Source: Gammaproteobacteria bacterium (GTDB lineage Bacteria > Pseudomonadota > Gammaproteobacteria > UBA4575). Taken from it: DNA of 64,000 nucleotides. The stretch is from contig OZ244982.1 of the NCBI GenBank assembly GCA_965223115.1, positions 378,577 to 442,576 of the forward strand, read 5' to 3'. This document shows positions 1-64,000 of the stretch, one piece after another. The position numbers were made by a program, and so were the translations under genes. The notes beneath the pieces were generated by a model, which saw nothing but the letters and a program-made list of their open reading frames with translations, did no database searches and was not told the DNA's origin. Numbering within the stretch: position 1 is the first letter of the stretch; the number at the start of each line of letters is the position of its first letter.

Positions 1-2
1 CA

Positions 3-98
3 GTACAAGATTACAGTAGTAACGAATCTGCTTCGATGAGCTTAGGGGATATCTTAAAAGAGTCCATTGAAGAGAATAAAGAAAACTCTGCGGACTAA
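3..98 (+). CDS. 3' end of a CDS entering from the window edge (possibly ribosomal protein S1 by synteny only)
   Basis: Frame 3 is open from the edge to TAA at 96-98 (...SLGDILKESIEENKENSAD*). rpsA-ihfB is the common gammaproteobacterial order, but 31 aa is too short to identify the product. Confidence 0.3.
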   Translation, partial: VQDYSSNESASMSLGDILKESIEENKENSAD

Positions 99-122
99 AA
101 CAAATTCAATTAGGAGTATGTC

Positions 123-440
123 ATGAGTATAGATTTGGATGGCGGCATGATTACAAAGTCAGAACTAATTGAAAAAATCTCACTTAAACAAAATCATCTT
201 GCCCATAAAGATATAGAACTATCTATAAAAAGTATCATTGAACAAATGAGCACTTCTCTTGCACAAGGTGATCGCATAGAAATTAGAGGGTTTGGGAGTT
301 TTTCATTACATTTTCGTCCGCCTAGAATTGGCCGAAATCCTAAAACTGGAGATGCGGTTTCGTTGCCAGGCAAACATGTGCCTCATTTTAAACCAGGTAA
401 GGAACTACGTGAGCGGGTTAACCGGACTTTAACCGGCTAA
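123..440 (+). CDS. ihfB: Integration host factor beta subunit
   Basis: [50 protein letters not shown] is near-identical to the E. coli IhfB core. AGGAG at 112-116 supports ATG 123; ATG 147 is an alternative start. Confidence 0.95.
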
Positions 441-492
441 CTTTGTATTAAAAACACGAGTATTTATAGCGCTTAAATAGTATATATACTTG

Positions 493-786
493 ATGTTAAG
501 GTTCTTATTATTTCTTGCTTCACTTGCGTTCGTTTTTGTTATTTTTGTATTTTCTTTAGAAAATCTACAGCCAATCAGCATAAATTTTCTTACCAGTAAT
601 GTGCAAATGCCATTGAGTGTGGCGATTATTATTTGTTTTATATTAGGTGCATTGATAGGGATTTTGTTTAGCCTAAGTTTGGTACTAAAAAATAAAAGTC
701 GTGCGAAATCTTTAGCTAAAAAAGTTGCTGTGGCAGAACAAGAAGTTGCCAATTTGCGGCAATTGCCGATTAAGAGCTCTCACTAA
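493..786 (+). CDS. lapA: LPS assembly protein LapA (YciS, DUF1049 inner-membrane protein)
   Basis: Small protein with two transmembrane segments directly upstream of lapB with a 1-nt overlap (TAATG). The ORF opens at TTG 490, followed by ATG 493. Confidence 0.8.
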   Translation: MLRFLLFLASLAFVFVIFVFSLENLQPISINFLTSNVQMPLSVAIIICFILGALIGILFSLSLVLKNKSRAKSLAKKVAVAEQEVANLRQLPIKSSH

Positions 787-1943
787 TGCCAGAAATTTAT
801 TGGTTGCTACTGCTGTTGGCAGGGGCTGCTGGCTGGTATCTCGCATATATTTTTTATAAAAATAAATCTCAGCCTAAAATTCCTGGTGAATATCTAAAAG
901 GTTTAAATTATCTACTTAATGAACAGCCTGACAAGGCATTAGAGGTATTCATTGAATTGGTGGATGTTGATTCCGAAACAGTTGAAACGCATCTAGTTTT
1001 AGGCAATATGTTTCGTCGTAGAGGTGAAGTGGATAGAGCAATACGCATTCATCAAAACTTAATAGCAAGACCTGCATTAAATGCAACTTATAAATCAACT
1101 GCGTTATTAGAACTTGCAAAGGACTATCTTAAGGCTGGATTACTAGATCGTGCTGAATCTTTATTTAATGATGTAATTGATATCGGTTTGCAAACCGATG
1201 AGGCATATCCGTTATTGCTTGGTTTATATGAGCAAGAGAAAGAATGGCAAAAAGCAATTGAAACAACTAAAAAACTGGAAACAGTAAGTGATAAAAAAAA
1301 GAATGTCATTACAGCACATTATTACTGTGAGTTGAGCGAGTTGGCGTATAAGAAATCTGAGTCTGAAATTGCATCAGCTACCAAGTTGGCAAAAAAAGCA
1401 TTATCTCATGATAAAAGCTGTGCACGTGCAAGTGTTTTGTTAGGTAATTATGCAATGCATGAAGATAATTATAAAACAGCAATTAAGTTTTATAGAGCTG
1501 TTACAAAACAAAATCCAGAGTATATACCTGAAATATTCATGAAAATACGGGAAGCATTCATGCAACTTAATGACTATGAAGGCTTTAAGGAATTTTTATC
1601 TACAATAAAAAATACAGAGCTTAGTGGGATTTCACTTTCTATATTATTAACTAATCTTTCAGATAATGATGAAGAAAAAAAAATGATACTAGACTGGTTG
1701 TTGGAAAAGTCAGAGCTATCTTTGCTTGAAGTAAATGCATTTTTGAAAAATAAGCAAATGAAAAATGAATCGCTAAGTGATTTAGGTCTTGCTAAAGTGC
1801 AAAGTAGTGTTGAGAAGTTTATGCAAGGGCGTGCTTCGCACAAATGTAAACAATGTGGATTTCATGGTAAAGCATTGTACTGGCAGTGTCCAAGTTGTCA
1901 TTATTGGGGCACGGTGGTTCCAATTATGCCAAGTTTAAATTAA
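786..1943 (+). CDS. lapB: LPS assembly protein LapB (YciM): TPR repeats plus C-terminal rubredoxin-like zinc finger
   Basis: N-terminal transmembrane segment, TPR-like repeats, and the C-terminal CKQCGF...WQCPSCHYWG Cys4 motif typical of LapB. Context is lapA-lapB-pyrF. Confidence 0.9.
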   Translation: MPEIYWLLLLLAGAAGWYLAYIFYKNKSQPKIPGEYLKGLNYLLNEQPDKALEVFIELVDVDSETVETHLVLGNMFRRRGEVDRAIRIHQNLIARPALNATYKSTALLELAKDYLKAGLLDRAESLFNDVIDIGLQTDEAYPLLLGLYEQEKEWQKAIETTKKLETVSDKKKNVITAHYYCELSELAYKKSESEIASATKLAKKALSHDKSCARASVLLGNYAMHEDNYKTAIKFYRAVTKQNPEYIPEIFMKIREAFMQLNDYEGFKEFLSTIKNTELSGISLSILLTNLSDNDEEKKMILDWLLEKSELSLLEVNAFLKNKQMKNESLSDLGLAKVQSSVEKFMQGRASHKCKQCGFHGKALYWQCPSCHYWGTVVPIMPSLN

Positions 1944-1962
1944 TTTCTAATATAGAAAAAAG

Positions 1963-2670
1963 ATGACAGAAGATTCTCCAATAATAATCGCACTAGATTT
2001 TCCAAATGCAAAAGCTACCCATGCTTTTTTAGGCTCGATTAAAGGGCAAATGTGCAAGTTGAAAGTTGGGCTTGAATTATTTATCGCGGAAGGGCCGGCA
2101 TTTGTTGAACAGCTCGTAAATGATGGCCATCAGGTATTTTTGGACCTTAAGCTTCATGATATTCCCAACACTGTCGCATCGGCTTGCAAATCTGCATCGG
2201 GATTAGGTGTTTGGATGATGACACTACATGCTTCGGGTGGTAATTATATGTTACAGGCTGCATATGATGCGATCTGTATGCAAGGGCATAAAACAAAGCT
2301 GGTGGCTGTGACAATGTTGACTTCGATGGACCAACAACAACTTGGTTTGATGGGGGTTCAATTGTCTTCACAAGAGTACGTGTTACAACTAGCTAATACA
2401 GCATTACAGTCAAAAATGGATGGAGTTGTATGTTCTGTGCATGAAGCCAGTGCAATACGCAATGAATGGGGACGGCAGCCAATCGTTGTAACGCCTGGAA
2501 TTCGTTTATCTGATGACAGTAATAATGATCAAAGTCGTATAGCGAATCCGCAACAAGCGCGACATTCTGGTGCAAATTATATCGTTGTGGGGCGTCCTAT
2601 CACTCAGGCAAAAGATCCAATACTTGCTATTAATCAATATCGTACTAATTGGAACTCTAGTGCTACTTAA
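1963..2670 (+). CDS. pyrF: Orotidine-5'-phosphate decarboxylase
   Basis: IIALDF...DLKLHDIPNTV...VVGRPI motifs of OMP decarboxylase. Confidence 0.93.
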   Translation: MTEDSPIIIALDFPNAKATHAFLGSIKGQMCKLKVGLELFIAEGPAFVEQLVNDGHQVFLDLKLHDIPNTVASACKSASGLGVWMMTLHASGGNYMLQAAYDAICMQGHKTKLVAVTMLTSMDQQQLGLMGVQLSSQEYVLQLANTALQSKMDGVVCSVHEASAIRNEWGRQPIVVTPGIRLSDDSNNDQSRIANPQQARHSGANYIVVGRPITQAKDPILAINQYRTNWNSSAT

Positions 2671-2772
2671 TACCTCATCGAAGGAAATTATTTCTGTTAA
2701 CAGCTTTTAATTTGAGTTATTACTTATAAGATTTATAATTAACATTTAGTATCTGAATTGGTTGGGTGATTG

Positions 2773-3030
2773 ATGCTGCATAAATTTCTTATAGTTATAC
2801 TTTTACTGGTGTCCAGTGCTGTGTTTGCAGATCCTGTAAACATAAACACAGCAAGCGCGGAAGAACTGGCAGCTAATTTAATTGGTGTTGGACCAAAAAA
2901 GGCCATGGCTATTATTGAGTTTAGGGAGACTAACGGCCCTTTTTTTAGTCCAGAAGAGATAGTAAATGTTAAAGGTATTGGCCCAAAAACCTTAGAAAAG
3001 AATCAAAAAAACATCGTCGTCCGTGATTAG
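2773..3030 (+). CDS. ComEA-family helix-hairpin-helix DNA-binding protein (secreted)
   Basis: Signal peptide followed by INTASAEELA..GVGPKKA..II..R..NGPF....E.I..VKGIGPKTLEKN, the ComEA HhH signature. The ORF opens at TTG 2770. Confidence 0.8.
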   Translation: MLHKFLIVILLLVSSAVFADPVNINTASAEELAANLIGVGPKKAMAIIEFRETNGPFFSPEEIVNVKGIGPKTLEKNQKNIVVRD

Positions 3031-3162
3031 CTCATTATCTGTTAAACGTGCACACTAGGCTGATATACAGAGTGTTGCAAATAATTTTGCCATGTATATT
3101 ACTGTAACAATTTATTAATACACTAATAGACTCATACGTTAACCACTAAATCTTAATAAAAA

Positions 3163-4032
3163 ATGAAAAAAATTCGTAAAGCTGTATTTCCAGTAGCAGG
3201 CATGGGCACACGTTTTTTGCCAGCAACTAAAGCTAATCCAAAAGAAATGCTTGCCGTTGTGGATAAACCGTTAATTCAATATGCTGCCGAAGAAGCCGTA
3301 GCAGCTGGCATAGACACATTAATATTTATTACAGGCCGCAATAAGCGATCTATTGAAGATCATTTTGATAAGGCATATGAGTTAGAAAGTGAGCTCAAAT
3401 CAAGTGGTAAAGATACCATGTTGGGCATGGTGCAAAATGTGCTACCTGGAGAAGTAAATTGTATTTATATTCGACAATCAGAACCTCTAGGCTTGGGGCA
3501 TGCAGTATTGTGTGCCAAACCTGTTGTAGGTGATGAGCCTTTTGCAGTCATTCTTGCAGATGACCTTATTCACGATGATGATTCTGGTTGTCTCGCACAA
3601 ATGGTAGATGTGTACGAAAAACAAAACAGTGGTGTAGTTGGGGTACAAATCGTAGATCAACAGGATGTAAGAAGTTACGGAGTGATCGCAGGAGAAAAGG
3701 TTAGTGATGATTTATGGAATGTAGATACTTTTGTTGAAAAACCAGATCCTGAAGATGCGCCATCTAATGTAGCAGTGGTTGGAAGGTATATTCTAGAACC
3801 TTCAATTTTTGATATCTTGGAAAAAACTGGAAAAGGAGCAGGGGGCGAATATCAGTTGACTGATGCACTGGCGACACAAGCAAAAAATGAAAAATTAATG
3901 GCATATCAATTTAAAGGCAAGCGTTATGATTGTGGTAGTAAGCTAGGTTATCTTGAAGCTACTGTAGAATATGCACTAAGACACCCTAAAGTGGGTGAAA
4001 GTTTTAAACAGTATTTGGATTCTTTAAAATAA
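3163..4032 (+). CDS. galU: UTP--glucose-1-phosphate uridylyltransferase
   Basis: [35 protein letters not shown] and VEKP motifs typical of GalU. Confidence 0.93.
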
Positions 4033-4083
4033 AGATACTTAGATTTGTTTAACTTATTTACTATGCAAATAACGAAAATTGGT

Positions 4084-5061
4084 TTACATGGCTGTGTTTG
4101 AATAAATGCAGCCATCAACGCTATCTAACCAGCTCATATACTTTTTTACTCCATTGTTTACACCTAAAAATGGTTGAGTGTAACCAGCATTACGTAGTTT
4201 CGTTATATCAGCTTCCGTAAAACTTTGGTAACGCCCGCTTAGTTTTTTGTCGAATGGAATATACTCAACCTCACCTTTACCATAATATTCAATTACTGCA
4301 TTTGCTACATCATTAAAAGTTTGGCTTTTGCCAGTCCCTAAATTAAAAATACCAGATATTTCTGGATGTCGTAAAAACCAAAGGTTTATTTTTACCGCAT
4401 CACCTACATAAATGAAATCACGTCTTTGGTCACCATTTGCATAGCCATTACTAGATTCAAATAGCTTTGCTTTTCCAGTTTTGAGAATTTGGTTGCGAAA
4501 CCGAAATGCGACACTCGCCATATAGCCTTTGTGTTGCTCACGTGGCCCATAGACATTGAAGTAGCGTAAACCAACAATTTGAGATTGTGCATTTTGAATT
4601 ATATTACGTACGTGATTATCAAATAAGCATTTAGATTCTGCATAAAGGTTTAGTGGTTTTTCAAATTCAGGATGCTCTATAAACTTATTGTTATCTCCAT
4701 ATACTGCTGCCGAGGATGCATATATAAAAGGGATTTTTCTTCGAACACAATATTGCAATAGTCTTACAGAGTATTCGTAATTATTTTTAAGCATATATTT
4801 ACGATTGGTTTCAGTCGTATCAGAACATGCCCCTAGATGAAATATTGCTTTTATTTCATTATTTGATTTTTCACAATTTGATAAAAATTCATGCAGTTCT
4901 TCTATAAGAAAAAATTTTTGAATTTTGCAGTCTGCTAAGTTTGGAATATTTGTTTCACTTGTGAAATTATCGACAGTGACTATATCATTAATTCCATTAT
5001 CATTGAGTGACTTAACTATATTGCTGCCAATAAATCCTGCTCCACCAGTAACTATATACAT
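4084..5061 (-). CDS. hldD: ADP-L-glycero-D-manno-heptose-6-epimerase
   Basis: Colinear with E. coli RfaD/HldD: IVTGGAGFIGSNIVK.LND.G, YASSAA.YG, FRYFNVYGPRE.HKG.MASVAF, GIFNLGTG, GRYQ.FT.AD. Confidence 0.95.
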   Translation of the reverse strand: MYIVTGGAGFIGSNIVKSLNDNGINDIVTVDNFTSETNIPNLADCKIQKFFLIEELHEFLSNCEKSNNEIKAIFHLGACSDTTETNRKYMLKNNYEYSVRLLQYCVRRKIPFIYASSAAVYGDNNKFIEHPEFEKPLNLYAESKCLFDNHVRNIIQNAQSQIVGLRYFNVYGPREQHKGYMASVAFRFRNQILKTGKAKLFESSNGYANGDQRRDFIYVGDAVKINLWFLRHPEISGIFNLGTGKSQTFNDVANAVIEYYGKGEVEYIPFDKKLSGRYQSFTEADITKLRNAGYTQPFLGVNNGVKKYMSWLDSVDGCIYSNTAM

Positions 5062-5086
5062 AATTTCAATCCATAAAATTTATTAG

Positions 5087-6127
5087 TTAGGCTAATTGTT
5101 TATCTAGCATAATCATGTCTAATTTTTTTTTAACTTCGTTGGTATGGATTAAATCCATTGCACCCAGACGTTCAATTTTTGTGCCCCACTTGAGTTCAGA
5201 AGCAGGCCTATGTAAAAATTTACGCGCTACTTCATCGTATTTGTTTATGCACCATGGTTCACTGAAATAAGGTCTTGCACGTGCAGGGTTTGTTGCGGCA
5301 TATAAACCAATCGCTGGTTTACGCATCGCGGTCGCCATATGCCCAGGGCCGGAATCAGGGCTTATGACTAATTTAGAGTTTCCGACTAGAGCTAGTAATT
5401 GTTTTAAATTTGTTTTACTAGCTAAATTTATTGCAGGCGTTTTCATTTTTTGTTGGATTTCAACAGCCATGTTTATCTCTTCTTTTTTATGACCACCTGT
5501 AATGATGGTTTGCATGCCATATTTACGATTTGCATAATCAGCAACTTCTGCATAACCAGGCGCATTCCAGCTGCGAATTAAATGGCTAGAGCAAGGGCTT
5601 AGAAGTAAAGTAGATTTGCCTTGGCAGATATTTTTTGCAAATTCATTATCCTCATCACTAATAGGAATATCCCACACTAGAGCTCGCTGATGTATTCCCA
5701 GTTCTTCGATAAAACTGAAAAAAGAATCCATTACATGCTGGTTGGCCGGTGATATTTGTTTGTTAACAAAAAAACGATGCAAGTCCTTTGATCTAGCGTT
5801 ATCGTAGCCTAGTCTAAGTTTTGCTTTTATTGCTAAACTGGCTATATGTGCGCGCAATGAATATTGCATCAGCATTAACACATCGAAATTTCTATTTTTA
5901 AGAGTATTGTAAAGCTCCTTTTGTGCATTCAGGCCTTTTGTTTTATCAAAAACGATAAACTCAATATCGGCTATATCACCAAGTAAAGAGTATTCTAATT
6001 TCCCAATAATCCACGTAATAGTCGTGTTGGGCCAATATTTTTGAATGGTACGTACGACTGGTAGTGCATGTAGCACATCGCCAACTGCAGAAAGTCGCAT
6101 AATGCAAATAGAACCTGGTGCTGACAT
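5087..6127 (-). CDS. Glycosyltransferase family 9 (LPS heptosyltransferase family)
   Basis: N-terminal I.I.RLSAVGDV.HALPV...I motif and C-terminal SPDSGPGHMA, characteristic of the WaaC/WaaF family. It lies next to hldD. The specific paralogue cannot be assigned. Confidence 0.85.
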   Translation of the reverse strand: MSAPGSICIMRLSAVGDVLHALPVVRTIQKYWPNTTITWIIGKLEYSLLGDIADIEFIVFDKTKGLNAQKELYNTLKNRNFDVLMLMQYSLRAHIASLAIKAKLRLGYDNARSKDLHRFFVNKQISPANQHVMDSFFSFIEELGIHQRALVWDIPISDEDNEFAKNICQGKSTLLLSPCSSHLIRSWNAPGYAEVADYANRKYGMQTIITGGHKKEEINMAVEIQQKMKTPAINLASKTNLKQLLALVGNSKLVISPDSGPGHMATAMRKPAIGLYAATNPARARPYFSEPWCINKYDEVARKFLHRPASELKWGTKIERLGAMDLIHTNEVKKKLDMIMLDKQLA

Positions 6128-6444
6128 GAAGTACCTAGAATGTATGCGAAATTTTTATAGTCATATTAAGCCAAGACTATTAATAGAGAGTAAGTCATTC
6201 GCATTTGTGCATGTAAAATTTATTAAGCTTAATTAAAAGAATTAACTATATTATGTTTGGTTTTGTTTATAATATTTTTGTCGTAGGAAATACTTTTTAA
6301 ATATACAAAATTATACTGCGTTTGCTAAAAGTTTTGTATAAATTGTAATAATAAGAAGGTTTTCTTTGTGAAAAACCATTTGATCGTAATTTCTTAACCG
6401 AAAACTAATGGAAGTAATTATCTAGGAGTAGATCTAGCATAGAA

Positions 6445-6481
6445 TAGTCACATGTCTAATAAGCAACTAGACATATGACTA
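6445..6481. repeat. Imperfect hairpin/inverted repeat TAGTCACATGTCTA-N9-TAGACATATGACTA (copy 1 of a 13-mer family)
   Basis: Read directly from the sequence. The 14-nt arms have one mismatch. It lies 3' of the GT39 gene in the 6128-6549 intergenic region and may act as that operon's terminator. Confidence 0.7.
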
Positions 6482-6549
6482 CTATATGAATATGTAGAAT
6501 GTTAATTAAAAAAGTTAATAAGCAAGATATTGATATTTGTGTTAATAAT

Positions 6550-8202
6550 TTATGAGCTGTTAATTAAATACCAATTTCGACGCTCATGGGTACCTATATG
6601 AATTGCATTGTAGGTGTTAAAACAGCATTCTAAAGAAGACTCTCTTATTAATAACCAGCGGTTATTTTTTTGTGTCAACCATTGCTTAGCTTCTTTTGCT
6701 TGTTTTTTAATAGGTTTGGAAAATCCAAAGTCCTTAATGCTACGGTCTGTGTACAGCATAAACGCTTCGCGCCAGGCTACAAAGCCTAGCTCTGCATCAT
6801 GTCCTATTATAGATACAGTTTTTTCTACAATATAACGTTCCGACTTGATTTTGTTGAGATTTGGGTAACCCCACCAGCCCATGAGGAACCAATAAGTCAT
6901 AACAAATACGAAAATGCCTATAGCAGAATTACGTTGTCGAGTTAACGCTGCAATTGATAAGCCGATTGTCCCTAAGACTGATATTAATATATATAAGTTA
7001 CTTACTTCATCACTAATATTTTTGCAATCGTAATTTGTGAAATTGCATGCCAGGGGCAAACAAATTAATAAAATTGAAAGTATGATTATTGCAACTAAAG
7101 GGATTAAATTAGCAAATAAAGATTTACGAAACTGTATTAAACCTGCGCTACAGGCAATGACGAAGCCAGGTAATGCTGGAAGTATATAAACACCTCTTTT
7201 CCCAGGCGATAGTGAAAAAAAGACTAAAACAAGCAATACCCAAGCAAGTAAGCTTAATGCTCTGCTGTCTTTATCTATATATTGTTTATACCAGCCAACA
7301 ATTAACCAGGGCAATAAAAGAATTAATGGCATCCAGAGCTGTAATGCTTGCGTAAATAAATACCAAGGTGGTCTTATATGGGTCCAAGAATTAAAATAAC
7401 GAACTTTGGTTTGATGGAAGAGGATATTATCTAGGTAATTGTTCAACTCTATATTACTTGTAAGATATGCATAAATAATAAGTGATCCAAGCCAAAAGCC
7501 TAAAGGGATAATTAAACACCCTGTCGCAAGTCCCCACTGTTGCCAAGTCACTGGTTTTCCTTGTACATATTTCCATTTGAATAACCGTGACAATACATAA
7601 GGTACAATAAATAATAATGGTAGAAAGCCAACACCCTTAGTGAGTGTACCAAGGCCCATAGAAAAAAAAGACAAATAGATCCAGCCTACAGTATGTTGTA
7701 AAAAAAATGTTCTTATTAATCCATACAGCGCTAATGTGGTAAAAAATGTTAGCACCATATCAATTTGAGCTGCTTTGGCCTGTAAACCGAACTGATATGT
7801 GCCTAACAAAGCAATTGCAGCAATGAAAGCCGTTTCTGTTGACCAAAGTTTTCGTGTTATGTCATATACCATGATTAGAACACTAATAGATGCAAGCAAT
7901 GAAGGTATCAGAAAAGCGATATTGATCGAGCCGAAGATTTTGTAAAAGACAGCAATGGCCCACATGAATAATGGTGGTTTATCTGCATATAGCTCAACGC
8001 CACGGTGGGGAACTAGCCAATTTCCGGTTTCAACCATCTGTTTTGCAATCATGGCAAATCGTGGTTCGTCGGGGGTCCACGGATCACGCAACCCTAACCC
8101 TGAACTAATTACAACTACTGCAAATATGATAAGCAGTGCGATTTGTATATTAGGGCTAGCAAGTCGGTGAGATATTGATCTCATCCAAGGATGTAAAAAC
8201 AA
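6550..8202 (-). CDS. ArnT-like glycosyltransferase family 39 (polyprenyl-phosphate-sugar dependent; lipid A/LPS or protein glycosyltransferase)
   Basis: Polytopic membrane protein with N-terminal D-E-P-R-F..IAK.M...G.W.VP....LY.DKPPL..W, which matches the ArnT/PMT DE..(R/Y) periplasmic-loop motif. Confidence 0.8.
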   Translation of the reverse strand: MFLHPWMRSISHRLASPNIQIALLIIFAVVVISSGLGLRDPWTPDEPRFAMIAKQMVETGNWLVPHRGVELYADKPPLFMWAIAVFYKIFGSINIAFLIPSLLASISVLIMVYDITRKLWSTETAFIAAIALLGTYQFGLQAKAAQIDMVLTFFTTLALYGLIRTFFLQHTVGWIYLSFFSMGLGTLTKGVGFLPLLFIVPYVLSRLFKWKYVQGKPVTWQQWGLATGCLIIPLGFWLGSLIIYAYLTSNIELNNYLDNILFHQTKVRYFNSWTHIRPPWYLFTQALQLWMPLILLLPWLIVGWYKQYIDKDSRALSLLAWVLLVLVFFSLSPGKRGVYILPALPGFVIACSAGLIQFRKSLFANLIPLVAIIILSILLICLPLACNFTNYDCKNISDEVSNLYILISVLGTIGLSIAALTRQRNSAIGIFVFVMTYWFLMGWWGYPNLNKIKSERYIVEKTVSIIGHDAELGFVAWREAFMLYTDRSIKDFGFSKPIKKQAKEAKQWLTQKNNRWLLIRESSLECCFNTYNAIHIGTHERRNWYLINSS

Positions 8203-8224
8203 TTTAGCAAAAACTGTGAAATAC

Positions 8225-8512
8225 TTATGTCGGAGCTCGTTCTTTAGTTACGCCATTTATAGAAATAAAGTATAAATTTCTTGCGTAAATAAATATGCCA
8301 GTAAGTTGTCCTAAGATGAATACTGGGTCCATTTTATGGATGGCATAAGCTAGCAAAACTATTCCACCAAAAATACTGAAATACCAAAAGGAAACAGGTA
8401 TTACACTTTGTTTTTTGCGTTCGCTAGTGAGCCATTGAATTAAAAATCGCATTGAAAATAATGTTTGACCGGAAAAACCTATAGCAAGCCAAAGTACTTC
8501 ATAATTTTCCAT
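8225..8512 (-). CDS. Lipid-A-disaccharide synthase N-terminal domain (LAB_N) small membrane protein
   Basis: GQ.LF..RF.IQW..SE.KK.SV.P..FW..S..GG..LL.YAI...DPVFILGQ matches the remembered LAB_N pattern. It abuts the GT2 stop codon (8512/8513). Confidence 0.7.
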   Translation of the reverse strand: MENYEVLWLAIGFSGQTLFSMRFLIQWLTSERKKQSVIPVSFWYFSIFGGIVLLAYAIHKMDPVFILGQLTGIFIYARNLYFISINGVTKERAPT

Positions 8513-9241
8513 TTATATTTTTTCCTCTAGGGGGCGCATAGTTCTTTTACGAAGCCAGTACACCCCAAATAAATCAATGACTCCGACATATAGCCGGTCT
8601 AATGTCCCATATTTTGAAAATCCTGCATTTCTATGACGATGATCTACAGCTACAAACTCTACATTTCCTCCCTGCATACTAAATAATGCGGGTAAGAAAC
8701 GATGCATATGATCAAACTGAGGTAGGGATAAGTAGGTTTGACGATGAAACAATTTGAGACCACATCCAGTATCTATGGCATCATCTTTAAGAATAGCTTT
8801 TCTTACTGTATTCGCAATGCGTGAACTTAATCTTTTAATAATTGAGTCCCGTCTTTTATTGCGAACCCCGGATATCAATAATGGAACGTCTTCATTTATT
8901 CGGTCACCTAAATGATTGAGCATAGAAATAATATCGGCTGGGTTATTTTGTCCATCTGCATCTAATGTAATTACCCATTTCGTCGTCGCATGCTTTATGC
9001 CAATACTGATTGCAGCACTTTGGCCATAGTTTTTATTCAATCTCAGTATTTCAAGAAGACACGGGTTTGTAGATGCCACGCTTTTTAGCTCATTAACGGT
9101 ATCATCTGTACTTCCATCATCTACAAAAATAATTACATAATCGCAGTAATTATTAAGGCTATTTTTAATTTCTGTAATCAATGGTCTAATGTTAGCTGCC
9201 TCATTAAATGTTGGCACAATAATCGAAATTTTCATGCACAT
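8513..9241 (-). CDS. Glycosyltransferase family 2, polyprenyl-phosphate glycosyltransferase (ArnC/GtrB/DPM1-like)
   Basis: ISIIVPTFNE...FVDDGSTD.T...DADGQN..DI motifs (DxD). The second ATG at 9235 has better SD spacing, so the start is uncertain by 6 nt. Confidence 0.85.
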   Translation of the reverse strand: MCMKISIIVPTFNEAANIRPLITEIKNSLNNYCDYVIIFVDDGSTDDTVNELKSVASTNPCLLEILRLNKNYGQSAAISIGIKHATTKWVITLDADGQNNPADIISMLNHLGDRINEDVPLLISGVRNKRRDSIIKRLSSRIANTVRKAILKDDAIDTGCGLKLFHRQTYLSLPQFDHMHRFLPALFSMQGGNVEFVAVDHRHRNAGFSKYGTLDRLYVGVIDLFGVYWLRKRTMRPLEEKI

Positions 9242-9460
9242 TGTTCCTGTATCTCTGCGATATCATTAAAACCCCATATATAAATAATTTGATTCAAGTT
9301 AGATTAGAAGTTTAATGAACATGTTTTCTGTTAAGACAAACGAATTGCTAATATAAATAGATGAGGTTCGTAACTGACACAAATGACTCAGTTATAATCT
9401 ATGAGCTACATATTAAAAAAGCCTGAGAAAAAGTGTAATTAAGTTATCTGTATACAGGTA

Positions 9461-9496
9461 TAGACATATGACTAGTAACGCTCAGTCATATGTCTA
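9461..9496. repeat. Perfect hairpin/inverted repeat TAGACATATGACT-N10-AGTCATATGTCTA (copy 2 of the same 13-mer family)
   Basis: Read directly from the sequence. The 13-nt arms are perfect. It lies 5' of the GT2 gene, and the 17-mer AGTCAYATGTCTAATAA is shared with 6446-6462. Confidence 0.75.
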
Positions 9497-9747
9497 ATAA
9501 CAGAATTTTATTCAATTATTCACAAACTTATACTTTGTATAGCATAATTTTAGTTAAGTTAATATTATGATCATATGAATTTTAAATTTAAAAAAATACG
9601 TTCAACGCAGTTGGAGTAATTATTGTAGCTCTAGAGTGGTCTATGTTCAGGCTTGAAAATTTATCCTTGGTACTTTCAGTTTAGGTAATTAGGATATGGG
9701 CTAATTTCATATAATAATTTGTAAGTTAAGCAATAAAATGTTTTTAA

Positions 9748-10134
9748 TTGCTGTATCAACATAAAAAACCTGCCGCCCTATATGCCAAGTGTATCCTCTC
9801 AATTACCGCTTTTGTAATCTTATTAATGTGGATAATTCAACCCTACATGCGTAACAAAGCAAGCGTAATGCCACATGAATACTATGACTATGGAATGAGT
9901 TGTTTGCAGCACTTTATGCAAGTAACAAATAAACATAATTATAAATTGATGAATGCTTATGCAAAAACTGTTTTAAGTGTAAATGAAATAGTATTGATAC
10001 AAGTAAAAAACGTAAGTGATGGGACAAAGATACAAATAAAATGTACCTATGAAAATAAAAAACTTACTGCTCTATATGCAAATAATAATAAAATTGCGCT
10101 TACGCTTAATAGATCAATGTTATTGAGTAAATAA
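9748..10134 (+). CDS. Hypothetical small membrane-anchored protein
   Basis: ORF only. It has a TTG start, one hydrophobic segment and no recognisable motif, and sits in an AT-rich accessory context. Confidence 0.35.
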   Translation: MLYQHKKPAALYAKCILSITAFVILLMWIIQPYMRNKASVMPHEYYDYGMSCLQHFMQVTNKHNYKLMNAYAKTVLSVNEIVLIQVKNVSDGTKIQIKCTYENKKLTALYANNNKIALTLNRSMLLSK

Positions 10135-10332
10135 AAATTTATAATTTATAAAAATACTGATAAAAACTTAATTATTTTAAGCTAATGCCTTTGTGTTGAT
10201 AATTTATTTAAAGTAGTTAATGAACGACATTATTTCCTAGTTTAATGAAATTTTATATTTATAAAAACTTAACTTGACTAGTACTTTATAATTCATGCAA
10301 TATGCTAAAACGACAATATAGTTGGGGCTATC

Positions 10333-13041
10333 ATGGTTGGGTGTTACACGGTTTCAAGTAAAAAATTTGTAACATTATTTTTCGTCTTATCACTTTTTGC
10401 TTTTTGTATCTTGCCACCAAATGCTTTTGCTGCAAGTTATGAATTTGAAGCAGATCTGATGATTGAGGACAGTGATGGGACCAGTTCACAAACTAAAAAT
10501 GATACTGCAGCCAGTAGTGGCCAGTATTTTTTATATAATAGTAATGCAGTTGATGAGTTTGTTACCTTTTCGATCCCGGTCAATCCCAAAGGGGTTTATA
10601 GCTTGGATCTTCAATATCACCTCAGCCAATACCGTGGTACGTTTATCGTCGAAGTAGCAGATGAGCTGCTAGGTACTTATACGCAAATTGGAACAATGGA
10701 CACCATCGTGAGTAGTGGAAGTAGTTTCCCTACCTTGTCTATGTCAACTACATTTCTTACAGCGGGGACGAAATACCTGCGTTTTAAAGCTACAGGAGCG
10801 GGCTCTGCCGGGAATGAAAAGATGGGCCTAGATAAAATTGATGTCGTCAAAACTGCCGATATTGCTGGTCCAGCAGAAAGGCAAGCAACAACATTCAACA
10901 GCAATACAGCGGGTGGTGGGATTAGTGTTAATGAGCCTTCTAATACAGCGCAAGGTGATTTATTAGTTGCGGTACAGGTTAACAACAAGTCAAGTGTTCC
11001 GAATCTAAATAGTGGTTGGACAAATATTCAGTCAGGTGGAAATGGTGCCAATCGGCAACGTGTTTCCTACATAGTGCGAGGTTCTAGTGCACCGGACCTT
11101 ACTTTTCCATGTGGACAATCTACCCATCCTTGTACGGTAAGTGTCACTCGTTATACGGGGGTAGACACGACGAATCCAATTCATGTTTCAGCTTTGCAAG
11201 GTGATGATGATACAAGTGACACCACAGTAACTTGTCCTTCAGTTACGACGACTGTTGGTAACACACTTGTGCAGTATTATGAGACGGATCGCAAGAATGC
11301 TGGAGCGACGAGTTTTGCAACGGCAACCGTTGCGGAAGATATAAGTCCTTTGTCGGGGCAATCTATTACGCTAGGGGAAAAGACACAGGTCACTGCAGGG
11401 GCAACGGGAGCAGAACTTGCTACAAATACCGGCTCGGGTGCTGTGATGAATTGCACTACAGTGGCGATTACACCAACTGCTTCGAGTGGGAGTAACAATC
11501 CACCTACGGTAATGAATCCGGGTAGTCTGATGGATACGGAAGGTGACAGTGTAAGTTTACAGATTCAAGCTAGCGATCCGGATGCGGGTGACAGTTTGAC
11601 GTACAGCGCAACGGATTTACCGATTGGATTAAGTATTGATTCTAGCACAGGATTAATTAGTGGAACGGCCAGTACAGCGGACACCTATAACACGGTTATT
11701 ACAGTAGCTGATGGGAATGGAGGGGGTGATAGTGCCTCCTTTACCTGGACAGTGAATGAGAATGTCGTTGCTGGCACTCCAGATTTCTATGTGGCGACAA
11801 CAGGTTCAGATTCAAATAGTGGTTCACAAACTGCGCCACTCAAAACCTTGTCCAAGGCTGTCCAGCTAGCTTCAAATGGCGACATCATCAAGATGGAAGT
11901 GGGAGAATATGATTTAGGAAGCTCAGCGCTTACTATTTCTAAAAATCTTACAATAGTTGGAGTAGTTCCTGATGAAACTATATTAACGGGCAAAACAATT
12001 GATGTAGATACCGCGGTTGAGTTTTATAACTTAGGTTTTGATGATTTTAGTGCTCGTCAAGCCATTACTATTATTGGTAATAACGGCGATACCATTGATG
12101 GATTTCACGTTGAAAACTGCCATTTCACTGCTATGCGCGGTGGTATCAGGATGGATAACTTTGAGGGTAGTTTTATAAACGCTACGGTTAAGAACTCGCT
12201 GTTTAAAGATCTTACTCATACTGGTAAATCTGTTGTCGGAGTTTCTTTTGCTCACCAATCTAACAATGACGTAAAAGATATCTACATCATTAATAATAAT
12301 TTTGATAATTTAGATTCAACAAATAGTGGAGCTAGTGCGATTCGTGTAGGAGATAATTCTTCCCGTGACAATACGACAAATATTCATATTGAAGACAATG
12401 ATATAAAAAATATTCATGCTAGTTGTGTGGATGATGATGGGGATGGAGAATATCCTCAAGCACATGGCATCAAAGTGTTTGGCGAATATGTAGATGTTCT
12501 CCGTAATACTGTAAAGGACCTAAATGTTTGTCTTGATCATGAAGCAATTAATTTAAAGGCAAGTTATTCTCAAATTATTGATAATACTGTTCATAATGGT
12601 GGAGCTGTGAGCCAGGAAGGAGATATTCTTATCAAAGCAACATCTCCAGATATAAATGTTAACAATCTCATTAAGGATAACACCATTACTAATGATCTAG
12701 CCTATAGTCAAAGTCAATCTCGATGGCGTCTAGCCAATGGCATTAATATTTATGGAGAGTCCATAATTCGCAATAATACTATTAGCAAGTATAACTGTAG
12801 ATCAGGAATTCATAGTAATGGGCAACAAGGTCAGAACGTTACCATAGATGATAATACGGTAGATTTATATGGTTGCCTATATGGAATTTCTCCTCGTAAC
12901 AATGCCAATCCCGCCGTAATCACAGTAGAAGATAACACTATCAGATTTGACTCTACAGACGATGAAGTAGATGCTATCAATACGCAAGGTTCAGCAACTT
13001 ATAATATAAATAACAATACGATTTGCTTTAGTTGTTTGTAG
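10333..13041 (+). CDS. Secreted/surface multidomain protein: signal peptide, CBM-like beta-sandwich, unknown domain, cadherin/Ig-like (He_PIG-type) domain, right-handed parallel beta-helix (DUF1565/pectate-lyase-like)
   Basis: The signal peptide ends at NAFA-AS. NNPPTV..PG......GDSVSLQIQASDPDAGDSLTYSATDLPIGLSIDSSTGLISGT resembles a putative-Ig/dystroglycan-type cadherin repeat. FYVATTGSDSNSGSQTAPLKTLSKAV..A..GD.I is a typical DUF1565 beta-helix N-cap, followed by N/I/D-rich PbH1-like repeats. Confidence 0.75.
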   Translation: MVGCYTVSSKKFVTLFFVLSLFAFCILPPNAFAASYEFEADLMIEDSDGTSSQTKNDTAASSGQYFLYNSNAVDEFVTFSIPVNPKGVYSLDLQYHLSQYRGTFIVEVADELLGTYTQIGTMDTIVSSGSSFPTLSMSTTFLTAGTKYLRFKATGAGSAGNEKMGLDKIDVVKTADIAGPAERQATTFNSNTAGGGISVNEPSNTAQGDLLVAVQVNNKSSVPNLNSGWTNIQSGGNGANRQRVSYIVRGSSAPDLTFPCGQSTHPCTVSVTRYTGVDTTNPIHVSALQGDDDTSDTTVTCPSVTTTVGNTLVQYYETDRKNAGATSFATATVAEDISPLSGQSITLGEKTQVTAGATGAELATNTGSGAVMNCTTVAITPTASSGSNNPPTVMNPGSLMDTEGDSVSLQIQASDPDAGDSLTYSATDLPIGLSIDSSTGLISGTASTADTYNTVITVADGNGGGDSASFTWTVNENVVAGTPDFYVATTGSDSNSGSQTAPLKTLSKAVQLASNGDIIKMEVGEYDLGSSALTISKNLTIVGVVPDETILTGKTIDVDTAVEFYNLGFDDFSARQAITIIGNNGDTIDGFHVENCHFTAMRGGIRMDNFEGSFINATVKNSLFKDLTHTGKSVVGVSFAHQSNNDVKDIYIINNNFDNLDSTNSGASAIRVGDNSSRDNTTNIHIEDNDIKNIHASCVDDDGDGEYPQAHGIKVFGEYVDVLRNTVKDLNVCLDHEAINLKASYSQIIDNTVHNGGAVSQEGDILIKATSPDINVNNLIKDNTITNDLAYSQSQSRWRLANGINIYGESIIRNNTISKYNCRSGIHSNGQQGQNVTIDDNTVDLYGCLYGISPRNNANPAVITVEDNTIRFDSTDDEVDAINTQGSATYNINNNTICFSCL

Positions 13042-13176
13042 TTGTAAATGGCCGATTAGTTTCGTTGGTACAAGTCACATGACTTTGACATAAGTAGTTC
13101 GTGTGAATAAAAAGATATTAAAAATACTTTTTAATTCATGCGCAGTATCGAACAAAAACGCAAACATGAGAATTAC

Positions 13177-13252
13177 TGGCTCCCCGGGACGGGCTCGAAC
13201 CGCCGACCTAGTGATTAACAGTCACCCGCTCTACCAACTGAGCTACCGGGGA
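13177..13252 (-). tRNA. tRNA-Asn (anticodon GTT)
   Basis: Manual cloverleaf fold of the reverse complement: TCCCCGG/CCGGGGA acceptor, GCTC..GAGC D-arm, anticodon loop CTGTTAA, TTCGAGC T-loop, encoded CCA. Confidence 0.92.
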
Positions 13253-13405
13253 ATAGGGAAGCGGGAGATGGTAACGATCCCTATTATATCGGTCAACAAC
13301 AATGTTGGTTAAGCATCTCTAGAAGCTAAATTCTAATAATAAATTTGTAGCGCAAGTGGGATATGTAGTGACTAACCGCTCGATACTGAATTCCTACCTT
13401 TAACG

Positions 13406-13603
13406 CTAAATTCGATTTTTCCAGTTCTTTTTTAGGTTCAGGCTTATAGGTCTGAATTTTGCGGGCCAGGTCTCTATTTCTTGAGTTAAACAAATTTTAG
13501 CTTCCAGATTGTCTGGCTGATAGTACCAATAAGCGGCAATCATCGTCTGTAGGTCTTTGATCGCACTATAAATATTCCTTGAACACGGCACGAGTACGTG
13601 CAT
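13406..13603 (-). pseudogene. Possible truncated ParE/RelE-like toxin fragment (or a spurious ORF)
   Basis: ..A.KDL..I..Y......P..A.........E....P..... loosely matches ParE N-termini, but the ORF is only 65 aa, has no antitoxin, and its 5' end runs into the SD of the Bro-N gene. Confidence 0.2.
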
Positions 13604-13623
13604 GACAACAAGGAGTTATACAA

Positions 13624-14004
13624 GTGGGAAACATATCGCTATTTGATTATGGCGGCTACAAGATAAGGATCGTCAAGGAAGAGACCGGTGAGCCATGGTT
13701 CGTTGCTGCGGATATTTGCCGCTGTTTAGGGCTGGCAATCAATAAACGTACAGGTAAACCCAATGTAACGGTTGCCACACGTTCCCTAAGTGATGAGCAA
13801 AAGCGTAAGTACCGTATTGATACGCCTGAGAATCCCAAGAACCCATGGATCGATATGATGATATTGTCTGAAGATGGCATGCATAAAATGCTACGCATCT
13901 CGGACAGCATTGATATACAACGGTTTAAACAACATGTGCAACGCGAAGTGTTGCCAGGTTTTTCTAATGGTGGATCACCCACCATGCGTGCCAGCCAAGG
14001 CTAA
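13624..14004 (+). CDS. Bro-N domain protein (prophage antirepressor-family N-terminal domain), orphan phage remnant
   Basis: F......IR.V.......WFVAADICRCLGL...............ILSEDGMHKML..S.......F...V..EVLP matches the Bro-N pattern. GTG start with AGGAG 8 nt upstream. Confidence 0.75.
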   Translation: MGNISLFDYGGYKIRIVKEETGEPWFVAADICRCLGLAINKRTGKPNVTVATRSLSDEQKRKYRIDTPENPKNPWIDMMILSEDGMHKMLRISDSIDIQRFKQHVQREVLPGFSNGGSPTMRASQG

Positions 14005-14040
14005 ACTAGCCTTAAAATAGAACCCACCAAGATTAAACAT

Positions 14041-14069
14041 ACCGATTCCACCATATAGGTGGAATCGGT
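14041..14069. terminator. Bidirectional rho-independent-type hairpin between convergent genes
   Basis: ACCGATTCCACC-ATATA-GGTGGAATCGGT, a perfect 12-bp stem with A/T runs on both sides. Confidence 0.7.
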
Positions 14070-14074
14070 ATTTA

Positions 14075-15253
14075 TTAAAGCTTTTTAAATCTGGCTACAG
14101 CTTCTTGAAGCACTTCCATGCTTGTCGCAAAAGAAATGCGTATATGATTGGGTGAACCGAATGCAGTGCCCGGAACTACTGCCATTCCTGTTTCATTAAG
14201 CAAATACTCAGCAAACTCAACGTCATCCGAAACACTGTCGATTCTATTAATTAAACCTTCAATGTTAGGGAAACAATAGAAAGTTCCATCGCAGGGTAGG
14301 CAATGAACCCCGTCAATTTCATTTAACGCATTAACGATATAATTATGGCGTTCTTCGAAAGCCTTACACATTTCAGTTACACAACTTTGTTCGCCGGTTA
14401 ATGCTGCTTCAGCTGCAGCTTGTGAAATCGAACTAGGATTAGAAGTGCTTTGCGATTGTATCTTTGTCATCGCCTTAATGATTGTGCTCGGTCCTGCCGC
14501 ATAACCAATGCGCCAACCTGTCATGGAATATACTTTCGATACTCCATTTAATACTACGGTACGATCTTTGAGCGATGGTGTAGTGTTTAAAATATTTACG
14601 AACTTTTGCCCACGAAACATGATGTGCTCATAAATATCATCGGTAATGATTTGAACATGCGTATGCTTTTCAAGCACCTCTCCTAACGCACCTAACTCAT
14701 CCTGACTATAGGCAATGCCCGAAGGGTTAGAAGGACTGTTAATGACGAATAATTTAGTTTTTTCGTTGATGTGCTTTTCCAAATCGTTCGCTGTGATTTT
14801 GCATCGATTTTCAACTTTGCTCGGAATAATTACAGGCTTGCCATCCGCTAGTAGTGCCATATCTGGGTAGGACACCCAATAGGGTGCAGGAACGAGGACT
14901 TCATCGTCCGTATTTAATAAGGCCTGACATAGATTATAAAATACTTGTTTACCGCCATTGGAAACCATGATTTCATCAGGCTCATAGCTCAGTTGATTGT
15001 CACGCCTAAACTTATCGATAATGGCCTGTTTTAAGGAAACCGTACCAGGGACAGGCGTGTATTTGGTTTTGCCCGCTTGCATCGCAGCTTGGGCCCCTTC
15101 CTTAATAAATTCTGGCGTATCGAAATCTGGCTCCCCTGCGGCTAAATTCAAAATATCGCCACCTTCGGCACGTATTTGATTTGCACGTGCAGTTATAGCT
15201 AAAGTGACAGAGGGTTTAACGCGTGCTACGCGATCAGCAAGTGGACTGTTCAA
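14075..15253 (-). CDS. Class I pyridoxal-phosphate aminotransferase (aspartate aminotransferase-like)
   Basis: GEPDFDTP, NPSNPSG, SKVYSMTGWRIGY (PLP lysine) motifs. The ORF track extends to 15397, which would overlap uvrB. Homologues begin near ...LADRVARVKPS, so I favour TTG 15253 (AGGA upstream). The start is uncertain. Confidence 0.85.
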   Translation of the reverse strand: MNSPLADRVARVKPSVTLAITARANQIRAEGGDILNLAAGEPDFDTPEFIKEGAQAAMQAGKTKYTPVPGTVSLKQAIIDKFRRDNQLSYEPDEIMVSNGGKQVFYNLCQALLNTDDEVLVPAPYWVSYPDMALLADGKPVIIPSKVENRCKITANDLEKHINEKTKLFVINSPSNPSGIAYSQDELGALGEVLEKHTHVQIITDDIYEHIMFRGQKFVNILNTTPSLKDRTVVLNGVSKVYSMTGWRIGYAAGPSTIIKAMTKIQSQSTSNPSSISQAAAEAALTGEQSCVTEMCKAFEERHNYIVNALNEIDGVHCLPCDGTFYCFPNIEGLINRIDSVSDDVEFAEYLLNETGMAVVPGTAFGSPNHIRISFATSMEVLQEAVARFKKL

Positions 15254-15346
15254 AAGAGCGATTCCTGTTTTGGTTTTCGGTTTATTAAAAAGTGGATACT
15301 CTACAGTGGCACATTGTCCTGCGGGAACTTTCAATAAGAGATAATT

Positions 15347-17377
15347 GTGACGGATAATTTTCAAATTGACACCAAGTTTGCACCTGCAGGGGACCAACCT
15401 GGTGCAATCAATGCACTCATTGAGGGCCTAAATGATGGTTTGGCCCACCAAACCCTATTGGGTGTCACCGGCTCAGGCAAAACTTTCACTATTGCCAATG
15501 TCATCGAGCAGGTACAGCGACCGACTATTATTTTGGCTCCAAATAAAACGCTGGCAGCGCAGCTATATGGTGAGATGAAAGATTTTTTCCCCAGAAATGC
15601 TGTGGAGTATTTCGTTTCTTACTATGACTACTATCAACCTGAAGCCTATGTGCCGTCCAGTGACACTTTTATAGAAAAGGATGCCTCGGTAAATGAACAT
15701 ATAGAGCAAATGCGTTTGTCGGCAACCAAAGCCTTATTTGAGCGCCCCGATACCATCATCGTGGCGACCGTTTCAGCTATATATGGTCTGGGTGACCCCA
15801 AAGCCTATCTTGGTATGGTTATGCACTTGGATCGTGGTGATCGAGTCGATCAGCGTAAATTATTAAGAAGGCTTGCAGAACTGCAATATAGCCGTAACGA
15901 TTTTGAGTTACGTCGTGGCACCTTTCGTGTGCACGGTGAGGTGATTGATGTACATCCTGCCGAGTCGGAGCGTGAGGGAATTCGTATAGAGTTATTTGAT
16001 GATGAGATCGAAAACTTAAGTTATTTTGATCCCTTGACAGGAGAGCTCATCCGTAAAGTTCCTCGGTTAACCATTTATCCCAAAACGCACTATGTAACGC
16101 CACGTGAAATTTTATTGAATGCAATAGAACAAATTAAAGAAGAACTAAAAGAACGTCTTGAAGAATTAAATACAGCCAATCGCTTGGTAGAAGCACAAAG
16201 GTTAGAACAGCGCACTAGGTTTGATTTGGAGATGATTCAAGAGATTGGCTATTGTGCCGGCATTGAAAACTACTCACGTTATTTATCGGGCCGTGCTGCA
16301 GGTGAGCCGCCTCCTTGTCTTTTAGACTACTTACCCAATAATGCACTGATGGTAATGGATGAAAGCCATGTGTCCGTTCCACAATTTGGTGGCATGTACA
16401 AAGGCGATCGTTCACGTAAAGAAACACTGGTTGAATATGGCTTTAGATTGCCATCGGCATTGGATAACCGACCTCTAAAGTTTGAAGAGTTTGAAGCCCT
16501 TGCGCCACAAATGATCTATGTTTCAGCAACACCGGGTCCTTATGAGGCGGAAAAATCTGACGCTGTAGCAGAACAAGTCGTACGCCCAACAGGATTGGTG
16601 GACCCAGAAATTGAAGTACGACCTGTAGCCTCTCAAGTAGACGACTTACTTTCTGAAATCAATGAACGTGTCGAATTGGGTGAACGTGTGTTGGTGACTA
16701 CGCTTACCAAACGTATGGCTGAAGATCTCACTGAATATTTAGCCGATCATAATGTGCGTGTGCGTTATCTACATTCAGATATCGATACAGTTGAGCGAGT
16801 AGAAATAATAAGAGGATTACGTAAAGCAGACTTTGATGTGTTAGTTGGAATTAATTTATTGCGTGAGGGATTAGATATTCCCGAAGTTTCTTTGGTTGCA
16901 ATTCTGGATGCCGACAAAGAAGGTTTTCTGCGCTCAGAACGGTCGCTTATTCAGACTGTAGGGCGTGCAGCGAGGCACCTTAATGGGAAAGCGATTATGT
17001 ATGCAGATCAAATTACTGGATCTATGCAACGTGCTATCCAAGAAACCGAGCGTAGACGTGAGAAGCAGCTTGTCTTTAACAAAGAACATGGCATCACACC
17101 GAAAGGAATTAAAAAGAAAGTTGCAGACATTATGGAAGGTGCGCGTAAATTACCTTACGAATATGATTTGGGTAAAACGCGTGCCAGAGTGGCAGAAGAT
17201 GTCATTGAATATTCACGCATGAGCCCTGAACATGGCATGAAAAAGGTCAAACAGCTCGAACAACAAATGTATGAACATGCTAAGAATCTTGAATTTGAAG
17301 AAGCTGCGAAGATAAGAGATGAAATCATCCGCTTAAAAGATATTATCTTAGGTAAACCTGAGATGAAGGCGAGTTGA
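15347..17377 (+). CDS. uvrB: Excinuclease ABC subunit B
   Basis: Near-identical blocks to E. coli UvrB ([75 protein letters not shown]) and a C-terminal UVR domain. GTG start. Confidence 0.97.
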
Positions 17378-17459
17378 CTATTGTCTAATTTGGATTGACT
17401 GTCCCAAGAAATAAGGGATTTAAAAGCTTATATTATCTAGTTGTATTCATTCAGTTAAA

Positions 17460-17477
17460 GGGGTATTATAATACCCC
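17460..17477. promoter_or_regulatory. Perfect 18-bp palindrome GGGGTATTATAATACCCC (candidate operator overlapping a TATAAT -10 box)
   Basis: Read directly from the sequence. It lies 10 nt upstream of the ATG of the wHTH-nucleotidyltransferase gene and has no spacer, so it looks like a protein-binding site rather than a hairpin. Confidence 0.5.
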
Positions 17478-17486
17478 AATTACTGT

Positions 17487-18059
17487 ATGAATGTATTTAT
17501 GGCTACTTTAGACCATATCTTTAATAAAACGCAGCGCCGTCTGATGAGCTTGCTGTTTATGAATCCAGATAAATCATTCTATACCAATGAGCTTATACAA
17601 CTTATTGGTACCGGTACTAGTACAGTCACAAATGAACTTAAGCAATTTAGAGAGTCTGGAATTCTTGCAATTGAAAAAAAAGGAAATCAAATTCATTACC
17701 AAGTAAATGTGAATAGTCCGATTTACCCAGAACTAAAGAATCTTGTAAAGAAAACGTTTGGTTTGACAGAGTTATTCAAAGAAGCGTTGTCTCCTGTGCG
17801 AGATAAAATTAATAAAGCATTTATTTATGGGTCTTTTGCAAGTGGCACGGAAAATGCGCAAAGCGATATTGATTTAATGATTGTCACAGATCAGCTTTCA
17901 TGGGAGCAAGTTATTGATCATATTGATGGTTTAGATGAAGAGATAATGCGCAATATCAATCCAACTATTTATAGTACAAAAGAATTTAACGAAAAATTAG
18001 ATCATGATCATTATTTCATTAGTAAAGTTATGAGTCGTCCGCAAATTGAATTGATTTAA
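17487..18059 (+). CDS. Winged-helix (ArsR-like) plus minimal nucleotidyltransferase (MNT) fusion protein; putative antitoxin/regulator of an MNT-HEPN-type pair
   Basis: The N-terminal wHTH reads ...YTNELIQLIGTGTSTVTNELKQFRESGIL...G. The pol-beta NTase signature is YGSFASGTENAQSDIDLMIV (GS-x9,10-DxD). Confidence 0.75.
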   Translation: MNVFMATLDHIFNKTQRRLMSLLFMNPDKSFYTNELIQLIGTGTSTVTNELKQFRESGILAIEKKGNQIHYQVNVNSPIYPELKNLVKKTFGLTELFKEALSPVRDKINKAFIYGSFASGTENAQSDIDLMIVTDQLSWEQVIDHIDGLDEEIMRNINPTIYSTKEFNEKLDHDHYFISKVMSRPQIELI

Positions 18060-18484
18060 TGAGCGACAATTTAAAAAATTTATCCAAGTTGAACCCACCT
18101 CGGTTATATCGAGAATCTAGTTTCGAAGAAGAAGTAGATAATTATATCCAAAGTGGCACAGAACGATTAAACGATGCAAAAAACACCAGCTTAAGTTTAA
18201 ACAGTCGCTTTACACTTGCGTACGATGCTTGTTTTTCATTTGCTTATGGCGCACTTAGAAGGAACCATTATCGTGCGAACAAAAATGTGCAAGGGCACCG
18301 AATTACAGTTATTCAAACCCTTGAACATACGCTTGATATAGATAAGAGGAAATGTGTTGTAGTCAGTAATGCACATATAAAACGAAATGGTATGGAATAT
18401 GAAGGATATGCAGAGATTAGTGAAACTCTCGTTGATGAGTTAATTGAAATTGCTGAATTAGTTAAAAGTAAACTTAAGCGTTGA
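18059..18484 (+). CDS. HEPN-like all-helical protein, partner of the upstream nucleotidyltransferase
   Basis: It overlaps the upstream stop by 1 nt (TAATG). Size, helical character and A.D....A..AL.......H.... / ...H.KRN..EY pattern resemble HEPN partners of MNTs. No clean Rx4-6H motif was found. Confidence 0.45.
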   Translation: MSDNLKNLSKLNPPRLYRESSFEEEVDNYIQSGTERLNDAKNTSLSLNSRFTLAYDACFSFAYGALRRNHYRANKNVQGHRITVIQTLEHTLDIDKRKCVVVSNAHIKRNGMEYEGYAEISETLVDELIEIAELVKSKLKR

Positions 18485-18651
18485 TTCACTATGTTATTTG
18501 ATCAGGATAAAGTAAGGAATCATGTTAATGAAGTAGCTATGCTTCTAAGTATGAGTGCTTGGTTGTGAGTTTTTTTAATAGAGCAAGATAATATAGATAA
18601 TTAGCAGGTATCGAATTTTTCTGTTCTATGCTAATTTCATACATTGATACT

Positions 18652-18728
<77 letters not shown>

Positions 18729-18873
18729 GTTTCCCTTTTGAAGTCAATAATTTAAATAACCTTAAACTTATTGCTGAGATAAACTTAAGATAAACTCGGT
18801 TTGTCTCAAACTGAAATTACTATTAAGTCCGAAAATGAACCTTTTTGTATTTCAATGACTTGTTTTCTTAAAT

Positions 18874-18937
18874 GCGTAGCACAGACTGAAATATATTAGA
18901 GCGCTACCCTGAAATATAATAGTAGGTCTAATTCGCT
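18874..18937 (+). pseudogene. Degenerate tRNA-Val copy (5' two-thirds, with an insertion in the D-loop)
   Basis: GCGTAGC.CAG...TTAGAGCGCTACC.TGA.AT...GTAGGTC..AATTCG aligns with the intact tRNA-Val at 18656-18712, including an exact 13-mer TTAGAGCGCTACC. It has no foldable acceptor or T-arm. Confidence 0.55.
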
Positions 18938-19104
18938 TAACAAACTGTTCAATAATGTAAGATTTGTAATTCGTATGTATTGGTGTTTTGAATTTAAATG
19001 ACACTTATGATCACAAAGTAGAGTAAATAAATATCGTGATGGAAATTATAGTCGTGTAAATTTCTTTATTTATTAAGACGTATATGTAAAAAATTAAAAA
19101 TAGT

Positions 19105-19962
19105 ATGTATCCATTAGAGCTCTTAAGGTTGTTTCCACCTTTTCCTAAAACAAACATGATATTTGTGGCTATGAGCTTTGACGATGAGTTCAAACCGCGT
19201 TGGGAAAATGTTTTAGAGCCAGCAGCAAAAGAGATAATTGTTAATGATGAAAAACTATTTTCACACAGAGTTGATTTATCTGATAAAAACGATGCAATTT
19301 TGACAGAAATTGTAAGAAACATTTCTGAATGTAAGTTGTTCATTGCTGATATATCAACAGTAGGGTATCTGCCAATTAATGCTACACAAAATAAGCCTAT
19401 TAGAAACTCAAATGTTTTGTATGAAATTGGTTTGGCTCATGCAAGTAGATTGCCAGAAGAAGTTATCTTGTTAAGGTCGGATGATGATCAATTAGATTTT
19501 GATATATCGGGTGTTAGAGTGCATAAGTACAATCCCAATAATGTTAAAGAGTCAATAGAGTTGGTTAAAAAACTAATTCTGAGTGCATTAAAGTCAATTG
19601 ATGATAGAAAACGGATTTCAGTTGAAAATACTTCGAAATTACTAGATGTCACGATGTACTATTTGCTTCATATAGCAATTCAAGATATTGCTCATCCTAC
19701 AGGTGATAACAGTGGTGGATTACTTAGAGCTGCCGATCATGTATTGGCTATAAATAGAATGCTAACTTTGGGGTTGTTAGAAACTAGCTTTAAAGAACTT
19801 ACACCGGAGAATGTTAATACTCACTTGAGTGATTCTGCGACGTACCGGATTACTCCATTTGGCAGGGCTGTCTTGAGTAGAGTTAGAGAGAAAAATAATT
19901 TTTCAGATGCTATCACTAAATTCCTAGAGTCAGATGAAGGTAGAAAAGTATTAGCTAAATAA
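19105..19962 (+). CDS. Orphan protein: N-terminal TIR-like (Cap12/PF10137-type) or nucleoside deoxyribosyltransferase-like Rossmannoid domain plus C-terminal helical/wHTH-like domain
   Basis: MIFVAMSFDDEF (strand 1), ..KLFIADIST.., ..IRNSNVLYEIGLAHASRLPEEVILL.. and ..LDFDISGVRVHKY follow the remembered order of motifs fAivLlTPDD / RARQNVifElGyf.g.LGr.rV..L / E.PSD..Gv.Y in TIR-like effector domains. The C-terminus (..LGLLETSF....ATYRITPFGRAVL) resembles a wHTH wing. The start could instead be ATG 19156. Confidence 0.45.
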   Translation: MYPLELLRLFPPFPKTNMIFVAMSFDDEFKPRWENVLEPAAKEIIVNDEKLFSHRVDLSDKNDAILTEIVRNISECKLFIADISTVGYLPINATQNKPIRNSNVLYEIGLAHASRLPEEVILLRSDDDQLDFDISGVRVHKYNPNNVKESIELVKKLILSALKSIDDRKRISVENTSKLLDVTMYYLLHIAIQDIAHPTGDNSGGLLRAADHVLAINRMLTLGLLETSFKELTPENVNTHLSDSATYRITPFGRAVLSRVREKNNFSDAITKFLESDEGRKVLAK

Positions 19963-20133
19963 CTAGTTGAAAGATTGGACAGTAAATCGGTTGATTAGAA
20001 ATCTTAGAAGCATGCTCGATATTCTGATTGAGTTAAAACGTCACAAAAGGGCACAAAAAGGCTCAAAGTTCCCCATAGTGTTTTAGATGAAAGTTGTTAG
20101 AATACAAATTCTTGCGCGATTCCAAGCGCAATT

Positions 20134-20178
20134 TTGACATGGTAGAGGTCAGCAGTTCGAATCTGCTCGTGCCTACCA
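20134..20178 (+). pseudogene. Displaced 3' half of a tRNA-Val(GAC) gene (anticodon loop to CCA)
   Basis: TTGACATGGTAGAGGTC is identical to 18684-18700. It is followed by a self-complementary but different T-arm (AGCAG-TTCGAAT-CTGCT) and CGTGCCTACCA. No matching 5' acceptor strand lies upstream. Confidence 0.75.
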
Positions 20179-20509
20179 ATAATGACTATTTATATTAATT
20201 AGTTTATAAAGACGCATTCTAAAAACATGTGGCCCTTGGTATAGGTCACCACTGGAGTAGAGCCCGCATATAACACCAGACCACCTCGATCAAATATGCT
20301 CCATGGATTAATATAGAAAACATGCAAGTTTTTACTGTAAACAATTTAATTTTCAACAAAGTTGTTCGGTTTTTGGCTGGATCTAATTTCTCTTGGCTTG
20401 CTTTTCCTTTTAGCCATAGCTACAGCTATGCCTATCAGTCCAAAGCATCGCAAAAAAAAATGATCTCTCACCCAAAATCCCGAACTCTGGTATTACATGC
20501 GGACTGAAC

Positions 20510-22423
20510 ATGCCGATTATTACCCTTCCTGATGGAACTCAAAAAGAATTTGCTCATCCGGTAACTATTCAACAAGTTGCAGAATCGATTGGTCCTGGGT
20601 TAGCCAAAGCCACAATTGCAGGCCGCATTAATGGTCAACTTGCAGATGCCTGTGTGGATATCACGGATGATGCCAATGTGGAAATTGTTACCAATAAAGA
20701 TCCGGATGGGGTCGATATTATTCGCCATTCTTTTGCACATTTAATGGGGCATGCCATTAAGCAGCTTTATCCCACTGCAAAAATGGCGATCGGTCCGGTA
20801 ATTGAAAATGGCTTTTATTACGATATTGAGTATGAACGCCCGTTTACGCCAGAAGATTTAGAAGCAATTGAAAAGCGCATGTCGGAATTGATTAAGCAAG
20901 ATTACGATGTGATTCGCGAAGTGGTCAGTCGTGAAAAAGCGGTAGATACCTTCAAAGATCGTCATGAAGACTATAAGGTGGAGATTGCTTCAGAAATTCC
21001 CGATGATGAAATTATTGCGCTGTATCATCATCAAGAATATACCGATATGTGTCGTGGGCCGCATGTACCCAACACGCGTCATTTACGAGCTTTTAAATTG
21101 ACTAAGCTTGCCGGAGCATATTGGCGCGGTGATTCCAATAATAAAATGTTGCAACGCATCTATGGCACAGCCTGGGCAGACAAAAAACAACTCAAAGCGT
21201 ATTTAACGCAACTTGAAGAAGCTGAAAAGCGTGATCATCGAAAACTTGGTAAGCAAATGGACTTGTTTCATTTTCAAGATGAGGCGCCAGGTATGGTGTT
21301 TTGGCATGATCGTGGCTTTACGCTTTATAAGATTATTGAAACCTACATACGCGATAAAATTCGTGCACACGGTTACCAGGAAGTATTAACGCCTCAAGTT
21401 TTAGATCGCAAACTTTGGGAGAAATCAGGTCACTGGGATAAATTTGGCGACATGATTTTTGCTACCCAATCTGAGAACCGGGAATATGCCATTAAACCCA
21501 TGAACTGCCCTGGGCATGTGCAAATCTATAATCAAGGTCTTAAAAGTTATCGTGATTTGCCGTTAAAACTTTCTGAGTTTGGTTTAGTGCATCGCAATGA
21601 ACCTTCGGGAACGTTACATGGTTTGATGCGTGGTCGACGATTTGTACAAGATGATGCTCATATCTTTTGTACGCGTGAGCAGCTGCAAAAAGAAGTGGCA
21701 GAGCTAATCAAACTAACTTTTGAGGTGTATAACGATTTTGGATTTAAAGAAATCGAGCTGGCATTATCTACTCGACCAGAGCAAAGAGTAGGTGAAGATA
21801 GTTTGTGGGATGAGGCCGAAGAGGCTTTGGCCATGGCATTTAAAAACCAAGGACTTGAATATAAGTTACAGCCTGGAGAAGGCGCTTTTTATGGACCGAA
21901 GATCGAATTTACTTTACGTGATAGTATCGGTAGGGCGTGGCAATGTGGCACCATACAAGTCGATTTCTCCATGCCGGGTCGTCTGGATGCCACCTATGTA
22001 GCTGAGGATGGCAGCCGGCAGGTGCCGGTGATGATTCACCGTGCCATTTTGGGTTCGCTCGAGCGTTTTATTGGGATTCTGATTGAAAACTATGCGGGTG
22101 ATTTGCCCTTTTGGCTGGCTCCGATACAGGCGGTTTTGCTCAATATTACCGATCGACAAGCAGAATATGTCGAATCTGTGCAAGAAACGCTTAAAAATCA
22201 AGGGTTCAGGGTCATTTCTGACTTGAGAAATGAGAAGATTGGCTTTAAGATTCGCGAGCACACGCTTGCCCATATACCTTATATGTTAGTGGCGGGCGAT
22301 CGTGAAGTCACCGCGAATCAGTTGGCCGTTCGTACGCGTAATGGTAAAGACCTAGGATCGATGGATGTGAGTGCTGTCACTCAAATGTTCATCGATGAAA
22401 GCGTGTGTCGCGGTCATCGTTGA
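20510..22423 (+). CDS. thrS: Threonine--tRNA ligase
   Basis: N-terminal TGS domain (MPIITLPDG...), HSFAH editing motif, class II core (FRNE-like [19 protein letters not shown]), and thrS-infC-rpmI-rplT synteny. Confidence 0.97.
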
Positions 22424-22467
22424 ATTACTTATTCGCAATTATGCGAATGCAATTCCGATGGGGAATT

Positions 22468-22500
22468 CTTAAAGGGGAGAATCGGGTTCTCCCCTTTAAG
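22468..22500 (+). terminator. Strong stem-loop after thrS (possible terminator, attenuator or processing site)
   Basis: CTTAAAGGGGAGAA-TCGGG-TTCTCCCCTTTAAG, a perfect 14-bp stem. Only a weak T-tract follows. Two smaller hairpins flank it (ATTCGCA-ATTA-TGCGAAT upstream, TCGCGATAA-TTTAT-TTATCGCGA downstream). Confidence 0.45.
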
Positions 22501-22560
22501 TTATTCGCGATAATTTATTTATCGCGAGTAAAATTAACAAATATTTTGGAGGAATAAGGT

Positions 22561-23082
22561 ATCAGCGCAGCGAAAGAGAATCGTTTAAATGAAGAAATAA
22601 CCGATCGCGAAGTTCGTTTGATCGGAATCGATGGAGAAAATGTTGGGGTAGTAGGGATTGATCAAGCCCAACAAATTGCATTTGATGCAGATCTTGATTT
22701 AGTAGAAATTGTTCCAAACGCCAATCCACCTGTATGTCGGGTGATGGATTATGGCAAGTTTAAATTTGAGCAAAGTAAAAAAGCTCAAGTTGCGCGAAAG
22801 AAACAAAAAACGATACATGTTAAAGAAATTAAATTTAGACCTGGAACTGAAGAAAGTGACTACCAGGTTAAACTAAAAAAGATAATTGAATTTTTAACAA
22901 GTAATAATAAAACCAAAGTAACGATTCGATTTAGAGGTCGTGAAATGATGCATCAGGAACTAGGTGGAAAGTTACTTGATCGAATTGAAGATGATTTAAA
23001 AGAATATGGTGAAGTAGAGCAAAGACCAAAACTTGAGGGAAGACAATTAGTAATGGTATTTGCCCCTTTGCGTAAAAAATAA
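22561..23082 (+). CDS. infC: Translation initiation factor IF-3, with a non-AUG (ATC) start
   Basis: Colinear with E. coli IF3 ([44 protein letters not shown]). The frame opens after TAA 22555-22557, and homology (..[15 protein letters not shown]) begins upstream of the first TTG/ATG. GGAGG at 22549-22553 is 7 nt before ATC 22561. Confidence 0.85.
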
Positions 23083-23096
23083 CTGGAAAATTAGTA

Positions 23097-23294
23097 ATGC
23101 CAAAATTAAAAACAAATAGAGGTGCAGCGAAGCGTTTTAAGAAAACTGCTAAAGGTGGTTTTAAACGTATCCAATCACATGGAAGACATATTCTTACTAA
23201 GAAGAGTACAAAACGAAAAAGACAGCTACGCGCTGGCGCCTTGATTGCAGAGTCTGATAATAAGAGTGTGAAGCAAATGCTTCCTTATGCGTAA
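23097..23294 (+). CDS. rpmI: 50S ribosomal protein L35
   Basis: [25 protein letters not shown]...H.LTKK..KRKR.LR is the L35 signature. Confidence 0.95.
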
Positions 23295-23330
23295 GGCTAA
23301 ATAATAATTAAAGGAATTTGGAGAATTTAA

Positions 23331-23690
23331 ATGCCAAGAGTTAAACGATCAGTAGTTGCACATGCGAAACATAAAAAAGTGCGTGCCAAGGCAAAAGGCT
23401 ATTACGGCGCACGTAGGAATGTATATCGTGTTGCCAAACAGGCAGTTATTAAAGCGGGACAATATGCTTATCGTGACCGCCGTCAACGTAAGCGCCAATT
23501 TCGTTCCTTGTGGATTGTGCGCATCAATGCTGCTGCAAGACAATTTGGGCTCTCTTACAGTCGCTTAATTGATGGTTTGAATAAGGCCTCAGTTGAGATA
23601 GATCGTAAGGTATTGGCTGATTTAGCAGTAAATGATATCGATACTTTTGGCAAGCTTGCAGAAAGAGCAAAAGCAAGTTTGGCAAGTTAA
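23331..23690 (+). CDS. rplT: 50S ribosomal protein L20
   Basis: [17 protein letters not shown]...[41 protein letters not shown] is the L20 signature. Confidence 0.96.
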
Positions 23691-23746
23691 TATTGATTTA
23701 AATGACTTGATTAGCGTTTATTTAAATAACTTACAGTTTTGAGTGT

Positions 23747-23779
23747 AAAAAGGGAAAGGCTATGCCTTTCCCTTTTTTT
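23747..23779 (+). terminator. Rho-independent terminator after rplT (upstream of pheS)
   Basis: AAAAAGGGAAAGGC-TAT-GCCTTTCCC followed by T7. Confidence 0.8.
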
Positions 23780-23799
23780 GTTAACAACATTTTTTCTAA

Positions 23800-24807
<1,008 letters not shown>

Positions 24808-24831
24808 GTGTAAAGAAAAAAGATATTAGTT

Positions 24832-27216
24832 ATGCAGATAAGTGAAAATTGGTTGCGAGAGTGGGTGAGTCCCGATGTGAGTACCCAACAACTGGCTGAT
24901 ACGTTAACCATGGCAGGCTTAGAGGTTGATTCAGTAGAACCTGCAGCGCCTGAGTTTAAAGGTGTGGTCGTTGCAAAAGTTCTGAAAGTAGAAAAACACC
25001 CTGATGCAAAAAAGTTGCATGTTTGTAATGTCGATGATGATAGTGGTGAAATCAGTAAAGTAATTTGTGGAGCTGCCAATGTGAGAGAAGGGCTTACTGT
25101 TGCTTTTGCTAAAGTAGGAGCGATTCTTCCAGGAAACTTTGTTATTGAAGCTAAAACCTTACGTGGAGTTGAATCATTTGGAATGCTGTGTTCAGCATCA
25201 GAATTAGGGCTTGCGGAGTCGTCACAAGGCATTATGGAATTACCTAATGATTGTGTACTCGGAACAGATTTATTTGATGCATTAAACTTAAATGATTCAG
25301 TTATCGACATCGATCTAACCCCTAACCGGTCTGATTGTTTAAGCATTCAAGGTGTTGCGCGTGAAGTGTCAGCACTTACGAGAGCAGCTATGAATATACC
25401 GATATCAATTGACGCTGTTAGTAGTGTTAGCGAAACCACTTTTCCTGTCTCCATCGAAGCAGAACAAGACTGTCCGCGTTACGTGGGTAGAGTTATAGAA
25501 GGAATATCAGGTACAGCACAAAGCCCGGTTTGGATGCAAGAAAAGCTTCGTCGTGCAGGTGTGCGTTCCATTAATGCGATCATTGATATCACAAATTATG
25601 TGATGATGGAGCTGGGACAACCCATGCATGCCTTTGATTTAAAAAAACTAGATGGAGGCATCATAGTACGATTTGCTGATGCAGATGAATCACTGGAATT
25701 GCTGGATGGGCAAGTTATAGAACTTGCTAGCGATGATTTAGTTATTGCCGATGCTAAGCAAGCTATTGCATTAGCCGGTGTTATGGGTGGAAATTCAACG
25801 GCAGTTGATGATCAAACTGTGAATATATTTTTAGAAAGTGCAACATTTAAGCCGGAAACCATTTCAGGCAAGGCAAGACGCTATGGGCTACACACAGATT
25901 CGTCGCATCGATTTGAACGCGGTGTCGATCCTGAATTAAGTCAACTTGCAATAGAGAGGGCAACGCAATTAGTTCTCGAATTTGCTGGAGGTACACCTGG
26001 GCCTACAATTTTAAAACAGAGTGACTCATTTGCTGTACAGCCAGCGGAAATTGTTTTAGAGCATAGTAAAGTTGAATCTTTGTTGGGTATAAAAATTTCA
26101 GTCACAGAAGTGCAAAGTTTACTAGAACGTTTGCATTGTAAAGTTCGATTAGAGGATGACACATTGTGTGTTTGGCCACCTAGCTTTCGGTTTGATTTGG
26201 CAATGGATGTGGATTTAATTGAAGAAGTTGCTCGTTTAGTCGGTTATGAGAATATTGCGGGTAAAGTAGCTGTTCCTTCTAGTGCTCAACCTAGTTCTAC
26301 GCAGTCGGATAAGCTCGCATTAATAAAGAGAAGCTTGGTTTCGTCTGGGTATCACGAAATTATTTCATTTAGTTTCGTCGATTCTGCAATCGAGTCTTTG
26401 CTCAACCCAAAACATGAGCCAAAAGTACTAGCCAACCCTATTTCTCAAGAGCTATCGGTGATGAGAAGTAGTATTTGGCCGGGTTTGATCAAAGCTGCGC
26501 AATATAATTTGAACCGTCAACAGAATCGAGTACGATTTTTTGAGCATGGATTGCAGTTTGTTCAGGCTGAGGATGAATTTAAACAACTTCCTGTCCTTGC
26601 GGGGTTGATCACTGGAACTTGTCATCCTATGCAGTGGTCAGATGAATCCAGAGATGTAGATTTTTATGATCTAAAAGGTGATGTGGAACAAGTTTTGGCT
26701 TTGGTATTGCAACATGGTTGTACATTAATGTTTAAAAGCATAGATGATTCTGCATTGCATCCAGGACAAGCAGCGCAAATCATTTGTGATGATAAAGTGA
26801 TTGGACGTTTGGGGAAATTACATCCACGAATTCAGTCCGATTTAGATATAGGTCAAGATCTGTTCTTATTTGAACTACAGTTAAACGATGTAGTTAAAGA
26901 AACATCTACAGTTGTTTTTCAAGCATTGTCAAAATACCCCTCCATCCGTCGGGATTTAACGTTGATTGTTGATGAAACAATCAATGCAGAAGAAATTTGC
27001 ACAAACATTGAGCAAATGGAAATAACATGTTTGCAAAACATCGAAATCTTTAGTGTTTATACTGGAAAAGGTGTGCAAGAAACAAAGAAAAGCATCTCTT
27101 TAGGCTTGATTTTACAAGAGTTTTCGCGCACCCTTACGGATAAAGAAATAGAACAAACAATCTCATTAATTATTTCTCAACTTGAAAATAAAGTTGGAGC
27201 GGAAATAAAAAGCTAA
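24832..27216 (+). CDS. pheT: Phenylalanine--tRNA ligase beta subunit
   Basis: [12 protein letters not shown] start, tRNA-binding (EMAP-like) domain, B3/4, B5 and FDX-ACB domains in the usual order, directly after pheS. Confidence 0.95.
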
Positions 27217-27221
27217 GTGCA

Positions 27222-27524
27222 ATGGCGCTAACCAAAGCTGAAATGGCAGAAAATTTGTTTGAGGAGTTAGGCCTCAACAAACGTGAAGCAAAAGAATTAG
27301 TCGAAATATTCTTTGAGGAGGTTCGGCTCGCTTTGGAACAGGGTCATGAAGTAAAGTTATCAGGATTTGGTAATTTTATTTTGCGAGATAAAAATCAACG
27401 ACCTGGTCGCAATCCAAAAACAGGAGAAGAGATTCCTATTTCTGCAAGACGTGTAGTTACATTCCGACCTGGGCAAAAATTAAAGGCGAGAGTTGAGGCA
27501 TATGCTGGAAATCAACAACAATAA
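27222..27524 (+). CDS. ihfA: Integration host factor alpha subunit
   Basis: [72 protein letters not shown] matches IhfA. Confidence 0.96.
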
Positions 27525-27858
27525 CGAGTTACCGGCGATCCCTGGGAAGCGCTACTTTACTATTGGCGAAGTAAGCGAATTATGTGGGGTCAAGCCACAT
27601 GTATTGCGTTATTGGGAGCAAGAATTCCCATCTCTGAAGCCCGTGAAAAGACGTGGAAATCGTCGCTATTATCAGCGTCATGACGTCATTTTGATTCGCC
27701 AAATAAGGAGCCTTTTATATGAGCAAGGCTATACCATTGGTGGGGCCAGGCTTAAGCTTTCAGGGTCATCTGCAAAAGAAGACACAAACCAAAGCCAACA
27801 ACTGGTTCATCAAGTGCGAGTGGAACTTGAAGACTTATTACAAGTTTTGAAACGCTGA
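27493..27858 (+). CDS. MerR-family transcriptional regulator (conserved partner downstream of ihfA)
   Basis: [36 protein letters not shown]...DV is a MerR HTH. It overlaps the ihfA 3' end; ATG 27502 is an alternative start. Confidence 0.8.
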
Positions 27859-27902
27859 TCATTCACACTATAATTTCTTTAAATTCAATTTTTCCTTAAT
27901 AT

Positions 27903-27979
27903 CGGGGTGTAGCGCAGCCTGGTAGCGCACCGCAATGGGGTTGCGGTGGTCGGAGGTTCAAATCCTCTCACCCCGACCA
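27903..27979 (+). tRNA. tRNA-Pro (anticodon GGG)
   Basis: Manual fold: CGGGGTG/CACCCCG acceptor, GCGC..GCGC D-arm, CCGCA-ATGGGGT-TGCGG anticodon arm, GGAGG-TTCAAAT-CCTCT T-arm, encoded CCA. Confidence 0.9.
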
Positions 27980-28282
27980 ATGTTAGGAGCATCTTAGATT
28001 TTTACACCGTATGAGATAGAGGTAGACAGGTTGTGGCAGCGAGTTCTAAGTAAATAGTGTGCTAGTCTCTTCCCCGACCAATGTTAGGAGCATCTTAGAT
28101 TTTTACACCGTATGAGATAGAGGTAGACAGGTTGTGGCAGCGAGTTCTAAGTAAATAGTGTGCTAGTCTCTTCCCCGACCAATGTCAGGAGCATCTTAGA
28201 TTTTTACACCGTATAAGATAGAGGTAGACAGGTTGTGGCAGCGAGTTCTAAGTAAATAGTGTGTTTGTCTCTTCTTCGACCA
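27971..28282 (+). repeat. Tandem direct repeat, 3 full units of 101 bp plus a degenerate 4th start, each unit beginning with the last 9 nt of tRNA-Pro (CCCCGACCA)
   Basis: CCCCGACCA recurs at 27971, 28072 and 28173, and as CTTCGACCA at 28274. Units 1 and 2 look identical by eye, and unit 3 differs at a few positions. No ORF is present. Confidence 0.9.
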
Positions 28283-28540
28283 ATACTTATATTTTGCACT
28301 TTTCACTGTATAAATACGTGGAAAAGGTCGTATCTAGCGTAGTAGTTATTGGCTTTTGAGATCTTTATGTTAGATTGTGTAACGAATTAACTATAGGCTC
28401 GCACTTGCTGGATTTAGATTCTATACTTATGCCCAGTGAAATTTGGTCTTAAATATTTTTACTATTCCGTTGATAACATGCACAAATAAGCAGGCTATTT
28501 AGAGTCTATTGCTAAATCTTAATATCCTTAGAAACATACT

Positions 28541-29386
28541 ATGCCAGTTAATATTCATTTTGATTTAGAGCTGTTTTTGTTGATTGGCACAGTTCTAACG
28601 GGTCTTGTCTGGTTGGCGGACAAGTATTTTTTAGGTGATAAGCGCCGCAAACGTGCTTTGGAAAAATCATACAATGCTAGTCATGGTCAAGACAATGCTC
28701 GGGCTGCAACTAAAGAGTATAGAGACCCTTGGTTTATTGAAATCTCTAAGTCATTTTTCCCTATATTATTAATTGTACTAATATTGCGCTCATTCGTTGC
28801 AGAGCCTTTTCGAATTCCATCTGGCTCAATGATGCCTACATTACTGCATGGTGATTTTATCTTAGTAAATAAGTTTGCTTATGGGATCAGATTACCTGTT
28901 ATTCATACAAAAATCTTAGATACAGGTTCTCCACATCGCGGGGATGTGGCGGTTTTTCGTTTCCCAAAAGATCCTTCAGATGATTACATTAAGCGAGTAA
29001 TAGGGCTGCCTGGTGATCGTATTACTTATAAAAATAAGACACTGTTCATTAATGACAAACGTATCGCGCAACAAAAGAATGGGATCTATCATGGTGGTGG
29101 TTCAAATAGTGTAATGAATGGAGCGATTGTTTTACACGAAGATTTGGATACGGTTATACATGATATTTTATTAAAACAAACACGTTTTAATATTCCGGGA
29201 GAGTACGAAGTTCCTGCAAATCACTATTTTGTTATGGGAGATAATCGCGACCATAGCAGTGATAGTCGGATATGGGGGTTCGTACCAGAAGAAAATTTGG
29301 TGGGTCGTGCATTCTTGGTATGGATGAATGCAGATTTTGCAGGCAAAAACTATGAATTTAAACGGATCGGTAAGAAAATCATTTAG
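28541..29386 (+). CDS. lepB: Signal peptidase I
   Basis: S26 motifs: IPSGSMMPTL, GD.I.V.K, YIKRVIGLPGD, GDNRDHSSDSR.WGFV. Confidence 0.93.
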   Translation: MPVNIHFDLELFLLIGTVLTGLVWLADKYFLGDKRRKRALEKSYNASHGQDNARAATKEYRDPWFIEISKSFFPILLIVLILRSFVAEPFRIPSGSMMPTLLHGDFILVNKFAYGIRLPVIHTKILDTGSPHRGDVAVFRFPKDPSDDYIKRVIGLPGDRITYKNKTLFINDKRIAQQKNGIYHGGGSNSVMNGAIVLHEDLDTVIHDILLKQTRFNIPGEYEVPANHYFVMGDNRDHSSDSRIWGFVPEENLVGRAFLVWMNADFAGKNYEFKRIGKKII

Positions 29387-29400
29387 GGGTAGGTGATCAT

Positions 29401-29778
29401 ATGATGAATTTAAAAAAGCAGCGTGGTGCATCATTTGTATTTTGGGTTTTGTTTTTAGCTTTGATGGGGTTTTTGATTACCGTAGGTATCAAACTTTTCC
29501 CGGTTTACTATAAGGGTTTTGCATCTCAGAAGATTATTGAGGACCTTGCTTTAGAAATGGAAGGCAAAAGCCCTAATAAAAAGCAAATGTGGGATCTAAT
29601 TGATAAAAGACTTTACATCAATGGTATTTCTGGTATTACAAAAGAAAACCTTGTTTATAATAAAGTTAAAAAATCTTTAGAGTTTGGTGTGGATTACGAA
29701 ATCAGAGTACCGCTAATTGCTAATTTAGATGCAGTTGTAATGTTTGATCAACGCCAAACTATTAATATAAAAAAATAG
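29401..29778 (+). CDS. DUF4845-family small membrane-anchored protein
   Basis: N-terminal K.QRG.S...W.....L.GF......KL.P.YY pattern and the conserved lepB-x-rnc position. Confidence 0.65.
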   Translation: MMNLKKQRGASFVFWVLFLALMGFLITVGIKLFPVYYKGFASQKIIEDLALEMEGKSPNKKQMWDLIDKRLYINGISGITKENLVYNKVKKSLEFGVDYEIRVPLIANLDAVVMFDQRQTINIKK

Positions 29779-29786
29779 CCACTACA

Positions 29787-30467
29787 TTGAGTCTTGTTAA
29801 GCAACTAGGCGAACACTTCTTAGCTTCTGATTACTATCGTCAAGCACTTACCCATCGTAGTGTAGGTGCAAACAACAATGAACGACTGGAATACCTCGGT
29901 GATTCGTTATTAGGCTTTTTTGTTGCAGAATGGTTATTCAAGCATTACCCCGGCTATCCTGAAGGTGATCTCACTCGTTTGCGAGCGCATTTAGTAAGAA
30001 AAGAAACACTCGCAGAAATTGCCCGCGAGCAAAATTTAGGTGAGTTAATAAAATTAGGTGCAGGTGAACTTAAATCAGGTGGTGTTCATCGAGATTCAAT
30101 TTTAGCTGATGCGTTAGAGGCATTAATTGGTGCAATCTACTTGTCTGAAGGCCTCGATGTAGCAAAGAACTTCATATTAAAAGTATTTACTAAACGTTTA
30201 GAAGATATACCTACTGTTGAACAGCTGAAAGATGCAAAAACAAGGCTACAGGAATTACTGCAATCAAACGGGGTTGCTGTGCCAAAATATGTATTACAAG
30301 GAAAGGCAGGTAAGTCGGGTAATGAAATTTTCACTGTAGAATGTTTTGTTGAAAACTGTGATCTCAGTTTCCAAGGGACAGGGAAAAATCGACGCCGAGC
30401 GGAACAAGATGCTGCACAAAAGGCCTATGTATATATGGCAAATAAAAGCTCTGCTAATGATCAGTGA
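29787..30467 (+). CDS. rnc: Ribonuclease III
   Basis: ALTHRS.......NERLEYLGDS.LG signature plus a C-terminal dsRBD. TTG start. Confidence 0.93.
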   Translation: MSLVKQLGEHFLASDYYRQALTHRSVGANNNERLEYLGDSLLGFFVAEWLFKHYPGYPEGDLTRLRAHLVRKETLAEIAREQNLGELIKLGAGELKSGGVHRDSILADALEALIGAIYLSEGLDVAKNFILKVFTKRLEDIPTVEQLKDAKTRLQELLQSNGVAVPKYVLQGKAGKSGNEIFTVECFVENCDLSFQGTGKNRRRAEQDAAQKAYVYMANKSSANDQ

Positions 30468-31341
30468 TACACAATGTGGTTTTGTCGCCATTGTGGGGCG
30501 TGCAAATGTGGGTAAATCTACTTTATTTAATAAATTACTTGGTGAACAATTATCTATCGCTACTCACAAACCACAAACAACACGTCATAATATTCGAGGG
30601 GTTTTAAGTTTAGAAAACTGTCAAATTATATTAGTAGATACTCCAGGGATTCAGTTGGGGAATAAACGCCTGATGAGTAAAGTTTTAGTGCAAAATGCAA
30701 TCACAGCTTTACAAGACGTTGATGTAATAGTGATGATGATAGAGTTGGATATTTGGAATGATGAAGATGATTATCTTTTAAGGCAAATAAAACAAGTGAA
30801 TACACCTGTAGTATTGGTAGTAAATAAAATCGACAAACTAAAACAAAAGTCTCAGTTGCTGCCAATATTGGATAGTGTGAGACAGCGCCATGAATTCGCA
30901 AATATTATCCCTTTTTCTGCCTTGTATGATACAGATACAAATGTTCTCATTAATGAGTTAAAGAAATATTGTCCTGAATCCGAATTTTTGTTTCCTAGAG
31001 ATGTTAAGTGGGATCGCGATGATACTTTTATAATTGCAGAAATGGTGCGGGGAGTGGCTATGTTGCAATTGCAAAAAGAATTGCCCTATGCAATTTACAC
31101 AGAAGTGGAGCAACTCGACTTTGATGACGGGTTGTTAACAATTAGTGTGATTATTTGGGTAGAAAAAGAAAGCCAAAAGTCAATTATCATTGGTAAAAAA
31201 GGATCGAAGTTGAAAAGTATTGGTGAACGTGCAAGAAAAAGGCTAGAGAAAATATTTAATATGAAAGTTATGCTTAAGACTTGGGTTAAGGTTAAACAGA
31301 ATTGGCAAGATCAACAAAATATTGTTGCTCAATTTGAATAG
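30457..31341 (+). CDS. era: GTPase Era
   Basis: CGFVAIVGRANVGKSTLFNKLLG (G1), DTPG (G3), NKID (G4), C-terminal KH domain. The start is placed at ATG 30457 (MISDTQCGF..), which overlaps rnc by 11 nt. The longer track ORF is an artefact. Confidence 0.93.
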   Translation: MISDTQCGFVAIVGRANVGKSTLFNKLLGEQLSIATHKPQTTRHNIRGVLSLENCQIILVDTPGIQLGNKRLMSKVLVQNAITALQDVDVIVMMIELDIWNDEDDYLLRQIKQVNTPVVLVVNKIDKLKQKSQLLPILDSVRQRHEFANIIPFSALYDTDTNVLINELKKYCPESEFLFPRDVKWDRDDTFIIAEMVRGVAMLQLQKELPYAIYTEVEQLDFDDGLLTISVIIWVEKESQKSIIIGKKGSKLKSIGERARKRLEKIFNMKVMLKTWVKVKQNWQDQQNIVAQFE

Positions 31342-31357
31342 TAAGTAATAGCCATAG

Positions 31358-32056
31358 ATGAGAGTTCAGTTACAGCAAGCCTATTGTATCCATAGCCGCT
31401 CGTATCGCGAGACCAGTCAAATCATAGAAATGCTAACACCTGAGCACGGCTTGGTTTCTTGTGTAATGAGGGGTTCAAAAAAGAAGAGTGGTGTTGCAGG
31501 GTTAATTTTTACACCTTTGCTTATTTCTTGGAGTGGTAAAGGGGGGCTTTTCACACTAACAGATATTGAAGCTACAGGGAAAAAGCATATCAGTTCCCCT
31601 GGTGTATATATTCTGGGTATGTATTTAAATGAATTAATTCTACGTTTATTGCCAAAATTATCACCTAGTGGTGAGGTGTTTAGTCTTTATAGAAATATTG
31701 TTGATACACTTGATAGTGGTGATAAACAAGAAAAGTTACTACGTTTGTTTGAAATTGAATTACTTAGTCTTGTTGGTCATGGTCTCTCTTTAGATAAAGA
31801 AAATGATCATGAAACTCCAATTCAAAAAGATAAAGTCTATCGCTATGATGTAGGAGTTGGACCTATAAGAGTGCAGCATAAAAGTACAGCATGGAACGTC
31901 ATTACAGGTGCTACGCTGCTTGGATTACAGTCTCCTCTGAATATGGATACATCATGTCTACCGGAAGCTAAAAAATTTATGCGTGGAATAATTAATTGGC
32001 ATCTTGATAACCGGGTTTTGCACAGCCGAGAAATTTTACAATTTATACAAGCGTAA
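31358..32056 (+). CDS. recO: DNA repair protein RecO
   Basis: N-terminal A..IHSRSYRETSQI.E.LT.EHG....V.RG..K pattern and era-recO-pdxJ synteny. Confidence 0.85.
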   Translation: MRVQLQQAYCIHSRSYRETSQIIEMLTPEHGLVSCVMRGSKKKSGVAGLIFTPLLISWSGKGGLFTLTDIEATGKKHISSPGVYILGMYLNELILRLLPKLSPSGEVFSLYRNIVDTLDSGDKQEKLLRLFEIELLSLVGHGLSLDKENDHETPIQKDKVYRYDVGVGPIRVQHKSTAWNVITGATLLGLQSPLNMDTSCLPEAKKFMRGIINWHLDNRVLHSREILQFIQA

Positions 32057-32096
32057 TTGTTACAATTCGCTTTTGATATTCATTAGTAGATTAGAT

Positions 32097-32831
32097 ATGT
32101 CCGTACAAACTAAAGTAAGGCTAGGCGTAAATCTTGATCATGTTATGACAATTCGTCAGGCGCGCTTCACTCCATATCCTGATTTAGAAAAAGCTATTGA
32201 ATTGTCTGAACGTGCAGGTGCAGATGGTATCACTATGCACTTACGCGAAGATCGTCGTCATATTCAAGATGAAGATGTATATCTCGCTAAACAAGTAATA
32301 CAAAGTAGTATGAATTTAGAGATGGCGGCCACAGAAGAGATGCGTGATATTGCATTAGATGTAAAACCAGAAAACTGTTGTATTGTTCCTGAAAAAAGAC
32401 AGGAACTTACAACTGAGGGTGGCTTGGATGTAATTAAACATAAGGATCGTATGACAGATTTAATTTCTGCATTGAGTGCAGGAGGTATTGCTGTTTCACT
32501 TTTCATTGAGCCTGATGAAAAAGTGATTGATGCCTCGGCAGAAGTAGGTGCGTCTGTAATTGAGTTGCATACAGGAACCTATGCAAGTACTCAAGGTGGA
32601 ATACAACAGCAAGAACTTACTCGTATTAAAACCGCTGTAAAACATGCGACTGCGTTGGGGTTGGTAGTTAATGCTGGTCATGGTCTGCATTATGAAAATG
32701 TAGGATCAATAGCAAGTATTGAAAACATCTATGAGCTTAATATTGGTCATTCTATTGTTGCGCATGCCTTATATGTGGGTCTAGAAGAAGCGGTTAGAAA
32801 AATGAAAAGTGCAATGGAAGTAGCAAATTAA
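32097..32831 (+). CDS. pdxJ: Pyridoxine 5'-phosphate synthase
   Basis: LGVNLDH..T.RQAR, GITMHLREDRRHI.D.DV, MNLEMA.TEEM, PEKR.ELTTEGGLDV, NAGHGL.Y.NV, ELNIGH. The start is placed at ATG 32097 by homology. Confidence 0.95.
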   Translation: MSVQTKVRLGVNLDHVMTIRQARFTPYPDLEKAIELSERAGADGITMHLREDRRHIQDEDVYLAKQVIQSSMNLEMAATEEMRDIALDVKPENCCIVPEKRQELTTEGGLDVIKHKDRMTDLISALSAGGIAVSLFIEPDEKVIDASAEVGASVIELHTGTYASTQGGIQQQELTRIKTAVKHATALGLVVNAGHGLHYENVGSIASIENIYELNIGHSIVAHALYVGLEEAVRKMKSAMEVAN

Positions 32832-32832
32832 T

Positions 32833-33219
32833 ATGAGACTAATTGGTACAGGAATCGATATCGTCGAAGTTGCACGTATAGAAAAGACCTATACTCGCTA
32901 TGAAAATAAATTTACATCAAAAATTTTGCATGATAAAGAATTAGTGGAATTGAGTAATGCACCCGATGTCTTAGCTTTTATAGCCAAACGATTTGCTGTT
33001 AAAGAAGCTTTTGTTAAGGCATTAGGTACAGGTATACGTGGTGAAGTGAATTGGCGTAGTATGTATGTTGAACATAATAATAATGGCAAGCCACTGTTGA
33101 TGTTTACATCAGAATTTGCAAAAGAAATAGATGCGGATAAATTAGAGGTGCATATCAGCATTTCAGATGAAAAAAATTATGCTGTCGCACATGCATTAAT
33201 TGTAGAAAAAGAGAAATAA
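32833..33219 (+). CDS. acpS: Holo-[acyl-carrier-protein] synthase
   Basis: GIDIVEV.RI, RFA.KEA..KALGTG and S.SDE...A.A patterns. Confidence 0.9.
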   Translation: MRLIGTGIDIVEVARIEKTYTRYENKFTSKILHDKELVELSNAPDVLAFIAKRFAVKEAFVKALGTGIRGEVNWRSMYVEHNNNGKPLLMFTSEFAKEIDADKLEVHISISDEKNYAVAHALIVEKEK

Positions 33220-33222
33220 GCT

Positions 33223-34116
33223 ATGAATATTCCTACTATTGAAGAGTTTGTTGGTAATACTCCTTTAGTACGTTTGCAAAGACTTCCAGGGAAAACTACT
33301 AATTTAGTATTGGGAAAACTAGAAGGAAATAACCCTGCTGGTTCTGTAAAAGATCGTCCAGCTTTATGTATGATCGTTGAAGCAGAAAAGCGTGGCGAAA
33401 TTAAACCAGGTGATAATTTAGTTGAAGCTACCAGTGGTAATACAGGTATTGCGCTTGCAATGGTAGCTGCCATGAAGGGTTATAATTTAAAGCTCATTAT
33501 GCCTGAAAATATGAGTTTGGAACGCCGTGCTTCAATGCAAGCTTTTGGTGCAGAGTTAATTTTAGTTACTGCTGAAGAAGGTATGGAGGGTGCACGCGAT
33601 TTAGCTTTACAAATGGAAGCTGAAGGCAAAGGCAAAGTGCTGGATCAATTTGCTAATCCAGATAATCCCTTATCACATTATAAGACCACTGGGCCTGAAA
33701 TATGGAAAGACACAGAAGGTAAAGTCACACACTTTGTTAGCTCAATGGGTACCACAGGCACCATTATGGGAACTTCACAGTACTTAAAAGAAAAGAACCC
33801 TGATATCCAAATTATTGGTGTAGAGCCTTCCGAAGGTTCCAAGATTCCTGGTATTCGAAAATGGCCACAGGAATATATACCTTCTATATTTGATGCCAGC
33901 GCGGTTGATGAAGTTATAGAAGTTACACAACAAGAATCTGAAGATATGATGCGCAGCTTGGGAAAAGAAGAAGGGATTTTTTGTGGTGTGTCTTCAGGTG
34001 GTGCGATGGTTGCGGCATTGAAATTATCGCAACAAGTGGAAAATGCAGTAATTGTAAGCATTGTGTGTGATCGAGGTGATCGCTATTTGTCTACAGGCCT
34101 ATTTGCAGTTGAATAA
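33223..34116 (+). CDS. cysM: Cysteine synthase B
   Basis: Long identities with E. coli CysM (GNTPLV.LQR, KLEGNNPAGSVKDRPAL.MIVEAEKRGEIKPGD.L.EATSGNTGIALAM, THFVSSMGTTGTI.G, GIFCGVSSGGA, CDRGDRYLSTG.F). Confidence 0.93.
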   Translation: MNIPTIEEFVGNTPLVRLQRLPGKTTNLVLGKLEGNNPAGSVKDRPALCMIVEAEKRGEIKPGDNLVEATSGNTGIALAMVAAMKGYNLKLIMPENMSLERRASMQAFGAELILVTAEEGMEGARDLALQMEAEGKGKVLDQFANPDNPLSHYKTTGPEIWKDTEGKVTHFVSSMGTTGTIMGTSQYLKEKNPDIQIIGVEPSEGSKIPGIRKWPQEYIPSIFDASAVDEVIEVTQQESEDMMRSLGKEEGIFCGVSSGGAMVAALKLSQQVENAVIVSIVCDRGDRYLSTGLFAVE

Positions 34117-34121
34117 TTAAT

Positions 34122-34889
34122 ATGAATGTGCTCGTTTTTGATATTGAAACAGTTCCAGACGTGGAGTCGGGTAAGAAAATCTATGATCTTGAAGGATTGG
34201 AAGATAAGGATGTAATAAAAGCCATAGAGCATCTACGTAATCAGCAGACCGGTAGTGAATTTATGCCGCATTATATGCAACGCATAGTCGCAATTTCTGC
34301 AGTATTAAGTACCTATGATTCATTTAAGGTTTGGTCATTAGGCACAGAAGAGTCTTCTGAAAAAGAATTGTTACAGCGCTTCTACGATGGCTTGGAAAAG
34401 TACAACCCAACGATTGTTTCATGGAATGGGGGTGGTTTTGATTTGCCTGTGATGCACTTCCGTTCTTTATTGCATGGGGTTAATGCGCATCACTACTGGC
34501 AAATTGGAGATGAAGATACAAGTTTTCGCTATAATAACTATATAGGTCGTTTCCATTGGAGACATATCGATCTTATGGATGTATTAGCGGGTTATCAAAT
34601 GCGAGCATCAGCTAAGCTAGACCACATTGCAACGATGTTAGGCTTTCCAGGTAAGTTAGGCATGGATGGCAGTAAAGTTTGCGAAACTTATATGCAGGGT
34701 GATCTGAAATCGATACGTAACTATTGTGAAACTGACGTGTTAAATACTTATTTGGTTTATCTGCGATTTGAATTAATGCGGGGTAAGCTCTATAAAGATG
34801 AGTATGAAAAAAAATGTAAGCAAATTAAAAGTTATTTATCTGAGTCTTGTGAAGAACATTTATTGGAATTTTTAAAAGCTTGGCACTAA
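34122..34889 (+). CDS. Predicted 3'-5' exonuclease (RNase H-fold, PolB-exonuclease-like stand-alone domain)
   Basis: VFDIETVPD (ExoI DxE), SWNG..FD.P (ExoII), Y...D (ExoIII-like YCETDV). Confidence 0.6.
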   Translation: MNVLVFDIETVPDVESGKKIYDLEGLEDKDVIKAIEHLRNQQTGSEFMPHYMQRIVAISAVLSTYDSFKVWSLGTEESSEKELLQRFYDGLEKYNPTIVSWNGGGFDLPVMHFRSLLHGVNAHHYWQIGDEDTSFRYNNYIGRFHWRHIDLMDVLAGYQMRASAKLDHIATMLGFPGKLGMDGSKVCETYMQGDLKSIRNYCETDVLNTYLVYLRFELMRGKLYKDEYEKKCKQIKSYLSESCEEHLLEFLKAWH

Positions 34890-34946
34890 ATGATAGTTAT
34901 TATTTGCTGCTGGTTTTTAAACAGAAATTTATTAATAGATACATTT

Positions 34947-34976
34947 TAAAAGGGCATTGTATATAATGCCCTTTTA
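34947..34976. terminator. Bidirectional terminator hairpin between convergent genes
   Basis: TAAAAGGGCATT-GTATAT-AATGCCCTTTTA, a perfect 12-bp stem flanked by T/A runs. Confidence 0.7.
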
Positions 34977-35026
34977 AATATTTGCATACTTCTGGTAATG
35001 ATAACTAAGTTATTTAAATTTATTAT

Positions 35027-35554
35027 TTATTCAGAAGTTAATGCGCCACCGACTTTAGCTGAAATCATTCCGAGGATTGCACCAACTACCAGTGAAATTA
35101 CAATAACAATTAATGCATTGTTAAAGTTAACTGAAGTTAATGCACTTGTTGAAAATGCACTAGGTGTTTGAAGAGCTAAGCTTGCAACACTCGCATAGCC
35201 TAAAACACTTGCAGGAATAGCTGAAAAGAACTCGATTTTTGCTAGTAAGCACATAACCAAAACGGTAACACCAATAACGATTCCAGCCCAGATGGGCAAA
35301 GTTAATGCATCCGCTAATGGAATTCCTAATATTATTAGTAATGCAATCCACGCAAGAACTGCTCCGAGAATGCTGCATACAATAGTGTTTTGTAATGCCT
35401 TGCCGTCTCCGCCAATCGCAAAAAAGCACGCCCATGCAATGAATACAGCCCAAATTAACACTATTCCAGATAACGGGCCTAAGCATAATGCGGCTGCAAT
35501 GCCACCTAAAACACCTATACTAATTGATAATGCTACGTGACTTGTCATAATCAT
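35027..35554 (-). CDS. Polytopic inner-membrane protein (DUF1097/YcdZ-like)
   Basis: About 5-6 hydrophobic helices rich in Gly/Ala. The family call is from memory of YcdZ-like proteins only. Confidence 0.5.
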   Translation of the reverse strand: MIMTSHVALSISIGVLGGIAAALCLGPLSGIVLIWAVFIAWACFFAIGGDGKALQNTIVCSILGAVLAWIALLIILGIPLADALTLPIWAGIVIGVTVLVMCLLAKIEFFSAIPASVLGYASVASLALQTPSAFSTSALTSVNFNNALIVIVISLVVGAILGMISAKVGGALTSE

Positions 35555-35844
35555 TTCCTCCTAATCTACTGTGATACTTATTAATTGTTATTTTTATTAT
35601 TTAGTTATCATTTAGATGTAGACGAATGCCTTTCGTCAAAATGAACTTTATCACGGTATGTGAATAATTTATGTTTGATTGAGAGGTATTTCACACTTTA
35701 AGTTGAAGATAGGGCCTCTAAACTGCTTGGAAACTTAAAAACAGGTTAATTTTTACTGTGAATAGTAATAGTTGATATGCTCTGTAGCATGTATATATAA
35801 ATTAACTAAATGATCATTATTCGTTAAAAGCAGGCATTTCTAAT

Positions 35845-36168
35845 GTGAGCAGAATTACACCAATAGGGATAATGCTTTTATCTTTTGCGCTTGCCTGGCT
35901 GTTATATATTCTTGGATACATTTTTTCACCCATGGTACAACAAGTAATAATTTTATCTGATGGTCCTTTCGGATTAGAGCGTGCTTCTAAAATATTACTG
36001 TGGGGAGCTGGGGTATGTTTTATTTCGGGTCTAATTTCGGCTGGAGGTGTTATGCAAAAAAACTACTCTAACTGGACTAGCTCAATATCTATCGGAATGT
36101 TGATGATTGCTTTGTTAGCTTCTGCAGGATCTATATCATTATATTTTTTTACTCCTCTGTGTTGCTAA
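35845..36168 (+). CDS. Hypothetical small membrane protein
   Basis: GTG-start ORF with about 3 hydrophobic segments and no recognisable motif. Confidence 0.4.
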   Translation: MSRITPIGIMLLSFALAWLLYILGYIFSPMVQQVIILSDGPFGLERASKILLWGAGVCFISGLISAGGVMQKNYSNWTSSISIGMLMIALLASAGSISLYFFTPLCC

Positions 36169-36220
36169 AAAACATGCAAAGTTAGAGATAGTCTAGTTTT
36201 CAAAGTGGGCACAAGATTTA

Positions 36221-36490
36221 ATGATATATAGAAAAATAAGGACCAAAGGCAAAAAAGTTAACAGATTAGTTGTAGATGCTGCAAAGCTTAATATGGGTAA
36301 CACATACGATGTGGCGTCTGAATATTGTTATGATATTGAGTTTGTTTGCATCGATTGTGGCATTACTCAAATATGGACAGCCTCACAACAAAAGTGGTGG
36401 CATGAAGAGGCAGGGGGTTATTTTTTCTCAAAAGCTATTCGTTGTCGAGAATGTAGAACAAAAGAACGTGAGCGAATTAAACATGCTTGA
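36221..36490 (+). CDS. Zinc-ribbon protein (zf-trcl-like CxxC...CxxC domain)
   Basis: C.DCG....W.A..Q.WW.E......F....RC.ECR..ER resembles the 'probable zinc-ribbon' family pattern CxxCG..F.....Q..Y........P.RC..CR. Confidence 0.5.
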   Translation: MIYRKIRTKGKKVNRLVVDAAKLNMGNTYDVASEYCYDIEFVCIDCGITQIWTASQQKWWHEEAGGYFFSKAIRCRECRTKERERIKHA

Positions 36491-36801
36491 ATTCATGCTG
36501 GGCTCAAAAAAGTTTTGATGAATGAATGCTAGCAACCCAAAGCAGTTATAAGCATTTAATAATTTAATAAAAATTGTAGCAATAAGTATGTTGAAATGTA
36601 TCAAGCATGCCAAAATATGCATCTCCTTAATATTTCCTGATAGCTGATTGTCGATTGATTTAGATTATTCACCCCAACAAGCTCAGATTCTGTTTGTATA
36701 ATTTGTGTAGTAAACCAATGTCTAAATATTGAATTAATTATTGTTTAGATAAATAAAGCGAAAACTGAGCTGAATCAAACAAATGACTTTAAAGGGCTTG
36801 T

Positions 36802-36833
36802 AGCCTTTTATATATCTGGATATATAAAAGGCT
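36802..36833. promoter_or_regulatory. Perfect palindrome AGCCTTTTATATAT-CTGG-ATATATAAAAGGCT immediately upstream of the three-gene cassette
   Basis: Read directly from the sequence. It has 14-bp arms and a 4-nt spacer, and ends 9 nt before GTG 36843. No upstream gene is positioned to use it as a terminator. Confidence 0.5.
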
Positions 36834-36842
36834 AGGGTTAAC

Positions 36843-37448
36843 GTGAGTGAAAAAAGCAGGCATCTGATCGAGCTAAATCTTGAACAGCCAATTTGGGATA
36901 GATTTTTCAGTGTTTATCCACTGGTTGTTATTGGTACTAAAGAACCGGATGGCACGAGTGATCTGGCTCCTAAACATTTAGCAATCCCAGTAAGTTGGGA
37001 TAATTATTTTGGATTTGTGTGTACACCAAAGCATAGCACTTATCAAAATATTGTTAGGACTAGGGAATTTACAGTTACCTATGCGAGACCTACTCAAGTA
37101 GTACTTGCAACTCTTGCGGCAACTCCAAGATGCGAAGATGGTAGTAAACCAATTGTTAAGCAATTACCTACGATTCCGGCTAAAGAAGTTGATGCAGTGT
37201 TAATGAAAGATGGCTATCTATTTTTAGAATGTAATTTACATGAAATCTACGATGACTTTGGTGCCAATAGTTTAATCACAGGCCGCATTCTGTCTGCACG
37301 GATAGCTAATGATGCCCTGCGTGTTGCAGATGGAGATGATCAACAATTAGTAAAACAAGCACCGTTATTGGCATTTTTATATCCTAATCGGTTTGCTGAA
37401 ATTGATAAAACTCAAACCATACCATTGCCTAGAGGATTTAAAAGATGA
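36843..37448 (+). CDS. Flavin reductase-like (FMN-binding split-barrel) domain protein
   Basis: The general PF01613-like layout (..P.VVIGTKE.DG...LAP.......S........V.......T..NI..T.EFTV....) is recalled only at pattern level. GTG start; the stop overlaps the next gene (ATGA). Confidence 0.5.
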   Translation: MSEKSRHLIELNLEQPIWDRFFSVYPLVVIGTKEPDGTSDLAPKHLAIPVSWDNYFGFVCTPKHSTYQNIVRTREFTVTYARPTQVVLATLAATPRCEDGSKPIVKQLPTIPAKEVDAVLMKDGYLFLECNLHEIYDDFGANSLITGRILSARIANDALRVADGDDQQLVKQAPLLAFLYPNRFAEIDKTQTIPLPRGFKR

Positions 37449-38620
37449 ACAGGTCGTCTGCTACGGCAGACATTCAGGTATATCTCATCGAACGGCAGGC
37501 AGCGATGATAAATTTGTTATCCGAGCTGGTTGCCATCGAATCCCCTTCCGATAACGCTGTTGCACAACAACCCATATTGCAGCGTTTAAAAAGTGAATTT
37601 GAAGAACTCAACTATAAAGTTCGAATTATTCCTGGCCAACGTTCGGGTGGTCATTTATATGGCAGATCTGTTACACGTGCGGCTATGACTAAATTGCAAT
37701 TATTACTTGGTCACTGTGACACTGTATGGCCAATTGGAACTTTAGCTACTATGCCTTTGCAAACAAAAGATGGAATGATGCGTGGGCCAGGCATCTATGA
37801 TATGAAGGCAGGGCTTGTAGAAATGATCTTTGCTTTAAAGGCATTGAAAGAACTGAAACTACAGCCTGAAGTTAGTCCAATCATTTTTATTAATTCTGAC
37901 GAAGAAATCGGAAGTCGTGAGTCAACTCGTTATATAAAACGCCTAGCACAACTTGTAGATCGTGCGCTAGTGTTAGAACCTTCATTGGGGCCAACAGGAA
38001 AAATAAAAACTACGCGCAAGGGTGTGGGTCGTTTTACTATAAAAGTAAAAGGTAAGGCTGCCCATGCAGGACTTGACCCTAATGCTGGGGCAAGTGCAAT
38101 TTTAGAACTATCGCATCTTATTCAAAAACTTTTTGCATTAAATAATCCTGATCAGGGAGTATCCGTAAATGTGGGGGTAATTGATGGTGGGACCCGTGCA
38201 AACGTTATAGCTCCAGAAAGTAGTGCTGTAATTGATGTACGTGTTGAAACACAGTCCGATGGCCTACGTGTTGAGAATGCTATTCGCGCATTGCAACCCG
38301 AAGACACGAATGTGACTCTCAAAATTGAAGGAGGGATTGGTAGGCCGCCAATGGAGCGAACAGAGGCCAATCAGCAATTATGGATGTTGGCGACTGACCT
38401 TGCGAGCTCACTTGGTATTCATTTAGAGCAAGGCACAGCTGGAGGCGGGTCCGATGGTAATACTACCAGCCTTTATACCGCAACGCTTGATGGTTTAGGC
38501 GCTGTAGGTGATGGCGCGCATGCAGCCCATGAATTTATTTATACAGATCAACTTCCAGAGCGTTGTGCACTATTAACCACCATGCTGCTGGCACCACCAC
38601 TCTGCATCCAGAAGGAGTAA
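37445..38620 (+). CDS. M20-family metallopeptidase (carboxypeptidase G2 / glutamate carboxypeptidase-like)
   Basis: M20 motifs: LLLGHCDTVWP, RGPGIYDMKAG, NSDEEIGS, GGSDGN. A dimerisation-domain insert is present. Confidence 0.8.
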   Translation: MNRSSATADIQVYLIERQAAMINLLSELVAIESPSDNAVAQQPILQRLKSEFEELNYKVRIIPGQRSGGHLYGRSVTRAAMTKLQLLLGHCDTVWPIGTLATMPLQTKDGMMRGPGIYDMKAGLVEMIFALKALKELKLQPEVSPIIFINSDEEIGSRESTRYIKRLAQLVDRALVLEPSLGPTGKIKTTRKGVGRFTIKVKGKAAHAGLDPNAGASAILELSHLIQKLFALNNPDQGVSVNVGVIDGGTRANVIAPESSAVIDVRVETQSDGLRVENAIRALQPEDTNVTLKIEGGIGRPPMERTEANQQLWMLATDLASSLGIHLEQGTAGGGSDGNTTSLYTATLDGLGAVGDGAHAAHEFIYTDQLPERCALLTTMLLAPPLCIQKE

Positions 38621-38625
38621 CTCGT

Positions 38626-39645
38626 ATGGCTCACTATGTCTATACATCAGTAACACGTATCTCAGATCTTGCTGAACAGAGTTTTGAAGTGCAATCGATT
38701 AATCGTGTTAATTGGCATACTGGTGACTATGTCGTTGGGCGTGTATTGAGTACTGCGGGTGTAATGCACAATATTGAGTTACCCAGTGGTCGCATGATTG
38801 AAGTATTTGAGGATGATCTTGTTATTGGTGCATTTGGTGAACGCATGGCAACTCTAGAAGCCGTTGGTAGTTGGCAAGCAATTACGCATGATACGTTTCA
38901 TGCACTTACATCAGCAGGTTTGTTTGGCCAGCTAATTTCAAAATCTCCTTTTATGCCAGCATTGATGTCATTGCGTTACGTAGGTCATGTAACTCGTAAT
39001 GGTGAACAAGTTTGTATGGGTGACTTTACAAAAAATAATGTGAAACAAGATCTTATTGTACCAGTTATTTTAATCGTTGGTACTTCCATGTCTGCTGGTA
39101 AAACTACATCTGGACGCGTGATCATTCGTCTTTTAAAAAAACAAGGTATGCGAGTCGTCGCCGCTAAACTCACAGGTGCTGCTAGGTATAGGGATGTATT
39201 GAGTTATAAAGATGCTGGAGCTGATGCGATCTACGATTTTGTTGATGCGGGTTTGCCATCAACGGTGTGTGATAAAAAATTGTTTCAAAGTGCAATATCA
39301 AAGGTGTTGTCAGTAATTGCTAGTAACCAGCCGGACGTTGTAGTCGTTGAGGCTGGCGCTTCACCATTAGAGCCTTACAATGGTGACACTGCCATGGCAT
39401 TGCTTGAAGATCAAATTTGTTTCATGCTGTTATGCGCATCAGACCCATATGCAGTTATGGGAGTAGTTAGTGCGTTTGATCGTCAGCCGGACATTATCGC
39501 TGGAGGCGCAGCCAATACTAAAGCTGGTATTGAGCTGGTAAAGAAGCTAACAGGTTTGCCAGCACTTAATTTGATGGATCGTGCCAGCTATCCTGAGCTG
39601 CAACAGCGTTTAATGAAAGTCTTAAGTTACGGTACTAAAATATAA
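38626..39645 (+). CDS. P-loop protein resembling the DUF1611 family
   Basis: ILIVGTSMSAGKTTSG (Walker A-like, compare GTD...GK.TT in DUF1611), ..KLTGAA.., ..VVVVEAGASPLEPYNG. The start is set at ATG 38626 (AAGGAG 8 nt upstream); the longer track ORF overlaps the M20 gene. Confidence 0.45.
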   Translation: MAHYVYTSVTRISDLAEQSFEVQSINRVNWHTGDYVVGRVLSTAGVMHNIELPSGRMIEVFEDDLVIGAFGERMATLEAVGSWQAITHDTFHALTSAGLFGQLISKSPFMPALMSLRYVGHVTRNGEQVCMGDFTKNNVKQDLIVPVILIVGTSMSAGKTTSGRVIIRLLKKQGMRVVAAKLTGAARYRDVLSYKDAGADAIYDFVDAGLPSTVCDKKLFQSAISKVLSVIASNQPDVVVVEAGASPLEPYNGDTAMALLEDQICFMLLCASDPYAVMGVVSAFDRQPDIIAGGAANTKAGIELVKKLTGLPALNLMDRASYPELQQRLMKVLSYGTKI

Positions 39646-39731
39646 ATTGTTATTATAAGTTGAAAGGAATCAACAGATATTAGCATCATAGTATGCAGGT
39701 TAAATACAGGCTTCTAATAAATAAAAAATTA

Positions 39732-40856
39732 CTAAAGTAATTTTTTTAAAATTTTGTAGTAAATAGTCGTCAAATGATTTAATGCATCCAATTCAATATG
39801 CTCATTTACTTTATGGATACTTTTATTAACCGGTCCTAGCTCTACAATTTGTGCGCCTGTTGGTGCAATGAAACGTCCATCTGAAGTACCACCACCTGTA
39901 GAAAGCTCAGGCTTAATATCTAACGTTTCTTGTATTGCTTGTTCACAAGCAGTGGTTAGTTCACTTGGTTCACAGTAAAAGGGATTGCCAGATAAGTGCC
40001 ATTCTATTTCGTAATCTAAATCATGTTTATCCAAAATAGCTAAAATTTTAGATTTAATATCATCGGCAGTAATTTCAGTTGAAAACCTTAAATTAAAATG
40101 GACATGCTTATTACCAGGGATAATATTTGAGGCTCCTGTTCCAGCATTAATATTTGAAATTTGAAATGTCGTTGCAGGGAAATGCTGATTACCACTATCC
40201 CATTCAACGGTGGTTAATTCTAGGAGTGCAGGAGCAAATTCATGTACTGGATTTTTGGCTAAATGTGGATAAGCCACATGACCTTGCACACCTTTTATAT
40301 TTAAACTTGCAGAAATGGATCCCCGGCGACCAATTTTTAAAGTGTCACCAAGTATATGGCTACTGCTAGGCTCACCTATTATGCACATATCTATGTTTTC
40401 ATTTCTGGCTTGTAGGGCCTCAATCACTTTAACTGTACCGTTAACTGCGGGGCCTTCTTCGTCACTTGTCAGTAAAAATGCAATTGATCCTTTGTGCTCA
40501 GGGTTTGATTCAATGAAGTTTTTACATGCTACTGTCATCGCGGCAATACTGGATTTCATGTCAGCTGCACCACGTCCAAAAAGTTTATTATTTCGTACGG
40601 TGGGGCTAAAGGGAGGGGAATCCCACTCATTTTCAGGGCCTGCAGGAACCACATCAGTATGTCCTGCGAATACAAACAAAGGTGCTTCTGATCCGCGGCG
40701 TAACCAGAGGTTGGTCACTTCTCCAAATTGCAGGGTTTCTGCTTCAAAACCTGAGGCTTTTAAGTAATTACAAATGATAGATTGACAACCCGCATCTTCA
40801 GGGGTAACTGAATTCCGCTCAATCAATTGTTTAGTTAATTCTAGTGTGGCAGACAT
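39732..40856 (-). CDS. dapE: Succinyl-diaminopimelate desuccinylase
   Basis: Colinear with E. coli DapE (ELT.QLI.R.S..P.DAGCQ, FAGHTDVVP, FGRGAADMK.S.AAM, TSDEE....NGT.KV.EAL.ARNE, GEPSS, GRRGS, G.QGHVAYPHLA.NPVH, GGTSDGRFIA). The start is placed at ATG 40856 by homology. Confidence 0.95.
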   Translation of the reverse strand: MSATLELTKQLIERNSVTPEDAGCQSIICNYLKASGFEAETLQFGEVTNLWLRRGSEAPLFVFAGHTDVVPAGPENEWDSPPFSPTVRNNKLFGRGAADMKSSIAAMTVACKNFIESNPEHKGSIAFLLTSDEEGPAVNGTVKVIEALQARNENIDMCIIGEPSSSHILGDTLKIGRRGSISASLNIKGVQGHVAYPHLAKNPVHEFAPALLELTTVEWDSGNQHFPATTFQISNINAGTGASNIIPGNKHVHFNLRFSTEITADDIKSKILAILDKHDLDYEIEWHLSGNPFYCEPSELTTACEQAIQETLDIKPELSTGGGTSDGRFIAPTGAQIVELGPVNKSIHKVNEHIELDALNHLTTIYYKILKKLL

Positions 40857-40866
40857 AAGGTTTAAG

Positions 40867-41214
40867 TTATTTAGTAAATTGTTTGGCAAATTTTTTACTA
40901 TCAAAACCAATCTCAATCAGCTTGCCTTTTTGCACAACAGGTCGTTTGATTAAAGTCGGGTATTTCTGCATTAATGTTATCGCTTTTGACTGAGTAAGAT
41001 TAGACTTATCTTTTTCGTTAAGTTCCTTCCAGGTGCGACTGCGTTTGTTTAACAGTACTTCCCAGTTCACAACTTTGCACCATTCACTTAACTGTTTTTT
41101 TGTGATGCCTTGTTTTTTGTAGTCGTGAAAGTCAAATGCAATATTATGATCTTTTAACCATTTTTGCGTTTTTTTTATTTGATCGCAGTTAGGTATGCCA
41201 AATAACTTCAACAT
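40867..41214 (-). CDS. ArsC/Spx-family protein (YffB-like)
   Basis: LFGI.NCD.IKK...WL..HNI...FHDY.........L..W......WE.LLNKRS.TWKEL matches E. coli YffB, which is also adjacent to dapE. Confidence 0.8.
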   Translation of the reverse strand: MLKLFGIPNCDQIKKTQKWLKDHNIAFDFHDYKKQGITKKQLSEWCKVVNWEVLLNKRSRTWKELNEKDKSNLTQSKAITLMQKYPTLIKRPVVQKGKLIEIGFDSKKFAKQFTK

Positions 41215-41217
41215 TGA

Positions 41218-42045
41218 TTAGTCAACCGAGCGTAACAATTCATTAATGCCAACTTTGCTGCGTGTTTTTTCGTCAACTTGTTTGACAATTACCGCGCAAT
41301 ACAAACTATATTTTCCATCCTTTGAAGGTAGATTTCCTGAAACAACCACTGACCCCGCAGGGATGCGCCCATACGTTACTTCACCAGTTTCACGATTATA
41401 AATTTTTGTACTTTTGCCAATATAAACACCCATCGAAATGACAGAGCCTTTTTCTACAATGACGCCCTCTACCACCTCAGATCGTGCGCCAATGAAGCAG
41501 TTGTCTTCAATAATGGTAGGTGAAGCCTGTAGAGGCTCCAATACACCTCCAATACCAACACCACCAGATAAGTGAACGTTTTTACCAATTTGTGCACATG
41601 AGCCAACCGTTGCCCAGGTATCGACCATTGTTCCTGTGTCTACATAAGCACCAATATTTACATAGCTGGGCATGAGTACTACATCGGGAGCAATGTATGC
41701 GCCATGTCTGGCTATTGCAGCAGGAACGACTCGTGCTCCAAGATCTTTAATTTCACTATCACTCATTTGCGAAAATTTTGTTGGTACTTTGTCATAATAC
41801 TTAGTCACCCCAGCATTTATGATTTGATTTTCATTCATACGAAATGAAAGTAATACTGCTTTTTTTAACCATTCATTTACTACCCAGTCAGCACCTTGTT
41901 TTTCGGCAACGCGTAATTCACCTTTATCGAGCTGTTGTAAGGTCATTTGCACAGCATTGCGTACTTCTGAATCTACAGAAGTGGGAGATATTGTTGCAAG
42001 GTTTTCAAATGCAGATTCGATAATTTCTTGGTTTGAGTTACTCAT
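41218..42045 (-). CDS. dapD: 2,3,4,5-tetrahydropyridine-2,6-dicarboxylate N-succinyltransferase
   Basis: Very long identities with E. coli DapD ([137 protein letters not shown]). Confidence 0.97.
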
Positions 42046-42070
42046 TATCTCTCCTGTTGTTTTTACTCTC

Positions 42071-43270
42071 TTAATGTAATTCTTGTAAATACTCTTTTAT
42101 ATGAGTGGCAGCTTGAGTGCATTCCTCTAGCTTTGCAACTAAAGCTAAGCGTACTCGATTTTTACCTGGATTTTTACCATTTACTGTACGAGCTAAATAA
42201 CTACCTGGTAAGGTCAAAACATTTTTCTTTTTGTAAAGAGATTCAGCAAATTGTTCATCATCCATAGGTAGCTTTGGCCATAGATAGAAGCCTGCATCTG
42301 GTCTATCACATGCTAAAATATCTTTGAAAATATCCAGCACAACAGTAAATTTTTCATCATAAAGTTGTTGGTTCTGCTTAACGTGTTCTTCATCTGACCA
42401 TGCGGCAATACTAGCAGCTTGCGTTGCCAATGACATTGCACAACCATGGTATGTACGATACTTTAAAAAATTTTCTATTAACTCAGTGTTGCCTGCAACA
42501 AAGCCAGAACGCAGTCCTGGTGCATTAGATCGTTTAGAAAGGCTATAAAAACTCATACAGTTTTTCATATCAATTACACCTAATTCTTGAGCATAATGTA
42601 GTAAACCCATTGGTGGGGTGCTCTCAAAAGGATATATTTCTGAATAACATTCATCAGATGCAATCACAAAGTTAAATTGAATAGCATGCTCAATTAATTT
42701 TTGTAGTACAGCTTTGGGTGCTACTTCACCAGTAGGATTGCCCGGTGTGCAAATATAAATAAGTTGGCAGCGCTTCCAAATATCTTTATCAAGTTCCCAT
42801 AATGCAGGGATGTCATCGTTAACTACTTTGCAATCATAATAAACAGGCTCAGCTCCTGCGAGTAATGCAGCACCCTCATAAATTTGGTAGAAAGGATTGG
42901 GAATTAGCACTACAGGTTTGGTGTTTGGATTGATTACACACTGTGCAAAGGCAAACAAGGCTTCACGTGTACCATTTACAGGTAGTACATTATTGTCAGC
43001 ATTAAGGTTATGTGTAGAAAGCTTAAACCTACTAGTTAACCAATTAGTGCAGCTCTCGCGTAACTTATCAGAGCCTTTGGTGGTAGGGTATTTTTCAAGC
43101 TGATGTAAGTTATTTGCAAGCGCATCTTTGATGATTTTGGGTGTTTCATGTTTAGGCTCACCGATCGCAAGTGATATAGGTTTAAGTTGTTTGTTTGGTA
43201 TTTTTTCACTTATAAGTTTTTTTAGCTTTTCAAATGGATACGGTTGAAGATTTTGTAAATATGGGTTCAT
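42071..43270 (-). CDS. dapC: Class I aminotransferase, probable succinyldiaminopimelate transaminase
   Basis: PLP aminotransferase motifs ([21 protein letters not shown]). It occupies the glnD-dapC-dapD position seen in Pseudomonas/Bordetella-type dap clusters. Confidence 0.7.
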
Positions 43271-43284
43271 AGCGGGAGAGTAGA

Positions 43285-45969
43285 TTATACAGCGAGTGAG
43301 ATTTGTTTAGGTTGTAATAAATTTTCTCTAATTGCTTGCGAAATGTTGTTTTGTTGTTGCTCGGTTAAGGGTTGATTATCCAGATCGCTGATTTGAAAAA
43401 TGTTATGAACACGTTCACCTAGTGTAGAGATGCGAGCATCATGTACAGAGATATTGCAGTCTACAAATGTATTACCAATACTTGCCAGCAATCCAGGGAA
43501 ATCAGGTGCTTTGAGCTCCAAACTTGTATATGGCTTGGTTTTGTTGTTTTCAAAATGAATTTCGATTGGCACTCTTAACTCCCTTACGCGACGGGGCAGT
43601 TTTTGTATGGCAGTGTCTTCAATTAAATCAGGGTTCTCAAGCAGCTCTCTAAGCTGGTGAGCTACTAGTCTGCATTGCTTAACATCATTAATAGGCTCGT
43701 TATTTGAATCTAAAACTAAAAAAGTATCTAAAGCATGGCCAGTTTTAGATGTAATAATTCTTGCATGAACAATAGAAATACCCAGTTTTGACAATATAGA
43801 TGTGATATGTGCAAATAAATAATTTCTGTCTTTGCAGTAAATAAAAATTTCTGTCGCACCTCTAACACTGTATTGATGGATCTTTACGATTATTCTATCG
43901 TCATCTTGGTTTTCTAGTATGGCTTGTGTATGACGAACAACTTCTTCATCAGAATGACGTAAAAAATATTCATCTTCTAATTCTTGCCATAATGATATGC
44001 ATTGTTTTTTATCAATGCCTTGTTTTTGTAATTTTAGAAGGGCGGATTTTTTTACTTCTTGGGTAAGCTCTTCATGGCTAATTTGCGAGTCTGATTCTTG
44101 TCTCAAATATCTTGAAGTACTTTGATAAAGTTCTGCCAGTAAGGTGCTCCGCCAATTATTCCAGAGTTTTGGATTTGTTCCGCGTATATCTGCAATGGTG
44201 AGCAAGTATAAATAATTTAAGCGCGTCAAGTTGCCTATATTTTTAGCGAAATTTTTGATCACATCGGGGTCATCAATATCTTCATTTTGTGCGGTCATTG
44301 ACATAATAAGATGATTTTTAACTAACCAGCTAATAAGCTTTGTATCAAATTCGCTTATGTCATGTTGGTGACAAAAAGATATTACTTCTTCTGCGCCTAA
44401 ATCTGAGTGATCTCCACCTCTACCTTTTGCGATATCATGAAATAAAGCAGCTATATATAGAATTAACGCTTTAGGGGTTTGAGTGAAAATATCATGATAG
44501 GTTTCATTTTCTGGGTTTGCATTGGGCTCGCTAAATTTGCATGCATTCTCAAATACCTGAAGAGTATGTTCTTCAACTGTGTATACATGGAATAAATCGA
44601 ACTGCATTCTTCCTGTGACTGCATCAAAGTTAGGCCAGTATTTGCCGAGCACGCCGAGTTGAGCCATGCGTCTGATTTCGCGATAACTTGTATGGGGTTG
44701 ATTGAGGATAGAGATAAAAGTATTGCAGTTATTGAAATCACTTCTGAATTCTTCGTCTATCACATGTAAATGATCGATGATTAGTTGTTCAAGCTGATCG
44801 CTGAAACCATTAATGTTTTGATGGTGCTGTAATATTTGAAAACATTCCAATATTGTAGAGGGTTTGTTTGTAAAAATATTTTTGTTAGTGGATTCCAGTA
44901 AATTAGCTCGAGCTTGGAAGTACTCATTTATAGGCTTTGCTCTTCTTTTAAATAGCCCGGGGAATATATTGGAACGCAATCGATTAATAATAATTTCTGA
45001 AAGAATTTCAAGTTGATTGCTGTTTCTATAAAAAACTTGCATGAACTCTTCTACACGATGGTTGTGGTTGTCACTTTTGAACCCTAATAGAGTTGCTATG
45101 TCATGTTGATAGTCAAACAATAAGCGGTCTTCACCACGTTGCAGGTGTATGTGTAATGTAAATCTAATTTTTGCAATATTTTTATATGCTTTTTGTATTA
45201 GGTTTAATTCATTGTTCGTTAAAAAATCTTTTGCTACAAGCTCTTCAAATGATTTGGTCTTGAAATAGCGGTTTGTCAGCCACCTTAGGGTATGGATGTC
45301 TCTCAGACCACCAGGATTTTCTTTGACATTTGGCTCAAGATGGTTTGCTGTATCGCCGAATTTATGGTGTCGATTTTCAAGCTCGATAATTTTTTCTTTA
45401 AAAAACTTTTTGCTTGGCCAAATTTTTTCTTCTGTTATTAATTTGTCTATGTGATAAAAAAGGCCTTTATTACCAGATAAATAATAAAGCTCCATTAAAC
45501 TTGTCATCACTGTAATATCTTTTTTAGCTTCAGTAATGCAGTCTTTGATTGTACGAACAGATTGAGCGATGGGTAAGTTTATATCCCATAAAAAAGTTAG
45601 AAAAGATTCTATTTTTGTGGTTACAGATGGATCTATTTCTTCCTTGAGAACGATCATTAGGTCTATATCAGATTCTGGGAAAAGTTCACGGCGACCATAA
45701 CCACCTATTGCAATAAGAGCAGCATCTTCTGTAGGTAAGTTTAATTTATCCCATAGATGGCGTAATAGTGCATCCATTGCACATGTATTGATCGAAATTA
45801 ATTCATAAATATCAGCTTGATTGTCAAAATACTCTTTAAGTAATAGTAGTAAGTCATTTCTAAATAGCTTGTAACTTGAAACGCTAGTTTCTAAAGGTTC
45901 TTTTTTATTCAGATATTTTAAAATTGATGTATCGGCATCCAGTACATCAAGTATGTTTAAATTGAGCAT
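43285..45969 (-). CDS. glnD: [Protein-PII] uridylyltransferase/uridylyl-removing enzyme
   Basis: N-terminal NTase (GGYGRRELFPESDIDL), HD domain (LFHDIAKGRGGDHS), two C-terminal ACT domains, and map-glnD synteny. Confidence 0.93.
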   Translation of the reverse strand: MLNLNILDVLDADTSILKYLNKKEPLETSVSSYKLFRNDLLLLLKEYFDNQADIYELISINTCAMDALLRHLWDKLNLPTEDAALIAIGGYGRRELFPESDIDLMIVLKEEIDPSVTTKIESFLTFLWDINLPIAQSVRTIKDCITEAKKDITVMTSLMELYYLSGNKGLFYHIDKLITEEKIWPSKKFFKEKIIELENRHHKFGDTANHLEPNVKENPGGLRDIHTLRWLTNRYFKTKSFEELVAKDFLTNNELNLIQKAYKNIAKIRFTLHIHLQRGEDRLLFDYQHDIATLLGFKSDNHNHRVEEFMQVFYRNSNQLEILSEIIINRLRSNIFPGLFKRRAKPINEYFQARANLLESTNKNIFTNKPSTILECFQILQHHQNINGFSDQLEQLIIDHLHVIDEEFRSDFNNCNTFISILNQPHTSYREIRRMAQLGVLGKYWPNFDAVTGRMQFDLFHVYTVEEHTLQVFENACKFSEPNANPENETYHDIFTQTPKALILYIAALFHDIAKGRGGDHSDLGAEEVISFCHQHDISEFDTKLISWLVKNHLIMSMTAQNEDIDDPDVIKNFAKNIGNLTRLNYLYLLTIADIRGTNPKLWNNWRSTLLAELYQSTSRYLRQESDSQISHEELTQEVKKSALLKLQKQGIDKKQCISLWQELEDEYFLRHSDEEVVRHTQAILENQDDDRIIVKIHQYSVRGATEIFIYCKDRNYLFAHITSILSKLGISIVHARIITSKTGHALDTFLVLDSNNEPINDVKQCRLVAHQLRELLENPDLIEDTAIQKLPRRVRELRVPIEIHFENNKTKPYTSLELKAPDFPGLLASIGNTFVDCNISVHDARISTLGERVHNIFQISDLDNQPLTEQQQNNISQAIRENLLQPKQISLAV

Positions 45970-46032
45970 TGGTTAAAAATGTATGCCGAGTAGTGTTTGG
46001 TATTTATTGTTTGCGCTATGAATAATGAATAT

Positions 46033-46800
46033 TTATAAATTTTCATCATTTCGTAATGTCAGTACTTCATGACCATTATTAGTGACAAGGATAGTATGTT
46101 CCCACTGTGCAGATAGGCTGTGATCTTTTGTTACTACAGTCCAACCGTCCGGCAACAGCTTTACATTACGTTTACCAGCATTAACCATGGGTTCTATAGT
46201 AAAGGTCATGCCGGGGGTTAGTTCGACACCTGTACCTGGTTTGCCATAATGTAATACTTGAGGTTCTTCATGGAACATGCGGCCTATGCCATGGCCACAG
46301 TATTCTCGTACAACTGTGCAACGATTTTTTTCGACAAAAGACTGGATTGCATGTCCAATATCACCGAGCTTAGCGCCTGGTTTAACTTGATGGATACCAA
46401 TTTTTAATGCTTCATAAGTGAGCTCAACTAGACGATTGGCAAGCACTGAAGGTTTACCAATCATGAACATTTTGCTGGTGTCGCCGTGGAAGCCATCTTT
46501 TATTATGGTAATGTCTATATTAACAATATCGCCGTTTTTGAGTTTGCGATCGCCAGGAATACCATGACAAACTTGGTGATTTACAGATGTGCAGATAGAT
46601 TTTGGAAAGCCGCGATAGTTAAGTGGTGCTGGAATGGCGTCAAGCTCATTGACAATATATTCGTGACAGAGGCTGTCTAGCTCGTTTGTGCTGATACCAG
46701 GACCTACATGGCTTTCTATCATTTCAAGGACTGCTGAGGCTAATTTGCCAGCAGTGCGCATTTTTTCAATTTCTACTTGAGATTTTATGCTTATGCTCAT
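46033..46800 (-). CDS. map: Methionine aminopeptidase type I
   Basis: Metal-ligand motifs are conserved: VCHGIP, DIVNIDIT, GDTS, GHGIG..FHE, FTIEP, EHT. Confidence 0.95.
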   Translation of the reverse strand: MSISIKSQVEIEKMRTAGKLASAVLEMIESHVGPGISTNELDSLCHEYIVNELDAIPAPLNYRGFPKSICTSVNHQVCHGIPGDRKLKNGDIVNIDITIIKDGFHGDTSKMFMIGKPSVLANRLVELTYEALKIGIHQVKPGAKLGDIGHAIQSFVEKNRCTVVREYCGHGIGRMFHEEPQVLHYGKPGTGVELTPGMTFTIEPMVNAGKRNVKLLPDGWTVVTKDHSLSAQWEHTILVTNNGHEVLTLRNDENL

Positions 46801-46863
46801 TTGATTGATTATCTATTACGATAGATATAGTTTGTCTAAGTGATTGTTCCAAATAAGTAATCA

Positions 46864-46995
46864 TGTTATAAAGCGCCCGCGCATAGCGCAAATACACTTT
46901 AAATTCACACGCGTATCGTCACATGTGGTTGGGTGCTCATTGTAGTTTCCACATGGGGTGCGCGGAGGTATAACCCGTAAGGAGCATTACATATC
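46864..46995 (+). promoter_or_regulatory. Putative rpsB-tsf promoter (extended -10 TGTTATAAA) and structured 5' leader
   Basis: TG-n-TATAAA at 46864-46872. The leader contains CATGTGG (46922-46928) / CCACATG (46949-46955) and long-range CCGCGCA (46877-46883) / TGCGCGG (46959-46965) pairings. An S2-autoregulated structured leader is known in E. coli and other gammaproteobacteria. Confidence 0.4.
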
Positions 46996-48255
46996 ATGGC
47001 GAATGTCACAATGCGTCAGATGCTAGAGGCTGGCGTGCATTTCGGGCATCAAACCCGATACTGGAATCCGAAAATGAGCCCTTATATTTTCGGTGAACGA
47101 AATAAGATACACATTATTAATCTTGAGAAAACATTACCTATGTTTCTCGATGCTGCGACATTTCTTGGAAATATGGTAGCGAATAAAGGGACCGTTTTGT
47201 TCGTAGGCACTAAACGTTCTGCACGAGATGCAATTCAAGAAGAGGCAATACGCTGTGGGATGCCGTACGTTAACCATCGTTGGTTGGGTGGCATGCTAAC
47301 TAATTTTAATACCGTAAAAAAATCTATTCAGCGTTTACAAGATCTTGAGCAAATCGCAAGTGGTGATGGGGTTGAACGCTTGAGTAAAAAAGAAGTATTG
47401 CTGCTAAAGCGTGAGCTTTTTAAATTAGATCGAAGTCTAGGTGGCATTAAAAACATGCCAAGTCTCCCGGATGTATTGTTTGTCATTGATGTAGGTTATG
47501 AAGCAATTGCTGTGAACGAGGCTAACAAGCTGGGAATTCCTGTAGTAGCAGTTGTAGATAGTAATAACAAAGTGGATGGTGTGGATTATGTTATTCCGGG
47601 TAACGACGATGCCATTCGTGCTATTAAGCTATATGCCTCACATATAGCTGATGCTGTCATAGAAGGCAAAGAAAGTTCTCGCATTATGTCTGGTAATGAG
47701 GATGATTTTGTCGAGATAGATGAAACTGGAAAAGTTGCGCAATCAGAGGAAAAAGTAAAGTCTAAGCCCAAGCAAAAAGTAACGGTTAAGAAAAAAATAA
47801 CTAGCCAAAGTCCTGAGAAGGAAGATTCGCCACAGTCTAGTTCTAATGATGGGACTCCAATTATAGATATAGAAGGTATTGGACCTAAATATGCAGAAGC
47901 CTTAGAAAAGATTGGTATTTCTTCAGTAGAAAAATTACTAGAAAAATGTGCTACAGCAGAAGCGCAAGCTAAATATGCTGAGCTGTCAGGAGTAAGTGAG
48001 AAATCGATAGAACGATGGGTAAAGATGAGTGACTTCTTTCGTTTAACAGGGGTCGGAGGGAATGAAGCTGAACTTTTAGAAGTGAGTGGTTTTAATTCTA
48101 TAGCAGATATAGCAATGGCAGATGCCGATGATGTATTGGCAAAGCTGACTGCATGTAATGAAGAGAAATCATTAGCACCCAGTGTACCAGATAAATCAAA
48201 TATTGAATCTTGGATTACACAGGCGAAATCTTTGCCAGCAATACTTACAAACTAA
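46996..48255 (+). CDS. rpsB: 30S ribosomal protein S2 with a C-terminal extension of about 170 aa (KE-rich linker plus two helix-hairpin-helix, DUF4332-like)
   Basis: The S2 core reads [55 protein letters not shown]....[16 protein letters not shown] continuous ORF then runs through [17 protein letters not shown]... to [17 protein letters not shown]... and [17 protein letters not shown]. Confidence 0.9.
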
Positions 48256-48292
48256 ATGTTTTTATTACACAAGAATTGATTTAGGAAGAGCA

Positions 48293-49189
48293 ATGCAAAT
48301 AACAGCAAGCATGGTAAAAGAACTGCGTGAACGCACTGGCGCAGGCATGATGGAATGTAAAAAAGCACTCACTGAGAGTAGTGGTGATATGGAAGCTGCA
48401 ATCGCTGAAATGCGTAAATCAGGTCAAGCTAAGGCAGATAAGAAAGCAGGACGTATTGCAGCAGAGGGGACGATTGCAATTGCAGTGTCTGATGATGGAT
48501 CATTGGCTGCAATTGTTGAAGTAAATTGTGAAACAGATTTTGTTGCTAAAGATGATCAGTTCCAATCATTTTCTAAGCAATTAGCCAATATAGTGCTTTT
48601 AAATAATTTAAATTCTGTAGCTGAGCTTGGTGATACTGCTATGGACTCAGGTCAGACAGTTGAGCAAACTCGTTTAGAATTGGTAACAAAAATAGGTGAA
48701 AATATTCAAGTGCGGCGTTTTCAAAAACAAAGTGCTGAAGGAGTAATAGCGAGTTATGCGCATGGCAAGCGCATTGGTGTGTTAGTTGACTATACTGGAG
48801 GGGCTGAAGCATTAGGTAAAGATATTGCTATGCATATTGCTGCAGTGAACCCTATCTGTGTTAGTACAAATGAAGTTCCAGCTGAAGTTTTGGATAAGGA
48901 AAGAGAGATTGCTAAAGCACAAGCTGATTCAAGTGGTAAGCCGCCTGAAATTGTTGAAAAAATGATACAAGGGAAGGTAAATAAATTTATAAAAGAGAAT
49001 ACTTTGCTTGGTCAGGCATTTGTTAAGGATGATAGTCAATCAGTAGAAAAATATTTAAAAAATGCTAACGCCACGGTGTATAAATTTATACGCTTCGAGG
49101 TGGGCGAAGGCTTAGAGAAAAGATCAGAAAACTTTGCTGATGAAGTCATGGCACAAGTTAAAGAGAGTGAAACCAAAGAAGATGATTAA
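48293..49189 (+). CDS. tsf: Elongation factor Ts
   Basis: ITASMVKELRERTGAGMMECKKAL (UBA-like N-terminus), VE.NCETDFVAK, IAMHIAA..P. The start is placed at ATG 48293 (AGGAAG upstream). Confidence 0.95.
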   Translation: MQITASMVKELRERTGAGMMECKKALTESSGDMEAAIAEMRKSGQAKADKKAGRIAAEGTIAIAVSDDGSLAAIVEVNCETDFVAKDDQFQSFSKQLANIVLLNNLNSVAELGDTAMDSGQTVEQTRLELVTKIGENIQVRRFQKQSAEGVIASYAHGKRIGVLVDYTGGAEALGKDIAMHIAAVNPICVSTNEVPAEVLDKEREIAKAQADSSGKPPEIVEKMIQGKVNKFIKENTLLGQAFVKDDSQSVEKYLKNANATVYKFIRFEVGEGLEKRSENFADEVMAQVKESETKEDD

Positions 49190-49190
49190 G

Positions 49191-49224
49191 ATATAAAAAA
49201 GGGGCTAGGCCCCTTTTTTTATAT
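49191..49224 (+). terminator. Rho-independent terminator after tsf
   Basis: ATATAAAAAAGGGGC-TAG-GCCCCTTTTTTTATAT. Confidence 0.85.
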
Positions 49225-49234
49225 CTGAATATTT

Positions 49235-49960
49235 ATGTCAAATAATAATATTAAATATAGACGAATACTATTAAAGCTAAGTGGTGAAGCTTTAATGGGG
49301 CGCTATGATTACGGAATAGATCCTGAAGTTATTACACGCATTGCAAAAGAAATTGTTCATGTAAATCGACTTGGTGTAGAAGTTGCAGTAGTGATCGGTG
49401 GGGGTAATATTTTTCGAGGGGCAGGGTTAGCACAGGGCGGCATGGACAGGGTAACGGCGGACCAAATGGGAATGCTTGCTACGGTAATAAACTGCTTGGC
49501 ATTACAAGATTCTTTAGAAAATTTGGGTGTATATTGTCGTGTGATGTCTGCGTTAAAGATTAATCAAGTGTGTGAAGATTACATACGCAGAAGAGCAATA
49601 AGGCATTTAGAAAAAGGCAGGGTTGTAGTATTTGCGGCAGGTACTGGAAACCCATATTTTACAACAGATTCAGCAGCAAGCTTGAGGGCTTCGGAAATAA
49701 ACGCAGATATTATGCTAAAAGCTACTAAAGTAGATGGGGTTTATGATGATGATCCACACAAAAACCCTGCGGCCAAAATGTATGAAAGTATTAATTATGA
49801 TGAAGCTATTAATAAAAAACTTGGTGTAATGGATGCAACGGCATTAGTGCTTTGCAGAGATAACAATATTCCTCTTCGTGTGTTTAATTTGTTTAACGAA
49901 GGTGATCTAACAAAAATAATTCAAGGTGAAACAATCGGCACTACAGTGATGGGAGTCTAG
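49235..49960 (+). CDS. pyrH: UMP kinase
   Basis: [44 protein letters not shown]....[10 protein letters not shown]. Confidence 0.95.
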
Positions 49961-49962
49961 TT

Positions 49963-50520
49963 GTGATTGAGGATATCAAAAAAGATGCGGAACAACGCAT
50001 GCGTAAAAGTATAGATGCTTTATCTAATGAGCTTTCAAAAATTCGTACAGGTAGAGCAAATGCGCGTTTATTAGATCATGTGATGGTAGAGTATTATGGG
50101 AATGAAGTGCCTATTAACCAAGCAGCTACAGTGGCCGTAGAAGATGCGCGTACAATTGCTATAACACCTTGGGAAAATTCTCTTGTTCCTGTAATTGAAA
50201 AAGCCATTTTAAGTTCAGATCTTGGGCTTAATCCAACTACGGCGGGAACGGTTATTAGAGTAATCATGCCACCTTTGACTGAAGAGCGACGTAAAGACTT
50301 AGTTAAAGTGGTTAAACAGGAAGCAGAAAAAGGACGTATTGCGATTCGAAATATTCGTCGCGATGCTAATGCAGATTTTAAAGAGCTGTTAAAGGAAAAA
50401 GAGATTTCCGAAGATGAGGATCATCAGGCACAAGATGAAGTCCAGAAGCTTACTGATCAATTTATTAAAGAGATTGAGGCTATTATAGTACAAAAGGAAA
50501 AAGATCTGATGGAAGTTTAA
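49963..50520 (+). CDS. frr: Ribosome recycling factor
   Basis: [11 protein letters not shown]...V.YYG...P..Q.A......AR...[14 protein letters not shown]...E..R.A.RN.RRD. GTG start. Confidence 0.94.
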
Positions 50521-50553
50521 AATAATATTATTTCCATTCAGTTCATTTTATAA

Positions 50554-51279
50554 ATGTCAGATATCTTAACCCCAAACCACGTTGCAATTATCATGGATGG
50601 TAATGGCAGGTGGGCAAAACAACGTAAGTTGCCACGTACTGCTGGTCATAAAGAAGGTGTTAAAGCCACTCAGGAAATTATTAAGGCAAGTGGTGAGGCA
50701 GGTGTAAAATATCTAACCCTATTTGCATTCAGTAGTGAAAATTGGCAAAGACCTAAAAAAGAAGTTTCTGCATTAATGGATTTATTTATGCAGTCACTTA
50801 AAAATGAAGTAAAAGAATTAAATGAAAGTGGTGTACGATTAACGTTTCTTGGTCAAAAAGAAGCTTTTTCGAAAAGACTATGTCAACAAATTCAGAATGC
50901 TGAAAAACTTACTGCTTCAAATGATAAGTTGTTTTTAAATATAGCCGCGAATTATGGAGGTAAATGGGATATTTTACAGGCGGTAAAAAAAATTATTTAT
51001 GATGTGCAAAGTGGAGATCTAAATATTAATGCACTAAATGAATCTACATTAGAAAAGGAGCTAGCTACGAAAGGCATGCCTTCGCCAGATTTGTTTATCC
51101 GAACAGGTGGTGAGCAACGCATCAGTAATTTTTTGCTTTGGCAACTTGCTTATACAGAATTATATTTTTGTGACACGCTTTGGCCTGACTTTAATAAAAA
51201 AGAGCTAGAGATAGCATTTAATAATTACCAGCTCAGACAAAGAAGGTTTGGTCGAACGCAAGAGCAAGTTGCATGTTAA
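50554..51279 (+). CDS. uppS: Ditrans,polycis-undecaprenyl-diphosphate synthase
   Basis: HVAIIMDGNGRWA, LT.FAFSSENW.RP, DL.IRTGGE.R.SNFLLWQ.AY.ELYF.D.LWPDF. Confidence 0.95.
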   Translation: MSDILTPNHVAIIMDGNGRWAKQRKLPRTAGHKEGVKATQEIIKASGEAGVKYLTLFAFSSENWQRPKKEVSALMDLFMQSLKNEVKELNESGVRLTFLGQKEAFSKRLCQQIQNAEKLTASNDKLFLNIAANYGGKWDILQAVKKIIYDVQSGDLNINALNESTLEKELATKGMPSPDLFIRTGGEQRISNFLLWQLAYTELYFCDTLWPDFNKKELEIAFNNYQLRQRRFGRTQEQVAC

Positions 51280-52088
51280 AACAGCGAGTAGTTACTGCAA
51301 TAATTTTTGGTGCAATTATTGTAGTGTCAATTTTTAAAATGCCAAATAGTTGGCTTGCTATACTTTTTGCTGCAATTACTCTACTGGGGGCGTGGGAGTG
51401 GGCTAGTTTGATAGCACCGCAAAATTTAACCAGAAAGCTTTTGTATGTTGTGTTTATGGCAGCACTGATACTTGTTACCTGGATGCTTGCCAAACCTTAT
51501 CATATAAAAATAACTTTACTAATAGCAGGATTATGGTGGGCATTAGTTGTCATTTTTCTTACAGTTTTTGATTCAAATTGGTTGCAAGCTGCTTGGCTAC
51601 AAAATTTATTGGAGGTTTCGGGCTTTATAGTACTTGTGCCAGCATGGTTGGCACTTGTTGAGCTGCATCAGCAAGATCACATGGGGCCTATGAAATTAAT
51701 GTTTCTATTAGTATTGGTTTGGGTAGCAGATATTTCTGCTTATTTTGTGGGTAAGCGGTTTGGTAAAACTAAGTTAGCACCTGAACTAAGTCCAGGAAAG
51801 TCTCGGGAAGGTCTATGGGGAGCATTAACAGCTTCTATTATTATCGCTGTACTAGGAATTTATTTATTTAAACTGGATACCAAAATTTGGTTCTATTTTG
51901 GCTGTTTATGTTTGCTTACAGCTCTGATATCAGTGGTAGGGGATTTGTATGAGAGTTTATTAAAAAGGCATGCTGGGGTAAAAGATAGCGGCACTATATT
52001 ACCTGGTCATGGAGGTGTGCTAGATAGAATCGATAGTTTGACTGCTGCTGCTCCTGGCTTTGTTCTTGGCTTATACTGGGTAATATGA
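51273..52088 (+). CDS. cdsA: Phosphatidate cytidylyltransferase
   Basis: Polytopic membrane protein with the C-terminal signature S..KR..G.KDSG...PGHGG.LDR.DS. Confidence 0.92.
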   Translation: MLKQRVVTAIIFGAIIVVSIFKMPNSWLAILFAAITLLGAWEWASLIAPQNLTRKLLYVVFMAALILVTWMLAKPYHIKITLLIAGLWWALVVIFLTVFDSNWLQAAWLQNLLEVSGFIVLVPAWLALVELHQQDHMGPMKLMFLLVLVWVADISAYFVGKRFGKTKLAPELSPGKSREGLWGALTASIIIAVLGIYLFKLDTKIWFYFGCLCLLTALISVVGDLYESLLKRHAGVKDSGTILPGHGGVLDRIDSLTAAAPGFVLGLYWVI

Positions 52089-53302
52089 CTGAGTCAACAG
52101 CGATAAAAAACCTGACATTAGATAAAGTAGCCAACCTTTCAATCTTGGGTGCAACAGGTTCTGTAGGGGTCAACACTTTGGATGTAATTTCTCAGCATCC
52201 AGGAAAGTTTGCTGTAACTGTGCTTACAACGAACAATCAAATCGATCTTTTGTATCGGCAGTGCTTAAAGTTTCGTCCTAAGTTGGCTGTGGTTACGAAT
52301 GAAAGTTTAGCAGATGATTTTATAGCTAAGTTTTCAAGTGATGATTACCAACCTGAATTTCTATTTGGCGGTAATGGCTTAGAAATTGCTGCAAGTTTGT
52401 CAGAAGTGGATTTGGTCATGGCGGCAATTGTAGGCGCTGCAGGATTACCTGCAACTTTGGCAGCTGCCAAGGCGGGAAAAAAAATTTTACTTGCCAATAA
52501 AGAGGCGTTGGTGATGTCAGGTAACCTGTTGATGGAATTGGTTAAAAATAATAATTCTTTAATATTGCCCATTGATAGTGAACATAATGCTGTATTTCAA
52601 TGTCTACCAGAGAACTATGAGAATAGTATGATTGAAAAAATTATACTCACTGCGTCAGGAGGACCTTTTTTAAACAAGCCGTTGAATGAATTCGAAAATA
52701 TTACCCCTGAAGAAGCATGTGCACATCCAAATTGGAAAATGGGTAAAAAGATTTCTGTTGATTCAGCAACAATGATGAATAAAGGGCTGGAAGTAATTGA
52801 AGCTTGTAAATTATTTAAAAGGAAGTTTATGGATATAGAAGTTGTAATTCATCCACAGTCTATTATTCATTCATTAGTTGCTTATCCAGATGGTTCTATG
52901 CTTGCGCACTTAGCTTATCCAGACATGCGCGTTCCTATTGCGCATGCTTTGGCATGGCCGCAGCGTATATCATCTGGTGTAGATATAATGGATTTGATTA
53001 AAATAGGTAAATTTGAATTTATTGAACCTGATGTGAAACGATTTCCTTGTTTACAGTTGGCATATGATGCATTGGAGTCTGCTGAGAGTGCAACAACAGT
53101 TTTAAATGCTGCAAATGAAATTGCAGTAGAAAATTTTTTAAATAATAAAATAAAATTTACAAATATACCTACAGTTGTTGATGCTGCTTTGCAAAATTTA
53201 GAACATGAAGATGTACATGATCTTGAAACTGTATTTGCCAAAGATGAGCAGACACGATTGTATGCACAAAACTTTATTGAAAATAAACTATTGAGGCATT
53301 AG
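52085..53302 (+). CDS. dxr: 1-deoxy-D-xylulose-5-phosphate reductoisomerase
   Basis: ILGATGSVG..TLDV, LANKE.LV, PIDSEH.A.FQCL, LTASGGPF, HPNW.MG.KISVDSATMMNKGLE.IEA. Confidence 0.95.
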   Translation: MTESTAIKNLTLDKVANLSILGATGSVGVNTLDVISQHPGKFAVTVLTTNNQIDLLYRQCLKFRPKLAVVTNESLADDFIAKFSSDDYQPEFLFGGNGLEIAASLSEVDLVMAAIVGAAGLPATLAAAKAGKKILLANKEALVMSGNLLMELVKNNNSLILPIDSEHNAVFQCLPENYENSMIEKIILTASGGPFLNKPLNEFENITPEEACAHPNWKMGKKISVDSATMMNKGLEVIEACKLFKRKFMDIEVVIHPQSIIHSLVAYPDGSMLAHLAYPDMRVPIAHALAWPQRISSGVDIMDLIKIGKFEFIEPDVKRFPCLQLAYDALESAESATTVLNAANEIAVENFLNNKIKFTNIPTVVDAALQNLEHEDVHDLETVFAKDEQTRLYAQNFIENKLLRH

Positions 53303-53304
53303 CT

Positions 53305-54663
53305 GTGCAGATGTTGATGTATATATTAGCTTTTATAGTTGCTGTTAGTATTATCGTTACAGTGCATGAGTTTGGTCATTATTGGGTTGCAAAGAAGCTT
53401 GGAGTAAAGGTGTTACGCTTTTCAGTTGGCTTTGGTAAGCCTTTGTATAAAAGGCTGGCTGGAAAAGATAATACTGAATATGTGCTTGCCAGTATTCCGT
53501 TGGGTGGTTACGTAAAAATGCTGGATGAACGTGAAGGGGAAGTGCAAGAGAATGATGTGCATCGTGCTTTTAATCGGCAGACTGTTTGGAAAAGATTTGC
53601 AATTGTAGCGGCAGGTCCAATGTTTAATTTTATATTTGCTGTAATTGCCTATTGGCTTACATTTATGGTGGGTGTAGATGGAGTCAAGCCAACAGTTGGA
53701 GAGGTGGCAGAAAATAGTATCGCTTATCATGCGCAGATTTCGCCAAATGAAAGCTTTGTTTCAGTTGAAGGTGTTGCGGTGCAGACTTGGCAGCAAACAA
53801 CAATTCAATTACTAGATAAAGCACTAAAACACGGTACAGTAAAAGCTACCGTACAAGATGAAAATTTAAATCAAAAAGAAGTTGCTTTAGATTTAAGTAA
53901 TACCAAGCAATTACTTTCAGAAGGAAATTTATTAGAAAAAATTGGTATCACGCCTTGGCGATATCAATATAAGCCTATATTTGGTGAACTTACTTCAGGT
54001 GTTGCAAAATCTATAGGTATTCAAACTGGTGATCGTGTAATTAGCGTTGATGGGAAAAATGTAGATACTTGGATTGAGGTGGTTACCTATATTCAAGCTC
54101 GAGCCGATGTAGAGATTGACCTTGTAGTGCAGCGAGATTTTGAGCGTTTAGCATTTAAACTTGTGCCAAAGCCAGAAAAGCAAAATGGAGAAATAGTTGG
54201 TCGTATTGGCGCATATCCATTTGTAGATGAAGCTCAACTTGAAGCGCAAAGAGTAGTGGTGCGCTATAGTTTTCTGGAAGCACTGAGTAGAGGGGTTAGC
54301 GAAACTTGGGATTATTCAATTCTGACCTTGAAGCTATTATGGAAACTAATAACTGGTGAAGCTTCATTGAAAAATATCAGTGGGCCTATAACGATAGCTG
54401 AATATGCCGGAGTATCGGCGGCAATAGGTTTTTCAGCTTTTGTAGGGGCATTAGCATTTATAAGTATTGCTATAGGTGTTTTGAACCTATTGCCAATCCC
54501 AGTACTAGATGGCGGTCATTTATTCTATTATATAATTGAGATTATAAAAGGTAGTCCTGTATCGGAACAGTTTGAGGCTATGGGGCAACGTGTAGGTATT
54601 GTAATGCTTGCCGGTCTAATGAGTTTAGCTTTTTATAACGATATACATCGATTAATACAATAA
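53305..54663 (+). CDS. rseP: Site-2 protease RseP (zinc metalloprotease)
   Basis: HEFGHY zinc motif, PDZ region, C-terminal NLLPIP.LDGGH. GTG start. Confidence 0.93.
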   Translation: MQMLMYILAFIVAVSIIVTVHEFGHYWVAKKLGVKVLRFSVGFGKPLYKRLAGKDNTEYVLASIPLGGYVKMLDEREGEVQENDVHRAFNRQTVWKRFAIVAAGPMFNFIFAVIAYWLTFMVGVDGVKPTVGEVAENSIAYHAQISPNESFVSVEGVAVQTWQQTTIQLLDKALKHGTVKATVQDENLNQKEVALDLSNTKQLLSEGNLLEKIGITPWRYQYKPIFGELTSGVAKSIGIQTGDRVISVDGKNVDTWIEVVTYIQARADVEIDLVVQRDFERLAFKLVPKPEKQNGEIVGRIGAYPFVDEAQLEAQRVVVRYSFLEALSRGVSETWDYSILTLKLLWKLITGEASLKNISGPITIAEYAGVSAAIGFSAFVGALAFISIAIGVLNLLPIPVLDGGHLFYYIIEIIKGSPVSEQFEAMGQRVGIVMLAGLMSLAFYNDIHRLIQ

Positions 54664-54672
54664 AATAATAAT

Positions 54673-56961
54673 ATGCTGTTAGTTATCATTAGGCGTATAG
54701 CGCTTACTGCTTTGTTAGGTATTTTTGCCTTTCCGGCAATGGCAGAAACATTTCGCCTGCAAGATATTCAGATTGAAGGTTTGGAGCGTATAGAGGCAGG
54801 TGCTGTATTTACTTATTTGCCAGTAAAGGTTGGTGATCAGTTGGATGAGCATCAAACGGCAAATATTATTCGCACTTTATATAAAACTGGTTTTTTTAAA
54901 GATATCGAACTACGTCGAGAAGGAAATGTTTTAGTTGTAGTAGTGCAAGAACGGCCGGCAATAGCCAGTATAGGTTTTGATGGAAATAAAATTCTTGATG
55001 ATGAACAATTAACAGAAGTATTAACAGGAGTTGGAATTGCTAGTGGACGAGTTTTTAATCGTCCTGTTTTGGAGCGTTTAGAAAATGAGTTATTGCAGCA
55101 ATATTATGCGTTAGGGAAGTATAGTGTAAATATAGATACTAAAATACGTGAGTTGGAACGAAATCGTGTAGATGTTGCTATTCAAATTATTGAAGGTGAT
55201 GTAGCTAAAATAAAACAAGTTAAGGTTGTTGGGAATACTTCATTTGAAGAAGAAGAATTAATTGATGATTTTGAATCTGGGTTAAAGCCTTGGTATAAAT
55301 TTTGGGGTACTCGAGATCGGTATGCTAAACCTAAGTTGCAGGGTGACTTGGAGATTTTACGTTCACATTATCTTAATCATGGGTATCTAAAGTTCGACAT
55401 AAAATCCACTCAAGTATCTATTAGCCCAGATAAAGAAGATGTATTTATCACTATTAATATTGATGAAGGTGACCAATACATTTTGGAGAGTGTAGATCTG
55501 GCTGGTAAATTTATTTTTCCTGAAGAAGAATTGAGAACGTTAATTGATCTCGTGCCTGGAGAAACGTTTTCACGTGCAAAAATAGTTCGATCTAGAGAAG
55601 CAATCTCAAATCGTTTGGGAGATAAAGGTTATGCATTTTCAAATATTAATGTAGTTCCAGAAGTAGATGAAGAAAACAAGAGTGTAAAAGTAACGATGTT
55701 CATTGATCCTGGAAAACGCGTATATGTGCGAAGAATAAATTTTACAGGCCATGAAACCACTCGAGACGAAGTATATCGAAGGGAACTTAGACAAATGGAA
55801 GGTGGTTGGTACTCACAGGCTAATGTAGAGAGTTCAAGGCGCAGAATACAAAGATTAAGCTATGTAGAATCTGTGGAAATAGATACTGAAAAAGTGCCTG
55901 GTGCAGATGATTTGGTAGATTTGAATATATCTATTGCAGAGCGCTTAGCGGGTAGTTTCAATATTGGTGCTGGATTATCTGGAAGCCAAGGTGCAGTGGT
56001 AACCACAAGTGTTAGCCAGGAAAACTTTTTAGGTACAGGAAAAACAGTGTCTTTTTCAATTAATACCAGCAAGGTAAATACTGTTTTTGATTTAGGTTAT
56101 GTCAATCCTTACTATACAATAGATGGTGTTAGTCGTGGGTTTGGTTTTTCTTATGTTTCGACTGAAGCAGATGAAGCCGATATATCAGATTTTGATTCTG
56201 ATAGATTCAGTGGAAGGATTAATTATAGTATTCCATTAACGGAGACTGACCGGGTGGGTGCTAGATTATCGTTGGCGGGTACAAATATAGGTACTGGTGC
56301 CAATACACCTGTCGAGGTGCTTGAATTTATCGAAGAAAATGATGATCGATATATTAATCTTGTTGCGTTTACGAACTATATTCATGATACACGTAATCGC
56401 AGCCTATTCCCTAATGAAGGTAACCGACAAATACTATCATTCGAGTTAACGGTGCCAGGGAGTGATTTAGAATATTATAAGCTCAACTACGAAAATGTCT
56501 TTTATTTTCCCCTAAGCGAATTATTTACGCTGTCGTTAGCTAGTGAAATCGGTTATGGTGATCAATATGGTGATACGACAGATTTGCCATTTTTTGAGAA
56601 GTTTCGTGCAGGTGGTTTTGATTCAGTTCGTGGATATGAGAACAATAGCTTAGGCCCTAGAGACTCATTTGATGATTCCTTTGGGGGTAATTTTCTAACT
56701 ACGGCAAGAGCACAGTTATTTTTTCCGCCACCTTTTTTTGAAAGTAAAAATAAAGCACGTTTGAGTCTTTTTGTAGATGCCGGTAATGTGTTTGAGGAGT
56801 TTGAGGATTTTGATGCCAGTGAGGTGCGTGGTTCATTTGGTTTAGGCGTCAACTGGATAACAGGTTTCGGTGGTATAAGTGCAGCAGTTGCATCAACATT
56901 TAACGATGATTCAGAAGATGATACAGAGTCTTTTCAATTTAGCTTAGGGACAAGTTTTTAG
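54673..56961 (+). CDS. bamA: Outer membrane protein assembly factor BamA
   Basis: Signal peptide, five POTRA-like repeats (I..I.IEG........V), a C-terminal beta-barrel ending ...F.F.LGTSF, and rseP-bamA-skp synteny. Confidence 0.95.
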   Translation: MLLVIIRRIALTALLGIFAFPAMAETFRLQDIQIEGLERIEAGAVFTYLPVKVGDQLDEHQTANIIRTLYKTGFFKDIELRREGNVLVVVVQERPAIASIGFDGNKILDDEQLTEVLTGVGIASGRVFNRPVLERLENELLQQYYALGKYSVNIDTKIRELERNRVDVAIQIIEGDVAKIKQVKVVGNTSFEEEELIDDFESGLKPWYKFWGTRDRYAKPKLQGDLEILRSHYLNHGYLKFDIKSTQVSISPDKEDVFITINIDEGDQYILESVDLAGKFIFPEEELRTLIDLVPGETFSRAKIVRSREAISNRLGDKGYAFSNINVVPEVDEENKSVKVTMFIDPGKRVYVRRINFTGHETTRDEVYRRELRQMEGGWYSQANVESSRRRIQRLSYVESVEIDTEKVPGADDLVDLNISIAERLAGSFNIGAGLSGSQGAVVTTSVSQENFLGTGKTVSFSINTSKVNTVFDLGYVNPYYTIDGVSRGFGFSYVSTEADEADISDFDSDRFSGRINYSIPLTETDRVGARLSLAGTNIGTGANTPVEVLEFIEENDDRYINLVAFTNYIHDTRNRSLFPNEGNRQILSFELTVPGSDLEYYKLNYENVFYFPLSELFTLSLASEIGYGDQYGDTTDLPFFEKFRAGGFDSVRGYENNSLGPRDSFDDSFGGNFLTTARAQLFFPPPFFESKNKARLSLFVDAGNVFEEFEDFDASEVRGSFGLGVNWITGFGGISAAVASTFNDDSEDDTESFQFSLGTSF

Positions 56962-56981
56962 AAGCTTTATAGGAGATAAAA

Positions 56982-57485
56982 GTGAAATCATATAATTTAA
57001 AGTACCTATTCTTTATGCTAATCCTAATCCCAGGGATAGTGTGTGCAGAAGCAAAAATTGGATTTGTAAATATGGCTGAAATTATGGAGAAATCACCTCA
57101 AGCAGATGCAGCGCGCAAAGCTTTAGAAAAAGAGTTCTCAAGTCGTGATAAAAAATTAACTGCCGTACGTGATGAAATACTAAAACTGGAAGAAACTCTA
57201 AAACAAGATGGTGCTATTATGAGCGATAATAGACGTTCTGAGTTAGAGAAAGAAATTTTAAATAAAAAGAGAGAATATAATCGGCAACAAGACGAACTAC
57301 GTGAAGATTTTAATATTCGACGTAATGAGGAGTTAGGTAAGTTGCAAAAAAATGTACATAAAGTCATTGTTAGTGTCGCTAAAAATGAAAATTATGATTT
57401 GGTTGTTACGCAACCTGTAGTTTTTGCAAGTAGTCGAATAGATTTGACTGAGCGCGTTTTGAAGGAGCTACAAGATACTCAGTAA
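56982..57485 (+). CDS. skp: Periplasmic chaperone Skp (OmpH)
   Basis: Signal peptide, KIGFVNM..I, and a long charged coiled-coil arm between bamA and lpxD. GTG start. Confidence 0.88.
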   Translation: MKSYNLKYLFFMLILIPGIVCAEAKIGFVNMAEIMEKSPQADAARKALEKEFSSRDKKLTAVRDEILKLEETLKQDGAIMSDNRRSELEKEILNKKREYNRQQDELREDFNIRRNEELGKLQKNVHKVIVSVAKNENYDLVVTQPVVFASSRIDLTERVLKELQDTQ

Positions 57486-57499
57486 AAATAACTAATATA

Positions 57500-58507
57500 G
57501 TGTCTTTTACACTTGCAAAATTATCTGAGCTGACTACGACAAAGGTAGTAGGTGATTCATCTTGCAAAATCGATAACGTCAGTAGTCTTGATAATGCTAA
57601 GGATGGTTCAATTGCTTTTTTTGCCAACCCAAAGTTAAAAGATCTGCTCAAAAAAACAAAAGCTTCTGCAGTCATATTAAGTGAAGAGTTTTTAGATCTA
57701 TGTCCCACTCATGCATTAATCTCTGATAATCCATATCTAGCTTTTGCAAAAGTTGCAACATTGCTAAATCCAGTGCCTGAGCGTAATTCAGGTATACATC
57801 CTACAGCAATTATTTCAGATAGCGTGGTGCTTGGGGATAATTGTTATATTGGGCCTTATACAATTATTGAGCAAGATTGTGTTATAGGTAGTAACGTCAA
57901 TATTGGTTCAAATTGTGTACTTTATGAATCCTGTTCGGTTGGAGAAAATTGTCGATTGGTAAATCATGTAACTTTGTGTCATAAAACTATTTTAGGTAAG
58001 CGCGTTACAATTCATCCAGGAGCTGTTATCGGTAGTGATGGGTTTGGCCTCGCTAATGAGGAAGGTAAGTGGGTTAAGATTCCGCAATTAGGTCGAGTGC
58101 AAATAGGGGATGATGTAGAAATAGGTGCTAATACGACTATTGATCGAGGTTCGTTGGGAGATACGATTCTTGAAGAGGGTGTGAAGCTCGATAATCAGAT
58201 TCAAATAGCGCATAACGTAAAAATTGGTGCACATACTGCTATAGCAGCATGCGTTGGTATTGCAGGAAGTACACATATAGGTAAATATTGCGGTATTGGT
58301 GGTGGTGCCGGGATAGGTGGGCACCTTAAAATTGCAGACCATGTTACGCTGGGTGGTATGACGAGGGTAACACGGTCAATAAAAGAAGCAGGTGCTTATG
58401 TATCGGGGACACCAGTGCAACCTTATAAAAAATGGTTGAAAAGCTCAGCATTATTTAACAAATTTGATGAGTTGGCTAACCGTATTAAAAAGTTAGAAAA
58501 ATTGTGA
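57500..58507 (+). CDS. lpxD: UDP-3-O-(3-hydroxyacyl)glucosamine N-acyltransferase
   Basis: Left-handed beta-helix hexapeptide repeats, GSDGFG, QIGHNV-like QIAHNVKIG motif, and skp-lpxD-fabZ-lpxA synteny. GTG start. Confidence 0.93.
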
Positions 58508-58514
58508 ATCAAAT

Positions 58515-58967
58515 ATGGCTGAGATGACAATTCATGATATTTTAAAGTTTTTGCCGCACAGGTATCCTTTTTTATTAGTAGATCGTGTGCTAGAAAATAA
58601 AATAGGTGAATCCATTCTGGCATTGAAAAATGTCAGCTATAACGAACCTTTTTTTCAAGGTCATTTCCCATCAGCTCCAGTAATGCCAGGTGTACTAATA
58701 TTAGAAGCACTTGCACAAGCATCTGGATTACTTGCATTAAGCAACCCGGAATGGCGTCCTGATGACGAAAGTTTATATTTATTCGTAGGGATTGATAAGG
58801 CGCGTTTTAAAAGACAAGTCAGTCCTGGAGATCAACTTATATTGGATGTGAAGTTGATACGGCATAAGCGTGGTTTTGGTGTATTTAATGCAACCGCATG
58901 CGTTGGTGAGGAAGTTGCAGCTACGGCTGAACTTATGTGTGTATTTAAAGAAGTTGAAACAAAATGA
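58515..58967 (+). CDS. fabZ: 3-hydroxyacyl-[ACP] dehydratase FabZ
   Basis: [30 protein letters not shown]. Confidence 0.96.
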
Positions 58968-58980
58968 GCCATTAACTACG

Positions 58981-59781
58981 ATGTCTTCAGTAATGGCTAA
59001 TGACAATATAGACATACACTCAACAGCAATAGTTGACCCAAGCGCTAAACTTAGTGCAAACGTAACAGTTGGTCCTTACACAATAATTGGTTCTGATGTT
59101 GTGATTGGGAAAAATACATGGGTTGGTCCACATGTTGTAATCAATGGCCCTACAATCATTGGTTCTAGGAATCGAATTTTTCAATTTTCATCTATTGGTG
59201 AGATACCTCAGGATAAAAAATATCAGGGAGAGCAAAGCGAACTACTTATAGGTGATGATAATACAATAAGAGAATATGTAACCATTAACCGTGGTACTGA
59301 GCAGGATAAAGGTTATACAAAGCTAGGTAATCGAAATTGGATTATGGCCTATGTGCACATTGCCCATGATTGTACCGTTGCAGATGACACAATATTCGCA
59401 AATGGCACTACTTTGGCTGGGCACGTTAATGTGGAAGATTTCGCAATTCTTGGAGGCTTTACATTAGTACATCAATTTTGTCGAGTTGGTGCCCATTCAT
59501 TTTGTGCAATGGGTACGGCATTAAATAGAGACCTTCCTCCATTTGTGATGGCGTCAGGCAATTATGCGACTACACATGGTTTAAATAAAGAAGGGCTACG
59601 GCGTAGAGGTTTTAGTGAGGAGTGTATACAAGCTTTGCATAAAGCATATAAATTACTCATACGTAGTAAAGGATCTAGAGAAGATGCGCTTTCACAAGTC
59701 AAAGAACTTGCAATAAAGCATCCTGAGGTGCAGCAGTTTTTAGAATTTGTTTTATCAAGTAAAAGAGGAATTGTTCAATAG
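58981..59781 (+). CDS. lpxA: Acyl-[ACP]--UDP-N-acetylglucosamine O-acyltransferase
   Basis: IHSTAIVDP.A.L...V.VGP...IG, hexapeptide repeats, IAHDC, GLN..GL.RRGFS. The start is taken at ATG 58981 after the fabZ stop; the longer track ORF overlaps fabZ. Confidence 0.93.
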   Translation: MSSVMANDNIDIHSTAIVDPSAKLSANVTVGPYTIIGSDVVIGKNTWVGPHVVINGPTIIGSRNRIFQFSSIGEIPQDKKYQGEQSELLIGDDNTIREYVTINRGTEQDKGYTKLGNRNWIMAYVHIAHDCTVADDTIFANGTTLAGHVNVEDFAILGGFTLVHQFCRVGAHSFCAMGTALNRDLPPFVMASGNYATTHGLNKEGLRRRGFSEECIQALHKAYKLLIRSKGSREDALSQVKELAIKHPEVQQFLEFVLSSKRGIVQ

Positions 59782-59785
59782 CGAA

Positions 59786-60943
59786 TCAATTAGATACTAT
59801 TAAGTTAGCAGCAAGTTTGGCCGCAGCAGTTGCGCCATCGTTACCCCCTAACTTTTCTTTAATGCTAAGCATTTCATTTTTCATTTTCTGTACGTAGTCA
59901 TTATCCAGCAATAATTTTTCTAGCTCGTTGGCAATATTATTAGCAGTTGCTTTATCTTGGATAAATTCACGACTGATTTCCTTATCTGCAAGTACATTCG
60001 CAATACCGGCATAGGTAAATTTAACTATATTTTTTAGGATTTTATAAGTTAATGGTGAAATTTTGTAAACGATAAGCATAGGTGTTTGCATGAGAGTGAT
60101 TTGCAAAGTAACGGTTCCTGAGGCTGCAGCAATTGCATCGCATGATGCAATAACGTCATAAATATCAGCTGTCGTAGTAGTGATATTGAGACTAGATTCG
60201 TTAATGTGGTTTTGGATAAGATTGATAGATAATGTACTCGCAACAGGTGTAATGAATTGCACGTTGTTCACGCGGTTTGCTACTAATTTTGCTGCTTCTA
60301 ACATTACTGGATAGTTTTTTTCGATTTCACTCACTCGGCTGCCAGGAAAAATCCCCACTAATTTTTTATTAGGATCTAATTTTTCTTGTGTTATGAATTT
60401 ATCTTTAGAAATGTGTGATATCGCATCTTTTACTAACGGGTGCCCAACAAATTCTACTGGTACTCCTGCATCTTCATAAAATTTAACTTCAAATGGAAAA
60501 ACAACAGCCATTTGATCTACATATTTTTGGATTATTTTTATACGTGATGATCGCCATGCCCAAATTTGTGGACTTATGTAATACATTACTTTAATGCTAT
60601 ATTTTTTTGCTGTCTTAGCTAGAGGTAAGTTGAAGTCTGGTGAGTCAATCAATACTAATAAATCAGGAGGGTTGTTCTTTAGCTCCGATTTCATTCTGTT
60701 ATGAATTTTTTTTAAGCGTGGATAATGTTTCAATACTTCAACAAGGCCCGCAACTGAAAGTTCAGCAGCATTGACAAGAGCATTAAATCCAGCCTGCTGC
60801 ATTTTTTCTCCACCCAAGCCATAACAGTTAATATCTGGTAAAAGTTTTTTTAGGGCTTGTACTAATTTTGCTCCATGTAAGTCTCCTGATGCTTCACCAA
60901 CTACAATCATTATTCGTGGCGAATTATCTATTTCATTTTGCAT
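59786..60943 (-). CDS. lpxB: Lipid-A-disaccharide synthase
   Basis: I.IVVGEASGDLHGAKL..AL....P, the GT19 layout, and SGT..LQ/E motifs. It is on the opposite strand to lpxA, with only 4 bp between the stops. The start is ATG 60943 or 60961. Confidence 0.88.
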   Translation of the reverse strand: MQNEIDNSPRIMIVVGEASGDLHGAKLVQALKKLLPDINCYGLGGEKMQQAGFNALVNAAELSVAGLVEVLKHYPRLKKIHNRMKSELKNNPPDLLVLIDSPDFNLPLAKTAKKYSIKVMYYISPQIWAWRSSRIKIIQKYVDQMAVVFPFEVKFYEDAGVPVEFVGHPLVKDAISHISKDKFITQEKLDPNKKLVGIFPGSRVSEIEKNYPVMLEAAKLVANRVNNVQFITPVASTLSINLIQNHINESSLNITTTTADIYDVIASCDAIAAASGTVTLQITLMQTPMLIVYKISPLTYKILKNIVKFTYAGIANVLADKEISREFIQDKATANNIANELEKLLLDNDYVQKMKNEMLSIKEKLGGNDGATAAAKLAANLIVSN

Positions 60944-62030
60944 AGGCTTGCAGGATAGCATCGACTACACTATGGATTTGTTGCTCAGTCATTTCAGGAA
61001 ACATAGGAAGCGAAATGCATTTGGAGCAAATCTCAGTGGTGTTATTTAATTCTAATTTGCGTGAAATATTGCGAAATGCAGCTTGTTCAGATAATGGCAT
61101 TGAATAAAAAAAGGCATGCCCAATATTTTTTTCTTGCAATTGCTGGCTAATGCCATCACGTCTATCGCTAAGTATCGTATATTGATGAAAAACATGTGAC
61201 GTATCATTTGTGTGTGTAGGTGTTTGGATGGGAAGTGTTTCTAATAAATTTGAGTATTGATCAGCTACAGTAATTCTTTGCTGGTTGAGTTTATCAATAT
61301 ATTTTAATTTAATTCTTAATATAGCGGCCTGAATCTCATCAAGTCGGCTATTCCACCCTACAATGTCATGCTGATTTCTGACTTTGCTGCCATGACTTTT
61401 TAGTAATAAAAATCTTTCGGCTAATTCATCTGAGTTTGTGGTAAATAAGCCTCCATCTCCATAGGCACCAAGATTTTTACTGGGGAAGAAACTAAAACAA
61501 CCAGCATCTCCAAATGCTCCGGTTTGTTTGTTATCTGCAACTGCTCCAAAGGACTGCGCACAGTCTTCAATAATTAATAGGTTTTCTTGCTTAGCCAGGT
61601 CGCGTATTGGTTCCATGTCGGCAACTTGGCCAAATATATGTACGGGGAGAATGGCACGTGTTTTGTCGGTAATAGCTTTTTTTATGTTATCAGCAGTAAT
61701 GTTGAACGTAATGGGGTCAATATCAACAAATACAGGTAAGGCACCAACGTAACAAATAGCTTCAGCGGTGGCAGCAAAACTAAAAGGAGTCGTGATTACC
61801 TCGTCACCATTGCCAATACCACAGGCGCGTAGCGCTAAATGCAATGCATCTGTACCCGAGTTGCACGAAATAGCATGCTTAACTCCTAAATAGCTTGCAG
61901 CTTCCGACTCAAATTGTTGTACATTTGGTCCATTTATAAACTGAGTGTTTTTTAATACTGTAGAGACGGCGCTATCGATTTCATTACGCAATATTTCATA
62001 CTGCAGTTTTAAATCTAGCATTGGAATCAT
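60933..62030 (-). CDS. DegT/DnrJ/EryC1-family PLP aminotransferase (GnnB-like UDP-3-keto-GlcNAc transaminase candidate)
   Basis: NGP.V..FE.....YLG.KHAISCNSGTDALHLAL...GIG.GDEVITTPFSF.AT...I and FFPSKNLGA.GDGG (PLP lysine). It sits inside the lpx cluster next to a Gfo/Idh/MocA gene. Confidence 0.75.
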   Translation of the reverse strand: MIPMLDLKLQYEILRNEIDSAVSTVLKNTQFINGPNVQQFESEAASYLGVKHAISCNSGTDALHLALRACGIGNGDEVITTPFSFAATAEAICYVGALPVFVDIDPITFNITADNIKKAITDKTRAILPVHIFGQVADMEPIRDLAKQENLLIIEDCAQSFGAVADNKQTGAFGDAGCFSFFPSKNLGAYGDGGLFTTNSDELAERFLLLKSHGSKVRNQHDIVGWNSRLDEIQAAILRIKLKYIDKLNQQRITVADQYSNLLETLPIQTPTHTNDTSHVFHQYTILSDRRDGISQQLQEKNIGHAFFYSMPLSEQAAFRNISRKLELNNTTEICSKCISLPMFPEMTEQQIHSVVDAILQAYAK

Positions 62031-62060
62031 TTATAAAAAAACCTAGAGTTGAGTAAAAGA

Positions 62061-62993
62061 CTACGAGAGTATATCGCTTATTTGTATGGCAGTTTGAAGA
62101 GCACGTTTCCCATCTTCTCCACTGACTTTAGGTGCAGAGTTGTTGGCTATGCAAGCGAGAAAATGCTCAATTTCTGTAAGTAAAGCATCTGATTTATCAA
62201 ATTTTGAACTATTAATATCTATATTCGGGATGCCGGGATACATTTCTCCATCACCTTTTCGATATACGGATAACTCTCTATTTTGAAAGTCGACAGAGAG
62301 ATAGGCATCATTTTGAAAAATCCTCATTTTACGATCCGTTTTATTACTTGCACGACTAGCAGTAACGTTTGCCACACAGCCATTTTTAAAGACAATACGT
62401 GCATTGGCGATATCAATGCCTTGAGATAAAACAGGTGTGCCACTAGCGTCGATTTTTTCAACTTCTGAATTAACGATATCAAGAATAATGTCTATATCAT
62501 GAATCATCAAATCCAAAACCACGTTAACGTCAGTGCCACGTGGGTTGTAAGGCGCTAAACGGGTTGATTCAATAAACTTTACTTCACTTAACTCATGCTC
62601 AAGTGCAATTATGGCAGGATTAAATCTTTCTAAATGACCAACCTGTAAAATAAGCTTATTTTGGTTGGCCAGCCCAATTAGTTCGTCAGCTTGTTCGAGT
62701 GTTGTAGTAATGGGCTTCTCTACTAAAACATGTGAGCCATGCCTGAGAAAATCTTTGGTAACTTCAAAGTGTAATTCGGTTGGTACTACTATACTTACTG
62801 CATCCACTTTACCAAGTAATTCGTGGTAATCTGTGATTGCTTTGCATTCAGCATCATTAGCAACTTTCGACGCTTTTTCAATATCATTATCAACAACAGC
62901 AAGTAACTCGCTGTTTTCCAGTTGAGAATATTTTTGTGCATGAAATTTGCCTAAATAACCAACACCTATGACTGCAGTTCGTATCTCTGACAC
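62061..62993 (-). CDS. Gfo/Idh/MocA-family NAD-dependent oxidoreductase (GnnA-like UDP-GlcNAc 3-dehydrogenase candidate)
   Basis: N-terminal Rossmann AVIGVGYLGKFHA and EKP motif (VLVEKPI). It is operonic with the DegT aminotransferase and lpxB. Confidence 0.75.
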   Translation of the reverse strand: MSEIRTAVIGVGYLGKFHAQKYSQLENSELLAVVDNDIEKASKVANDAECKAITDYHELLGKVDAVSIVVPTELHFEVTKDFLRHGSHVLVEKPITTTLEQADELIGLANQNKLILQVGHLERFNPAIIALEHELSEVKFIESTRLAPYNPRGTDVNVVLDLMIHDIDIILDIVNSEVEKIDASGTPVLSQGIDIANARIVFKNGCVANVTASRASNKTDRKMRIFQNDAYLSVDFQNRELSVYRKGDGEMYPGIPNIDINSSKFDKSDALLTEIEHFLACIANNSAPKVSGEDGKRALQTAIQISDILS

Positions 62994-63111
62994 TATATTT
63001 CCGGTATCCTTTAAAACCAGCGCGCAGTATACGAAGTTTGTGTTCTAACACCTAACCTTGGCTGAATCATGCCGGTTAATTTTTAATCACATAGGGTGCA
63101 TACAAGTAGAT

Positions 63112-63705
63112 ATGCAAAATTATGAAATAGTTGCAGGTATAGATGAAGCCGGCCGTGGGCCATTAGCAGGCCCTGTGGTAGCAGCTGCAGTTGTTCTGCA
63201 TTCAGATAGGCCTATTGCTGGGCTAACAGACTCAAAAAAGATTTCACCTCAAAAACGCCTTCGATTATTCGCAGAAATAAAGAGTAAAGCACAAGCTTGG
63301 GGAGTGGGCGAGGCTAGTGCAGCCGAAATCGATGAAATGAATATTCACAACGCAACATTAAAGGCAATGTTACGTGCCTATCTGGATATGCAATTGGAGG
63401 CGAGTCATGTTCTTGTCGATGGTTTGTATTGCCCAGATTTGAGTGCAAAGTGTACGGCTATTGTGAAAGGTGATCAGACTGTGCCTGCTATAAGTGCGGC
63501 ATCAATAATTGCAAAAGTTACACGTGATATACAGATGCTAGAGTACCATGATCAAATGCCAGAATATGGATTCGATCGTCATAAAGGCTATCCAACATCA
63601 CAACATATTCAGGCACTAAAGGAATATGGCCCCTGCAATTTGCATCGCCGCAGCTATAAGCCTGTTCGAGATGCAATTAATATACATAAATCACAACTGG
63701 CATAA
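63112..63705 (+). CDS. rnhB: Ribonuclease HII
   Basis: VAGIDEAGRGPLAGPVVAAAV, DSKK, AASI.AKV.RD, G..HKGY.T. The start is set at ATG 63112 by homology. Confidence 0.93.
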   Translation: MQNYEIVAGIDEAGRGPLAGPVVAAAVVLHSDRPIAGLTDSKKISPQKRLRLFAEIKSKAQAWGVGEASAAEIDEMNIHNATLKAMLRAYLDMQLEASHVLVDGLYCPDLSAKCTAIVKGDQTVPAISAASIIAKVTRDIQMLEYHDQMPEYGFDRHKGYPTSQHIQALKEYGPCNLHRRSYKPVRDAINIHKSQLA

Positions 63706-63726
63706 TTTTAGTAAAATATTTTAATA

Positions 63727-64000
63727 ATGAACCAGTTCATACACTTACATATACATACAGAGTATTCACTTGTGGACAGTATTGTGCGTGTTCCCGAGCT
63801 GATGAAGTCTGTAAGTGAATTGGGTATGTCAGCCATTGCGCTAACTGATGTTAATAATTTATTTGCCTTAGTAAAATTTTATCAGGCAGCTGTGAAACAT
63901 GGTATTAAACCTATTATTGGTTTGGATGCACAGATTACAGGTTTATCAACTAAAGAACCTGTTTCTCGTGTCGTCATTCTATGCAAAAACGAGCGAGGTT
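63727..64000 (+). CDS. dnaE: DNA polymerase III alpha subunit, 5' end (continues beyond the window)
   Basis: MNQFIHLHIHTEYSLVDSIVRVPELMK....LGM.AIALTD.NNLF.LVKFY.A....GIKPIIG matches the DnaE PHP-domain N-terminus. The frame is open to the window end, and context is rnhB-dnaE. Confidence 0.9.
   Translation, partial: MNQFIHLHIHTEYSLVDSIVRVPELMKSVSELGMSAIALTDVNNLFALVKFYQAAVKHGIKPIIGLDAQITGLSTKEPVSRVVILCKNERG

Follow-up and report, generated by a model that had tools for sequence, protein, structure and literature searches.

Whether a TIR-like protein can serve as an immune effector without any partner gene is the question raised by a single open reading frame lying beside a tRNA-Val gene in a gammaproteobacterial genome. 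TIR-domain NADases are central immune effectors in bacteria, plants, and animals, and the well-understood bacterial TIRs of CAP12/Pycsar type become active in response to a nucleotide signal from a partner enzyme. The window analysed here is a 64,000-nucleotide stretch of contig OZ244982.1, in which an initial annotation had described this reading frame as a TIR-like or deoxyribosyltransferase-like domain fused to a winged-helix-like C-terminus and had put it forward as a candidate single-gene defence effector. The coordinates it quoted are exact: the frame begins with ATG, occupies 19105..19962 on the plus strand (as do all features of the gene and of its surrounding islet described below), stop codon included, and encodes 285 amino acids. 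The motifs on which it relied were likewise all found in the order given, namely FVAMSF (residues 20-25), LFIADIS (78-84), IRNSNVLYEIGLAHA (99-113), LDFDISGVRVHKY (130-142), and ATYRITPFGRAVL (245-257).

A search of a 5.8-billion-protein set matched 235 proteins at E<=1e-3, the best of them over the full length (E=1e-127 to 1e-50), and the nearest relative is 69% identical to the window protein over 100% of its length. Across 230 full-length members, identity to the window protein ranges from 30 to 69% and the motif residues are 98-100% conserved. With this number of homologues and this degree of conservation the frame is not a chance ORF; it is a genuine and intact single gene of recent acquisition, full length, beginning at the family's conserved MYP and retaining every invariant residue. 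An AF2 model of the whole protein (pLDDT 88.2, pTM 0.77) resolves a TIR-like and a MarR-like domain. The family with this pair of domains forms 318 clusters at 50% identity (E<=1e-30), is carried by at least 385 GTDB species genomes, and is patchily distributed over many bacterial phyla and several archaeal lineages, its free-living environmental holders including Nitrospira, Planctomycetota, Methanosarcina, and ANME. As a two-domain family it is unnamed and entirely unannotated. No family of PADLOC-DB v2.0.0 matched the window protein at E<=1 and no NCBIfam model matched it; nor was any description of a TIR plus MarR or wHTH architecture found in PADLOC, NCBIfam, or the literature searched, which bears out the earlier impression that the arrangement was unfamiliar.

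Several lines of evidence place the N-terminal domain (residues 19-143, 19159..19533) among the TIR-like Rossmannoid folds, nearest to the CAP12/Pycsar type. Pfam model PF10137 matched the window protein with 22.2 bits (E=1.5e-4) over profile positions 2-118 of 119; as the gathering threshold is 24.7 bits, the protein is better described as a distant member or sister of PF10137 than as a clean HMM member. The same model matched 22 of 71 relatives at E<0.01 (best 1e-5), and one relative (P0031) already bears a precomputed PF10137 annotation. DUF4062/NIR was rejected as the family of this domain for want of a Pfam match. With phmmer, the Cap12/SfSTING chain 7un8 was matched at E=0.044 across the catalytic helix. 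Foldseek, one of the checks named in the initial annotation, returned TIR-STING structures first (7un8 at 1.7e-5, also 9lmq), followed by nucleoside deoxyribosyltransferase (NDT) structures (6qai, 2a0k), the CMP N-glycosidase BcmB (4jen), ThsB, and BcTIR. The best BFVD match was a CAP12/Pycsar TIR protein (6e-9), other matches being NDTs and a CMP/hmCMP hydrolase aligned over 288 columns. When the family profile was run against PDB sequences no TIR chain was recovered, and this search and one with a profile of the C-terminal domain gave only chance-level matches (tautomerases, PIG-T). Sequence profiles being uninformative, Pfam, phmmer, and Foldseek are the basis on which the folds are assigned, and by these the N-terminal region appears to be a distant CAP12/Pycsar-type TIR domain.

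The predicted active site has the expected parts. The motif R100-N-S-N103-V-L-Y106-E107-I-G109 (19402..19431) was aligned by phmmer to 7un8 such that N103, E107, and D133 correspond to N80, E84, and D110 of SfSTING, with the conserved arginine offset by one position from SfSTING R78. The roles of N80, E84, and D110 in SfSTING have been described, D110 completing the active site of a partner TIR domain in trans (PMC9402430). The glutamate of YEIG, singled out for mutation in the initial annotation, is E107 (codon 19423-19425), the predicted catalytic residue, and is 100% conserved among the 230 members together with N103, Y106, and G109; D133 (codon 19501..19503) is conserved in 99%. Between betaC (78-82) and alphaC (102-114), the AF2 model also contains a predicted beta-hairpin insertion at residues 87-99 (19363..19401; DSSP strands 87-90 and 96-99). 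Such a CC-loop hairpin is a hallmark of CAP12/Pycsar TIR domains (10.64898/2026.04.30.722052; PMC9402430).

The second tier of structural matches suggests another kind of enzyme, an N-glycosidase like the NDTs or MilB/BcmB that would act on nucleotides or nucleosides instead of NAD+. It would deplete or edit its substrate pool, in defence or in a metabolic or salvage role, with (d)NMPs, CMP or hmCMP, modified bases, or possibly bases in nucleic acid as candidate substrates. The NDTs and BcmB returned by Foldseek are consistent with this, as are the NDTs and CMP/hmCMP hydrolase listed by BFVD; NDTs and MilB/BcmB, of the PF05014 superfamily, share the Rossmannoid fold and a catalytic glutamate at the start of the equivalent helix. 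Additionally, a phage sister family, phrog_3634, matches PF05014 (Nuc_deoxyrib_tr) at 1e-5, a sub-threshold score, versus 2e-3 for PF10137, and because this family fits the NDT model better a nucleotide is possible as substrate in place of NAD+. The window protein itself, however, has a PF10137 match and none to PF05014 at E<=1, and its pocket motif follows the TIR pattern, R-N-x-N-V-x-Y-E-x-G fitting the R-D-N-V-V-F-E-F-G of SfSTING with asparagine at -4. The NDT motif is D-x-G-T-x-x-E, and it is absent from the window protein. The equivalent of D110 and the CC-loop hairpin are CAP12-TIR features; NDTs lack both the hairpin and a C-terminal sensor, whereas the window protein has the two. Also against this reading, a "CMP-hydrolase-like" defence domain (DUF4062/NIR) recently proved to be an NADase (10.64898/2026.09.04.749371). 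We consider the nucleotide-glycosidase explanation unlikely, though weighty enough to be kept in view, and continue with a TIR-type enzyme.

The C-terminal half (residues 146-285, 19540..19959) was said at first to be helical with a wing-like end, possibly a winged helix; AF2 and Foldseek make it, more exactly, a complete MarR-like fold. A model of this domain alone (pLDDT 91.3) consists of a long N-terminal helix, a wHTH with beta-wing, and C-terminal helices, and each of its top 50 Foldseek matches in the PDB was a MarR-family regulator; for the 140-residue query the alignments cover 112-150 columns, with TM 0.33-0.52, E about 7e-3, and probability 0.85-1.0 (at least 0.97 in 48 of the 50). 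The likeness to MarR (1JGS), AdcR (5JLS), HucR (8YLM), and ST1710 (3GFI) extends over the whole domain, taking in alpha1, alpha2, the wHTH and its beta-wing, and the terminal alpha5/alpha6 dimerisation helices. At the junction of wing and alpha5, the window protein has Y-R-x-T-x-F-G, resembling the "LT..G" motif of MarR proteins. The domain departs from these regulators in that alpha3 is degenerate, with a loop in its place in the domain-only model, in an acidic insertion in the wing, in the lack of conserved basic residues for DNA contact, and in its fusion to an enzyme. MarR models of Pfam gave no match at E<=1 with the whole protein or at E<=0.1 with the isolated domain, whose sole Pfam match was a weak one to wHTH-PRTase_assc (0.049). 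Within the recognition helix R218 alone is conserved as basic (78%), basic character is missing from the wing, and across the family the domain has a median net charge of -2. Classical DNA binding is doubtful on account of this charge and the single conserved basic residue, and the suggestion that the winged helix senses nucleic acid is weakened, while the winged-helix assignment itself stands.

The same features bear on a further possibility, that the protein is a one-component transcription regulator in which the Rossmannoid domain would bind, but not convert, a nucleotide-like ligand and the MarR-like domain would bind DNA, controlling its own gene or others. A Rossmannoid sensor joined to a wHTH is a common regulator layout, the MarR fold is complete down to its dimerisation helices, and the pTM of the model suggests a fixed arrangement of the two domains. 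Opposed to this are the net acidic domain without conserved basic residues in wing and recognition helix, the missing MarR Pfam match, and the invariant glutamate, asparagine, and trans-acting aspartate, which are those expected of an enzyme; moreover, no conserved neighbouring target gene was found in 74 loci, and a regulator would be odd as the sole cargo of an integron cassette or of a 1.45-kb islet. Regulation in place of catalysis is accordingly rated as distinctly improbable, and the MarR-like domain is treated below as the sensor of a TIR effector.

The gene sits in a 1.45-kb AT-rich islet (18729..20178, GC 0.326) of which it is the only cargo. On the attL side lies the integration target, an intact tRNA-Val(GAC) at 18652..18728 (ARAGORN; Rfam tRNA, 69.6 bits), and the attR-like end is a direct repeat of the 3' half of this tRNA at 20125..20178, identified by repeat search and blastn. 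The two 54-nt copies (18675-18728 and 20125-20178) are 81% identical with a 17-nt exact core, TTGACATGGTAGAGGTC. A 20-nt fragment of the D/anticodon arm, 90% identical, was also found by repeat search at 18896..18915 and is probably what remains of an earlier integration or of decay, so that the enclosure by tRNA-Val pieces claimed in the initial annotation is real. Apart from the tRNA, Rfam yielded only two HPnc0260 matches, both sub-threshold and over copies of the tRNA repeat. An empty site was found in a related genome (locus L172), where the order is uvrB-tRNA-Val-thrS with neither the islet nor the MNT/HEPN pair described below; its tRNA is 98.8% identical to that of the window and is separated from thrS by 325 nt. 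The islet holds no other non-overlapping ORF of at least 60 aa and no recombinase or integrase, and since no integrase is encoded it would be a remnant or be mobilised in trans. Base composition sets the gene apart as well, with GC 0.343 and GC3 0.266 against 0.43-0.44 and 0.36-0.38 for uvrB and thrS. Gaps of 376 nt to the tRNA and 547 nt to thrS make it monocistronic. No Shine-Dalgarno-like sequence was seen 5' of the gene (AAAAATTAAAAATAGT-ATG), and the three properties ascribed to it in the initial annotation, AT-richness, a monocistronic layout, and no clear SD, are thus borne out.

These observations could also be read as those of a decaying passenger, a copy with no present-day role and the residue of a tRNA-integrating element that has degraded. 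The lack of an integrase in the islet, the extra 20-nt tRNA fragment, and the failure to find an SD or, in a consensus scan, a sigma-70-like promoter just upstream on the plus strand are in keeping with decay. In DNA this AT-rich, however, scanning for promoters and terminators tells little, and the reading frame is full length from the conserved MYP onward, with all invariant residues kept and 69% identity to its nearest relative from end to end. Decay of this copy is very unlikely, and an intact gene carried by the islet is the better description.

Neighbouring genes were surveyed in 74 loci of relatives (489 neighbours, all-against-all clustering). A conserved partner gene is ruled out: the largest shared cluster of neighbours spans 3 loci, and at the +/-1 and +/-2 positions any one Pfam family turns up at most 3 times. 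The median intergenic gaps flanking the gene are 116 and 109 nt. No linkage to a CD-NTase or a pyrimidine or purine cyclase is conserved in these loci, the cyclase matches that do occur being ordinary signalling proteins in single loci, and for lack of a conserved signal-making neighbour the family is not a component of CBASS or Pycsar.

The gene is mobile and accessory and travels without a partner: in this genome it occupies an islet at tRNA-Val, and relatives have it in an integron cassette or on elements resembling prophages or ICEs. In one locus (L010) the relative's ORF (10001-10840) lies alone between attC-like palindromes (9907-9999 and 10865-10949, judged by eye) with an integron integrase upstream of the cassette (TIGR02249, 383 bits), and in another (L074) IntI is directly upstream (TIGR02249, 469.5 bits). 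An integron integrase is present in only 2-3 of the 74 loci, and the cassette is excluded as a general vehicle; tRNA adjacency is likewise excluded as a general feature, any tRNA being found in only 8 of 60 loci. A third locus (L061) also has a tRNA-Val(GAC) just upstream of the relative's gene, no repeat of that tRNA being found there. The idea of a mobile single gene thus gains from the lack of a conserved neighbour, from the one integron cassette, and from the empty site.

The defence context that the initial annotation saw around the gene holds in part. Upstream of the tRNA, the adjoining pair at 17487-18484 is indeed MNT/HEPN-like, matching the PADLOC candidate PDC-M05A/B at E=1.4e-68 and 1.4e-37; clustered at 90% identity, the MNT and HEPN proteins and the ThrS of the window are singletons. 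In the 74 loci of relatives, however, neighbourhoods are mostly heterogeneous, many of them housekeeping, with defence genes only sporadic: about a dozen of 258 neighbours matched defence models, a rough lower bound from family counts of the +/-1 and +/-2 neighbours against PADLOC and Pfam. Such a mixture neither refutes a defence role nor amounts to an enrichment of defence genes. Some loci have defence or mobile neighbours, among them putAbiC, HicB, a type III R-M system on an ICE-like element, and a prophage-like region, and further matches were to DRT, GajB-like, R-M, DrmD, and PDC models. Some bacterial pathogens have TIR proteins that act on TLR adaptors or on host NAD+, and the source lineage is low in GC, but an effector aimed at a eukaryotic host is scarcely credible for a family spread across free-living environmental bacteria and archaea with no secretion signal or secretion-system linkage in any locus examined.

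The preferred reading, to which we give roughly even chances, is that of a self-contained sensor-effector that would hydrolyse NAD+ when triggered. [quoted passage not shown] Activity would then require TIR-TIR packing, as in TIR-STING. The MarR-like domain may hold the protein as a dimer until a trigger causes it to drive higher-order assembly and so turns the TIR domains on; candidate triggers are nucleic acid, phage proteins, and small ligands occupying the MarR pocket. Hydrolysis of cellular NAD+ would then arrest growth of the infected cell, a form of abortive infection. With no conserved immunity gene beside it, an NADase has to be kept inactive until it meets its trigger, and a fused sensor is in keeping with this need. 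A role in phage defence is plausible.

One further element may take part. The N-terminal peptide MYPLELLRLFPPFPKTN (residues 1-17, 19105..19155) carries the motif MYP..L.LFPPFPR, which is family-specific and near-invariant in the 230 members, and it is modelled by AF2 at moderate pLDDT (61-78); it is possibly an autoinhibitory or interface element. A broader and decidedly more tentative proposal is that the family is a minimal single-chain immune sensor-effector of bacteria and archaea, in which the MarR-type domain directly senses a phage ligand, DNA, or protein and drives filament-like assembly of CAP12-type TIR domains with no signalling partner, this peptide being an autoinhibitory latch and phrog_3634 a prophage-carried weapon or a derived counter-measure.

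Among known systems TIR-STING (Cap12; SfSTING, 7UN8, 9LMQ) is the best match to the N-terminal domain in both structure and sequence. Both proteins have an R/N-x-N-V-x-[FY]-E-x-G helix, the catalytic glutamate, the trans-acting aspartate, and the CC-loop hairpin, and in both an N-terminal TIR is followed by a long helix and then by a dimeric sensor domain at the C-terminus, all within about 290-300 aa, at about 13% identity in structural alignment. They differ in the sensor, which is STING in the one and a MarR-like winged helix in the other, in the conserved MYP..LFPPFPR peptide, an addition of the window family, and in genetic context, TIR-STING being a CBASS effector whereas the window family has no linked CD-NTase or other signal-making gene. 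As the literature describes them, PycTIR/PucTIR (Pycsar), TIR-SAVED (CBASS), Cat1 (CARF-TIR, type III CRISPR), TIR-APAZ (SPARTA), and SpbK each combine a TIR NADase with a fused domain for sensing or for binding a partner, and assembly activates them, as is proposed here; Pycsar and CAP12 members share PF10137 with the window protein. Except for SpbK, each relies on a second gene, whose product either synthesises the nucleotide signal or is the guide-binding partner. SpbK has a different domain at its N-terminus with which it detects a phage protein, and none of these systems is known to have a MarR-like domain.

If the family is active, the same catalytic module would be wired to a MarR-type sensor and would work alone in fewer than 300 residues, which would be a new sensing principle for TIR immunity. 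It would also be a compact and easily transferable module, moving as an integron cassette or tRNA islet, and would offer a handle on what MarR-like folds sense outside transcription. As the family is widespread and unannotated, many genes could be annotated at once.

The phage sister family, as yet uncharacterised, lies next to terminase genes. It is homologous to the window family across the TIR-like core (E=4.7e-13 with the window protein; hhalign probability 99.6%, E=5e-24), with identical RVD, DSI, RNPNVxYELG, and FDVxG motifs and a similar length of about 285 aa. Missing from it are three features of the window family, namely the MYP motif at the N-terminus, the CC-loop hairpin, and the MarR-like domain, and its phage-encoded genes occupy a fixed position just upstream of terS.

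The open reading frame proposed in the initial annotation was found at window positions 19105-19962 (+ strand, ATG start, 285 aa), and its product contains all the motifs quoted there, in the claimed order. Judged by sequence conservation the ORF is a genuine gene, because many relatives were recovered in protein, cluster and genome searches. Among 5.8 billion proteins, 235 matched as relatives at E<=1e-3. Of these, 120 were listed; they lack functional names, most have a length of about 270-300 aa, and the closest of them is 69% identical (E=3.7e-127). A profile was also run exhaustively against 1.84 billion cluster representatives, where 318 clusters matched with a cut-off of E<=1e-30 and 794 when it was relaxed to E<=1e-10. 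Scanning one genome per GTDB species revealed at least 385 encoded relatives, in many bacterial phyla as well as in archaea, among them Methanosarcina, ANME-2 and Promethearchaeota. The family is widespread and wholly unannotated, a variation on a well-known theme. Neither PADLOC v2 nor NCBIfam has an entry for the window protein, and the literature searched described no system with a TIR and MarR architecture, in keeping with the initial annotation, although absence there is not proof.

The N-terminal domain was initially described as TIR-like, and this is borne out by a near-threshold Pfam match, the top Foldseek rank of TIR-STING and motif conservation. The sole meaningful Pfam match is PF10137, the CAP12/Pycsar effector TIR domain (residues 19-143, profile positions 2-118/119, E=1.5e-4), with a score of 22.2 bits, just short of the 24.7-bit cut-off; 22 of 71 family members match it at E<0.01. 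When PDB sequences were searched with phmmer, only the Cap12/SfSTING chain 7un8 was found (E=0.044, residues 101-168). An AlphaFold2 model built from a 71-sequence alignment was confident (pLDDT 88.2, pTM 0.77), and Foldseek searches of the PDB placed TIR-STING on top (7un8, 1.7e-5; 9lmq), followed in the next tier by nucleoside deoxyribosyltransferases (NDTs), the CMP N-glycosidase BcmB, ThsB and a Bacillus TIR protein. Among predicted viral structures the best match carries a CAP12/Pycsar TIR annotation (6e-9), with NDTs and a CMP/hmCMP hydrolase behind it.

In SfSTING, the nicotinamide is stacked by F6, W33, F37 and L47, the ribose and phosphates are held by S10, R78 and N80, E84 is catalytic and D110 is supplied by the partner TIR domain (PMC9402430). 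The phmmer alignment to 7un8 equates N103, E107 and D133 of the window protein with N80, E84 and D110. By spacing, F20 and S24 would correspond to F6 and S10 in a stretch outside that alignment, and a conserved R100 lies one position ahead of the R78 equivalent. Across 230 full-length members, 30-69% identical to the query, N103, Y106, E107, G109, R115 and D126 are 100% conserved, and D82 and D133 99%. The model also contains a beta-hairpin (87-90 / 96-99) between betaC and alphaC, which as modelled is the CC-loop insertion distinctive of CAP12/Pycsar TIR domains (10.64898/2026.04.30.722052; PMC9402430). We conclude from the predicted fold that the domain is either a remote member of the CAP12/Pycsar TIR clade or a sister to it, and that its predicted composite active site is intact. 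This assignment leans on structure prediction and motif conservation, since the Pfam threshold was narrowly missed and the family profile retrieved no TIR chains from PDB sequences.

A sister family is carried by phages. With the window protein as query, a match at E=4.7e-13 was obtained to phrog_3634, a phage family of unknown function, and phage relatives (about 285 aa, 24-37% identity) occur on at least 148 IMG/VR contigs (including loci L093-L170, e.g. L094 9980-10837) and in the isolate Dorea phage DO134P1 (OP172779.1 14277-15146, equal to L171 5965-6834). Alignment of the two families by hhalign covers the TIR-like core with 99.6% probability (E=5e-24), and shared motifs include RNPNVxYELG and FDVxG. 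Unlike the window family, the phage proteins have no hairpin, no MarR-like domain and no MYP peptide at the N-terminus. In 59 of 80 loci their gene is the one immediately before terS, and in 49 of 80 it lies downstream of a DUF1492-like gene, a late-gene activator; its place between the two is fixed in many contigs of Caudoviricetes, of which metagenome 3300045988 contributed a large share. True window-family members were seen in two IMG/VR contigs only. The phage proteins match the NDT Pfam model (PF05014) at 1e-5, and this preference, together with the second-tier structural matches to NDTs, BcmB and CMP/hmCMP hydrolase, is what speaks for the main rival explanation, that the N-terminal domain is an NDT/MilB-like nucleotide glycosidase. 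We regard such a glycosidase as unlikely and prefer the TIR reading.

The C-terminus, initially called wHTH-like, can be described more sharply. Residues 146-285, modelled separately and confidently (pLDDT 91.3), gave 50 best PDB matches that are all MarR-family proteins, including AdcR, HucR, MarR, MexR, SlyA and ST1710 (112-150 alignment columns for a 140-residue query, TM 0.33-0.52, E about 7e-3; probability 0.85-1.0, with 48 of 50 at >=0.97). As modelled, the domain is an entire MarR-like fold including the long terminal helices, which form the dimer interface of MarR proteins. No MarR Pfam model was matched by either the whole protein or the isolated domain. Helix alpha3 is a loop in the model, the wing has an acidic insertion, R218 (78%) is the sole conserved basic residue of the recognition helix and the median net charge is -2. 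Overall the domain looks unlike the classical operator-binding MarR proteins, and may serve dimerisation and ligand or protein sensing instead of binding DNA. That the protein is a regulator is less likely than the glycosidase alternative.

Residues 1-17 (MYP..L.LFPPFPR) rank among the best-conserved stretches of the family, and the peptide is not present in Cap12 or in the phage sister family. The 13% of sequences in which it is missing appear to be start-codon miscalls: a Rubrivivax protein is annotated from M23, yet tblastn aligns query residues 1-284 in the Rubrivivax genome. Because an N-terminal helix has been reported for amoebal TirC, one guess is that the peptide may be an autoinhibitory or interface element.

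The gene was said to be AT-rich, without a clear SD sequence and enclosed by tRNA-Val fragments, all of which holds. Its GC is 0.343 and GC3 0.266, versus 0.43-0.44 and 0.36-0.38 in uvrB and thrS, and no SD-like sequence precedes it. An intact tRNA-Val(GAC) lies at 18652-18728, a 20-nt fragment at 18896-18915 and a 54-nt copy of the tRNA 3' half, 81% identical, at 20125-20178. A 1.45-kb islet (18729-20178, GC 0.326) is inserted at the tRNA 3' end; no integrase was found in it. In a related genome fragment (L172), whose UvrB falls in the 90% cluster of the window UvrB and whose uvrB and thrS share 75-80% DNA identity with those of the window, the order is likewise uvrB, 215 nt, tRNA-Val(GAC) (98.8% identical), 325 nt and thrS, with neither the TIR-MarR-like gene nor the MNT/HEPN pair at this locus. 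The empty site (L172 7027-7643) corresponds to window 17378-20509. Since the site is empty and the conserved thrS leader picks up at 20208, right after the repeat end at 20178, the gene is the sole cargo of the islet. The neighbouring MNT/HEPN pair noted initially was recovered at 17487-18484 (PADLOC PDC-M05A/B, 1.4e-68 and 1.4e-37; also Pfam Polbeta and NTP_transf_2), and its absence from L172 makes it a second, independent accessory insertion on the opposite side of the tRNA. The uvrB-thrS gap is therefore an integration hotspot that gained ~2.5 kb by two insertions. The MNT, of 190 aa, carries an ArsR-like HTH at its N-terminus and the HEPN has 141 aa; the two genes share one base, and their GC is 0.33-0.35. 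Among about 15 billion proteins, the window ThrS, MNT and HEPN cluster with no other sequence at 90% identity, and UvrB has just one relative, from a metagenome; the lineage is thus poorly sampled and low-GC. Together uvrB and thrS span 15347-22423, and the window, part of a contig of 2.67 Mb, has a GC of 0.379.

The single-gene, mobile character inferred initially is well supported. Among 489 neighbours within four genes, clustered from ORFs called in 74 genome loci, the largest common cluster covers 3 loci and such clusters are recombinases or transposases. Pfam families of the 132 immediate and 126 second neighbours recur at most 3 times (HTH_3, phage integrase, rve), and the flanking intergenic distances have medians of 116 and 109 nt. 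An integron cassette normally consists of one gene that is sufficient by itself, and by their sequence context family members occur as chromosomal-integron cassettes in two loci. In L010 (6851-12000) the ORF stands alone between two attC-like imperfect palindromes (those detected lie at 9907-9999, 10865-10949 and 11910-11976), on the opposite strand to an integron integrase (383 bits against TIGR02249, cut-off 265); in L074 (8820-10480) such an integrase (469.5 bits, TIGR02249) is directly upstream. The best evidence that the gene works and moves alone is the window itself, where the islet can be set against L172.

The initial claim of a defence-islet context stands for the window, where the tRNA has an accessory insertion on either side, one of them a PADLOC candidate system; among relatives it applies only sometimes. 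A putAbiC gene adjoins the Rubrivivax relative, one further locus has a HicB-like antitoxin, and another a type III R-M system together with genes of an ICE or plasmid. In a Planctomycetota MAG (L086, 1-11358) the gene is part of a run of hypothetical genes flanked by a DNA methylase and a GpJ-like tail-fibre protein, an arrangement suggestive of a prophage. Other loci are purely housekeeping in appearance. PADLOC matches within two genes on either side include R-M subunits, DrmD, mad5, DRT, a GajB-like helicase, a dGTPase and PDC candidates; by a rough count, about a dozen of the 258 neighbours match defence models, an excess that is modest at best. A defence role is plausible mainly because this TIR clade has known roles and because the gene is patchily distributed, mobile and accessory, and not because of any demonstrated defence-island enrichment.

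The protein parallels TIR-STING in its layout of N-terminal TIR domain, long helix and C-terminal dimeric sensor, and the family keeps the Glu, Asn and Asp equivalents. In TIR-STING, ligand binding leads to filaments in which D110 completes the neighbour's active site and NAD+ hydrolysis is switched on (PMC9402430). TIR-STING, PycTIR, TIR-SAVED and Cat1 are sensor-fused TIR effectors, and the window protein may work in a similar way. As no cyclase is linked to family genes, it does not belong to CBASS or Pycsar; no linked immunity gene was found beside them in 74 loci. In the simplest model, the protein would rest as an autoinhibited MarR-type dimer, a putative trigger would drive further assembly of dimers and thereby activation, and the assembled protein would deplete NAD+, its presumed substrate, causing abortive infection. 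A dead passenger gene, or an effector directed at eukaryotes, is less likely than the glycosidase.

Three minor features were observed. An 18-nt near-palindrome, CCATTAGAGCTCTTAAGG, at 19111-19128 falls within codons 3-8, in the conserved N-terminal peptide, and is probably incidental to the coding sequence. In an Omnitrophota MAG (L061, 230-1774) a shorter, 250-aa member likewise has a tRNA-Val(GAC) 716 nt upstream; no tRNA repeat was detected at that locus, and the resemblance to the window may be chance or reflect a common attachment site. Sub-threshold minus-strand matches to the Rfam antisense RNA HPnc0260 (18690-18826 and 20140-20277; 49.2 and 40.1 bits, gathering score 59) cover each copy of the tRNA 3' half and the roughly 100 nt that follow, and probably reflect tRNA-like sequence.

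Follow-up and report, generated by a model that had tools for sequence, protein, structure and literature searches.

Ribosomal protein S2 with a tethered two-repeat DUF4332 domain in a gammaproteobacterial family: a candidate nucleic-acid-binding arm on the 30S subunit

The rpsB gene in a window of 64,000 nucleotides (the whole stretch of gammaproteobacterial DNA that was analysed) raises the question whether ribosomal protein S2 (uS2) of this organism really carries a second domain at its C-terminus and, if so, what such a domain might do on the 30S subunit. An earlier note had described an open reading frame of 419 amino acids that continues from the S2 core through an extension. This was borne out by the list of open reading frames and by the raw sequence, in which positions 46996..48255 (+) form one frame of 419 codons plus TAA, with no stop and no frame change. 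The features of the locus are as follows:

46888..46974, + strand: t44 RNA, the 5' leader conserved ahead of rpsB in gammaproteobacteria (Rfam RF00127, 66.4 bits, gathering score 44, E 3.5e-14)
46996..48255, + strand: rpsB open reading frame (TIGR01011, 332.6 bits; the single S2 core in the genome)
47020..47667, + strand: canonical uS2 core, residues 9-224 (PF00318, 1-216/216, E 7.6e-94)
47674..47859, + strand: flexible linker, residues 227-288, with an acidic EDDFVEID segment, a basic patch and then a Ser/Pro/Asp-rich part (predicted pLDDT <50 at 230-284)
47746..47805, + strand: conserved basic patch, residues 251-270, net charge +6 (K259 and K266 invariant in alignment A6)
47860..48030, + strand: DUF4332 repeat 1, residues 289-345, with the helix-hairpin-helix (HhH) hairpin IEGIGPK and two helices
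48031..48252, + strand: DUF4332 repeat 2, residues 346-419, with the HhH hairpin LTGVGG and two helices; matches the PhaH-type HhH module
48293..49189, + strand: tsf (EF-Ts), with its ATG at 48293 and its own Shine-Dalgarno (SD) sequence AGGAAG at 48283-48288

The assignment to uS2 clears the cut-off of the bacterial rpsB model (TIGR01011, rpsB_bact, NCBIfam) with 332.6 bits against 76.3, and PF00318 is matched over its full length with 313 bits. The context is that expected for a bacterial uS2 gene, single-copy, with t44 RNA upstream and tsf downstream; t44 RNA ahead of rpsB is the standard autoregulatory leader context of S2. The t44 element is located in the map-rpsB spacer and is overlapped by a sub-threshold match to the rpsB sRNA model RF01815 (22 bits). 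As had been claimed, tsf follows normally with an SD of its own, its start lying 37 nt past the rpsB stop. A search of the genome, a complete single contig of 2,667,808 bp, returned one S2 core and no second, short S2 gene. With no other S2 gene found, all 30S subunits should bear the DUF4332 domain unless it is cleaved off.

The same architecture, intact and without a frameshift, was found in the sister species (G001), in two other genera of the family (G019 and G009), on six named metagenome-assembled contigs labelled Thiotrichales or Gammaproteobacteria, and altogether in 61 clusters at 90% identity with lengths of 411-446 aa. A sequencing or assembly artefact that joins two genes that are separate in reality is ruled out by this recurrence in independent assemblies and in metagenomes of several sources and is considered vanishingly improbable, as the frame is also unbroken in a single-contig genome, the linker motifs are kept in frame among relatives, and no SD or start codon context lies ahead of the DUF4332 domain. 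A horizontal origin recognisable by composition was rejected as well, the extension having a G+C content of 38%, equal to that of the window.

The extension exists as proposed, but its start does not lie at 47716; it begins at about residue 227, some 14 codons earlier. An acidic segment of the EDDFVEID type is the usual end of gammaproteobacterial S2, and in the S2 alignment both this acidic motif and the basic motif that follows in the linker are conserved through the family. Pfam matched the complete DUF4332 profile (PF14229, 1-122/122) to residues 293-413 (E 1.7e-28; 99.7 bits, cut-off 23.2), together with two HHH_5 stretches, and a profile search at genome level gave 102.6 bits. When modelled alone by AlphaFold2 with a diverse alignment, the domain folds into eight helices with a pLDDT of 96.4 and a pTM of 0.89. 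The AlphaFold model of full-length S2 gives 81-94 for the domain and <50 for residues 230-284, and the domain is thus predicted to hang on a disordered tether of ~55-60 residues. The description of an S2 core, a Lys/Glu/Ser-rich linker and two HhH elements in the DUF4332 arrangement was in this way upheld by Pfam, AlphaFold and the orthologues, and both hairpins named in that description were found in the sequence.

In each half of the domain, an HhH hairpin is joined by two further helices, and a W-x-x-Q/M-A/S motif closes the unit. The profiles of repeat 1 and repeat 2 align with each other over 55 columns (hhalign, probability 96%, E 3.4e-9), and DUF4332 is therefore a single HhH unit of ~60 aa duplicated in tandem. 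The family invariants G14, D66, R69 and A130 are all present in the S2 copy, and both G-hydrophobic-G hairpins are nearly invariant.

Homologues of the domain were searched among 1.84 billion representatives at 50% identity, which yielded 2,898 relatives; among the best 150 of these, an S2 core was found in one, the representative of the S2-fusion clade described here. In the DUF4332 domain tree, the S2-borne copies form one clade (support 100/99) with a long stem (branch length 0.78), which points to a fusion that arose once, in one subclade of the gammaproteobacterial family (f1), and then diverged markedly. A derivation from the membrane-anchored DUF4332 paralogue of the same genome was ruled out, as the two fall into separate clades (support 99/90). 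Among the stand-alone DUF4332 genes the tree is a polytomy and singles out no donor; one such gene (P0089) sits on a contig of 1.3 kb, too short for its neighbourhood to be informative. Between orthologues, the DUF4332 domain shows a pN of 0.17-0.21 against a saturated pS of 0.65-0.86. The resulting dN/dS of ~0.07-0.12, next to 0.02-0.04 for the S2 core, indicates that the domain is under purifying selection.

A survey of S2 length across the clade, which the earlier note had suggested, revealed forms with two repeats, with one repeat, with other tails and with no tail. The family tree of S2 splits into one subclade without any HhH and another (100/99) that contains all HhH forms. One-repeat proteins of 348-359 aa occur in six genomes of the HhH subclade, three of which belong to the same genus as the two-repeat genome G019. 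In these proteins, the Pfam match is limited to DUF4332 positions 1-54, and repeat 1 runs straight into the end of repeat 2 (SEKSIE|SW..QAKS). Repeat 2 of the two-repeat form is only 24% identical to repeat 1 and resembles a generic DUF4332 repeat 2. It is not a copy of repeat 1, which rules out an origin of the two-repeat S2 by recent duplication of the one-repeat form, and the one-repeat proteins are therefore in-frame deletions of exactly one unit. Halving of the domain happened in at least one lineage and probably occurred more than once, although the tree of S2 by itself cannot count the events.

The HhH module is absent from the S2 of genera g3 and g10. S2 of g3 is 330-414 aa long and ends in low-complexity K/A/E tails, which in two genomes (G003 and G012) are histone-H1-like AKPKAKPK runs with a net charge of +8 and +9 and in another (G017, rpsB at L013:1501-2742) are made up of a 17-aa unit (AESAKKDAAEHAGDGKE) repeated in tandem about seven times, with a net charge of -15. 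The S2 tail thus turns over very quickly in this genus. In g10 the tail is missing, and no remnant of a lost extension was found after the short S2 of G010 and G016. Among the S2 tails of 32 relatives, lengths vary between 5 and 180 aa and net charges between -15 and +11, and the S2 C-terminus is a permissive site.

As to the function, a link to a known DNA-binding module provides the main clue. The C-terminal HhH module of the phasin PhaH is reported to bind DNA non-specifically and so to space polyhydroxybutyrate (PHB) granules along the nucleoid, a job done in PhaM and PhaF by histone-like tails (review, PMC13052382). The PhaH-type module (COG3743-like) matches the module of the gammaproteobacterial one-repeat S2 (hhalign, probability 97.1%, E 5.5e-11) as well as DUF4332 repeat 2 (probability 96.1%, E 2.8e-9), and on the basis of these profile-profile matches DUF4332 is a tandem pair of the same promiscuous unit. 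The reading preferred here, with a confidence that falls just short of even, is that the S2 domain is a flexibly tethered, sequence-independent binder of nucleic acid on the 30S subunit, along the lines of the nucleic-acid-binding appendage that the earlier note had put forward as a possibility. The most likely ligand would be DNA, as judged from the homologous PhaH module, through which PHB granules are attached to the nucleoid, and the basic patch at residues 251-270 would probably aid binding. The arm would leave the S2 C-terminus on the solvent side of the 30S subunit, beside the bS1 anchor and the SD-antiSD duplex, in keeping with the position of uS2, which anchors bS1 and borders that duplex (PMC10983998). 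The linker would be long enough to reach the chromosome, nascent transcripts or RNA polymerase, and the outcome might be that 30S subunits are favoured near sites of transcription. A conserved nucleic-acid-binding or docking arm at this place could affect the time and place at which 30S subunits encounter mRNA.

The homology to PhaH, the near-invariant hairpins and the conserved basic patch in front of the domain support binding, whereas the charge of the domain points the other way. All 61 S2-borne copies have a net charge of -5 to -10, with a mean of -7.3 against -1.6 +/- 4.1 for the family. The S2 copy lacks the family-typical K/R at residues 302, 304, 375 and 395 and gained acidic residues at six positions, which puts it at the acidic edge of the family. 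However, with net charges of -7 to +1 the PhaH-type modules are also neutral to acidic, and nucleic-acid binding is therefore not excluded by acidity alone.

The same charge would suit a protein-docking adaptor that is no nucleic-acid binder and recruits a partner such as the C-terminal domain of the RNA polymerase alpha subunit (alpha-CTD) to the S2 face of the 30S subunit, a possibility that is taken seriously but considered unlikely. A sequence search for a solved structure of DUF4332 returned none, its matches being S2 cores and a 28-aa HhH stretch of pol IV, and no whole-domain fold match was found either (best Foldseek E 0.016). The structure matches are to generic HhH or SAM-like units, one repeat at a time, with Z-scores of 5-8.6 (VIA-align). 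They include SAM domains, the entry 6ib8_C (TMt 0.71), which was counted for docking, and the acidic repeats AR2 and AR1 of NusA (2jzb_B, Z 7.2; 1u9l_B, Z 7.1; 5lm9_A, Z 7.2). In the TTC-B complex, KH1 of NusA contacts S2 and S5, and AR2 binds the alpha-CTD (bioRxiv 10.1101/2020.03.01.972380). AR1-AR2 are likewise tandem, acidic, C-terminal HhH-type units on a flexible attachment, and they act at the interface of RNA polymerase and the 30S subunit next to S2. However, the NusA scores are tied with those of DNA-binding HhH units (PolQ domain 5, the pol iota thumb, the RAD51 N-domain and UvrC, Z 6.4-8.6), and no sequence relationship between AR1-AR2 and the S2 domain is detectable. The S2 copy retains both G-hydrophobic-G hairpins, which argues against a mere docking role, whereas this signature is lost in the NusA AR units. 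The genome's own NusA frame is also of normal length (507 aa, with two weak HhH matches at the AR positions) and leaves no obvious gap for S2 to fill.

The variability of the S2 C-terminus in turn gives some weight to the idea that the tail is a largely neutral addition which is tolerated without a specific role, or that it is removed after translation. The wide range of length and charge among the tails of relatives, with tandem 17-aa repeats and K/A/P-rich runs among them, the absence of HhH from g3 and g10 and the halving of the domain would all fit. It also counts against the preferred reading that close relatives get by on a single repeat, on low-complexity tails that are unrelated and of either charge, or on no tail; the function of the arm is therefore dispensable. 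The reading of a neutral or removed tail is nevertheless rated as quite unlikely, as the strong purifying selection (dN/dS ~0.1, with synonymous sites saturated), the retention across more than 60 clusters and the very high confidence of the predicted fold speak against it.

Other HhH proteins of the genome have to be considered as possible partners. The profile search found only two DUF4332 domains, the one in S2 and one in a membrane-anchored protein of 217 aa, which is encoded outside the window (G000:C1:2054998-2055651; L002:1234-1887, + strand). This protein has an N-terminal transmembrane (TM) helix, a coiled coil and the DUF4332 domain (3.6e-24), and its gene start overlaps the stop of an upstream gene with BON and OmpA_C domains (L002:479-1237). 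Most of the family has orthologues of 209-229 aa, and these also occur in genomes that lack the S2 fusion. Two large proteins, also encoded outside the window (G000:C1:~2024300-2026210, a frame of ~635 aa, and ~1680360-1681980, a frame of ~535 aa), have a common layout in which an N-terminal TM helix is followed by a very long coiled coil and a K-rich linker. The former ends in two PhaH-type HhH modules and the latter in one (E 7e-13 to 8e-12 against NF045508), and both look like membrane-to-nucleoid tethers.

From these proteins a like-with-like pairing could be proposed, in which the S2 domain docks on membrane-anchored HhH proteins and ribosomes are held near the inner membrane. The 217-aa protein and the two larger ones would be at hand as partners, an N-terminal TM-like segment was seen in 63 of the 149 best DUF4332 representatives, and the TM-anchored paralogue is present in 4/4 genomes with a two-repeat S2. 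However, the paralogue also occurs in relatives without any S2 fusion and was not found in the one-repeat genomes G002, G006 and G004, so there is no co-occurrence signal, and the pairing is regarded as improbable.

The preferred reading of a tethered nucleic-acid binder gains context from the other carriers of the module. DUF4332 was found on a full L9 (P0121), on a full L31 (P0149) and on an MscS-type channel. Two metagenomic proteins (P0135 and P0150) consist of an S1 RNA-binding domain, an acidic linker and DUF4332; their S1 domain matches the last S1 domain of rpsA models, and as they begin with V, they may be 5'-truncated calls of full S1. If so, the neighbours S1 and S2 on the 30S subunit each gained the same tag in different lineages. 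Fusions of a ribosomal protein to DUF4332 or HhH were in sum seen for L9, L31, the S1 domain, L21, eL13 and L32e. The PhaH profile matches alphaproteobacterial S2 tails at 1e-13 to 8e-23, and further matches lie in the tails of small membrane-anchored proteins, L21 and NuoE. L21 with a PhaH-type module was observed at two loci (L047 and L048, 200-219 aa), and NuoE, subunit E of complex I, with a C-terminal PhaH-type HhH in two alphaproteobacterial genomes (G075 and G106; L049 and L054, open reading frames of 386-389 aa). Since the tag sits on ribosomal proteins across both subunits, it is unlikely to be aimed at the mRNA channel specifically, and it looks like a general tether.

The primary paper on PhaH is that of Salinas et al. 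(2023, Mol Microbiol 120:307), which is cited in PMC12678847. PhaH is the sole member of the HhH module family with experimental data. Literature searches on DUF4332 and COG3743 returned three incidental mentions and no functional study, and a search on the 'sunset domain', found in another S2 variant, returned nothing.

Compared with known systems, PhaH of Caulobacter crescentus (NF045508) is the closest functional model, as its C-terminal HhH module sits behind a basic linker and acts as a tether. PhaH has one HhH unit and the PHB granule as its cargo, whereas the S2 of the window has two units on a ribosomal protein and matches the PhaH model weakly (E 5e-4). The closest structural parallel is the long-form alphaproteobacterial S2 (NCBIfam NF008966 = PRK12311), in which an S2 core is likewise followed by a linker and by a C-terminal HhH unit with W-x-x-Q-A-K/R at its end; its name in CDD is 'S2/unknown domain fusion protein'. 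Its cut-off was passed over the full profile by 24 of 401 sampled genomes of the phylum, all 24 from outside the class of the window. The S2 of the window reaches 314.6 bits, below the cut-off of 526, and its alignment extends through the first repeat as far as residue 344. The alphaproteobacterial form has just one PhaH-type module, which goes unrecognised by Pfam, whereas the window encodes a full two-repeat DUF4332. As none of the gammaproteobacteria among the 401 sampled genomes carries a long-form S2 fusion outside family f1, the alpha- and gammaproteobacterial fusions are taken to be independent. With the sunset-domain variant of S2 (NF051451), only the core aligns (residues 1-265, 281.9 bits against a cut-off of 710).

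The other ribosomal protein fusions have the same layout, a ribosomal protein followed by a disordered linker and a C-terminal DUF4332 or single HhH, but they differ from S2 in their carriers, in their sites on the ribosome and in their unrelated lineages. Their DUF4332 copies also keep the basic residues of the family, which the S2 copy lacks. Independent fusions have placed the same HhH module on many ribosomal proteins, on membrane anchors, on complex I and on a phasin, and of these the phasin alone has been studied. It is conceivable, though doubtful, that HhH tags on ribosomal proteins (S1, S2, L9, L21, L31 and eL13), membrane anchors, NuoE and phasins form a general system that ties machines to the chromosome, here with 30S subunits held near the nucleoid and translation starting on nascent transcripts. 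If true, transcription-translation coupling would here have a built-in route that depends on no factor.

Already catalogued are ribosomal proteins with a tethered HhH tag, including the long S2 (PRK12311). New are the independent gammaproteobacterial fusion of S2 with a full two-repeat DUF4332, the divergent, acidic character of the S2-borne domain and a natural series among close relatives that comprises forms with two repeats, with one and without HhH. These natural variants make the function of the tag directly testable.
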